Shown: positions 1 to 32,000 of the stretch, in pieces
How positions within the stretch are numbered: position 1 is the stretch's first letter
Layout: every line of letters starts with the position of its first letter
DNA from: Patescibacteria group bacterium
GTDB lineage: Bacteria; Patescibacteriota; Minisyncoccia; UBA6257; HR35
NCBI GenBank assembly: GCA_030549845.1
Contig: JAUQQN010000001.1
Coordinates: forward strand, 1 to 32,000
Direction of reading: 5' to 3'
DNA length: 32,000 bases
The notes under the pieces: generated by a model
The model's input: the letters and a program-made list of their open reading frames with translations, nothing else
What the model was told of the DNA's origin: nothing
Database searches by the model: none
Position numbers and translations under genes: made by a program

Positions 1-156
1 ATAGACAATAACACAAATACTACAGAAAATAACCTGCAAAATAATGAAAACGATATTTCTAATACTACTCAAACAAGTGGGGAGCAAATATCAATAGAAC
101 AAAATGAATCAAGCGCTAATGATACTTTGTCTGCAGAAAATTCAGAGCAAGAGTAA
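1..156 (+). CDS. 3' end of a CDS entering from upstream; Asn/Thr/Glu/Gln-rich low-complexity tail, hypothetical
   Basis: Frame 1 is open from base 1 to TAA at 154-156 (IDNNTNTTENNLQNNENDISNTTQTSGEQ...SAENSEQE*). It is absent from the ORF track because it has no start in the window. No family recognised. Confidence 0.35.
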   Translation: MDNNTNTTENNLQNNENDISNTTQTSGEQISIEQNESSANDTLSAENSEQE

Positions 157-419
157 AATCATAAAGTATTTTTCCAAATTATATATTTTACCCTTAGCAA
201 AATTGTGGAGTGTCAAAATTAATTTCTTAAACTACCAAAAACAATTCATAGTTATGCACAATTTTTATCCAATGTCAATTCTTTTTTCATTTATAATATA
301 ATGAACTTTAGCAATTTAAATTAAAGTTTAATAGGTCGAATTAAATCGAAGATAAACAAAATGCAAAAATTAAGTATTAGAATTTTAATCAGTTTAGCGT
401 TTCTGTTTTAGGTATTATA

Positions 420-1151
420 TTGGGAAATCTTTTATGGAATTACCAATGGAAACTAATGGCTCAATACTTACAACCACCTTTCCAACCGCCTTATCCACCT
501 AGCCAATGTCTTAAAGATACTTTTTTATATAAAAAAGCTTTAGAGGATTTTCTGAAAGCTTTTGCAAATCAAAAAAATGATGAAATTCTTTCATTAATAA
601 AAAACAACCTTAATACTGCAAGCTTAACTGAATTTATATTAAATGGAGTAAATGGGAAAAATTTCTCTTCTGAAAATGAATTTCAGGCGACAATTTTAAG
701 ACTTGCAACATTTGGATTAAATTTAGGTCTTCTAAAAGCAACGGGAAGTATAGAGTGCAAAATCCAAGCAGATGGGAATGGTCCTTTTTGCGAAGGGCCT
801 ATTGGGAGTGGTGGATCTAGTGAATTAAAGTCTATTAAATTATCAGTTGAAGTTCCTTTTAAAGGGAAAATTAAAATAAATGGCAAAGATAAAGAATTTA
901 GTGGCCGTCTTAACCTTACAAACTTAGAAATCTGGAAACAAACAGGAGCACAGGGCGTAGATGGAGTATGGGACTATGAATTTAAAAAATGGAGAAAGTA
1001 CGGTGCTATATTAAGCTGGTTAGGTATAAATAATGCTAAACTAAATGATGGTTCAATTGAGGTGAGATTTGGAACAGGTGAGATTTTGCAAAGTCCATTA
1101 GGAAGTAATATGCCTGTATTGATTTCTTTAAGTATTACATGTAAATTTTAG
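420..1151 (+). CDS. hypothetical protein (Pro-rich N-terminus, Gly/Lys-rich C-terminal half)
   Basis: 243-aa ORF with a TTG start and no recognisable family motifs. A signal-peptide-like mini-ORF lies just upstream in another frame (see findings). Confidence 0.5.
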   Translation: MGNLLWNYQWKLMAQYLQPPFQPPYPPSQCLKDTFLYKKALEDFLKAFANQKNDEILSLIKNNLNTASLTEFILNGVNGKNFSSENEFQATILRLATFGLNLGLLKATGSIECKIQADGNGPFCEGPIGSGGSSELKSIKLSVEVPFKGKIKINGKDKEFSGRLNLTNLEIWKQTGAQGVDGVWDYEFKKWRKYGAILSWLGINNAKLNDGSIEVRFGTGEILQSPLGSNMPVLISLSITCKF

Positions 1152-1162
1152 AAAATTTATTT

Positions 1163-1699
1163 TTATTTATACTTAGGTTTATCTTCTTTTAATTTTTTTA
1201 GGAAAACAATTTCTCTTGCTAATGCGTAAATATAACTAGATAGTCTATTTATGTAAGAAAGAGTAGTTTTAGGTAATTTGTATTTTTTATTAAATTTAAC
1301 AATTTTTCTTTCTACCCTCCTTATAACTGCTCTTAGGTAATGAAGCCAAGCAGAGTTTATTTCTTTTCCAGGAATTATAAATCCTTCTTGTGGTTTTATT
1401 TTCTTTTCAATTTTATCTATTTCTTTTTCTAAATTTTTAATTTTCTCTTCTTTTATTAAGGGTCTTTCGAATTTGGGATACATAAACCAAGCAATCTGAG
1501 CTTGAATAATAAAAAGATCTTCTTGAATTTGATGAAGTTCTTTTTTATATTTTTTAACTAAATTTTTGACAACTCCTACAAGACTATTTAGCTCATCTAA
1601 TTCCCCTAGAACCTCAAGAATTAAAGAATCTTTGGAAACTTTATTATTTCCTATTTTGCTTTTTCCTCTATCTCCCATTTTTGTGTAAAATAATGACAT
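1163..1699 (-). CDS. pduO: ATP:cob(I)alamin adenosyltransferase, PduO type
   Basis: N-terminal YTKMGDRGKS, then GELDELNSLVG, RAVIRRVERKIV and INRLSSYIYALAR. These match the PduO/MMAB-type adenosyltransferase signature along the whole 178-aa length. Confidence 0.85.
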   Translation of the reverse strand: MSLFYTKMGDRGKSKIGNNKVSKDSLILEVLGELDELNSLVGVVKNLVKKYKKELHQIQEDLFIIQAQIAWFMYPKFERPLIKEEKIKNLEKEIDKIEKKIKPQEGFIIPGKEINSAWLHYLRAVIRRVERKIVKFNKKYKLPKTTLSYINRLSSYIYALAREIVFLKKLKEDKPKYK

Positions 1700-1727
1700 T
1701 AAATAATTTTAAATAAAATATTTAAAA

Positions 1728-2786
1728 ATGAAAAGGATAATAGCCCATTTAGATATGGATGCCTTTTTCGCAGCGATTGAAGAAAATGATAATCCTGAAT
1801 TTAAAGGAAAACCTATCGTAGTTGGAGCTGATCCGAAAAATGGCAAAGGAAGAGGTGTTGTTTCGACCGCAAATTATAAAGCAAGAGAATATGGGATTCA
1901 TTCTGGGATGCCTATTACAGAAGCTTGGAAACTTTCAGAAAATGCCAAAAGTCAAGGAAAAGAAGGAGTTATATTTATTAAACCAAATTTTGAAAAATAC
2001 GAATTAGTATCCCACTCTATATTATCCATAATTAAAAAATATTCACAATTTGTTGAAGTTGCTAGCATTGATGAATTTTATTTTGATTTATCTTTTGCTA
2101 AATCTTATAAAAAAGCTAAAGATATCTGTTTAAAAATCAAAAAAGAAATAAAAGAAAGAGAAAGATTAACTTGTTCAATAGGGATAGGACCGAATAAATT
2201 AATAGCAAAAATAGCAAGTAGTTATAAAAAACCTGATAGTTTGATAGTTATTAAAAATCCTCAAAAATTTTTAGAAAATTTATCAATTAGAGTTATTCCT
2301 GGCGTTGGCCCTAAAACTGAAGAGATTTTAAATAGTTTAGGCGTTTTCAAGATCAAAGATTTACAAAAACTTTCTAAAGGAGAATTATATAAGCTCTTCG
2401 GCAAGTTTGGGTTAGCACTTTATGAAAAGGCAAGGGGGATTGATGAATCACCAATTATTGAAGAACATGAAATAAAATCGATAGGAGAACAAATAACATT
2501 TGAAAAAGATACAAGAAAGTTGAGTTATATATATGATGAATTAGAAAAATTATGTAAGAATATTTATAAAAGGTTTAAAGAAGAAGGGTTTGATAAATTC
2601 AAAACAATAACAGTAACAGTAAGGTTTAAAGATTTTGAAACCAAAACTAAATCTTTCACTTTTAAAAAGCCTATAGCTAACTTAGAAACCTTAAAACTAC
2701 ACAGCCTAAGACTTTTAATGAGTTTAATTAATCAAAATAAAAAACTAATAAGAATGATAGGTTTGAGAATTGAAAAATTAGGTTGA
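1728..2786 (+). CDS. dinB: DNA polymerase IV (Y-family translesion polymerase)
   Basis: IAHLDMDAFFAAIEE catalytic motif, SIDEFYFD, GIGPNKLIAKIAS and VIPGVGPKT HhH motif; 352 aa; TGA stop. Confidence 0.9.
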   Translation: MKRIIAHLDMDAFFAAIEENDNPEFKGKPIVVGADPKNGKGRGVVSTANYKAREYGIHSGMPITEAWKLSENAKSQGKEGVIFIKPNFEKYELVSHSILSIIKKYSQFVEVASIDEFYFDLSFAKSYKKAKDICLKIKKEIKERERLTCSIGIGPNKLIAKIASSYKKPDSLIVIKNPQKFLENLSIRVIPGVGPKTEEILNSLGVFKIKDLQKLSKGELYKLFGKFGLALYEKARGIDESPIIEEHEIKSIGEQITFEKDTRKLSYIYDELEKLCKNIYKRFKEEGFDKFKTITVTVRFKDFETKTKSFTFKKPIANLETLKLHSLRLLMSLINQNKKLIRMIGLRIEKLG

Positions 2787-2858
2787 ATGAATTTTAGCTT
2801 TTTCTAAAAAATGCTAGTCAATTAGAAATTCTTATAATAATTGGTATAATAAACAATA

Positions 2859-3320
2859 ATGGTTCGATACCCAGAAAAATTATTTGGAAAAGAAGGCAAA
2901 AATAGGGAGAAAGTAAAGACTTTTAAAGAAATATTAGAAGGAATTAAAAAATTGATTCATGAGATAATAACTGAATATGGGGATCCTGAAAAGAAAAGCT
3001 TTAAACCAGGGGTTGTTTCTCATGTTATACCTGAAGAATTTTATGATTTATTGGAAAAATTTCAAGAAGCAAAGAATACAATTAAACCCGGTTATATTTT
3101 CGAAGTGTACGAGAAATATCCTATTTTAGACTTTTATTTTAGGCAAATAAAAACTTCTCTTGATTTTTCTTTAGACCAAATTGCTGAAAAGTATAAAAAC
3201 GAAAGACAAAAGAACGAAAAACAAGAAGTGAAATATGATAAAAAGCAGTTTTTAAAAGATTTATATATAGCTTTTAATGAATTCCTTCAGGCACTGAATC
3301 AATATAGTTTTAAAGAATAA
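2859..3320 (+). CDS. hypothetical protein
   Basis: 153-aa ATG ORF in an otherwise empty gap, Lys/Glu-rich, no family recognised. Convergent with nrdJ with a 3-nt gap. Confidence 0.5.
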   Translation: MVRYPEKLFGKEGKNREKVKTFKEILEGIKKLIHEIITEYGDPEKKSFKPGVVSHVIPEEFYDLLEKFQEAKNTIKPGYIFEVYEKYPILDFYFRQIKTSLDFSLDQIAEKYKNERQKNEKQEVKYDKKQFLKDLYIAFNEFLQALNQYSFKE

Positions 3321-3323
3321 TCC

Positions 3324-6029
3324 TTATCCACAACCACCTGTGCTTTCTCCACATTCAATACAAGTATAGCATGAACCTGTTCTTACTGTCATTCCTCCAC
3401 AATATTTACAGGGTGGTCCTGTTAGTTCTTTTTTAAACTCAGCTTCCTGAAATGTTTGTTTAAGTTCTCTTGAAGAAAATAGTTGGGGGTGAGATTTTAA
3501 AATTTTTGATTCGTGAATATCTAGCCCTAGTTGTTTTAATTCTTCTGGAGATAAGAATCTAATTGCTAGATATTTAAATATGTAATCAATTATAGAGCTT
3601 GCTGTGGGGATTTCTGGATTATTGGTAAAACCCATAGGCTCAAATCTCATATGAATAAATTTATTTGCAAGCTCTTTTAATGGGACACCATATTGCAACG
3701 CAATAGAGACAGCTATAGCAAAAGCATCTAAAAGCCCTGCTAAGGTGCTACCTTGTTTTGACATTCTAATAAATATCTCCCCTAATGAACCATCTTCAAA
3801 CATACTATAAGTTAAATACCCTTCATGTCCTGCAACAGAGAATTTATGAGTTTCTGATTGTCTTACATCTGGTAATTTTCTTCTTTGAGTAATTTTTTCT
3901 TTTTTAGTTTCTTTCTTGCTTGTAAATAGAGCTTGGGTTGCTTTTGAACCATCTCTATAGATAGCAAAACATTTAATTCCAAGCTTCCAGGCCTGGATGA
4001 ATGCATTATATACATCTTCTATAGTTGCTGAATTTGGCATATTAAATGTTTTAGAAATAGCACCAGAAAGAAGAGGTTGGACTGCTGCTACCATTTTTAC
4101 ATGACCATCTAATGATATAAATCTCTTACCGCCTGGAGGAGGTACAGACGTATCAAAAATTGCTAAATGTTCTTCTTTAATATGTGGAGCTGTTTCAATG
4201 TTTTGGGTTTCTTCTAAATGTTTAAGTATATCTTCAATTTCTTTTTCAGAATAACCTAGTCTTTTAAGGGCTAATGGTACAGTTTTATTTACAATTTTCA
4301 TCCAGCCTCCACCAACAAGCTGTTTCATTTTTACCAAAGCAAAATCAGGTTCTATTCCTGTTGTATCACAGTCCATCATAAAACTTATTGTCCCCGTAGG
4401 AGCCAAAAGGCTTGCTTGCGCATTTCTAAAACCAAACTTTTCTCCTCTTTCAATTACTTCATCCCAAGCTTTATTCGCTTCTTCTAAAATTTTCTCAGCA
4501 ACTTTTAAGTTAGAATTCGTTAATTCTGTTTTTCCAATTTTGTAACTTTCATCCCGATGCATTTTTATCACTTCGAGCATCGGTTCTTTATTTTTTTCAT
4601 ATTCAGGAAATGGCCCTAAAATTTCAGAAATCTCAGTTGATGTTTTGTAGGCTTCAGCTGTCATAAGTGAAGTAATGCTTGCAGCTAAATATCTCGCTTC
4701 ATTTGAGTCATAAGGAAGGCCTAAAGCCATAATTAAAGCCCCAAGGTTTGTGTAACCTAAACCAATTGTTCGATATTTTTTGGTTTCTTCAGCTATCTTT
4801 GGATGTGGGTAATCAGCGGGCGAAATTAAAATATCTTGAGAAAGAAAAATTACTTTTACTGTATGTTTAAAGGCTTCAATATCGAAATCTCCATCATCTT
4901 TTAAAAATTTCATCAAATTAATCGAAGCAAGATTACATGAAGTCCAGTTAAGGAAGTTATATTCTGAACAAGGGTTAGTTGCTACAATTTCACCTGAATT
5001 TTTACAAGTATGCCATCTATTTATAGTGTCATGAAATTGAATTCCAGGATCGCCACATTCCCACGCTGCCTTAGCTGCTTCCCATAAAATTTCTCTTGCT
5101 TTATATGTTTTTGCTGGTTTTTTAGTCGTACGATAATAAGTTGTCCATTCCTTATCCTCAAGGGCTGCTTTCATAAATTCATCAGTTACCCTAATTGAAT
5201 TATTTGCATTTTGGAAAAATATATTTTGCCACAAAGGGTTATTTAAGTCAGTCATGTCATAGCCAGCTTCCATCAATGCTCTAACTTTGTTTTCCTCTTC
5301 AGCTTTTACTTTGATAAAATCCATAATTTCAGGATGATCAACATTCAAAATTACCATTTTAGCTGCTCGACGTGTTGAACCTCCAGATTTTATACTCCCA
5401 GCAACTGCATCAGCTGCTTTCATAAAAGAAACAACTCCTGAAGAAGAGCCTCCTGTTGAAAGTGGTTCTCCTTTTGCTCTTAGTTTAGATAAGTTTACTC
5501 CTGAACCAGAACCTCCCTTGAAAATCATTCCTTCAATTTTAATCCAATCCAAAATTGATTCCATATTATCTTCAACATCTAAAATAAAGCAGGCTGAACA
5601 TTGTTGTTTCCTACCTTCGACTCCAACATTAAACCAAACAGGAGAATTAAAAGCAGCGTATTGATGAAGCAAAATATAAGTCAGCTCTTCTTCATAAATT
5701 GTCGCAGTTTCCTCATTATCAAAATATCCTTGTTCTAAACCCCACTTTTTGAGTGTTTTTACAACTCTATCAATCAATTCTTTTAAAGAAGTTTCTTGTT
5801 TACCTTTATTGACTTTGAAATATTTCGAAGCTATTATGTTAATTGCATTTTGGCTGTAAAAATCAGGAAATTCTACATTTTCTAATTTAAAATCAGACCC
5901 AAGTATTTCTGCTGTTGTTCTTATCCATTTAACTTCCTCATAAGGATGTATGCCTTCTTTAGTAAAAAACCTCTTTATATTTATTTTTTTAGAAAAAGGG
6001 TTCTTTTGATTTCGTTTTTTTTGTGGCAT
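3324..6029 (-). CDS. nrdJ: adenosylcobalamin-dependent ribonucleotide reductase (class II)
   Basis: 901 aa. Motifs: FNSPVWFNVG, CSACFIL, GGSGSGVNLSKLR, active-site TNPCSEY and LLAPTGTISF. Cys-rich C-terminal tail CKYCGG...CYTCIECGESTGGCG (zinc-ribbon plus terminal Cys pair, as described for class II RNRs). Confidence 0.9.
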   Translation of the reverse strand: MPQKKRNQKNPFSKKINIKRFFTKEGIHPYEEVKWIRTTAEILGSDFKLENVEFPDFYSQNAINIIASKYFKVNKGKQETSLKELIDRVVKTLKKWGLEQGYFDNEETATIYEEELTYILLHQYAAFNSPVWFNVGVEGRKQQCSACFILDVEDNMESILDWIKIEGMIFKGGSGSGVNLSKLRAKGEPLSTGGSSSGVVSFMKAADAVAGSIKSGGSTRRAAKMVILNVDHPEIMDFIKVKAEEENKVRALMEAGYDMTDLNNPLWQNIFFQNANNSIRVTDEFMKAALEDKEWTTYYRTTKKPAKTYKAREILWEAAKAAWECGDPGIQFHDTINRWHTCKNSGEIVATNPCSEYNFLNWTSCNLASINLMKFLKDDGDFDIEAFKHTVKVIFLSQDILISPADYPHPKIAEETKKYRTIGLGYTNLGALIMALGLPYDSNEARYLAASITSLMTAEAYKTSTEISEILGPFPEYEKNKEPMLEVIKMHRDESYKIGKTELTNSNLKVAEKILEEANKAWDEVIERGEKFGFRNAQASLLAPTGTISFMMDCDTTGIEPDFALVKMKQLVGGGWMKIVNKTVPLALKRLGYSEKEIEDILKHLEETQNIETAPHIKEEHLAIFDTSVPPPGGKRFISLDGHVKMVAAVQPLLSGAISKTFNMPNSATIEDVYNAFIQAWKLGIKCFAIYRDGSKATQALFTSKKETKKEKITQRRKLPDVRQSETHKFSVAGHEGYLTYSMFEDGSLGEIFIRMSKQGSTLAGLLDAFAIAVSIALQYGVPLKELANKFIHMRFEPMGFTNNPEIPTASSIIDYIFKYLAIRFLSPEELKQLGLDIHESKILKSHPQLFSSRELKQTFQEAEFKKELTGPPCKYCGGMTVRTGSCYTCIECGESTGGCG

Positions 6030-6065
6030 TTTAAAAAATTCTTAGTTAATACGACTAGTCTTAAT

Positions 6066-6094
6066 TTTATAGAAGATTAAAATTTAAATGTCAA
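6066..6094 (-). promoter_or_regulatory. candidate sigma70-type promoter of nrdJ
   Basis: On the minus strand, TTGACA (6094-6089), an exact 17-nt spacer, then TATAAA (6071-6066), about 35 nt upstream of the nrdJ ATG at 6029. Confidence 0.45.
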
Positions 6095-6104
6095 GTTTTC
6101 TTAT

Positions 6105-6113
6105 TGTGGATAA
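6105..6113 (-). promoter_or_regulatory. perfect DnaA-box 9-mer (TTATCCACA on minus strand)
   Basis: Plus strand reads TGTGGATAA at 6105-6113, 10 nt upstream of the -35 hexamer of the nrdJ promoter candidate. It is a single site, so chance occurrence is possible. Confidence 0.25.
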
Positions 6114-6115
6114 CT

Positions 6116-7255
6116 TTAGTTAGGAAATGTCCTTTCGTATAATTTTTTATACTTTTTTAATGTTTTGATAGAAATTAATTTTTTAATATCAAATTTATTC
6201 AAAAATCTTATAAATTCTTTATATTCCTTTGAAATATTTCTGAAATTATTTTCTAAAATTTGGAAATGCAAAATAGGATTTGCCTTAGTAAGCCTTGTAG
6301 TTGTTTTAAATCCAGTCCCTGCATATTTTAGCCAATTTTTATTCATCTCATATGTATAAATAAAAATTAATTTAGAGATTAGAAAAACTAAATGGGAAAC
6401 TCGCGCAATGATAAAATCATGCTCTTGGCTATTTAAAATATAAGGTTTACTTCCTAACCTTAATATAAGCTTTTTAATCTTTCTTAAATTTACATTAGAG
6501 TTTTTATTATGAGGTGATATGATCCAAGGATAACCTAAAAATAAATCTCCTCTGCTATTTACAAACCCTTGCTTCTCTGAACCAGCCATAGGATGAGTGC
6601 CTAAAAATTCAATGCTACCTTCTGTTAATTTTTCAAATTCTTTTACTATTTTATCCTTTATGCTCCCAGTATCTATAATCAAAATTTTGTTATTTATGAA
6701 ATTTTTTTTATAAATATTCTTAATTTCTTTAGCAATGGGAATAATGGTATTAATAGGGGTAGCTATTATTATTAAATCACAATTTTCTACCATTTCTTTG
6801 ATTGATATTAATTTTTTAAGATAACCTTCCTTGTATGCTAGTTTTGCATCTTTATCTTTTTTTGAAAGCCCAAAAATTTCTAATTCTTTATTTTTTATCA
6901 AACCTTTCAAAATAGAACCACCTATTAGACCTACTCCAATTATCCCAATTTTTTTAAAGGGTATATCTATATTTTTGTTTAAAAGAAATTTTTCCTTACT
7001 TATTTTAAAAATCAACTCATAAATTTGTGGGATAGAATCTTTTACTGCTTGATCTTTAGCTATATTTTTCAAATTTTCTAAAATTTCTTTTTCTCGTTTT
7101 ATATCTGTTATAGGAAGACCTAATTCTATTTTTCTTTTTATAATCTTTTGAGATAACCTAATTCTTTTTTCAAGAACTCTAATAAGTTTTTTATCAATTT
7201 TGTCAATTTCTCTCCTTAAAATAGCAATATTTTCATCCAAGTTTGCCCTCCTCAT
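6116..7255 (-). CDS. tyrA: bifunctional chorismate mutase (AroQ-type) / prephenate dehydrogenase
   Basis: The N-terminal ~85 aa are helical CM type 2-like (LRREIDKIDKKLIRVLEKRIRLSQKI...ITDIKREKEIL). This is followed by the Rossmann motif IGIIGVGLIGGS and GTHPMAGSE typical of prephenate dehydrogenase. An alternative TTG start at 7240 is preceded by GGAGGG. Confidence 0.8.
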   Translation of the reverse strand: MRRANLDENIAILRREIDKIDKKLIRVLEKRIRLSQKIIKRKIELGLPITDIKREKEILENLKNIAKDQAVKDSIPQIYELIFKISKEKFLLNKNIDIPFKKIGIIGVGLIGGSILKGLIKNKELEIFGLSKKDKDAKLAYKEGYLKKLISIKEMVENCDLIIIATPINTIIPIAKEIKNIYKKNFINNKILIIDTGSIKDKIVKEFEKLTEGSIEFLGTHPMAGSEKQGFVNSRGDLFLGYPWIISPHNKNSNVNLRKIKKLILRLGSKPYILNSQEHDFIIARVSHLVFLISKLIFIYTYEMNKNWLKYAGTGFKTTTRLTKANPILHFQILENNFRNISKEYKEFIRFLNKFDIKKLISIKTLKKYKKLYERTFPN

Positions 7256-8081
7256 AAAAACCCAAAATTTTTAATTTGTTAACTCTTTTTGAAAATTCTT
7301 TAATAATATCTATAATCTCTTCTATTTTTCTATTCTTAAAAACAAAATCTAAGAAAAAGAAGTACTCAAATGGTCTTGTGGGGATAGGCCTTGATTCAAT
7401 TTTTGTTAAATTTAAATTATTTTTAGCAAACACCTCTAATGATCTATATAAACTTCCTGGCGTATGAGATAAGACAAAAATCAAAGAACATTTATCAGCT
7501 TTTTTATTTATTTTATATTTCTTTTCATGTGTAATTATTAAAAATCTTGTGTAATTAAAATCAAAATCTTGAATATTTTCCTTTAAGATTTGTAAATTAT
7601 ATATTTTTGCACATTCTTTACTTGCTATGGCTGCTAAAGAAATATCTTCTGTTTCCGAAATAAACTTTGCCGCTCTCGCTGTGTCAGAAAAAGCAATTTT
7701 TTCTAAATATGGATATTTCTCAAAAAATTTTTTACACTGTTCCAATGCCTTAGGATGGGAATAAACTTTTCTAAGATATTTTAATCTTAAATCAATAGGT
7801 ATTTCTGATCTTATGCCCAAAAGAAAGAGGTTGATTTTCAAATAGATTTCTCCACAAACTTTAACAGGATATTTATTCAAAAAATCTACATTTTCATAAA
7901 CTGAACCAGCTAAAGAATTTTCTATTGGTATTACACCATAATCAACTTCTTGTTTGGAAATTTTTTCGAAGATTTCTTTAAACTCATTTGTACCTATAAA
8001 TTTTCCCTTTTTTGAAAAAAACTTATTACCTGCCAAATAAGAATAAGAACCTTCTATTCCTTGGTATGCTATTTTTACCAT
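7233..8081 (-). CDS. pheA: prephenate dehydratase with C-terminal ACT domain
   Basis: IAYQGIEGSYS N-terminus, a PDT core, and ACT-like SLIFVLSHTPGSLYRSLEVFAKNNLNLTKIESRP. No CM domain in this protein. Confidence 0.85.
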   Translation of the reverse strand: MVKIAYQGIEGSYSYLAGNKFFSKKGKFIGTNEFKEIFEKISKQEVDYGVIPIENSLAGSVYENVDFLNKYPVKVCGEIYLKINLFLLGIRSEIPIDLRLKYLRKVYSHPKALEQCKKFFEKYPYLEKIAFSDTARAAKFISETEDISLAAIASKECAKIYNLQILKENIQDFDFNYTRFLIITHEKKYKINKKADKCSLIFVLSHTPGSLYRSLEVFAKNNLNLTKIESRPIPTRPFEYFFFLDFVFKNRKIEEIIDIIKEFSKRVNKLKILGFYEEGKLG

Positions 8082-8100
8082 TTAAAATTTAAACTGTAAT

Positions 8101-8325
8101 CTAAAATCCAACTGAGGCTTTTAAAATCTCTAATGATTTAAAATATGTATAGGCAATAATAATTCCTGCTATCAATCCTGCAATAAATCCAGCTAGACCG
8201 GAGGCTACAGATTTTCCTATGGATATCTTATAAACTTTTTGTTCTTTTACCACCAATTCTTCAAGAATTTTCTGGAGCTCATTAAACTGAAGATTTTCTT
8301 TTATTAAACCCATTTTACTTAACAA
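8101..8325 (-). CDS. small hypothetical membrane protein
   Basis: 74 aa with one Gly/Ala/Ile-rich hydrophobic helix (GLAGFIAGLIAGIIIAYTYF). It overlaps the ilvE stop by 11 nt, consistent with operon membership. Confidence 0.45.
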   Translation of the reverse strand: MLSKMGLIKENLQFNELQKILEELVVKEQKVYKISIGKSVASGLAGFIAGLIAGIIIAYTYFKSLEILKASVGF

Positions 8326-9238
8326 AAGTCAGCCACTTGTAATAATTTTTTAATTCGGCCCTTACTATTTTTTCAAATGTTTCCTTTATTTTTTGAGTTA
8401 TAGGCCCAATTTTGCCTTTGTTTATTAATTTTTTATCAATTTTAAAAATAGGGGTTATTTCAGCGGCAGTACCTGTAAAGAAAGCTTCATCTGCATTTAA
8501 AAGCTCTTTGACCGAAATGTCCTTTTCGAATGTTTTAATACCTAAATCTTTTGCTATTTTAATAACACTATCTCTTGTGATTCCTAATAGAATCGATCCT
8601 GGTTTTGGAGTATAGAGTGTATTCTTTTTTACTATAAAAATGTTTTCTCCTGGACCTTCTGCAACATATCCTCTAAAGTCTAACAATATTGCTTCATCAT
8701 ATTTTTTCTTTTTAGCCTCCATAGTTGCAAAAATAGAATTTACATAATAACCTGAAACCTTAGCAGTAGATATTACAGATTGAGGATGAAGCCTTATGAA
8801 ATCTGATACAATTACCTTAACTTTTTCTTTTAAATATTTACCCCATGGCCATACAGCAATAGCAATATTTAATTCTGCACCTTCAGGATTTAGACCCATC
8901 TTCCCGTAACCATAAAAAACTATAGGTCTTATATAACCTTGATTTATTTTGTTTATTTTTACTAATTTTATTATTGCATTTTTAATATCTTTTTTAGAAA
9001 ACGGTATTCTCATTGAAAAAACTTTAGCAGAGTTAAAAAGTCTTTCTATATGTTCATTTAATCTAAATATAGCTGGCCCTTTTATAGTATTATATAACCT
9101 TATTCCTTCAAAAACTGCTGACCCATAATGCAAGGCATGAGAAAGAACATGAATCTTTGCTTGCTGCCATTTTACAAACTTGCCATTTAACCAAATGTAT
9201 TTTGTTTTTTCCATTTTATTTTTAAAATTATAAAACAA
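8315..9238 (-). CDS. ilvE: branched-chain amino acid aminotransferase (class IV)
   Basis: YIWLNGKFVKWQQAKIHVLSHALHYGSAVFEGIR, GYIRP, AKVSGYYVNS, EGPGENIF, LLGITRD and FFTGTAAEITP align along the whole length with IlvE. 9238 is a TTG; the ATG at 9214 (MEKTKYIW) is the more likely start. Confidence 0.85.
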   Translation of the reverse strand: MFYNFKNKMEKTKYIWLNGKFVKWQQAKIHVLSHALHYGSAVFEGIRLYNTIKGPAIFRLNEHIERLFNSAKVFSMRIPFSKKDIKNAIIKLVKINKINQGYIRPIVFYGYGKMGLNPEGAELNIAIAVWPWGKYLKEKVKVIVSDFIRLHPQSVISTAKVSGYYVNSIFATMEAKKKKYDEAILLDFRGYVAEGPGENIFIVKKNTLYTPKPGSILLGITRDSVIKIAKDLGIKTFEKDISVKELLNADEAFFTGTAAEITPIFKIDKKLINKGKIGPITQKIKETFEKIVRAELKNYYKWLTFVK

Positions 9239-9262
9239 ATTTAATAAATATTTGTTAAAATT

Positions 9263-9913
9263 TTGGAAATAAAAATGATATCATGCATAATACCTGCCTA
9301 TAATGAAGAAAAATTTATAAAAGATGTAATAGAAACTTTAAAAAAATGCGAATTTATAGATGAAATAATAGTAGTTTCAGATGGTTCAACAGATAATACG
9401 GCTTTAATAGCAGAGAGTTTAAATGTGAATAAGGTAATACAATTAGAAAAAAACATAGGAAAGGCAGGAGCAATTTTTGAAGGCTTAAAATATGCAAAAG
9501 GAGATATCGTAATTTTAGTTGATGCTGATCTTAGAGGGTTGACAGAAAAAAATTTGTACCAACTTGTAAAACCTATTTTAGAAAATACAGCAGACATGAC
9601 AATAGGTTCAGGAATTCCTTTTGTCATGAATAAGTTTTCAGGCTTAAGAGCATTAAGAAAATGGTTTTTAGAAAAAATTTCAAAAGATTTCCCAGATTAT
9701 TTTAAGTCTCTTGAATACAACATAGAAAATGAGTTAAATACCCAAGCTAAAATTTTAGGTTTAAGGGTAAAGTATATAAAAATGGAAGGAGTGCGAAATG
9801 TTCACAAAATAAAAAAATATGGTTTAAAAGAAGGATTAAAAAGAACTTTAAAAATGTATTTACAATTAGCCTTATATCCTAAAAAAATTAGAAAAAGAAA
9901 TGGCGGTAGTTAA
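9263..9913 (+). CDS. family 2 glycosyltransferase
   Basis: IIPAYNEE, VVSDGSTDNT and LVDADL (DxD) motifs. TTG at 9263; the ATG at 9275 (MISCIIPAYNEE) is the likely true start. Confidence 0.75.
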   Translation: MEIKMISCIIPAYNEEKFIKDVIETLKKCEFIDEIIVVSDGSTDNTALIAESLNVNKVIQLEKNIGKAGAIFEGLKYAKGDIVILVDADLRGLTEKNLYQLVKPILENTADMTIGSGIPFVMNKFSGLRALRKWFLEKISKDFPDYFKSLEYNIENELNTQAKILGLRVKYIKMEGVRNVHKIKKYGLKEGLKRTLKMYLQLALYPKKIRKRNGGS

Positions 9914-9917
9914 AATT

Positions 9918-11843
9918 TTATTTGATAGTTTGAAGAATATCTAAAATCTGAGGATCCAAGCTTAAATTATAGGCAGTTTGAATTATTTGTTTAGCCAAAT
10001 TTTTATTTCCTATATTTAAATACACTAAGCCAAGATTCAAATAATGAGTATGATTTGTTGGGTCTAATTCTATTGCTTTTTTATAATTATCAACCACTAA
10101 GGTTAACACTTGTTGATTATTTAAGCCAAGATTTTGGTATATGCTTGCTAAGTTAGAGTAATTTAAGGGCTCTTTAGGATTTAAAAGAATAGCTGTATTT
10201 GCAGAATTTATAGCATTTGACAACGAATTCAAAATAAATTGTTGAGTTTGGGGTGATGTAGTGGCAAGATTTTGTATACTTTGATTAAGTTTTTGCATCA
10301 TTAAAAAGCTTAAATCTCTATAATACAAATCTGTAGTTGGGTCTATGGTTATTGAAATAACTAAATTATTAATAGCTAAGTCTAAATTATTATTTTGAAA
10401 ACTTAGTATACCCTTTGCATAGTATACATTGGCTATATATTTCAAAGAAATAGAATATAAAAAGTAAATTATTGTTACAATTAAAAGAACCCATATAATA
10501 AATGAGGTGATTTTTGTAAATTTATTTTTGTCAATTTCTAACTTTAATGAATCTTCTTTCGAAATTGATGTTATCATACCTAAAAGGAAAAACATATAAA
10601 TTCCATTTACTAAGCCTAATGGATAATATAAGGTGCTTAATGCTAGAATCAAACCTAAAGGGTAAAAGAGTTTTACTTCGATTAAGTTTATGTTTTGAAT
10701 ATTGAGCAACAAAAGGTAAAGCAGAAAGAAAAGAAAGGTAATAAAAGTTAAAAATCCTGTTTCACAAAGAAGTGTGAAAAGAAAATTGTAACCTTGCTCA
10801 AATCTCAATAAAGGTTGATATGGAAGTTGAGGTTTGTATTTAAGCCAGTTGTACAAAAAAGTATTTGGCCCAGTGCCTAATAAAAGATTTTTAATACTTT
10901 CATTAAGAGATCTAAAGGTTATCTGAAGAGTGACATTTAGGTTTGGCCTTGACTCTAAAATAGGTTGTGTTTTAAAAATATTATTCAAAAATATGCTCAA
11001 ATATGATGAGAAGAAGTATAAAATTATAAATATTGTCAAAATGGTTAGCCAATAAAAAGATTCTTTATCCAAAGGCTTAAAATGGAAGTGTTTATAGGCA
11101 AGTAAGGCAAGTATTATTAAGGAAAGAAGAAGCCATATTTGATTGAAATTTATAATTGTCATTAAAAACATACTAATCAACAAATTGATTATAGATAAAA
11201 CAGTAATAAAATAAAACAGTTTTTTATTCTCTATTATTTCATGTAGAGATTTTAAATTAAGTAATATTAAAAGAGAGAAAAATAAACCTAACGAGATAAA
11301 TATCACTAAATCAGAGATGCTTCCAATAAAGAAAATCCCAACGATGGTAAGTGGTTTTTGAAAAATAACAAAAAGAGTGAAAATGTTTGAAATAAAAAAT
11401 ATAACAGGAAAAATAAACAATAAAATTTTAATGTCTTCTTTTTGTAAAAGATAAATAGAAATCAGAAAGGTCAAAAAATATAAAATATATGCAAGAAAAG
11501 AATGGGATGAAGATAATAAACCATACAAAGAATAATATTTAGCTTGGGATAAAAATGAGCTCGTTAGAGTAAGAATTAAAAATAAAAGAAAAATCAAAAT
11601 AAATATCCATGCTTTTATTTTTATCTCTTTATTTATTAAGATGTTATTAAGTGTGGATAAAAATATTAATCCGAGAAGTATAGCCAGTAAAAATGTTTTA
11701 TTAATTAGAACAAAATTGGAAGTATTAGTTAAAAAGAAAAATGGCAAAATAAAGATTGTTAATATTAATAAATATTTAGCAAGAAAATAAAAAACATTTT
11801 GGTAAGAAATTCCTTGGATTTTTAAAATTTTTAATGCTTTCAT
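9918..11843 (-). CDS. polytopic membrane protein with C-terminal TPR repeats (O-antigen ligase/Wzy-like architecture)
   Basis: 641 aa with more than 10 hydrophobic segments over about 460 aa. TPR-like repeats follow (AILLNPKEPLNYSNLASIYQNLG, AIELDPTNHTHYLNLGLVYLNIGN). The ligase assignment rests on architecture only. Confidence 0.6.
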   Translation of the reverse strand: MKALKILKIQGISYQNVFYFLAKYLLILTIFILPFFFLTNTSNFVLINKTFLLAILLGLIFLSTLNNILINKEIKIKAWIFILIFLLFLILTLTSSFLSQAKYYSLYGLLSSSHSFLAYILYFLTFLISIYLLQKEDIKILLFIFPVIFFISNIFTLFVIFQKPLTIVGIFFIGSISDLVIFISLGLFFSLLILLNLKSLHEIIENKKLFYFITVLSIINLLISMFLMTIINFNQIWLLLSLIILALLAYKHFHFKPLDKESFYWLTILTIFIILYFFSSYLSIFLNNIFKTQPILESRPNLNVTLQITFRSLNESIKNLLLGTGPNTFLYNWLKYKPQLPYQPLLRFEQGYNFLFTLLCETGFLTFITFLFFLLYLLLLNIQNINLIEVKLFYPLGLILALSTLYYPLGLVNGIYMFFLLGMITSISKEDSLKLEIDKNKFTKITSFIIWVLLIVTIIYFLYSISLKYIANVYYAKGILSFQNNNLDLAINNLVISITIDPTTDLYYRDLSFLMMQKLNQSIQNLATTSPQTQQFILNSLSNAINSANTAILLNPKEPLNYSNLASIYQNLGLNNQQVLTLVVDNYKKAIELDPTNHTHYLNLGLVYLNIGNKNLAKQIIQTAYNLSLDPQILDILQTIK

Positions 11844-11861
11844 GGTTTGATAAAAATTATA

Positions 11862-12572
11862 TCAAATTAAAATGTTATCTGCTATAAATTGTGGATATGT
11901 TTTATGAAAGCTATGTCCCCCTTGAGGACAAATTATTAATTTTGAATTTTTAATCAATTTATTGATTATATAAGCATTTTTTAGAGGTGTGATTTTGTCT
12001 TTTTTACCCCAAATTAATATCGTTTCTGTTTTTATTTCAGGCAAAATAGGAGTTAAATCTTCAGAAATTACATTTTGCATTGTTTTTTGCATAATAGGGG
12101 GAAGTTTTAAGTAATCAGTAGAACCAGTAAAAATTTTATAAAAAACCTTTTTGCAAAAAGGTGAAAGAGTAAAAAGAGTTTTTCCTAAGGGTTTAAATAT
12201 ACTAAGTATTTTTTGTATTAATGATTTTTTCCTAACACAAGCTCCATTGTATATTATTAATTTTTCCACTTTTTCTGGATAAAGATAAGTAAATTTACAA
12301 GCTATCTGCCCGCCGAATGAATGCCCCATTAAATAAAATTTATCTATTCCCTTCTCTTCTAGGTATTTTTTCACATACTCTACATAATCATCTAAAGTAA
12401 ATGGCCTTTCAAGCTCTTTATTACTACTAAATCCTGGCAAAATAATAAATTCAACATCAAATTTTTCTTTTAAGCAGTTAACTAATTCTTTATAAAAATC
12501 AAAAATATTTTCTTCTCTATTAATAATATATTTATTTATCCATCCATGCAAAAAAACCAACTTCTTTTTCAT
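11862..12572 (-). CDS. alpha/beta-fold hydrolase
   Basis: FLHGW oxyanion region, nucleophile elbow GHSFGG and C-terminal GGHSFH. 236 aa, with AAGG 6-7 nt upstream of the ATG. Confidence 0.75.
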   Translation of the reverse strand: MKKKLVFLHGWINKYIINREENIFDFYKELVNCLKEKFDVEFIILPGFSSNKELERPFTLDDYVEYVKKYLEEKGIDKFYLMGHSFGGQIACKFTYLYPEKVEKLIIYNGACVRKKSLIQKILSIFKPLGKTLFTLSPFCKKVFYKIFTGSTDYLKLPPIMQKTMQNVISEDLTPILPEIKTETILIWGKKDKITPLKNAYIINKLIKNSKLIICPQGGHSFHKTYPQFIADNILI

Positions 12573-12585
12573 CTTACCTTAATTG

Positions 12586-12615
12586 AACAAATAATTCCGT
12601 ACGGAACTATTTGTT
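12586..12615. repeat. 30-bp near-palindrome, copy A (AACAAATAATTCCGTACGGAACTATTTGTT)
   Basis: Read directly. Arms of 13 bp around CCGTACGG with one A/C mismatch. It lies 10 nt downstream of the regulator stop (12626) and 13 nt upstream of the hydrolase ATG (12572). It is the exact reverse complement of copy B. Confidence 0.9.
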
Positions 12616-12625
12616 TAATTATGAT

Positions 12626-13312
12626 TTACTCATGGGGTTTAATTTTATTTAAATGGAATTTGTATTTTAAAACTTCTTCTCCTTCTATTACTTTCGCTTT
12701 AATATATATTATATTTTCATATACACCTAAAACAGCACTTAAAAAATCAATTTCTTTTTTAATATCAAAAGGATAAACATATACACTTTTTTGTAATCTA
12801 TATAACCCCAAATTTTTTAACCACTTAGAAAATAATTTACGAAAAATTTCTTTTTTATTTGGAATATCAAAAATAACAATCCTCCAATAACCATCCCATT
12901 CTTTATATTTTGGCAATTTTAATAATGAAAGGCTGTATTTTAATATATATTTTTTACCCTCATCATTTATTGTGATAAAATGTTCTTCTCCTTTTTTTGT
13001 TATTCTAATCAATTTTCTTTTTTTCAATTTTTCTATACTATATATAAAATTTTTGGGTGTGGTATTAAACTTTTTGCTTATTTTTTTCAAAAATGGATAT
13101 AAACCTGAAGGCAAATTTGGAAAAAGAAAAGCTGCAGTAATTACTCCCCCTAAAGCTAGGAAGATTAATATATCTCTCATTAGTTCATTTCTTTTTCTTC
13201 TTATCGGAGTATTTTGATAATCTTTATCTACAATATTTTTTTCTTTCAAAGACTTTTTTAAATATAAATAAGCTAATTTTTCTATATCTTGAATATTCTT
13301 ACCCTTTTTCAT
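12626..13312 (-). CDS. PaaX-family-like regulator with predicted membrane anchor and Cas2-like C-terminal domain
   Basis: Hydrophobic helix ILIFLALGGVITAAFLF (aa ~48-64), a winged-helix-like middle (IYSIEKLKKRKLIRITKKGEEHFITINDEGKKYI), and C-terminal WDGYWRIVIFDIPNKK...LQKSVYVYP, typical of PaaX C-terminal/Cas2-fold domains. Confidence 0.65.
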   Translation of the reverse strand: MKKGKNIQDIEKLAYLYLKKSLKEKNIVDKDYQNTPIRRKRNELMRDILIFLALGGVITAAFLFPNLPSGLYPFLKKISKKFNTTPKNFIYSIEKLKKRKLIRITKKGEEHFITINDEGKKYILKYSLSLLKLPKYKEWDGYWRIVIFDIPNKKEIFRKLFSKWLKNLGLYRLQKSVYVYPFDIKKEIDFLSAVLGVYENIIYIKAKVIEGEEVLKYKFHLNKIKPHE

Positions 13313-13360
13313 CCTAAATGGTAAAATTATAAAATAAAAAATTAAAAAATAAATTAATTT

Positions 13361-13390
13361 AACAAATAGTTCCGTACGGAATTATTTGTT
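13361..13390. repeat. 30-bp near-palindrome, copy B (AACAAATAGTTCCGTACGGAATTATTTGTT)
   Basis: Exact reverse complement of copy A (30/30). It lies 48 nt upstream of the regulator ATG (13312) and 20 nt upstream of the recG ATG (13411). Confidence 0.9.
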
Positions 13391-13410
13391 TTATAAAAGA
13401 AGGAAGAAAA

Positions 13411-15498
13411 ATGGAATTGGAAGATTTGGAAATTCCTTTAACTGAGTTTAAGGGAATAGGAGTAAAAACTGCAGAAAAATTTAGAAAGAACAAGATCTTG
13501 ACAATTAAAGATCTATTATATTTTTTTCCTTATAGATATGATGACTTAAGGAATGTTGTAAAAATTAAAGAAGCTAAAATTAACGAATATTGCGTAATAG
13601 TTGGACAGATTAAAAATATAAAAGTTTTCCCTACTCCTAAAAAGAAGATGATATTGATCCAAGGAATTATTGAAGACGAAACAGGTTCATTAAAAGTTAT
13701 TTGGTATAATCAAACTTATATTGCAAAACTCTTAAGCGGTGCTCCGTATGTTATGCTTTATGGGAAGGTTATAAAAAATAAATATGGTTTACATCTTTCT
13801 AATCCAGATTTCAAAATTTTAGAAAGAGGTGTAAAGTTTAAGGGAGAAATAATTCCTGTATACAGAGAAATAAGCGAAATACCTTCTGGTTTCATAAGAA
13901 GGATAATTTTAGAAATTTTTAAAAAATTTCCTATAAACAAGCTACAAGATCCGATTCCAGAATTGATAAGAATAAAAGCAAATATTCCAGAAATTTCAAA
14001 AGCTTTAATTGCTATTCATAAGCCTACAAATTTGGAAGAGATTGAAAAAAGCAGAAGAAGATTTTTGTTTGAAGAAATTTTCTATGTCCAATTAAAAATC
14101 AATCAAGAAAAAATCATGCTTAAATTAGAAAAATCTCCCTCTATAAATTATGATCCTAATTTAATCGAGGACTTTCTTCAAAAAATAAACATAACCCTAA
14201 CTAATGCCCAAAAGGAGGTTTTTAATGAAATTTTAAATGACCTCAATAAGCCTTATCCTATGAATAGATTGATACAAGGAGAAACGGGGGCTGGTAAAAC
14301 TTTAATTGCGGAATTAATTACTTTACTAACTGTAAATAGCGGATATATGGTAATTTTTATGGCTCCTACTGAAATATTAGCTAACCAACATTTCCACCGA
14401 TTTTTAAATGATTTTTCTTATTATGATTATGGCATAGGTTTATTAATAAAAAATTCAGGATATTATGGAATTCATGGTTTTAAAGTAAGAAAAAATAAAG
14501 AAGATATAATCAGACTAATTTTGAGCAAAAAAATAAATATTTTAATTGGAACACATGCTTTAATCGAAAGTCCTATTCCCTACCCTAACGTAGGTCTTGT
14601 AATTATTGATGAACAACAAAGATTTGGGGTTAATCAAAGAAAAAAATTGTTAGAAAAATCATCTCAAGATTATTTGCCTCATTTTATATCAATGACAGCA
14701 ACACCTATTCCAAGAACTTTATATTTGGCATTTTATGGGGATTTAGATCTTTCTATATTAAAAGAAAAACCACCCGGGAGGAAAGATGTTAAAACTTATG
14801 TAGTGGATAAAGAAAACATAAATGAAGTTTGGAATTTTGCAAGAAAAGAAGTTGAGAAAGGTCATCAGGTTTTTGTCATTTGTCCAAGAATAGAAAAAAG
14901 TGATACTGGTAAATATGAAATTAGAACAGTTAAAGAAGAATATGAGAAAATAATAAAATTGTTTCCTGATTATAATGTAGCAATGCTTCACGGTAAAATG
15001 AATAGCCTAGAAAAAGAAATGATAATGAAAAAAATGCAAAATGGAGAAGTTCAGATTTTAGTAGCTTCATCTGTAGTAGAAGTAGGAATTGATTTACCTT
15101 TAGCTACAGTTATAATAATAGAAGGAGCAGAAAGATTTGGACTATCTCAATTACATCAACTTAGAGGAAGGGTTGGAAGATCTATTCATGAAAGCTATTG
15201 TTTTCTAATTCCGGAAGTTTATACTCCTCTTTCTTATAAGAGATTAAAAATTCTAGAAGAATCACAAGATGCTTTTTACATCGCAGAAAAAGATCTAGAA
15301 ATAAGAGGACCTGGGGAACTTTTGGGTGAAAAACAATCTGGAATTCCAGATTTGGCCATGGAAGCTCTTTCAAATATAGAAATAGTCAATTTAGCTCAAA
15401 AATTAGCAGAAGAACTCATTTCACAAAATCCTAAACTTGAAGGTTATCCACTTTTACGAAGAGAAATTGAGAAAAGGAAAGAATTTGTCATAAGTTAA
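13411..15498 (+). CDS. recG: ATP-dependent DNA helicase RecG
   Basis: N-terminal wedge/OB region, Walker A GETGAGKT, DEQQRFG, TATPIPRT, QLHQLRGRVGR, and the C-terminal GPGELLGEKQSG motif. Confidence 0.9.
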   Translation: MELEDLEIPLTEFKGIGVKTAEKFRKNKILTIKDLLYFFPYRYDDLRNVVKIKEAKINEYCVIVGQIKNIKVFPTPKKKMILIQGIIEDETGSLKVIWYNQTYIAKLLSGAPYVMLYGKVIKNKYGLHLSNPDFKILERGVKFKGEIIPVYREISEIPSGFIRRIILEIFKKFPINKLQDPIPELIRIKANIPEISKALIAIHKPTNLEEIEKSRRRFLFEEIFYVQLKINQEKIMLKLEKSPSINYDPNLIEDFLQKINITLTNAQKEVFNEILNDLNKPYPMNRLIQGETGAGKTLIAELITLLTVNSGYMVIFMAPTEILANQHFHRFLNDFSYYDYGIGLLIKNSGYYGIHGFKVRKNKEDIIRLILSKKINILIGTHALIESPIPYPNVGLVIIDEQQRFGVNQRKKLLEKSSQDYLPHFISMTATPIPRTLYLAFYGDLDLSILKEKPPGRKDVKTYVVDKENINEVWNFARKEVEKGHQVFVICPRIEKSDTGKYEIRTVKEEYEKIIKLFPDYNVAMLHGKMNSLEKEMIMKKMQNGEVQILVASSVVEVGIDLPLATVIIIEGAERFGLSQLHQLRGRVGRSIHESYCFLIPEVYTPLSYKRLKILEESQDAFYIAEKDLEIRGPGELLGEKQSGIPDLAMEALSNIEIVNLAQKLAEELISQNPKLEGYPLLRREIEKRKEFVIS

Positions 15499-15510
15499 AA
15501 TTAAATTAAT

Positions 15511-16140
15511 ATGCTTTTTAGATCAAACAAAGAATTAGTAGATTATTTAATAAATACAGGGGTTTTAAGGACTGAAAAAATTATTCAAGCTTTCTTAAAT
15601 ATTGATAGGAAAAATTTTGTAAGAGAAGAAAACTTATTTGAAGCCTACGGTGATTATCCTCTTTATATTGGAGAAGGACAAACAATTTCTCAACCATGGA
15701 CCGTTGCTTTTATGTTGGAATTACTCAATCCACAAGAGGGACAAAAAATCTTAGATGTAGGATTTGGATCTGGTTGGACTACTTCTTTGCTTGCCTATAT
15801 AGTTGGTGAGAATGGAAAAGTTTATGGAATTGAGATATTGCCTTCTATATTTGAATTTGGAAAGAATAATATTTCAAAATATAACTTTTTAGAAAAAGGC
15901 AGGGTTGAATTAAAATTAGGAGATGGATCCAAAGGTTGGAAGGAACATTCTCCTTTTGACAGAATTTTAGTGAGTGCTGCAGCAAAAGAAATTCCTCCAA
16001 AACTAATAGAGCAATTAGGAAATAATGGAATTTTAGTAATCCCTGATAGAAATGGAATATGGCAGATTGTTAAAAAAGATAGCGAATTAGAAAAAAATTA
16101 TTTTCCAGGCTTTGCTTTTGTGCCATTAGTAGAAGAGTAA
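15511..16140 (+). CDS. pcm: protein-L-isoaspartate O-methyltransferase
   Basis: GQTISQPWTVAFMLELL and the SAM-binding motif ILDVGFGSGW; 209 aa. Confidence 0.85.
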   Translation: MLFRSNKELVDYLINTGVLRTEKIIQAFLNIDRKNFVREENLFEAYGDYPLYIGEGQTISQPWTVAFMLELLNPQEGQKILDVGFGSGWTTSLLAYIVGENGKVYGIEILPSIFEFGKNNISKYNFLEKGRVELKLGDGSKGWKEHSPFDRILVSAAAKEIPPKLIEQLGNNGILVIPDRNGIWQIVKKDSELEKNYFPGFAFVPLVEE

Positions 16141-16163
16141 CTAGTTTGTACGCGATAAAATTC

Positions 16164-16652
16164 CTAACTTCTCCTAATTTTCTTTCTTAGAGCTTTTTTC
16201 AAGCTCTTAATTTTCTTTTCTTTTATTCTCTCTTCCTTTGCCTCTTTGCTCTCTTTAGATTCAAAAATTCGAGGTTTGGGAAAAAGTTTTTCAATAATTT
16301 TATATATCTTTTCAAGTAATCTTTCAGTGGCTAATTTTTTATTTTTTAATTGGCTTCTTTCGTCTTCAGAAATTGCTTCAATAAATTTGCCTAATTCTTT
16401 TATTTTTAATTTTTGATTAACACTTATTGGAAGCTCTAAATCTCTTTCTAATATGTTAATAAAATCATTTATAGAAATCTTTGCCCTAACTTTCGATTTT
16501 GTTGTATGCAGATACTGGCCACCATGCTTTGAGGCTGTCATAAATTCATAATTTATATACTTTTCAAAAAACTTAGAAATTTTCTTTTTCTCATTTAAAA
16601 GAGAATTTACTTTCTCATGTAATTGTTCTTTTTCGTAATAATCAAGGGGCAT
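16164..16652 (-). CDS. hypothetical protein with Lys-rich C-terminal tail
   Basis: 162-aa ATG ORF filling the gap between pcm and gatC. No family recognised. Confidence 0.5.
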   Translation of the reverse strand: MPLDYYEKEQLHEKVNSLLNEKKKISKFFEKYINYEFMTASKHGGQYLHTTKSKVRAKISINDFINILERDLELPISVNQKLKIKELGKFIEAISEDERSQLKNKKLATERLLEKIYKIIEKLFPKPRIFESKESKEAKEERIKEKKIKSLKKALRKKIRRS

Positions 16653-16704
16653 AATTTTTTAATTTTTTTTATTAATTTCGACTTGCTTTTATAATTATAT
16701 AATA

Positions 16705-16998
16705 ATGCTAACAAAAGAAGAATTAGAACATTTAGCAAAATTAGCAAAGATTGAATTTAAAGAAAAAGAGTTAGAAAAAATTTTGGAAGATATTGAAAAA
16801 ATTTTTGGCTATGTAAATGAAATCCACAAATTAGATTTAGAAAATTATGAACCAATGATAGGAGGACCTATTCAAACATTAGGATTAAGAGAAGATATTA
16901 AAGAGGTGTGCGATTTAGAAATTAAAGAACTGATCATCAATCAATTTCCAGAAAAAGAGAAAAATTTCTTAAAAGTTCCTAAAATAATTGAAAAATAA
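16705..16998 (+). CDS. gatC: Asp/Glu-tRNA amidotransferase subunit C
   Basis: 97 aa. LTKEELEHLAKLAKIEFKEKELEKI...IFGYVNEI..LD is the typical GatC pattern. Confidence 0.8.
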   Translation: MLTKEELEHLAKLAKIEFKEKELEKILEDIEKIFGYVNEIHKLDLENYEPMIGGPIQTLGLREDIKEVCDLEIKELIINQFPEKEKNFLKVPKIIEK

Positions 16999-17000
16999 AT

Positions 17001-17903
17001 TTATATTTTTAGATATTTTTGAATAGCAATACTACTAGAAATTATTGTAATCAAAAATAAAAAGAAAAACAAAAGAAGATTTATTTGCCAAAAGTTTATA
17101 AAATAAAATAGCTCTGGGTTTAATGTAACTAAAATGTTTCTCCAAAAACCCCTTGTTTTTATTAATATTAAAATAAAAACTCCTTGAGCTAATAAAAATC
17201 CTATTATTAACGAAATTAACTGTGAAATAAGGAATGGTAATCTAATAAAATAATTGGGAGCCCCTATTAATCTGAAAATTTCTATTTCTTCTTTTTGTGA
17301 ATAAATAGAAAGCAAAGTAGAATTAAAAATTATTAAAGCATTAAATCCTACTATTAATATTAAAAATATTGCTAAAGAGTATTTTAATTGAGTAGAAATT
17401 TTTATAAATCTGTTTATAACTTCTCTATTTTCTGAATAAGTAAGAAAATCTATAATTGCCCTATAAGGTGAATGCTCCAAATAACTTGCTACTTCTTCGT
17501 ATACCTCTGGTTTATCTGCTTTAATAACTAAATAATCAACAAAAGGATTAATTTTTAATTCATTCAAGGCTTTTAAAATGGTTGGGTTTGCTAAAAATTT
17601 TGTTTGAAATTCTTGCCATGCTGTTTCTTTAGTTATAAAATTTACCCTTCTTACTCCTTGAAAATTTTCTAAAATATTTTTGAGTTTATTAATATCTTCT
17701 CTACTTGTATTTTCTTTAAAATAGACAGTAAAATCTAATTTAGTTTTTACATATTCTATACCTTCATTCATTACATAATATGAAATTACAACAATAAAAA
17801 TAAACAAAGTTGTAAGAAAAGTTATAAAAATATTAACTAAGCTTATTAAGGTTTTATTTCGAAATAAACCAAAGCCTTCTCGAAGGATTCTTATTATAAG
17901 CAT
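17001..17903 (-). CDS. ftsX: cell-division ABC transporter permease FtsX
   Basis: 300 aa with an N-terminal TM, an extracytoplasmic domain and three C-terminal TMs. It lies directly downstream of ftsE. Confidence 0.8.
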   Translation of the reverse strand: MLIIRILREGFGLFRNKTLISLVNIFITFLTTLFIFIVVISYYVMNEGIEYVKTKLDFTVYFKENTSREDINKLKNILENFQGVRRVNFITKETAWQEFQTKFLANPTILKALNELKINPFVDYLVIKADKPEVYEEVASYLEHSPYRAIIDFLTYSENREVINRFIKISTQLKYSLAIFLILIVGFNALIIFNSTLLSIYSQKEEIEIFRLIGAPNYFIRLPFLISQLISLIIGFLLAQGVFILILIKTRGFWRNILVTLNPELFYFINFWQINLLLFFFLFLITIISSSIAIQKYLKI

Positions 17904-17918
17904 CTTTAAATTTTAACA

Positions 17919-18602
17919 TCAAACTAAAGTATACTTCCCAGGATTTTCATCTCTTACTATTCGACCTTGATGTAAGGTAATAACCCTTTTATTTAGATAA
18001 TTCACTATATCCTTATGATGGGTAGCTAATATAACTGTAATTCCTTGTTGATTAATGTTCTTCAAAAGTTCTACAATTTCCATCGCAGAGATAGGATCCA
18101 AATTACCTGTTGGTTCATCTGCTAATAAAACTTCTGGGTTTGTAGATAATGCTCTTGCTATAGCTAATTTTTGTTTTTCACCACCAGATAAAAATTTTGC
18201 TAATATTTTTCTATGACTCCAAAGATCAATCATTCTTAAAAGTTCTTCTGTCTTTTTCATTATTTCTTTATTTGAAGCTCCAATAATTTCTAATGGCAAT
18301 CGTAAATTGTCATATACAGTTCTATCTAGCAATAATTTAAACTCTTGAAATACAATTCCTATTTTTCTTCTAAGCTCAGAAAGGGTTTTACCTTTTATTT
18401 TTTTATATTCTAAATTTTTATAATAAATAGTTCCTTCGGTGGGAGTTTCTTCTTTTCTTATTAATTTTAAAATTGTCGTCTTACCTGCGCCGGATCTACC
18501 TACAAATATCACAAATTCACCACTTTTGATTTCAAAAGATGCTTTTTCTACAGCTACTATGTTAGGATAATAAATTTTAGTTACATTTCTGAAAATTATC
18601 AT
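17919..18602 (-). CDS. ftsE: cell-division ATP-binding protein FtsE
   Basis: Walker A GRSGAGKTT, ABC signature LSGGEKQKLAIARAL and Walker B LLADEPTGNLD. Confidence 0.88.
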   Translation of the reverse strand: MIIFRNVTKIYYPNIVAVEKASFEIKSGEFVIFVGRSGAGKTTILKLIRKEETPTEGTIYYKNLEYKKIKGKTLSELRRKIGIVFQEFKLLLDRTVYDNLRLPLEIIGASNKEIMKKTEELLRMIDLWSHRKILAKFLSGGEKQKLAIARALSTNPEVLLADEPTGNLDPISAMEIVELLKNINQQGITVILATHHKDIVNYLNKRVITLHQGRIVRDENPGKYTLV

Positions 18603-18604
18603 TT

Positions 18605-19625
18605 TTAAGTTAACAAAGCCCCTAATGGATGAATTAATTCTAAATGACCTTCTAAAACTTCAATTAATTTATTTGTTTCATAACCAAATTGATGATCATT
18701 TACTAATTTATAAGGATCCATAATGTAAGATCTTTTTTGATGCCCCCAACTTATTTCTATTTTTTTGCCTTTTAATTCTTCTATTTTTTTAACTTTCATT
18801 TCTTGTAAATAATTATAAATTCTTGATTTCAAAATCTTTAAAGCAATCTCTTTGTTTTGATGCTGTGTTCGTTCACTTTGACAAGTTACTGTTATGTTTA
18901 ATGGTTTATATCTAACCCTTACAGCTGTTTCTACTTTATTTACATTTTGACCTCCTTTACCGCTTGATCTAAATGTTTCAATTTCTAAGTCTTCTTCTCT
19001 AATTTCAATTTTGGGTTCTTCAATTAATGGTAAAACCTCAACATATGCAAAACTTGTATGTCGCAAGCCTTTTGCAGAAAAGGGTGAAATTCTTACTAAT
19101 CTATGAACTCCTTTCTCAAATTTTAGAATTGGATAACAATTTTTAGTATCTATTTTCATTTCAACATATCTATAACCACCATATTCATTTTTGTTTTCGT
19201 CAGTAATTCTAAAAGCAATATTTTGATTTTCAAAAAATTTTGAATACATCCGAAGCAAAATACTTACCCAATCTTCAGCATCTTTCCCACCAGTGCCAGC
19301 ATAAATATTCATTATAACAGGACTTGATTTATATTCATCATCTTTCAGGCAATAGTTAAAATATATGTCTTTTAATATATTTTTAGCTTCAAGGTAATTT
19401 TCCTTTTCTAAATTTTCTTTTAAAGTTTCAAGCTTTTCTTTAAAGGATTTCAAAAATTCATATTCCTCTAAAACCTTAAAATTCCCTTCATTTTCCCAAA
19501 ATTTTGGATTTTCTATCTCTTTTTCTATTTTTTCTATCTCTTTGACTTTTTCAAAAACAGCCCTCCAAAAACTGGAGGGTTCTTAACCAAATTTGGTTTT
19601 TTATTTGAATATTTACTATGTTCAT
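18605..19625 (-). CDS. prfB: peptide chain release factor 2, expressed via programmed +1 frameshift
   Basis: The ORF-track piece (18605-19453) contains SPF (RISPFSAKG) and GGQ (SSGKGGQNVNK). Frame 0 starts at ATG 19625 (MNIVNIQIKNQIWLRTLQFLEGCF) and hits TGA at 19553-19551. The +1 frame continues in phase into the main ORF (EKVKEIEKIEKEIENPKFWENEGNFKVLEEYEFLKSFKEK...). Structure: join(19625..19554, 19552..18605). Confidence 0.85.
19551..19566 (-). promoter_or_regulatory. prfB +1 frameshift cassette: SD-like GGAGGG, 4-nt spacer, UUU UGA
   Basis: The minus strand reads GGAGGG CUGU UUU UGA A. This matches the canonical RF2 autoregulatory layout, except that the slippery codon is UUU rather than CUU. 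Confidence 0.75.
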
Positions 19626-19672
19626 AGTAAAAATTATAAAATATAATTGTAATTAAGTTATAATTTTAAATA

Positions 19673-19760
19673 GGAGGGTTGTGCCGAATGGTAAGGCGAC
19701 GGCCTGCTAAGCCGTGCTCCCACTTTAGGGAGCTTGCGGGTTCGAGTCCCGCACCCTCCG
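19673..19760 (+). tRNA. tRNA-Ser (anticodon GCU), class II with long variable arm
   Basis: Hand-folded. Acceptor GGAGGGT/ACCCTCC, anticodon stem ACGGC/GCCGT with loop CUGCUAA, variable arm CTCCC..GGGAG, T arm GCGGG-TTCGAGT-CCCGC, discriminator G. No encoded CCA. Confidence 0.9.
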
Positions 19761-19794
19761 CTTTTTAAGCAGCTCTAAAAAGCTAATAAAAATA

Positions 19795-21411
19795 ATGAGT
19801 TTTTCAAAAAATAAATGTTTAAAAATTCAAAGTTTTACTCTTTTGGAACTAATAATCTCAATTTTAATTTTAGGAATTTTAACATCTCTTATTGTCAAAA
19901 TAACCAAACCATCAGAATTTTTTTCAAACTTACGAGATACAAATAGATTTACAAATCTCAAAAAAATCGAAGAGATGATTAATATTAAAATTGCTTCTTC
20001 ACCTTATTTTAATGTATCACAATTTGCTTCTTCTAATGTAATTTATATTTCTTTACCAGATGAATCTCCTACTTGTACGAGCTACATAAATGATCTTCCT
20101 GCTCTTCCTTCGGGTTGGACTTACAGATGTTCGCCAAATCCAGAAAATATAGATGGGACGGGATGGATTCCTCTAAATTTGCAGGATGTTAGCAATATTA
20201 ATAAACTGCCCATTGACCCAAGAAATACACCAGGGAGTTTTTATTCTCTTATTATAGGAGACAATTCTTTCAAATTAACTGCAACCCTAGAAAATGAAAA
20301 AAATAAAAAGGAATTGGCTGCAAAAGATGGTGGAATTAATGATAATGTTTTAGAGTTAGGAGATTCAAAACTAAAGATACCTTTATGTTTTCTTGTATAT
20401 CAAAATCCCATCGAAACTACTACATTAATTTCGATTTTTCTAGCAGGAGATAGGCCATGGACGGATATGGATGCAAATGACAAATATTTATTTTATAATG
20501 AATTTTATGATTCACCACCCGAAAACCATATAATAGATATAACTAATCCTAAAAATCCTATTGATGTCATAAGATCAGTCTATCCTCAACCATCTACACA
20601 ATATAACTGGCGTCCGGGTCAAGGTGTTCAAGGCCCAGAAGCTATTAAAGACAATTACATATTTTTTTATAATAGATCAACTGGGAAATTAGAAATATAT
20701 GACTTTTCAAACCCACTGCCCAAACCTACTTTAGTTAGTTCTGTTTCTTTGCCTGCCTCATGGCCAGAGGCTGTCATAATAAGAGATAATCTGGTTTATA
20801 CATTAAACCAAGGAGGGCAGATTAGAATTATAGATATTTCAACCATTACTTCTCCTACTGTAATTGGAATGTATGATATAGGTGTTACTGCTAGAGCAAT
20901 GAAAGAAAAAAATGGATATTTATTTGTTACTACTGATGGAACTTATAATTTTAGAATTTTTGATGCAAGAAACCCCTCAAACATAACACAAATAAGTGCT
21001 CTTTCATTGGCGGGGGCTAGTTATTACCATATTCAATTAGAAGTATATGAAAATGCAGCTTACGTTGTAGCTAATAATAGAATAATGTATGTAATTAATA
21101 TATCAAATCCTGCTTCACCAAACGTAGTAAAAATAATAAACACACAATACACCCCAATTGATCCAGGTAATGCTTTAGAAGCTGTAGAAATATTTAAGGA
21201 AAAAAGATTATATGGAGGAGGGGGAGATACAACTGAAGGAGTAATTGAGGTTTTCGATATCTCTAATCCCTTAGAACCTAACTCATTAGGTACTATACTA
21301 ACAGGAGAAAATGCTTTTGTTCGTACATTAAAAATTAAAAATTGTCATATTTATATTGGAACAAGACCAACACATGACATAAGAATTTTCCAAATAGGGA
21401 GAAAATATTAA
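19795..21411 (+). CDS. type IV pilin-like protein fused to LVIVD-repeat beta-propeller domain
   Basis: Class III signal/prepilin motif (KIQS|FTLLELIISILILGIL, Glu at +5). Pilin globular region with LPIDPRN...YSL...FKLTATLE. Six to seven repeats follow of the form hhIhDISNPxxPxxh (HIIDITNPKNP, LEIYDFSNPLPKP, IRIIDISTITSP, FRIFDARNPSNI, MYVINISNPASP, IEVFDISNPLEP, IRIFQIG). Confidence 0.7.
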   Translation: MSFSKNKCLKIQSFTLLELIISILILGILTSLIVKITKPSEFFSNLRDTNRFTNLKKIEEMINIKIASSPYFNVSQFASSNVIYISLPDESPTCTSYINDLPALPSGWTYRCSPNPENIDGTGWIPLNLQDVSNINKLPIDPRNTPGSFYSLIIGDNSFKLTATLENEKNKKELAAKDGGINDNVLELGDSKLKIPLCFLVYQNPIETTTLISIFLAGDRPWTDMDANDKYLFYNEFYDSPPENHIIDITNPKNPIDVIRSVYPQPSTQYNWRPGQGVQGPEAIKDNYIFFYNRSTGKLEIYDFSNPLPKPTLVSSVSLPASWPEAVIIRDNLVYTLNQGGQIRIIDISTITSPTVIGMYDIGVTARAMKEKNGYLFVTTDGTYNFRIFDARNPSNITQISALSLAGASYYHIQLEVYENAAYVVANNRIMYVINISNPASPNVVKIINTQYTPIDPGNALEAVEIFKEKRLYGGGGDTTEGVIEVFDISNPLEPNSLGTILTGENAFVRTLKIKNCHIYIGTRPTHDIRIFQIGRKY

Positions 21412-21793
21412 AGTTATATTTACTTTTTGTCACTATTCTTTTAAATTTTTCAGTTAATTTTATCTATAATTCCTCCCTAATTAATGACCTATTTTTTAAA
21501 ATTAATAATTTAAAAATTTTTAAATTTAATTTTTAAAACGAAATTCTAAACAAATCATTTTCAATAAACCAACAAAAGGAACAAATAAAATTAAACTTTT
21601 AAACATTTATTTGTCAAAGATTAATATTCATTTTGATATTATTTTTACTTCAAAGCTTTCTCCTCATAGATATTAAAATTTTTTAAATTATTGAAATAAA
21701 TTTAAAATTAGCTTCTGTAAAAGTAGCAAAAATTAAGTAAAAGTTTTTTCATAACTACAAAATTAAAGCGAAAATCTTTTTTAAGTATAAAAG

Positions 21794-22315
21794 TTAAGGT
21801 AAAATTGCTAAAGAATTATTAAAGCGATTAATATAATTAAAGAAGCACATTACAGATATTATTTCTATAATCTGTTTCGGGCTAAATTTTTCTTTTAATT
21901 TTTGAAACAATTCTGGTTTATCTAAATGACCATCTAGTGTTATATCTTTAATCAACTCAAAAATTTCTTTTTCAGCATCGGTCTCTCCTTCAGCATTTTT
22001 TATTTTTTCAATAGTTTCATTAGAAAGACCAAAAGATAACAGCATTTTCTCTGAAACATCTATACAAAAAGGACATTTTAAGGTTTGAGAAACAACTAAT
22101 GCTATTTTCCACTTCAAAATAGAATCTATTTCGCTTTCTCTTTTCATAATAACTTCAAAAAGCTCGACAAATGCTTTTAAAATTAATGGATCATAAGCCA
22201 TCACTTTTACCCATTGGGGTATTTTTCCTGTAGCTTTTTCAAATTTTTCATAAACTTCTCGCGCAATGGTATCTACTTGTTCTTTTGGCAAGGGTGGTAA
22301 AAATGGGATTTCCAT
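21794..22315 (-). CDS. carboxymuconolactone decarboxylase / AhpD-like family protein
   Basis: 173 aa, all-helical, with CxxC in LKCPFCIDVS in the position typical of the CMD/AhpD core domain. Confidence 0.6.
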   Translation of the reverse strand: MEIPFLPPLPKEQVDTIAREVYEKFEKATGKIPQWVKVMAYDPLILKAFVELFEVIMKRESEIDSILKWKIALVVSQTLKCPFCIDVSEKMLLSFGLSNETIEKIKNAEGETDAEKEIFELIKDITLDGHLDKPELFQKLKEKFSPKQIIEIISVMCFFNYINRFNNSLAILP

Positions 22316-22444
22316 TAAATAATTATATAATAATTGTTATTTTAGCATGGGTTTTACTTCAAAAAATGAATTTCAAATATGTTTTGTGTCATTATTTAAA
22401 CTTTTAATACTTTCAATATAATTTATTAAAATTAAAAAAACACC

Positions 22445-23722
22445 ATGAGTATTTATGAAAACACTCTTAAAAGATTAGAAGAAATTAAAGATTTAATAAT
22501 AGAAAAGGGAGAATCAGAAAACAAAGTTGATGAAGTCTTTCAAATATTAAAAATACCACAAAGAATAATCAAGGTTAACCTTCCCCTACGAAAAGATAAT
22601 GGAAAATTAGAAATATACGAAGGTTATAGAGTTCAACATAATAATTTTTTAGGCCCATATAAAGGAGGTATAAGATATTTATTACAGGTTGATGAAGATG
22701 AAATAAAAACTTTAGCTTTATTAATGACATTGAAGTGTGCATTAGTAAATTTGCCATTAGGAGGTGCTAAGGGTGGGATTAAAGTGGATCCTAAAGCTTT
22801 ATCAGAAAATGAACTTGAAAAACTTTCAAGAGAATATGTAAGAAAAATTTACGATTTTATAGGTCCCGATAAAGATATTCCTGCTCCAGATATAAATACA
22901 AACTCAAAAATAATGGACTGGATGGTTGATGAATATTTAAAAATTAAAGGAGAAAAAAAGGAGGTTTTTAAAGCAGCATTTACAGGAAAATCTCTAGAGA
23001 ATGATGGCATTGAAGGAAGAGAGGAGGCAACTGGCAAGGGAGGAGAAATTATTTTGGAAGCACTAATTAAAAAATTAGGTCTTAAAAAACCACTTACTGT
23101 TGCCATTCAAGGTTTTGGTAATGTTGGTTACAATGTAGCTAAATTTTTATATAAAAGGGGTTATAAAATAATTGCAATTACTGATAGTAAAGCAGGAATA
23201 TATTCCAAAAATGGACTAAACCCAGAAATGATGATAATATGGAAAAAGGAGAAAGGGAGTTTTGATGATTATAAAATTTCAAAGTCAAATTCTGAATATA
23301 AGATAAAGAATGAAGAAATTTTTAATTTAGAAGTAGATGTATTAATTCCTGCAGCAATTGAAAACGTAATTACTGGAAATAATGCTAATAATATAAAATC
23401 AAAAATCATTTTAGAAATGGCAAACAATCCATTGACAGAAGAAGCAGAAAAAATTTTAGATTCTAGAGGTATTTTAATAGTACCAGATATACTAGCTAAC
23501 GTTGGAGGTGTAATTGTTTCATATTTTGAAATGTTACAAAATATTGAGGGAAAAAGATGGAGTAAAGAAAAAGTTTTCAAGGAATTAACGAATATTTTAG
23601 AAAATACCTTTCAAGAAGTGTGGCAAATAAGTAAAAAATTTAATACAAATTTTAGAAAGGCCTCTTTATTTCTTGCAGTAAAGAGAATTTATAAAAGATA
23701 CTTAGAACTAGGGAGCTATTAG
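22445..23722 (+). CDS. gdhA: Glu/Leu/Phe/Val-family dehydrogenase, most likely glutamate dehydrogenase
   Basis: GPYKGGIRY, LPLGGAKGG (catalytic Lys region), the dinucleotide fold GFGNVGY, and the C-terminal PDILANVGGVIVSYFE. Confidence 0.88.
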   Translation: MSIYENTLKRLEEIKDLIIEKGESENKVDEVFQILKIPQRIIKVNLPLRKDNGKLEIYEGYRVQHNNFLGPYKGGIRYLLQVDEDEIKTLALLMTLKCALVNLPLGGAKGGIKVDPKALSENELEKLSREYVRKIYDFIGPDKDIPAPDINTNSKIMDWMVDEYLKIKGEKKEVFKAAFTGKSLENDGIEGREEATGKGGEIILEALIKKLGLKKPLTVAIQGFGNVGYNVAKFLYKRGYKIIAITDSKAGIYSKNGLNPEMMIIWKKEKGSFDDYKISKSNSEYKIKNEEIFNLEVDVLIPAAIENVITGNNANNIKSKIILEMANNPLTEEAEKILDSRGILIVPDILANVGGVIVSYFEMLQNIEGKRWSKEKVFKELTNILENTFQEVWQISKKFNTNFRKASLFLAVKRIYKRYLELGSY

Positions 23723-23756
23723 GGTCTTTACTTCATATTTAGTTTAATATAATTAC

Positions 23757-24968
23757 TTACTCATATCTTAATGCTTCTATGGGATCAAGATTAGCAGCTT
23801 TTTTAGCAGGATAATAACCAAAAATTATTCCAATAGAAGTTGAAACTAAAATTGAAATTAATATTGCTTTATAAGAAATAATAATTGTTATATTTGTTAT
23901 TTTACCTACAAATATAGTAATACAACTTCCCAAAATTATGCCCACCGCACCACCAATCAAAGTTATAAATACAGATTCCAAAAGGATTTGATTCAAAATA
24001 TTCTTATTTTTAGCACCAATAGCTTTTCTTAAACCAATTTCTCTTGTTCTTTCAGTAACACTAGTTAACATCATATTCATAATACCTATCCCGCCAACAA
24101 TCAGCGAAATCCCAGCAATAAAAGAAAGGAAAATTGTAAAAGTATTAATAACAGAAGTTAAGGTAGTTAAAATATCTTCTTGTGAAAAAATAGAAAAATC
24201 TGGTTCAGTAACTTTATGAAGCTCTGTTAACCTTATTTCTATTTCTTCTCTAACTTTTTCAATATTTTCTTTACTATCTACTTTTACAGTTATTGAATTA
24301 AAATATTCAGTACCAGCTAATTGTTTTTGCATTACAGTATAAGGAACCAAAATAAAATCGTCATAACTTACAAAACCAGCTGATCCTTTAGGTTGCATAA
24401 CTCCTATTACCCTAAAACTTAAATTATTTATTCTAATTTTTCTTCCTAAAGGATCAATATCACCAAATAAATCTTTAGCAACATTGCTTCCTAACACAGC
24501 TACTTTAGAAAATGACCTTATATTTTCGTTAGTAATTTGGTCACCTTCAGCAATTTGTATATTTCTTACTTGAAAAAATTCAGGAGCGATTCCTAATACT
24601 GTTGAGTTTATATTATTACCAATATCAGAAACAATTTGAAATCTTCTTTGAACCTCTGGAGAAACAGCGCTTACGTTTTCAATTTTTTTTATTTCTTCAA
24701 CGTCTTTTATTTTCAAAACCTCTGCACTACCACGACCACTAGCTACAAATCCTCTTCCTGGCTGTACTATACCTGGGAAAACAATTAAATTATTTGAACC
24801 TAAGCTTTCGATACTTTGCTGAATACTAACTTTTGAGCCTTCTCCTAATGAAATCATAGAAATTACAGAAGCGACACCAATTATGATACCAAGCATTGTA
24901 AGCCCTGTTCTTAACTTATTTGACTTCAACGAACTTAAGCTTTCTTTTAATAAATCATTAAATTTCAT
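23757..24968 (-). CDS. MacB-type ABC transporter permease (FtsX-like fold with large extracytoplasmic domain)
   Basis: N-terminal TM (LRTGLTMLGIIIGVASV), a ~220-aa periplasmic domain and three C-terminal TMs with ERTREIGLRKAIGA. It overlaps the ATPase gene by 11 nt. Confidence 0.85.
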   Translation of the reverse strand: MKFNDLLKESLSSLKSNKLRTGLTMLGIIIGVASVISMISLGEGSKVSIQQSIESLGSNNLIVFPGIVQPGRGFVASGRGSAEVLKIKDVEEIKKIENVSAVSPEVQRRFQIVSDIGNNINSTVLGIAPEFFQVRNIQIAEGDQITNENIRSFSKVAVLGSNVAKDLFGDIDPLGRKIRINNLSFRVIGVMQPKGSAGFVSYDDFILVPYTVMQKQLAGTEYFNSITVKVDSKENIEKVREEIEIRLTELHKVTEPDFSIFSQEDILTTLTSVINTFTIFLSFIAGISLIVGGIGIMNMMLTSVTERTREIGLRKAIGAKNKNILNQILLESVFITLIGGAVGIILGSCITIFVGKITNITIIISYKAILISILVSTSIGIIFGYYPAKKAANLDPIEALRYE

Positions 24969-25674
24969 TATTGTGATATAAAATTTTTCTATTTTTTACT
25001 TCTTCTTCAGCAATAATTTCTCCATCTCTTATTTTAATAATTTTTTCAGCATGTTGAGCAATATATTCTTCATGGGTAATTAAAACAATCGTTATGCCTT
25101 TTTCAAAATTAAGTTTTTGTAAAGTATGCATAATAATTTCTCCAGTTTTAGTATCTAAATTACCTGTAGGCTCATCAGCTAAGATTATTTCTGGATCATT
25201 AACTAAAGCTCTAGCAATAGCAACCCTTTGCATCATTCCTCCAGAAAGTTGATTTGGATAATGATATATAAAATTTTCTGGGAAAGCAGAAGCTTTTAGG
25301 GCTTCTTTAGCTTTTTCTATTCTTAGTTTTGAATTTAGTCCACTATAAATTGTTGGCAAAATTACATTTTCTAAAACATTTTTTCTAGGAAGCAAATAAA
25401 AAGCTTGAAAAACAAATCCGATTTTTTTATTCCTCAATTTGGCAAGATCATCATCGTCTAACTTATTAACATTAACTCCTTCTAAAAAGTATTCACCAGA
25501 TGTTGGTCTATCTAACAACCCAATAATATGCATTAAAGTTGATTTACCAGAACCAGATGGTCCCATTATTGCTACAAATTCACCTTTATTTATTTTTAGA
25601 TTTACATTTTTAAGAGCTATAGTTTCTACTTCGCCAGTTTTATAAATTTTCGTTATGTTTTTAAGTTCTATCAT
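24958..25674 (-). CDS. MacB/LolD-type ABC transporter ATP-binding protein
   Basis: Walker A GPSGSGKST, Q-loop FVFQ, signature LSGGMMQRVAIARAL and Walker B ILADEPTGNLD. ATGA overlap with the upstream adaptor gene. Confidence 0.9.
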   Translation of the reverse strand: MIELKNITKIYKTGEVETIALKNVNLKINKGEFVAIMGPSGSGKSTLMHIIGLLDRPTSGEYFLEGVNVNKLDDDDLAKLRNKKIGFVFQAFYLLPRKNVLENVILPTIYSGLNSKLRIEKAKEALKASAFPENFIYHYPNQLSGGMMQRVAIARALVNDPEIILADEPTGNLDTKTGEIIMHTLQKLNFEKGITIVLITHEEYIAQHAEKIIKIRDGEIIAEEEVKNRKILYHNNEI

Positions 25675-27401
25675 TGTCTAATTCCAGGAGAACGAATAAA
25701 TCTTCTTGGCTGAGGGAAAAGTTTTTGAAATAAGCCTTCATTTTGGTTAGTAGAAATTATTTGAGCGTTTGTTAAAGATTTAACTATAATCCATTCTCCC
25801 TCTTCTAAGCCTTTTAAAATTTCAACATTCTTTTCATCACTTAGGCCTGTTTCAATAAACTTTTTCTGTGGTGGATAATTTAAATTAACATTAATTATTT
25901 TTTCAATATTTCTTTCTTTATTAAGTGTTGTAAGGTTACTTAAATTAGAAAATCTCTGGTTTAAAATAGCTATATCTCTTTCGTCTGGCACTTCAACGTA
26001 TTTTCGATTTTTAAACATTTTAACAGCTTGATTAGGAACAATTAAAACATTATTTTTTCCTTCAACGGCAATATCAGCATTAACAGTCATGCCTATTTTT
26101 ACTTTAGGATTATTCTCAAAAGCAATTTTAACTTTATAACTAACTACCCCCTGAGAAATTTCACCAATTGGATCTATAGAAATAATTTTTCCTTTTAATT
26201 GAAAATTAGGTAAAGCATCGAAGGTTAAAATGACATCATTTCCAATTTTTATTTCAGCTGCATCTACTTCATTAAGTTTAACTTCAGCAATTTTATCTAA
26301 AGATTGGATGGTTAACAAAACTTGAGATGGATTCACATAGTCATTTATCTTAACATTCATTTGAGAAATATAACCAGTAACTGGTGAGTAAATAACATAA
26401 TCTTTCAAGTCGTCTCTTAAATCTTGAATTTTAATTTCTAATTGCTTAATATTAATTTGGGTATTTTTAATATCTAAATCCAAACTATTAAGATTATCAT
26501 AAAAAGCGTTACTTTTATTAATATAATCGCCGAAATTATTTAAGTAAACAAGAAAAGTAGAATAAAGTTCATTTAAATTATTTATATGCTCATTAATTGT
26601 ATCTTGAAAAATATGCTGTTGTTGATTAAATATTGAACTTTCTTTAATAGACCTAATTTTATCTAAGCCAAATTTTATTAAATTAAGATACTCAAGGGTT
26701 AAGTTGTAATAATCTTTAATAAAATTCTGATCTATCTCAGAAGGTTCACTTTTTATAAGATTAAATTTAGAGGCAAGCTTTAAATACCTCTCTTTTAAGG
26801 AGTCGAAGGTTTTTTTAATCTTATCAGTTTGTAATTGGTAGTCTTTATTATAATAGCTAAGATAATATTCCAAATTATTTTTAATATAAGTTACTTTTGG
26901 AAAATCATTACTAAAGTAAATCTTATTTAATCTATCATGAGCTATAGGCAGTTTCTCTGTAAATTCTGAAATAATACTAAGATATGATTCATTTAATTTT
27001 CTTAAATCATCACTTCTTTGTAATTGTTCTTTCTTTTGAAGTAATTTTTCAAGGTTGATTTTTTGAGATTCTAGATTAAACTCTAGATCCCGAATTTGTT
27101 TTTCTAAATCAGTGGAATCAATTTTTGCCAATAATTCACCTCTTTTTACTAAATCTCCTTCTTTGAATGGTAAATATATTATTTTGCCACTGACTTGAGA
27201 TCTAACATCAAATGACTCAATAGAGACTATATTACCACTTCCAGAAACAGTTTTCTGAATAGATCCTCTAGTTACTTGAGTTATAGCAAAAAGATTGTTG
27301 TTTTTCTTAATTATAAGTTTTTTATAAATATAATATCCGCCAACAAGAATTGAAGCTATAATAAACAAAAGAAAAAACTTGTTTTTGAATATTTTAAACA
27401 T
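25671..27401 (-). CDS. HlyD/MacA-family membrane-fusion (periplasmic adaptor) protein with long coiled-coil insert
   Basis: N-terminal TM, a split lipoyl-like domain (SQVSGKIIYLPFKEGDLVKRGELLAKID ... IYSPVTGYISQMNVKINDYV) separated by ~240 aa of heptad-rich sequence, and C-terminal beta-barrel regions. 576 aa. Confidence 0.75.
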   Translation of the reverse strand: MFKIFKNKFFLLFIIASILVGGYYIYKKLIIKKNNNLFAITQVTRGSIQKTVSGSGNIVSIESFDVRSQVSGKIIYLPFKEGDLVKRGELLAKIDSTDLEKQIRDLEFNLESQKINLEKLLQKKEQLQRSDDLRKLNESYLSIISEFTEKLPIAHDRLNKIYFSNDFPKVTYIKNNLEYYLSYYNKDYQLQTDKIKKTFDSLKERYLKLASKFNLIKSEPSEIDQNFIKDYYNLTLEYLNLIKFGLDKIRSIKESSIFNQQQHIFQDTINEHINNLNELYSTFLVYLNNFGDYINKSNAFYDNLNSLDLDIKNTQINIKQLEIKIQDLRDDLKDYVIYSPVTGYISQMNVKINDYVNPSQVLLTIQSLDKIAEVKLNEVDAAEIKIGNDVILTFDALPNFQLKGKIISIDPIGEISQGVVSYKVKIAFENNPKVKIGMTVNADIAVEGKNNVLIVPNQAVKMFKNRKYVEVPDERDIAILNQRFSNLSNLTTLNKERNIEKIINVNLNYPPQKKFIETGLSDEKNVEILKGLEEGEWIIVKSLTNAQIISTNQNEGLFQKLFPQPRRFIRSPGIRQ

Positions 27402-27475
27402 TCTTAAAATTATAAAACTATTTAATTATAACCCTAATAACTTTATTATCCTACATTATAAAATTTTGGTAATAT

Positions 27476-27512
27476 AATTTTGGTAATCAGATTACGAAAA
27501 TTCGTAAATAAT
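27476..27512. repeat. palindrome family copy 1 (core GTAATCAGATTAC at 27483-27495)
   Basis: AATTTTGGTAATCAGATTACGAAAATTCGTAAATAAT. 36/37 identical to copy 3. About 80 bp upstream of the macA-like ATG (27401) and about 70 bp downstream of the GxxExxY stop. Confidence 0.9.
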
Positions 27513-27564
27513 TATTATCTAGAAACGATCAATTTCTATACTCAAGTTACAAAAATATAAGTTT

Positions 27565-28032
27565 TTAATCATTATGATTCTCTAATTTTATTTCTGCAAT
27601 TTTTAGACCTTTATAATTTTTCACCTCTGCCTTCAGTTGTCCTGATGGTTTTGTAAAATTAAAAACAAAACCTATTGGATAAAGTTCTTCGTTATCTTTT
27701 AATTCCTTTCTTAGTTCTTGCATATACCTTTCAACTTGTTTTTGGCTATCGATCTTAAGCTCAGAAATAGACTTTAACTCAATAATTATCGCGATTTTTT
27801 TCTTTCCTTTTGTATACCAAACTATTAAGTCAGGGGCTCCTCTTCCAACAACATAACCATTAAAAGTTATAGGTAATGTTCTTTGAGCTTCATATTTTAT
27901 TCCTTTCTCTCTTAAAGCTACTTCCATTGCTTTTTGATAAATATCTTCTTCCCAGCCTGCGCCTAATTCCTCATAAACCCTTGCTGCACATTCTTTCAAT
28001 TCATTTATTAATTCTTTAATCCCTTTCTCCAT
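27565..28032 (-). CDS. GxxExxY family protein (PD-(D/E)XK nuclease-fold)
   Basis: GAGWEEDIYQKAMEVAL contains the G-x-x-E-x-x-Y signature. Downstream, PDLIV ... IIELKS matches the D..(D/E)xK layout. 155 aa. Confidence 0.75.
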   Translation of the reverse strand: MEKGIKELINELKECAARVYEELGAGWEEDIYQKAMEVALREKGIKYEAQRTLPITFNGYVVGRGAPDLIVWYTKGKKKIAIIIELKSISELKIDSQKQVERYMQELRKELKDNEELYPIGFVFNFTKPSGQLKAEVKNYKGLKIAEIKLENHND

Positions 28033-28167
28033 TTTTTTATTTTTTAAATTAATCCTTCAATCTTTCTACTTTGCTTTTTTTAATAATCTTTTAATAATTT
28101 ATACTTTTTCTTATTTTCGTATGATTTTTAAACCAAATCAGTAATTTTTATTGGATGAATTTTTGAA

Positions 28168-28195
28168 ACAATTTTGGTAATCAGATTACGAAAAT
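28168..28195. repeat. palindrome family copy 2 (core 28177-28189)
   Basis: ACAATTTTGGTAATCAGATTACGAAAAT, identical over 28 nt to copy 3. About 145 bp upstream of the GxxExxY ATG. Confidence 0.9.
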
Positions 28196-28309
28196 GATTA
28201 ATTCCTGACTTTTTTAAATAATTACTGGAATATTTAATTGCTTATAATCTTGTTTCATTAATTTAATTTTATCACTTTTTAGGAAAGTTTTAGGTTGGCA
28301 GATAGAAAA

Positions 28310-28348
28310 ACAATTTTGGTAATCAGATTACGAAAATACGTAAATAAT
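28310..28348. repeat. palindrome family copy 3 (core 28319-28331)
   Basis: ACAATTTTGGTAATCAGATTACGAAAATACGTAAATAAT, 39 nt downstream of the HD gene stop (28387). Confidence 0.9.
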
Positions 28349-28386
28349 GTTATATTGCTAAAAAGAAAGTTATTAGTTGTTAGCTT

Positions 28387-29388
28387 CTAGTTTTTTAATA
28401 AATAGTCCCGAATCAAAGGAATTAAACGCTTCCATTTAGGTGGTAATTCTTTCCCCAAAAATGCAAAAAGATTCTCTTCGTGAATGCTATTTTGTAATAT
28501 TTCTCTAAGTTGTTCCTCCTCTTCTTCTGTTATAATCCTATTTACTTTAGCTTCTTTTACAATTTCATCTATATCTTGCTTATTAAGTTTAATCTTTTTC
28601 AATCTCTCTTCGTTTTTAATTTCTTGGATTTTTCTTCTTACAGCCTCGACAGAACCAAGATTAATCAACTGATCTTTTATTTGTTGCTTTTTAACTTCAT
28701 CTGCTTGAAGGCTTTGCAGAAATTCATCAATAATCATATAACATTCCCAAGCTATTATCATATTTATAAAACCGGTAAAATCAGACAACCCTTCGGAATT
28801 TAATGAACCCGCAATATCAAGAAAACAAGCAGTAAAAAACAAATTAATATCTATACCTTTTTCTATAATATGTTTCTCGAAATTTCTAGCTGAACTACTC
28901 TGGTTAAATATTTGAAAATACACCTCGTGGCTTGAAATTATTTTTAAAAGCTGTTCATTTCTATTAATAAAATCATTTATTTCTTCTTCTTGAGCAAATT
29001 CTTGGATAATCCTTACCCCTTCTTCGCCATGATCTTTATTGCCAATACGGTAACTAATTTGTGTATAACCTTCACTTTTCAAAACTTCTAAAGCTGCATC
29101 ACTATTTCCATTAGTCCTTTGTAAATACTCTTGCCATCTATCCATAGTAAAAGGCGTTTGATTTTTTTGAGAATCTATGATCATCATACAATTCAATTTG
29201 CCTATATCATGTAGATAAATAAACCATAGTAATTGTTCAAATGAATTTTTGACAGTAGTGGTTATTATGCTAATAACTCGATTTCTAAGTTCCTCTAATC
29301 CTGGAGGGAATTTTAAGATACTAAAATCAAAAGAACCTCCCTTAATTTCTTCTAGGGCTTGAATCATTAGACCAATATGAGCAGCCAT
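28387..29388 (-). CDS. HD-superfamily metal-dependent phosphohydrolase with C-terminal coiled-coil; 5' end uncertain
   Basis: His (AAHIGLM), then YLHDIGK, then SSHEV, then FLDIAGS give the H...HD...D pattern. The C-terminal ~100 aa are Glu/Lys-rich and helical. The reading frame stays open a further 57 codons upstream of ATG 29388 (see findings). Confidence 0.6.
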   Translation of the reverse strand: MAAHIGLMIQALEEIKGGSFDFSILKFPPGLEELRNRVISIITTTVKNSFEQLLWFIYLHDIGKLNCMMIIDSQKNQTPFTMDRWQEYLQRTNGNSDAALEVLKSEGYTQISYRIGNKDHGEEGVRIIQEFAQEEEINDFINRNEQLLKIISSHEVYFQIFNQSSSARNFEKHIIEKGIDINLFFTACFLDIAGSLNSEGLSDFTGFINMIIAWECYMIIDEFLQSLQADEVKKQQIKDQLINLGSVEAVRRKIQEIKNEERLKKIKLNKQDIDEIVKEAKVNRIITEEEEEQLREILQNSIHEENLFAFLGKELPPKWKRLIPLIRDYLLKN

Positions 29389-29824
29389 TACAGGACCTTC
29401 ACTATGATAAGGACCTAATTGAGGAATATTTAAAGATTCTTCAACAATCTCTCTTAATTTTTGGGGTATTTTAATATCTTGAAGTTTTTCTCGAGCTAAA
29501 TTAATCCAACTTTCTATATTTTGTGCTGTTAATTTCCGTGAGTCCTTTGAGCGATTTTCTTAATGAGGTTGTGGTTTATAAATTTCGGATTGCATTTAAA
29601 AATTTATACAATAAGCTTGTAAAGTTTTTTTTGCTTAACCTATTGATGACGAAAATTTTATATAGAGTTTTCTCGGTTATTTTTCTCTCTTTTCTTTTTT
29701 CAAGAATTCCAAATTTTTCTTCACATAAAACTCCTTTTATTAAATCCTCAAGTATTGCATTATTATATTATAACTTAATTATTAATTAGCACAATTCTTT
29801 TTCATTACTTAACCAGTTAATTGA

Positions 29825-29869
29825 TTTTTCGTCTTTTTCGTAAGTCTTTTTCGTAATCAGATTACAAAA
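29825..29869. repeat. palindrome family copy 4 (core 29853-29865) preceded by two extra direct half-sites
   Basis: TTTTTCGTC TTTTTCGTAAGTC TTTTTCGTAATCAGATTACAAAA. TTTTTCGT starts at 29825, 29834 and 29847. It lies between the sfsA stop (29926) and the HD gene. Confidence 0.9.
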
Positions 29870-29925
29870 CCTCAAATGCGACAAATAAATCCTTTTTCTC
29901 AAGAGGCTGAGAAATTAATTATAAT

Positions 29926-30741
29926 TTAGAGAATTATTCTTAAATCATCATTTTTTAAGATAATATTTTTTGTTTTAAGGTCGAGATATATTTGAATAGC
30001 TTTGATTTTTATATCTTTCTTTTTAGCAATTTTAAGTAATTTATAGATTTTTTCATCAGCATCCTTATTTGGTTTAAAAGCATTAATATTTTTAATACCT
30101 GCGATAAAAAGGATAATTGAATTTTTTGGTTTTCTTATTAATTCTTTAATATGTTTTTGACCCCTCAAAGAGGGACAGTCAGGATACATAGCAAGATTAT
30201 CTCTTTTCATTACAGCACTTTTAATTTCTAAATAATATTTTTTATTTTTGTATTGAACTAAATAATCAATTAGAGAATTATTTAATTTTATATTCTTTTT
30301 CAATATTTTTGCTCCTTTAAGCCATGAAATCAAATTTTTTTCAACAGCAATTTCAAAACATTTCATTTGAAGTAAAGTATCTATTATACTTGCTGAGTTT
30401 TTGTCTTCTTTAATAAAGGAAAGTCTATATTTTGTTTTTTTAGGATTTTTTAGAGGGGAAAGATAACCAATTTTTCTTTTAATTAAAAATTGTTCTAATC
30501 TTCCAGTATTATTTAAAGAAGCTTTAGTAATTTTATTATTAATTTTTACCTCGATAACAAATCTATTTACTCGTCTAACAATTTTAGAGGGGATTAAAGA
30601 AGGGATTTTTAAAATGCTTCTCATCAAACAAAATTCTATTATAATTAATTTCTCATTATCTTGAGAAAATAAGGAAGATTTTCGCTCTGCGCCGTTTTTA
30701 CGCTGTAAAGCAATTTTTAAGTAATCTGAAGAAATATTCAA
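29926..30741 (-). CDS. sfsA: SfsA-family protein (OB-fold plus PD-(D/E)XK nuclease-like domain)
   Basis: RRVNRFVIEV (family RxxRF motif), NTGRL, YLEIKSAV and YPDCPSLRGQKHIKEL align with E. coli SfsA. 30741 is a TTG. The ATG at 30624 (MRSILKIPS...) puts RxxRF at the usual distance from the N-terminus and is the more likely start. Confidence 0.8.
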   Translation of the reverse strand: MNISSDYLKIALQRKNGAERKSSLFSQDNEKLIIIEFCLMRSILKIPSLIPSKIVRRVNRFVIEVKINNKITKASLNNTGRLEQFLIKRKIGYLSPLKNPKKTKYRLSFIKEDKNSASIIDTLLQMKCFEIAVEKNLISWLKGAKILKKNIKLNNSLIDYLVQYKNKKYYLEIKSAVMKRDNLAMYPDCPSLRGQKHIKELIRKPKNSIILFIAGIKNINAFKPNKDADEKIYKLLKIAKKKDIKIKAIQIYLDLKTKNIILKNDDLRIIL

Positions 30742-30760
30742 TTAAATCCTACCAAATATT

Positions 30761-31792
30761 TTAATAAACCTGATTTAATTCCAAATATGCTAAAGTTGCA
30801 AATGAATAAAGAAAAGTTTTAAAAATACCTGATAATAAAAGAACCCCTCCGAAAACTAATGTGCCTAATATAATTCCAATTATAATTCCTGCTATAGGTG
30901 AAATAAAATATAACCCTATAACAAGCATTATAATAATAAAAATTGTAGGGGAAAGAATAAAATATTTAATTCCTGTTTCCAGAGCCATATATATAAGCCA
31001 AGTTAATAAAACATTTTTAGGATTAGCAAATAATAATCTTCCCGCATTCTTTAATGAACCCAAAGCTCCGTTATTTTTTATTACAATAAACCTTTCAGCA
31101 AATATATGTAATATAGAAAGATAAGCTAAGATTAATAACCATAAAATAAGTGAAATTATTCCTACAAAAATAGAAGCGGGGACATTTCTTGTAGTAAAAT
31201 TAAAGTAGAGAAATAGTAAAACAAAAAGTAATAAACTAAAATCACCGAGAAATGAAATAATTAACTTCAAAAAGAACATTCTGAAGAAATAATGAGCTCC
31301 ATCTTTGAATAATTTTCTAAAATTTATTTCTTCCTCTTTTTTAATATTATTTACTCCAGAAATCAATGCAGTCTTTGATATAAAACCTAGGATTATAAAA
31401 ATTAAATAAATTGCAATTAGAATAAATATTATTTCTATATAATCCCACCAAAGGCGCCTTAAAATACTTATATAAGGATCTTCTAAAATCAAGCTTTTCG
31501 CAGTTTCTAAACTATCATATGGAGGGTATATTGGTAATGTCTCTTTTAAAGATTCATGAATAGATGCTAAAAATTTTGTTGACCATATTGGAGGCAGAAA
31601 AAGAAGAGGGAGATTCAAAAACCCTTCTTGCTTAAATTCCTTTAATATATTTAATATATCATTAATATCAATTAAAAATCTCAAATCAATAAAAATAAAC
31701 TCTAATAAAAATGCGAATATTCCAAAGATCCAAAGAAATTTATACTTAAATGTTATTTGCCAAGCTCTTGAAATTATATAAGAATAATTCAT
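30761..31792 (-). CDS. hypothetical polytopic membrane protein
   Basis: 343-aa ATG ORF with about 7 long hydrophobic segments and no recognised family. It lies upstream of, and probably co-transcribed with, sfsA. Confidence 0.55.
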   Translation of the reverse strand: MNYSYIISRAWQITFKYKFLWIFGIFAFLLEFIFIDLRFLIDINDILNILKEFKQEGFLNLPLLFLPPIWSTKFLASIHESLKETLPIYPPYDSLETAKSLILEDPYISILRRLWWDYIEIIFILIAIYLIFIILGFISKTALISGVNNIKKEEEINFRKLFKDGAHYFFRMFFLKLIISFLGDFSLLLFVLLFLYFNFTTRNVPASIFVGIISLILWLLILAYLSILHIFAERFIVIKNNGALGSLKNAGRLLFANPKNVLLTWLIYMALETGIKYFILSPTIFIIIMLVIGLYFISPIAGIIIGIILGTLVFGGVLLLSGIFKTFLYSFATLAYLELNQVY

Positions 31793-31837
31793 TTATAGAA
31801 TTATAGAACAAATCAATTCCAAATTTCAATTTAATAG

Positions 31838-31860
31838 TTTCGTAATCAGATTACGGAAGA
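31838..31860. repeat. palindrome family copy 5 (core 31842-31854)
   Basis: TTTCGTAATCAGATTACGGAAGA, 50 bp upstream of the membrane-protein ATG (31792). 22/23 identical to copy 6. Confidence 0.9.
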
Positions 31861-31944
31861 CATGTTATTTTTAGAAGAAAAATTACAAAAAAAATTTTAT
31901 TTATTTAAGGGCACCTCTAGAATTTTTAAGTTCTTTTAATCACT

Positions 31945-31967
31945 TTTCGCAATCAGATTACGGAAGA
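31945..31967. repeat. palindrome family copy 6 (core GCAATCAGATTAC at 31949-31961)
   Basis: TTTCGCAATCAGATTACGGAAGA, with one mismatch in the left arm. It sits 107 bp from copy 5, near the window end. Confidence 0.85.
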
Positions 31968-32000
31968 GAGGACTTGTTAAAATAATTTTAAAATAATTTT

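What the first reader, a model, noticed from the sequence alone, without database searches (positions are those of the whole stretch)
12581..13395. Exact inverted copies of a 30-bp near-palindrome bracket the PaaX/Cas2-like regulator gene and abut both outward-facing neighbours
Copy A (12586-12615) is AACAAATAATTCCGTACGGAACTATTTGTT. Copy B (13361-13390) is its exact reverse complement, with a further AATT match in one flank. Each copy is a 13-bp-arm palindrome carrying the same single A/C mismatch, so the two copies are distinguishable and inverted. Relative to the outward genes they are equivalently placed: A ends 13 nt before the hydrolase ATG (touching its AAGG) and B ends 20 nt before the recG ATG. 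Relative to the regulator, B is 48 nt upstream of its start and A is 10 nt past its stop. This layout fits a regulator controlling itself and both neighbours through one operator. Two further points follow from the sequence. In a transcript spanning both copies, A and B would pair perfectly (30/30), whereas each self-hairpin has a mismatch. Also, 30-bp terminal inverted repeats around a single 0.7-kb gene resemble a minimal mobile cassette.
Basis: seen in the sequence. Interest (0 to 1): 0.65.

Follow-up and report, generated by a model that had tools for sequence, protein, structure and literature searches.

The report
Palindrome-bracketed Cas2-like gene cassette
A small DNA-binding protein gene in an ultra-small (CPR/Patescibacteria) bacterium has the same 30-bp palindrome on both sides, and close relatives show that this gene-plus-palindromes unit, and a lone copy of the palindrome elsewhere, were inserted into the genome, which points to an apparently undescribed protein/repeat pair that spreads by copying.

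Summary
Two exact, mutually inverted 30-mers (12586-12615, 13361-13390) bracket a 228-aa winged-helix + Cas2-like (PaaX-middle-domain) gene.

This is not a local curiosity. In 50 of 78 homologous loci from Patescibacteria genomes, the two flanks of the gene share a 26-50 bp palindrome that differs between lineages. Only 1 of 228 control genes does so.

Relatives with 63-80% identical RecG have the hydrolase and recG directly adjacent, with no regulator and no palindrome (empty sites). A sister lineage has a 51%-identical regulator at the same spot, flanked by 3+3 copies of a different palindrome.

Four more copies of the window's 30-mer sit at unrelated loci, right after stop codons. For the one that could be tested, two relatives have an empty site.

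The palindromes therefore belong to the cassette, not to the neighbouring genes. The best reading is a self-contained cassette of a protein and its binding sites that behaves like a REP/RAYT pair but is built on a PaaX/Cas2-like protein. Self-repression, and effects on recG and the hydrolase, are plausible by-products. Binding and the insertion mechanism are inferred, not shown. I found no prior description.

The parts
12586..12615 (.). Palindrome copy A (type-1 site), 10 nt past the regulator stop and 13 nt before the hydrolase ATG
   Evidence: Identical in the ~99% relatives L001 and L086.
13361..13390 (.). Palindrome copy B, the exact reverse complement of A, 48 nt upstream of the regulator start and 20 nt before the recG ATG
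12626..13312 (-). [quoted passage not shown] No PaaX C-terminal ligand domain.
   Evidence: Pfam and NCBIfam. Alignment. AlphaFold model, pLDDT 78.6 overall and above 90 in the Cas2-like domain. Fold search: PaaX 8A39 top hit, Cas2 structures for the C-terminal domain.
12586..13390 (.). Inferred inserted cassette (palindrome, gene, palindrome; 805 bp), lying between the hydrolase and recG starts
   Evidence: Empty sites in L092/L093, L094 and L095/L096, with spacers of 67, 18 and 106 nt and no palindrome. The exact boundaries are inferred, not mapped.
12573..12585 (-). 13-nt remnant of host spacer carrying the hydrolase ribosome-binding site (AAGG). It leaves no room for a separate promoter.
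   Evidence: Inference from the sequence.
13391..13410 (+). 20-nt remnant of host spacer carrying the recG ribosome-binding site (AAGGAAG), with a TATAAA directly abutting palindrome B
   Evidence: compared with the L091/L092 spacers. A promoter role is inferred only.
11862..12572 (-). Flanking host gene (alpha/beta hydrolase). Context only, not part of the element.
   Evidence: Adjacent to recG in relatives.
13411..15498 (+). Flanking host gene recG. Context only, not part of the element.

Best explanation
The two 30-mers are the cognate DNA sites of the winged-helix/Cas2-like protein encoded between them. Sites and gene together form a self-contained cassette that was inserted into the short spacer between the hydrolase and recG.

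The protein most likely binds the dyad as a PaaX-type dimer (inferred). The upstream site would then give self-repression. Because the sites ended up 13 and 20 nt from the neighbours' start codons, binding would also affect the hydrolase and recG as a by-product.

Copies of the site also occur alone at other intergenic places, mostly just after stop codons, and at least one of these is an insertion too. The site family therefore propagates by copying, and it co-diversifies with its protein across Patescibacteria. This is the same logic as REP/REPIN sequences and their RAYT proteins, but with an unrelated protein.

Shown: the family-wide bracketing, the lineage-specific co-variation, the empty sites, and the solo copies. 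Inferred: binding, repression, and that the cassette protein (through its conserved Cas2-type Asp) takes part in the copying.
For: (a) Bracketing is a family trait. A shared flank element scoring 18 or more occurs in 50/78 homologous loci against 1/228 size-matched control genes in the same loci. The median element is 35.5 bp, ending about 30 nt before the start codon and beginning about 27 nt after the stop codon.

(b) The palindrome sequence differs in each lineage, and paralogues in one genome have different palindromes.

(c) Empty sites. The hydrolase and recG are adjacent, without regulator or palindrome, in relatives with RecG 80%, 69% and 63% identical. L091, the sister of the empty L092, has a 51%-identical regulator at the same spot with 3+3 copies of a different palindrome and different boundaries. 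The same type-2 cassette lies elsewhere in the close relative L006.

(d) Four solo type-1 copies (28-30/30 identical, all keeping the A/C asymmetry although those positions were left free in the search) sit on other contigs from the same metagenome project, and a fifth contig holds the regulator locus itself. All four lie at gene 3' ends, three of them between convergent genes. At the trxB/M23 junction two relatives have overlapping stop codons and no element, and the insertion supplies a new stop codon.

(e) The 14 type-2 sites keep ACTAT, CATATG and ATAGT invariant while the N4 blocks between them vary, as expected for protein contacts.

(f) The protein has the PaaX architecture. E. coli PaaX binds a 39-bp dyad, TGATTC-N27-GAATCA (PMC9493321).

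(g) The six type-1 sites carry 58 of 60 bits of conservation. By my estimate only about 18 bits would be needed to specify about 10 sites in about 1 Mb, so the copies share recent descent.
Against: No binding or catalysis has been shown. No target-site duplication or defined ends could be recognised. The relative orientation of the two copies varies (17 direct, 6 inverted, 27 undecidable).

Copy number looks low: 2 in 32 kb of the window, and 6 extra copies in 454 kb of other loci. Paralogues are never identical, so there is no sign of recent whole-cassette transposition within a genome.

In 6 of 11 locus pairs with regulators at least 75% identical, the flanking genes are conserved, and the regulator can be more conserved than its neighbours. 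Many lineages therefore inherit the cassette vertically, like an ordinary gene under purifying selection.

28 of 78 loci fall below the threshold. The solo copies are assigned to the window's species only by shared metagenome project, GC content and parallel identity levels. E. coli PaaX is a plain repressor. To my knowledge, Cas2 catalysis is dispensable in known CRISPR adaptation complexes, so the Cas2-like domain may only dimerise. One gain followed by a clean loss in L092, with fast divergence, cannot be excluded.
Confidence: 0.62

Rival explanations
1. An ordinary resident repressor. The regulator evolved in place and uses one operator type to control itself, the hydrolase and recG as a small fixed regulon.
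For: The PaaX-like architecture and long dyad sites fit a repressor. The sites are 13 and 20 nt from the neighbours' start codons and in the same orientation relative to each outward gene. Type-2 sites are conserved in a binding-site-like pattern. Several lineages keep the gene in a stable context.
Against: The hydrolase and recG exist as an adjacent pair without regulator or sites in three relatives. Neighbouring genes are unrelated across loci, and the downstream neighbour is convergent in 13/42. Solo sites sit between convergent stop codons, where there is no promoter, and one is a recent insertion. Six near-identical 30-mers cannot arise by point mutation.
Confidence: 0.15
2. A classical insertion sequence. 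The 30-mers are terminal inverted repeats and the Cas2-like protein is its transposase, moving the whole 0.8-kb unit.
For: Empty sites. Exact inverted 30-mers in the window. Arrays of several sites at both ends in L091 and L006, reminiscent of multi-site transposon ends. An invariant Asp in a nuclease-type fold.
Against: Family-wide orientation is mostly direct. No target-site duplication is seen. No identical second copy of a cassette occurs in any genome sampled, and paralogues differ. No known transposase domain is present. None was found on viral contigs. Many lineages are syntenic and stable.
Confidence: 0.12
3. A generic genome-wide hairpin (terminator or REP-like) that has nothing to do with the regulator. 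The bracketing is coincidence.
For: The solo copies lie at 3' ends between convergent genes, as terminators and REPs do. The RNA hairpin is stable. The window has other intergenic palindrome families.
Against: 50/78 versus 1/228 bracketing, with lineage-specific sequences. The terminator scan does not call the 30-mers, which have no U-tract beyond the stem. The type-1 element is absent (up to 6 mismatches allowed) from about 96 kb of relatives that lack the type-1 regulator.
Confidence: 0.03
4. An RNA-level or DNA-inversion device. The two inverted copies pair in a long transcript, or act as recombination sites that invert the gene.
For: 30/30 complementarity between A and B in the window.
Against: Direct orientation predominates in the family. 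No recombinase gene was identified beside the cassette. A -10-like TATAAT lies between copy B and the regulator start, so B is probably not in the regulator's mRNA (read from the sequence).
Confidence: 0.02

Closest known systems
REP/REPIN sequences and their RAYT proteins (PMC3337134)
   Same: The protein gene is flanked by its own palindromic repeat. Each protein type is paired with its own repeat type. Paralogues in one genome are distinct. Repeats are dispersed in extragenic space, often at 3' ends. The gene is mostly single-copy, and many lineages inherit it vertically.
   Different: The protein is a winged-helix + Cas2-like protein, not an HUH/Y1 (IS200-like) transposase. The repeats are 26-50 bp full dyads with a GC-rich centre. 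Copy number appears to be around ten, not hundreds. The gene cassette itself varies in presence or absence at syntenic sites.
PaaX, the phenylacetyl-CoA-responsive repressor (PDB 8A39, 3L09)
   Same: N-terminal winged helix followed by a Cas2-like middle domain (best fold and profile matches). PaaX also recognises a long dyad (TGATTC-N27-GAATCA) and represses its own gene.
   Different: It lacks the C-terminal ligand-binding domain, has no paa genes nearby and scores far below the equivalog cut-off. Its sites are on both sides of its own gene and are dispersed and inserted.
CRISPR-associated Cas2
   Same: The beta1 motif with Asp (VIFDIP versus YDI) and the Q.SVF-type motif. It scores above the NCBIfam cas2 cut-off over the first 40 model positions. 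It is associated with ~30-bp partly palindromic repeats.
   Different: No cas1, no other cas genes and no CRISPR array were seen in the window or the loci examined. It is fused to a DNA-binding domain. The repeats flank the gene and are not interspaced by spacers.
IS200/IS605 elements and miniature palindromic elements (MITEs, Rickettsia RPEs, Neisseria Correia elements)
   Same: A small single-gene unit with hairpin-forming sequences at both ends and no obvious duplication of the target. Solo elements insert at or into gene ends and can remodel a C-terminus or supply a stop codon.
   Different: There is no HUH or DDE enzyme. The two ends are the same full dyad and not distinct left and right ends.

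Membership tests
PaaX family repressor (TIGR02277; PF07848 + PF20803 + PF08223) | Middle Cas2-like domain PF20803 | tested here: met
   E 4.2e-17, 62.5 bits against a cut-off of 24. PaaX 8A39 is the top fold match.
PaaX family repressor (TIGR02277; PF07848 + PF20803 + PF08223) | [quoted passage not shown] | tested here: met
   The model shows H-b-H-H-b-b at residues 36-115. Profile matches to wHTH proteins and to PaaX residues 55-114.
PaaX family repressor (TIGR02277; PF07848 + PF20803 + PF08223) | C-terminal ligand (aryl-CoA) domain PF08223 and the equivalog score | tested here: not met
   The protein ends after the Cas2-like domain, with no PF08223 hit. TIGR02277 scores 25.8 bits against a cut-off of 264.55.
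PaaX family repressor (TIGR02277; PF07848 + PF20803 + PF08223) | Association with paa catabolic genes | tested here: not met
   The neighbours are a hydrolase, recG and, in other loci, unrelated housekeeping genes.
CRISPR-associated Cas2 | Cas2 sequence model above its curated threshold | tested here: inconclusive
   TIGR01573 scores 27.7 against a cut-off of 24.5, but covers only model positions 3-41. PF09827 scores 22.7 against a cut-off of 23.8.
CRISPR-associated Cas2 | Adjacent cas1 and/or a CRISPR array | tested here: not met
   No CRISPR-like array in the window. No Cas families among the neighbours in the loci with Pfam listings.
REP/REPIN-RAYT system | Protein is an HUH/Y1 transposase related to IS200 | tested here: not met
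   No Y1 transposase hit. There is no invariant HUH motif or Tyr among the conserved columns.
REP/REPIN-RAYT system | Gene flanked by its cognate palindromes; specific protein-repeat pairing; distinct paralogues | tested here: met
   50/78 versus 1/228. Paralogues in JAHISW01, CAZZNB01 and JAHIOR01 have different palindromes.
REP/REPIN-RAYT system | Tens to hundreds of dispersed extragenic copies per genome | tested here: inconclusive
   Four solo copies were found in fragmentary metagenome contigs and 6 extra copies in 454 kb of other loci. No complete genome was available.
Classical IS / TIR transposon | Terminal repeats in inverted orientation plus a target-site duplication | tested here: not met
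   17 direct against 6 inverted. No duplication is visible at the window or trxB junctions.
Classical IS / TIR transposon | Presence/absence at syntenic sites (empty sites) | tested here: met
   for the cassette and for a solo copy.
Intrinsic terminator | GC-rich stem followed by a U-tract | tested here: not met
   The terminator scan does not call either copy. The stem is AT-rich, with only a 4-bp GC core.

The most novel reading that the evidence does not exclude
The winged-helix/Cas2-like protein is itself the enzyme that copies or inserts its ~30-bp palindromic repeats and its own cassette. That would be a nuclease or integrase activity on a Cas2 fold working without Cas1. It would define a new class of mobile element in CPR bacteria and offer a living analogue for how a Cas2-type protein first became tied to short palindromic repeats.
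Probability: 0.15. Interest if true: 0.9.

Novelty: new variant of a known kind. Interest (0 to 1): 0.72.

Why it matters
If confirmed, the family is large: 4171 clusters at 50% identity with E up to 1e-10, and more than 561 loci among reference genomes, nearly all Patescibacteria. It would be a second, independent instance of the REP/RAYT-type partnership between a protein and a self-propagating palindrome, built on a different protein fold.

It would explain many 'Cas2' and 'PaaX' annotations in CPR genomes. It would give ready-made orthogonal pairs of protein and 30-40 bp site. It would also show how such elements reshape gene ends and promoters in very compact genomes.

The Cas2 homology makes the origin of repeat association in CRISPR adaptation directly testable with a simple one-protein system.

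Tried and rejected
- The 29-sequence alignment was too diverse for the search for related loci, so a 10-sequence alignment was used instead.
- The exact-protein look-up of the window's regulator found nothing. The 99% relative P0001 was used.
- Intrinsic terminator reading: the scan does not call the 30-mers.
- Long-range RNA pairing or an invertible segment: rejected because direct orientation dominates in the family.
- Transmembrane anchor for the hydrophobic N-terminal segment: the model places it as helix 1 and strand 1 of the winged helix.
- Target-site duplication: none recognisable at the cassette or at the trxB/M23 solo junction.
- Constraint test between the window and L001: 0/60 changes in the palindromes against 3/91 in other spacer DNA, too few to be significant.
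- Single-sequence PDB search of the C-terminal domain gave only insignificant hits (I-DmoI at E 0.4, Cas2 3EXC at E 0.5).
- Viral contigs hold no family member.
- A second family member in the window that might explain the GTAATCAGATTAC palindromes: none found.
- Literature searches found no description of this arrangement.

Full report
**Observation**

The two 30-mers are exactly as described. 12586-12615 is AACAAATAATTCCGTACGGAACTATTTGTT and 13361-13390 is its exact reverse complement. No further copy with up to 3 mismatches occurs in the 32-kb window, and none occurred in 100 shuffles. Each copy is a 15+15 dyad with a single A/C mismatch. On the other strand that position is a G.U wobble, so the RNA hairpin is fully paired there (-14 to -17 kcal/mol).

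One clarification is needed. The hydrolase (11862-12572, - strand) lies downstream of the regulator on the same strand. Only recG (13411-15498, + strand) is divergent.

**The protein**

ORF 12626-13312 (- strand) encodes 228 aa. It hits PF20803, the PaaX central Cas2-like domain (E 4e-17). It scores just above the NCBIfam cas2 cut-off over the first 40 model positions (27.7 against 24.5 bits) and far below the PaaX equivalog cut-off.

An AlphaFold model (pLDDT 78.6 overall, above 90 in the C-terminal domain) shows a winged helix-turn-helix at residues 36-115, a linker helix, and a beta-alpha-beta-beta-alpha-beta domain. The hydrophobic N-terminal stretch forms helix 1 of the winged helix, so it is probably not a membrane anchor.

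The best structural matches are E. coli PaaX (8A39), the PaaX-like 3L09 and Rv0674. Cas2 structures match the C-terminal domain. The family conserves W..WR.VIFDIP...R...L...G...LQKSV..P, including an invariant Asp at the end of strand 1, which is the Cas2 hallmark position. There is no PaaX C-terminal ligand domain.

The family is large: 6551 clusters at 50% identity with E up to 1e-3, and 4171 with E up to 1e-10, nearly all 180-240 aa. A scan of one genome per species found more than 561 loci, almost all in Patescibacteria/CPR assemblies.

**The bracketing is a family trait**

The first homologous loci I read (37-41% identical proteins) each had a long palindrome both before and after the gene, and each had its own sequence:

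- L002: TGTACAATTATTTCCGCTATAGCGGAAATAATTGTACA, twice.
- L003: TCGCATAATCTTAAGCTATAGCAGAGATTT[G/A]TGCGA, twice, in direct orientation.
- L005: two related CCAACGTAYGTTG-centred palindromes.

I then scored, for 78 usable loci, the best ungapped match between the 300 nt upstream and the 300 nt downstream of the gene. A score of 18 or more occurs in 50/78 regulator loci against 1/228 size-matched control genes in the same loci.

The elements have a median length of 35.5 bp. They consist of AT-rich, lineage-specific arms around a GC-rich palindromic core: GCTATAGC in 11 loci, GCGATCGC in 7, GCCATGGC in 6, and others. The upstream copy ends a median of 30 nt before the start codon. The downstream copy begins a median of 27 nt after the stop codon.

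Where the element is asymmetric enough to tell, the two copies are direct in 17 loci and inverted in 6. The window belongs to the minority. Paralogues in one genome carry different palindromes. The downstream neighbour is convergent in 13 of 42 loci, so the downstream copy is not simply the next gene's operator.

**Empty sites**

RecG relatives on long contigs gave a graded series.

| Locus | RecG identity to window | State between hydrolase and recG |
|---|---|---|
| L091 | 82% | regulator present, 228 aa, type-2 palindromes |
| L092/L093 | 80% | empty, 67-nt spacer |
| L094 | 69% | empty, 18-nt spacer |
| L095/L096 | 63% | empty, 106-nt spacer |

Gene order from the hydrolase through recG and PCMT to the genes downstream of it is conserved in L091, L092/L093 and L095/L096, and the divergent hydrolase-recG pair also in L094. 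In L092, L094 and L095 the hydrolase and recG start codons face each other directly, with no regulator and no palindrome in the spacer.

By RecG, PCMT and hydrolase identity, L091 is the sister of the empty L092 (88% RecG). Its regulator is only 51% identical to the window's, while RecG is 82%, PCMT 80% and the hydrolase 59% identical. It is flanked by 3+3 copies of a different palindrome (consensus ACTATAAGGACATATGTCCTTATAGT). These lie 66 nt from the hydrolase start and about 50 nt from the recG start, against 13 and 20 nt in the window.

The same type-2 cassette (regulator 78.5% identical, 4+3 sites) occurs in L006. L006's CCA-adding enzyme is 83-89% identical to that of L092, yet there the cassette abuts the 3' end of the CCA gene, with otherwise unrelated neighbours.

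The simplest history is two independent insertions of two cassette types into the same spacer. One gain, a clean loss and rapid divergence cannot be excluded. Either way, the palindromes came with the gene. They are not ancestral control elements of the hydrolase or recG. An excision by recombination between the flanking repeats would have left one copy behind, and L092 has none.

**Solo copies**

A metagenome scan with AATANTTCCGTACGGAANTATT, leaving the asymmetric positions free, returned five contigs from one project. One is the regulator locus itself. Four (L087-L090) share nothing with the window except the palindrome. They are 28-30/30 identical and all have the same A/C asymmetry.

Three of the four sit between convergent stop codons: M23/YkuD peptidase with TrxB, transketolase with a GNAT acetyltransferase, and an ABC ATPase with a DUF362 protein. 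The fourth sits at the stop codon of tsaD. GC content matches the window at 27-30%.

For the trxB junction I fetched relatives. Contigs of the same species (TrxB 99%) have a 38-nt spacer holding the element. In L100 (84%) and L101 (80%) the two genes overlap by 4 nt and there is no element. Alignment shows about 40 nt inserted into the last codons of the peptidase gene. Its C-terminus changes from ...FLFED* or ...FLFRN* to ...FLFQLNK*, and the new TAG stop codon comes from the palindrome arm.

No type-1 copy, allowing up to 6 mismatches, occurs in about 96 kb of relatives that lack the type-1 regulator. In other lineages, 6 of 50 loci (454 kb) have a third copy a few kb away. L091 has a type-2 solo copy about 40 nt past the stop of its TPR gene.

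**What the sites look like to a protein**

The 14 type-2 sites keep ACTAT, CATATG and ATAGT invariant, while the four-base blocks between them vary. That is the pattern expected from selection for contacts by a symmetric dimer. The outer half-sites are about two helical turns apart.

The six type-1 sites are almost identical, carrying 58 of 60 possible bits. By my estimate, only about 18 bits would be needed to specify roughly ten sites in a genome of about 1 Mb. The copies therefore share recent descent and did not converge by mutation.

E. coli PaaX binds a 39-bp dyad, TGATTC-N27-GAATCA, and represses its own promoter (PMC9493321). Long dyads therefore fit this architecture.

**Stability**

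The cassette is not a hyperactive transposon. Among 11 locus pairs whose regulators are at least 75% identical, 6 share flanking genes, and there the regulator can be more conserved than its neighbours (87% against 75%, and 83% against 68% and 55%). The other 5 pairs share none. No two identical cassettes were seen in one genome, and none was found on viral contigs.

The behaviour is that of a long-term resident that occasionally inserts or relocates, with its short sites propagating more readily.

**Interpretation**

The best-supported account is a self-contained cassette of a protein and its binding sites.

- Shown: the family-wide bracketing, the lineage-specific pairing, insertion of the cassette and of a solo site, and a binding-site-like conservation pattern.
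- Inferred: that the protein binds the dyad as a PaaX-like dimer; that it represses itself; that in the window it also affects recG and the hydrolase, because the sites landed next to their ribosome-binding sites; and that it takes part in copying the sites.

The closest known logic is the REP/REPIN-RAYT partnership. There too the gene is flanked by its own palindromes, each protein has its own repeat type, paralogues are distinct, and repeats lie in extragenic space (PMC3337134). Membership fails on the defining protein, because this one has no HUH/Y1 transposase domain.

It is also not a PaaX orthologue, since it has no ligand domain and no paa genes. It is not a CRISPR Cas2, since no cas1 or array is present. 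It is not a classical TIR insertion sequence, given the orientation, the lack of a target duplication and the lack of identical copies. Six literature searches found no description of a Cas2-like or PaaX-like protein with cognate dispersed palindromes.

**Limits**

- No complete genome of the species was available, so copy number is unknown.
- The solo contigs are assigned to the species by inference.
- The ends of the inserted unit are not mapped to the base.
- The comparison between the window and its 99% relative shows 0/60 changes in the palindromes against 3/91 in other spacer DNA, which is too few to be significant.
- The enzyme responsible for insertion is unknown.

Noticed in passing
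window 27483, 28177, 28319, 29853, 31842 (a variant at about 31949): A second intergenic palindrome family, TTTTSGTAATCAGATTACGAAAA, with 5-6 copies in 4.5 kb. Two copies bracket a GxxExxY (PD-(D/E)XK nuclease family) gene at 27565-28032, and others lie at the ends of neighbouring transcription units. No second PaaX/Cas2-like gene in the window explains them.
   Followed up: partly
window 29894-29925 and 30638-30669: A third inverted pair (32 nt, 91% complementary, each arm itself a TTCTCA..TGAGAA hairpin) abuts the stop and start of an sfsA (DNA/RNA nuclease) gene at 29926-30636. This is the same 'palindromes around one 0.7-kb gene' layout as the finding, so three nuclease-fold genes in one window are bracketed this way.
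   Followed up: partly
L001 (GCA_038895215.1, contig JAWANT010000036.1): The 99%-identical relative is deposited as 'Candidatus Aenigmatarchaeota archaeon'. Its gene content (recG and the other neighbours) and all relatives are bacterial Patescibacteria, so the assembly is probably misclassified or mis-binned.
   Followed up: no
L087 632-661 / L097 8062-8091: The inserted solo palindrome supplies the stop codon of the YkuD/M23 peptidase gene. Both arms read AAC AAA TAA/TAG inward, so the element carries a stop on either strand in one frame. That may explain why it survives between overlapping convergent genes.
   Followed up: partly
L091 3129-3278 and 4048-4211; L006 2974-3308 and 4072-4359: Some lineages carry arrays of 3-4 sites on each side of the gene in place of one, spaced about 50-120 bp apart. 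This is reminiscent of multi-site transposon ends or cooperative operator arrays.
   Followed up: partly
L072 5514-6248 (+): This is the only control gene with a strong match between its two flanks (score 23). It is not a member of the regulator family by position, and what it is was not examined.
   Followed up: no
L092 5988-6003; L091 4246-4264; window 13392-13413: A TATAAT or TATAAA lies only 7-13 nt before the recG ATG in all three lineages. In L092 this would imply a leaderless recG mRNA. In the window the motif directly abuts palindrome B.
   Followed up: no
L002 4633-4672 and about 4760-4835: In this homologous locus the downstream palindrome is followed about 90 nt later by a tRNA-like sequence on the same strand (read by eye, not checked with a tRNA finder). 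This is another example of unrelated neighbours.
   Followed up: no

What the first reader, a model, noticed from the sequence alone, without database searches (positions are those of the whole stretch)
27462..31967. Locally clustered palindrome family GTAATC-A-GATTAC occupies every intergenic gap of a same-strand gene block
Six copies were read directly, with cores at 27483, 28177, 28319, 29853, 31842 and 31949. All are intergenic, and all have the central A on the plus strand. The asymmetric flanks are TTTT(G/C)G on the left and CG(A/G)AA on the right. Two subfamilies are visible. Copies 1-3 share 28-37 nt (AATTTTGGTAATCAGATTACGAAAAT.CGTAAATAAT). Copies 5-6 share 22/23 nt (TTTCGYAATCAGATTACGGAAGA). 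Core-to-core spacings are 694, 142, 1534, 1989 and 107 bp, so each interval holds either one transcription unit or nothing. By eye I found no full copy in the first 27 kb of the window. The hairpins are not followed by T-runs on either strand, so they do not look like intrinsic terminators. Candidate explanations are: a shared operator for an unidentified dimeric regulator (a local regulon), a REP/BIME-like extragenic palindrome family, or attC-like cassette boundaries. The unrelated single-gene units in one orientation fit the cassette idea. I cannot distinguish among these from this window.
Basis: seen in the sequence. Interest (0 to 1): 0.75.

Follow-up and report, generated by a model that had tools for sequence, protein, structure and literature searches.

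The report
Palindromes marking junctions of swappable gene modules
A 25-base palindromic DNA site is repeated seven times between the genes of a small, decaying accessory region in an ultra-small (Patescibacteria-like) bacterium. Every structural difference from a near-identical strain starts or ends at one of these sites, so they most likely act as recombination junctions rather than ordinary gene switches.

Summary
GTAATCAGATTAC occurs five times exactly and once with one mismatch in window 27483-31961, against 0.06 expected. Nothing resembling it occurs in 1-27400. A seventh copy lies just beyond the window.

The element is larger than described. It is a near-perfect 23-25 bp palindrome, ATTTT(G/C)GTAATC-A-GATTAC(G)AAAAT, with extra half-sites beside some copies. 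All copies have the same orientation.

Hairpins are weak and no terminators were found, which points to a double-stranded protein-binding site.

A relative with 98.5% identity in the adjacent efflux operon (L013) keeps four copies but differs in three ways:
- An 836-bp GxxExxY-nuclease segment is present or absent exactly between copies 1 and 3.
- A replacement begins 7 nt right of the copy-4 core.
- All homology ends 7 nt right of the copy-6 core.

The genes between copies are unrelated, and different ones are broken in the two strains. More distant relatives lack the motif.

Best reading (0.45): junction or recombination sites of small gene modules, worked by an unidentified enzyme. This resembles Acinetobacter dif modules, but the sites fail the tests for dif, attC and REP. 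A local operator (0.27) is not excluded. The whole genome could not be retrieved.

The parts
27477..27501 (+). Copy 1: ATTTTGGTAATCAGATTACGAAAAT (core 27483-27495). It lies 88 bp upstream of the HlyD-type adaptor start and 76 bp past the GxxExxY stop.
27463..27473 (+). Extra left half-site ATTTTGGTAAT, a direct repeat of the left arm of copy 1.
27502..27509 (+). Extra half-site-like TCGTAAAT directly right of copy 1. Copy 3 has the same feature at 28338-28345.
   Evidence: family D4
28171..28195 (+). Copy 2: ATTTTGGTAATCAGATTACGAAAAT, 151 bp upstream of the GxxExxY start.
28313..28337 (+). Copy 3: ATTTTGGTAATCAGATTACGAAAAT, 62 bp past the stop of the HD-like gene.
27502..28337 (.). 836-bp segment (GxxExxY gene, copy 2 and one repeat unit) that is present here and absent in relative L013. 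The single site in L013 equals the left flank of copy 1 joined to the right flank of copy 3.
27565..28032 (-). GxxExxY / PDDEXK_3 nuclease-fold gene (155 aa), the module between copies 1 and 2.
28387..29595 (-). HD-like gene carrying a CAA-to-TAA nonsense change at codon 12 in the window. It is intact (410 aa) in L013.
29826..29846 (+). Two extra direct left half-sites (TTTTTCGTC, TTTTTCGTAAG) upstream of copy 4. One 13-bp unit is a tandem duplication that L013 lacks.
29847..29871 (+). Copy 4: TTTTTCGTAATCAGATTACAAAACC, 67 bp past the SfsA stop.
29873..30460 (.). Segment (3' part of SfsA) replaced in L013 by about 58 unrelated bp. Its left end point is 7 nt right of the copy-4 core.
29926..30741 (-). 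SfsA (OB domain plus PD-(D/E)XK nuclease). It is truncated in L013.
30761..31792 (-). 343-aa membrane protein with no family match. It is frameshifted into 71, 49 and 201 aa ORFs in L013.
31836..31860 (+). Copy 5: AGTTTCGTAATCAGATTACGGAAGA, 56 bp upstream of the membrane-gene start. A TTGAAA-18-TATAAT promoter-like site lies 6 nt beyond its left edge on the - strand.
31943..31967 (+). Copy 6 (degenerate): CTTTTCGCAATCAGATTACGGAAGA, 70 bp upstream of a + strand 339-aa gene that starts at about 32025 (seen on L001).
31969..32000 (.). Start of DNA with no counterpart in L013. Homology stops 7 nt right of the copy-6 core. Beyond the window lie the 339-aa gene and copy 7 (TTTTCGTAATCAGATTACGAAAAT, extended coordinates 33081-33104, which is L001 1-24).

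Best explanation
The palindromes are double-stranded DNA sites for a symmetric (dimeric) DNA-processing protein. They act as the junctions at which small, unrelated gene modules are gained, lost or replaced in a variable accessory region upstream of a MacAB/HlyD-type efflux operon in a Patescibacteria-like genome.

Shown: the sites are real, locally clustered, all in one orientation, and sit between single-gene units. In the one close relative available, all three structural differences have an end point in or at the right edge of a site.

Inferred: a recombinase or nuclease recognises the 12-nt arms and cuts at or near the right arm. Candidates are a tyrosine recombinase using 9-bp arms around a 7-bp ATCAGAT overlap, an HUH-type enzyme, or one of the PD-(D/E)XK nucleases encoded among the modules. 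Recombination between directly oriented sites then excises or inserts the DNA between them. The extra direct half-sites beside copies 1 and 4 would be accessory binding sites. The enzyme itself was not found in the 33 kb available.
For: 1. Non-random local family: 6 sites against 0.06 expected, none in 27.4 kb next door, and a 7th beyond the window.
2. Orientation: all 7 have the central A on the same strand. The two-sided chance is about 1/64 (inference).
3. Comparison with L013, which is 98.5% identical over the efflux operon. The 836-bp GxxExxY segment is present or absent exactly between copies 1 and 3, and the single L013 site is the hybrid 'left of copy 1 plus right of copy 3'. A 588-bp versus 58-bp replacement starts 7 nt right of the copy-4 core. 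All homology stops 7 nt right of the copy-6 core.
4. Odds of the edge coincidence: with 6 sites in about 4.5 kb, one end point landing within 3 nt of a right edge has roughly a 1% chance. Two did so (my estimate).
5. Different histories on either side of the sites. Third-codon divergence is 2-3% in the efflux operon, about 8% in the HD gene, 5% and position-independent in the membrane gene, and 38% in the GDH gene.
6. The flanked genes are unrelated, and different ones are broken in each strain.
7. Copies 1-3 share flanks beyond the palindrome. Copies 5 and 6 share GGAAGA in the window but have GAAAGA and GAAAAA in L013, which suggests exchange between copies.
8. Logan contig L001 ends exactly at the right arm of copy 7. 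This is weak evidence for population variation at that point.
9. RNA and DNA hairpins are weak, and there are no terminators or Rfam matches.
Against: - Only one informative strain pair is available.
- No recombinase, transposase or integrase gene lies in the window or on L001, L013 or L011.
- The indel between copies 1 and 3 could arise by ordinary slippage or homologous recombination between 26-37 nt direct repeats, with no dedicated enzyme.
- Homologs of the 339-aa gene and of SfsA sit in ordinary housekeeping contexts without the motif in other Patescibacteria, so the 'modules' are not obviously mobile genes.
- Close GxxExxY homologs (70-82% identical) lie in other contexts without the palindrome.
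- The genome-wide distribution is unknown, because the 302,595-bp source contig could not be fetched.
Confidence: 0.45

Rival explanations
1. The palindromes are operators of a dimeric transcription factor that controls a small local regulon. The factor binds the 12-1-12 palindrome, and the extra half-sites give cooperative binding. It activates or represses the efflux operon, the nuclease-like genes and the divergent gene pair.
For: - The near-perfect palindrome with a 1-nt centre is the classic shape of a dimer operator.
- Two copies lie 107 bp apart in a divergent intergenic region.
- Promoter-like hexamers lie 6-10 nt beyond the edges of copies 5 and 1, which places the site centres near -51 to -55.
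- The half-site CGTAAT equals the Bacillus Zur-box half-site (TCGTAAT-N-ATTACGA, from my own knowledge). An EMSA primer containing CGTAATAATTACGA in PMC6336718 is consistent with this.
- An unrelated Prevotella contig carries six tandem CGTAA-N5-TTACG units with an exact 22-bp period, so proteins that read this geometry probably exist.
Against: - No HTH or Fur-family gene lies in the window or on L001. The one unknown neighbour folds like a nucleotidyltransferase.
- The spacing is 7-3-7, not the Fur-family 7-1-7.
- The flanked genes have no common function, and several are pseudogenes in one strain or the other.
- The promoter scan finds fewer sites than shuffles do (23 against 29), so the geometry is not significant.
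- L011, whose adaptor protein is 91% identical, keeps the efflux promoter region without the palindrome.
- This reading does not explain the uniform orientation or the end points at the right edges.
- Between strains the sites are not clearly better conserved than the neighbouring intergenic DNA.
Confidence: 0.27
2. The palindromes are a passive short repeat with no dedicated protein. One palindromic sequence was copied locally by duplication and unequal recombination. It now acts only as a fragile or homologous sequence that seeds deletions and illegitimate recombination (REP/MITE-like in the loose sense).
For: - Copies 1-3 are recent duplicates with shared flanks.
- A 13-bp tandem duplication sits next to copy 4.
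- The indel between copies 1 and 3 is what slippage between direct repeats would give.
- The sites show no stronger conservation than their surroundings.
- The motif is confined to a narrow lineage.
Against: - Copies 4-7 share nothing beyond the 25 bp, so the palindrome itself is what is kept.
- A perfect copy sits in an unrelated context in another MAG (L002).
- A 25-bp palindrome with a free energy of -2 to -8 kcal/mol is a poor cruciform or hairpin.
- Two independent end points fall at the same offset (+7) from the core, which suggests defined cutting rather than random breakage.
Confidence: 0.2
3. The palindromes are integron-type attC sites bounding gene cassettes.
For: The single-gene units lie in one orientation. 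A site follows the 3' end of four units by 48-76 bp. One unit shows a presence/absence difference between strains.
Against: - The sites are 25-bp simple palindromes. They lack the R''-L''...L'-R' layout, variable centre, extrahelical bases and GTTRRRY core of attC sites, which are 57 bp or longer (features from my own knowledge, compared).
- No IntI gene or attI site lies in 33 kb.
- Some units are empty (142 bp and 107 bp), and one contains two genes.
Confidence: 0.03
4. The palindromes are RNA-level elements such as hairpin terminators or processing sites.
For: Four copies lie 48-76 bp after stop codons.
Against: - The RNA hairpins have free energies of -2.2 to -4.4 kcal/mol and are no better than shuffles, with z-scores of -0.7 to -1.6.
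- There are no T-runs and no terminator-like sites.
- Rfam gives no match, even at E of 1 or below.
- About 25 other genes in the window have no such element.
Confidence: 0.03

Closest known systems
Acinetobacter dif (pdif) modules: small gene modules bounded by XerC/XerD sites (PMC6449649, PMC13141974, PMC12907356)
   Same: Both have short, partly palindromic protein-binding sites of 25-28 bp between small modules of one or two accessory genes, with no recombinase inside the modules. Module content differs between close relatives, with the junctions at the sites.
   Different: - dif/pdif sites are 28 bp (11-6-11) with unlike XerC and XerD arms. These sites are 25 bp, nearly perfectly symmetric, with 5 rather than 6 bp between the inner TAA and TTA.
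- pdif sites alternate in orientation around modules, whereas all copies here point one way.
- pdif modules are plasmid-borne in a proteobacterium. This array appears to be chromosomal in a Patescibacteria-like genome.
- Involvement of Xer is untested.
Integron gene cassettes and attC sites
   Same: Both form arrays of unrelated, mostly single-gene units in one orientation, each followed by a palindromic site. Arrays differ between strains at the site boundaries.
   Different: The sites are far shorter and simpler than attC sites, no integrase or attI site is seen, and the units appear to carry their own promoters.
Neisseria dRS3 repeats and intergenic mosaic elements (NIME); lead from PMC3898611 and my own knowledge
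   Same: Both are 20-odd bp repeats with inverted-repeat ends that cluster in intergenic arrays. They flank variable segments and mark sites of rearrangement and element insertion.
   Different: The sequence differs. dRS3 repeats occur in hundreds of copies across the genome, whereas this family looks low-copy and local. No associated phage or IS110-type enzyme is seen.
REP/BIME elements with RAYT transposases
   Same: Both are short extragenic palindromes repeated in intergenic DNA.
   Different: REPs are imperfect palindromes with a conserved 5' GTAG. They occur in inverted pairs and in hundreds of dispersed copies alongside a RAYT gene. None of these features is seen here.
Fur-family (Zur) boxes and other dimer operators
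   Same: The half-site TCGTAAT / ATTACGA is identical, the overall form is palindromic, and the position is intergenic and near promoters.
   Different: The half-sites are 2 bp further apart (7-3-7 against 7-1-7). No zinc-related genes and no Fur-family gene lie nearby. The sites coincide with rearrangement end points.

Membership tests
dif / pdif (Xer) sites | 28-bp site made of an 11-bp XerC arm, a 6-bp central region and an 11-bp XerD arm, with the inner parts palindromic (PMC6449649) | tested here: not met
   The sites are 25 bp and read 12-1-12, or equivalently 10-5-10 or 9-7-9. The arms are mirror images of each other.
dif / pdif (Xer) sites | Sites flanking a module alternate in orientation (C/D then D/C) | tested here: not met
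   All 7 copies have the same central base and orientation.
dif / pdif (Xer) sites | XerC/XerD-type recombinase in the genome, and one main dif site at the replication terminus | not testable with these tools
   Only 33 kb of the 302,595-bp contig is available. No recombinase lies in it.
Integron cassette array | attC of 57 bp or more with R''/L''/L'/R' boxes and a GTTRRRY core | tested here: not met
   The sites are 25-bp simple palindromes with no GTTRRRY core.
Integron cassette array | intI gene with attI and Pc at one end of the array | tested here: inconclusive
   None is present in window 1-32000, on L001 or on L013. The far end of the array was not reached.
REP/BIME | Many dispersed copies throughout the intergenic DNA of the genome | tested here: not met
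   There are no copies in 27.4 kb holding about 20 intergenic gaps. Only one strict match occurs in the related species-representative MAG. The whole source genome was not available.
REP/BIME | Imperfect palindrome with 5' GTAG, copies in inverted pairs, and a RAYT (Y1 HUH) gene | tested here: not met
   The palindrome is near-perfect, has no GTAG, and all copies are direct. No RAYT gene lies in the 33 kb.
MITE | Terminal inverted repeats around 50-500 bp of internal sequence, flanked by a target-site duplication | tested here: not met
   The two arms abut with a 1-nt centre and there is no internal sequence. No short duplication flanks the copies.
Fur-family (Zur) operator | 7-1-7 inverted repeat TCGTAAT-N-ATTACGA (own knowledge; primer in PMC6336718) | tested here: not met
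   The half-sites match but are separated by 3 nt (CAG) rather than 1.
Fur-family (Zur) operator | Lies in promoters of metal-homeostasis genes, with a Fur-family regulator encoded in the genome | tested here: inconclusive
   The neighbours are an efflux operon, nuclease-fold genes, an HD-like gene, a membrane protein and an NTase-like protein. No Fur-like ORF lies in the window. The rest of the genome was not seen.
Transcription-factor operator (generic) | Consistent position relative to promoters, conserved in relatives | tested here: inconclusive
   The centres of copies 1 and 5 fall near -51 and -55 of promoter-like sites, but such sites are no more frequent than in shuffles. The motif is kept in L013 but absent in L011 (91% identical adaptor protein) and in homolog contexts with 62-71% identical proteins.
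Intrinsic terminator | Stable G+C-rich hairpin followed by a T-run | tested here: not met
   The scan found no terminator-like sites. RNA hairpins have free energies of -2 to -4 kcal/mol, no better than shuffles.

The most novel reading that the evidence does not exclude
Ultra-small Patescibacteria may carry a previously undescribed module-exchange system. In it, a 25-bp symmetric site with accessory half-sites is cut or recombined by a dedicated enzyme, so that single-gene modules are inserted, excised and swapped in a chromosomal array. The enzyme could be a Xer-like tyrosine recombinase acting on an unusual 9-7-9 site, or one of the restriction-fold nucleases (GxxExxY, SfsA) encoded within the array. 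This would be a functional analogue of integrons or dif modules in a lineage where almost no mobile-element biology is known. It would also give the enigmatic multi-copy GxxExxY genes a role.
Probability: 0.18. Interest if true: 0.8.

Novelty: new variant of a known kind. Interest (0 to 1): 0.5.

Why it matters
Patescibacteria (CPR) have tiny genomes, few recognisable mobile elements and few regulators, so how they gain and lose accessory genes is poorly understood. A short, well-defined site at which gene modules are exchanged would give a concrete, testable handle on genome plasticity in this group. It would extend the 'small modules bounded by recombination sites' principle (integrons, Acinetobacter dif modules) to a new site type and a new phylum. 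If the sites turn out to be an operator instead, they would define one of the few regulons visible in such organisms. Either way the 25-mer is a ready-made probe for DAP-seq, EMSA and read-level junction searches.

Tried and rejected
- **Collection scans.** I scanned the GTDB species genomes, JGI metagenomes and IMG/VR with TTTSGTAATCAGATTACGRAA. The only hits were L002 (a probable relative), a Prevotella array and one coding-region chance hit.
- **Fetching the source contig.** The 302,595-bp contig could not be fetched through its exact proteins. Only the 4.8-kb Logan contig L001 was returned.
- **GxxExxY homologs.** Homologs 70-82% identical sit in unrelated contexts without the motif. This gives no support for GxxExxY carrying the sites with it.
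- **339-aa neighbour.** Homologs lie in housekeeping contexts without the motif. The structure model is confident (pLDDT 89.6) but has no significant PDB match, only weak nucleotidyltransferase-like hits. It is therefore not an evident regulator or recombinase.
- **Protein-family libraries.** Pfam, NCBIfam, PADLOC and PHROGs scans of the local proteins showed no defence system, phage or recombinase signal.
- **RNA readings.** Rfam at gathering and E-value thresholds, the tRNA scan and hairpin folding all rejected RNA-level explanations.
- **Chromosome-organisation sites.** There is no canonical parS in the window. DnaA-box-like words are scattered rather than clustered at the array.
- **Plasmid and phage searches.** BLAST of the site gave only chance-level hits, with E of 2 or more.
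- **Literature.** I found nothing on dif sites in Patescibacteria or on GxxExxY mobility.

Full report
**Observation.**
The pattern GTAATCNGATTAC (up to 1 mismatch) matches at 27483, 28177, 28319, 29853 and 31842 exactly, and at 31949 as GCAATCAGATTAC. That is six matches against 0.06 expected, and no shuffle of 100 reached six. All six have A at the centre on the + strand, and all are intergenic. A PWM built from the copies scores them 31-37 bits and finds nothing at or above 10 bits in 1-27400. The reported spacings and sub-families are correct.

1. The 'asymmetric flanks' are in fact complementary (TTTT[G/C] ... [G]AAAA). The unit is therefore a 23-25 bp near-perfect palindrome, ATTTT(G/C)GTAATC-A-GATTAC(G)AAAAT.
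2. The 19-bp gap between SfsA and the membrane gene has no copy.
3. The family runs on beyond the window.

**Anatomy.**
Extra half-sites lie beside some copies:
- ATTTTGGTAAT at 27463-27473, left of copy 1.
- TCGTAAAT directly right of copies 1 and 3.
- TTTTTCGTC and TTTTTCGTAAG at 29826-29846, left of copy 4.

Folded as single strands, the sites have free energies of only -0.4 to -5.6 kcal/mol as DNA and -2.2 to -4.4 kcal/mol as RNA. The RNA values are no better than shuffles. There are no terminator-like sites and no Rfam matches even at E of 1 or below. The sites therefore look like double-stranded targets of a symmetric protein, not RNA elements.

**Context.**
The window is 24-34% G+C. It encodes RF2, FtsEX, RecG, DinB and a class II ribonucleotide reductase, and its homologs are named Parcubacteria or Patescibacteria. 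The organism is therefore a CPR-type bacterium, even though the closest NCBI records are labelled archaeal MAGs.

The genes between the sites all lie on the - strand:
- a GxxExxY / PDDEXK_3 nuclease-fold protein (27565-28032);
- an HD-like gene with a CAA-to-TAA nonsense codon at position 12 (28387-29595);
- SfsA (29926-30741);
- a 343-aa membrane protein (30761-31792).

Copy 1 lies 88 bp upstream of a HlyD/MacB-type efflux operon (23757-27401).

The Logan contig L001 holds the same sequence and extends 1.1 kb further. It shows that copies 5 and 6 sit in a divergent intergenic region. The next gene is a + strand 339-aa protein, which is followed 48 bp after its stop by a seventh, perfect copy (TTTTCGTAATCAGATTACGAAAAT). 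The contig ends in that copy.

**Distribution.**
Exact-pattern scans gave the following:
- In 185,579 species genomes: one probable relative (L002, a perfect 25-bp palindrome in a 600-bp intergenic region of a MAG contig) and one Prevotella contig.
- In JGI metagenomes: a single hit inside a coding region.
- In IMG/VR: nothing.

The family is therefore narrow in lineage and, where it can be seen, low in copy number. The source contig (302,595 bp, NCBI) could not be retrieved, so the genome-wide count is unknown.

**Comparison with relatives (the key evidence).**
A homolog search with the HlyD-type adaptor protein found two related contigs.

L011, whose adaptor protein is 91% identical, has no motif. 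It carries a different restriction-modification/NERD island directly upstream of the operon.

L013 is 98.5% identical over the operon and has four copies, which are orthologs of copies 1/3, 4, 5 and 6. BLAST and pairwise alignments show three structural differences between L013 and the window, and each touches a palindrome.
1. The window has an 836-bp segment (the GxxExxY gene plus copy 2) between copies 1 and 3. L013 has one site, made of the left flank of copy 1 and the right flank of copy 3.
2. Homology runs through copy 4 to GATTAC(A/G)AAACC and stops at 29872|29873. The next 588 bp (the 3' part of SfsA) are replaced in L013 by about 58 unrelated bp.
3. Homology runs through copy 6 to GATTACG(G/A)AA(G/A)AG and stops at 31968|31969. 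The window continues with the 339-aa gene, and L013 continues with unrelated DNA.

Two independent end points thus fall 7 nt right of a core. By my estimate each has about a 1% chance of doing so, given 6 sites in about 4.5 kb.

Divergence also changes across the sites (with the HD reading frame corrected by one base):

| Gene | Third-codon mismatch |
|---|---|
| Efflux genes | 1.9-3.4% |
| HD-like gene | about 8% |
| Membrane gene | 5%, equal at all codon positions |
| GDH gene | 38% |

The genes are dispensable. HD is broken in the window but intact (410 aa) in L013. The membrane gene and SfsA are broken in L013.

Copies 5 and 6 share GGAAGA in the window but read GAAAGA and GAAAAA in L013. 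This suggests exchange between copies.

**Interpretation.**
The best-supported reading is that the palindromes are junction sites at which small modules are gained, lost or replaced. The shown steps are the clustering, the uniform orientation and the coincidence of end points. The existence and kind of the enzyme are inferred. Plausible mechanisms are:
- a tyrosine recombinase using 9-bp arms around a 7-bp ATCAGAT overlap, with the direct half-sites as accessory sites;
- an HUH enzyme cutting at the foot of the hairpin;
- a dimeric PD-(D/E)XK nuclease, of which two (GxxExxY and SfsA) are encoded in the array.

No such enzyme could be tied to the sites. Close GxxExxY homologs elsewhere lack the motif. 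Homologs of the 339-aa protein lie in housekeeping contexts without it. That protein's confident model (pLDDT 89.6) gives only weak nucleotidyltransferase-like matches.

**Rivals.**
- Operator. This remains credible. The site has a dimer shape, and there are two sites in a divergent region. Promoter-like hexamers next to copies 1 and 5 place the centres near -51 and -55. The half-site is identical to the Bacillus Zur box (own knowledge; a primer in PMC6336718). Against it, the spacing is 7-3-7 rather than 7-1-7, and no regulator gene is nearby. The promoter-like sites are no more frequent than in shuffles, L011 keeps the promoter region without the site, and the flanked genes are unrelated and decaying. 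It also explains neither the uniform orientation nor the end points.
- Passive repeat or fragile site. This explains the indel between copies 1 and 3 and the 13-bp tandem duplication. It does not explain why only the 25-mer is shared among copies 4-7 and L002, or why two end points share the same offset.
- attC and terminator readings fail their defining features.

**Comparison with known systems.**
The closest functional analogue is the Acinetobacter dif-module system: small accessory modules bounded by Xer sites, with no recombinase in the modules and shuffling between relatives (PMC6449649, PMC13141974). Membership fails, however. dif/pdif sites are 28 bp (11-6-11) with unlike arms and alternate in orientation. 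Integron attC sites, REP/BIME elements, MITEs and Fur-family boxes each fail at least one defining feature that was tested here. Neisseria dRS3/NIME arrays are a looser parallel. I therefore rate this as a new variant of a known kind, namely short recombination or junction sites bounding gene modules, in a phylum where none has been described.

**Limits.**
There is only one informative strain pair and only 33 kb of the genome, and no enzyme was identified. BLAST of the site against plasmid and phage collections gave only chance-level hits, and literature searches found nothing specific.

**Scores.**
Interest is 0.5. The best explanation has confidence 0.45, the operator 0.27 and the passive repeat 0.2.

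Noticed in passing
L003 3074-3205 (Prevotella MAG contig CAZUWO010000001.1): Six tandem units with an exact 22-bp period, each TTT-YGTAA-N5-TTACR-GRA, lie upstream of a Nudix hydrolase gene (2391-2954, - strand). One unit is identical over 21 nt to window copy 5. It looks like a cooperative protein-binding array with the same half-site geometry as the window palindromes, in an unrelated phylum. Its function is unknown.
   Followed up: partly
window 29561-29563 (- strand codon 12 of the HD-like gene, 28387-29595): There is an in-frame TAA where the relative L013 has CAA (Gln). The window gene is therefore a recent pseudogene or a sequencing error. Substitutions between the two strains are otherwise dominated by third positions (32/15/5), so the gene was functional until recently.
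   Followed up: yes
window 22445-23722 versus 23757-27401, compared with L013: The glutamate dehydrogenase gene is only 77-79% identical between the two strains, while the convergent MacB/ABC/HlyD operon next to it is 98.5% identical. The switch falls in the 35-bp gap between the two genes. The genomes are mosaic, with recent exchange of the efflux operon or replacement of GDH.
   Followed up: partly
window, whole (perfect copies at 3324, 6105 and 11652): DnaA-box-like TTATCCACA (up to 1 mismatch) occurs 23 times against 9.6 expected, and no shuffle of 100 reached 23. The hits are scattered through coding DNA rather than clustered. No explanation was sought.
   Followed up: no
L001 61-1080 (- strand), equal to extended window coordinates of about 32025-33044: A 339-aa protein belongs to a conserved Patescibacteria-wide family (83 homologs) with no Pfam or NCBIfam match. 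It often lies between a ribosome-hibernation factor and SufC. The AlphaFold model is confident (pLDDT 89.6, pTM 0.86) but has no significant PDB neighbour, only weak nucleotidyltransferase-like hits (ANT(2''), MenT).
   Followed up: partly
Records behind L002, L011 and L013 (JAWAJM010000061.1, JAVYLF010000003.1, JAWCGI010000055.1): The NCBI MAGs that hold the closest relatives are labelled Aenigmatarchaeota or Nitrososphaerota archaea. The shared genes, and the window's RF2, FtsEX and RecG, are bacterial and closest to Parcubacteria. These contigs are probably mis-binned or mislabelled.
   Followed up: no
L009 3056-3080 (Logan SRR21619490 contig): TTTTTCGCAAACAGATTTCGAAAAG is a 22.5-bit match to the palindrome PWM. 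It lies inside an SNF2-helicase gene just upstream of a GxxExxY homolog. It could be chance or a degenerate relative of the site.
   Followed up: no
L011 1-9985: In the relative whose adaptor protein is 91% identical, the position upstream of the efflux operon holds a different island (N6/N4 methyltransferase, ResIII/SNF2 helicase, NERD, PGA_cap/DUF192) with no palindromes. This locus is therefore a general hot spot for accessory DNA in the lineage.
   Followed up: partly
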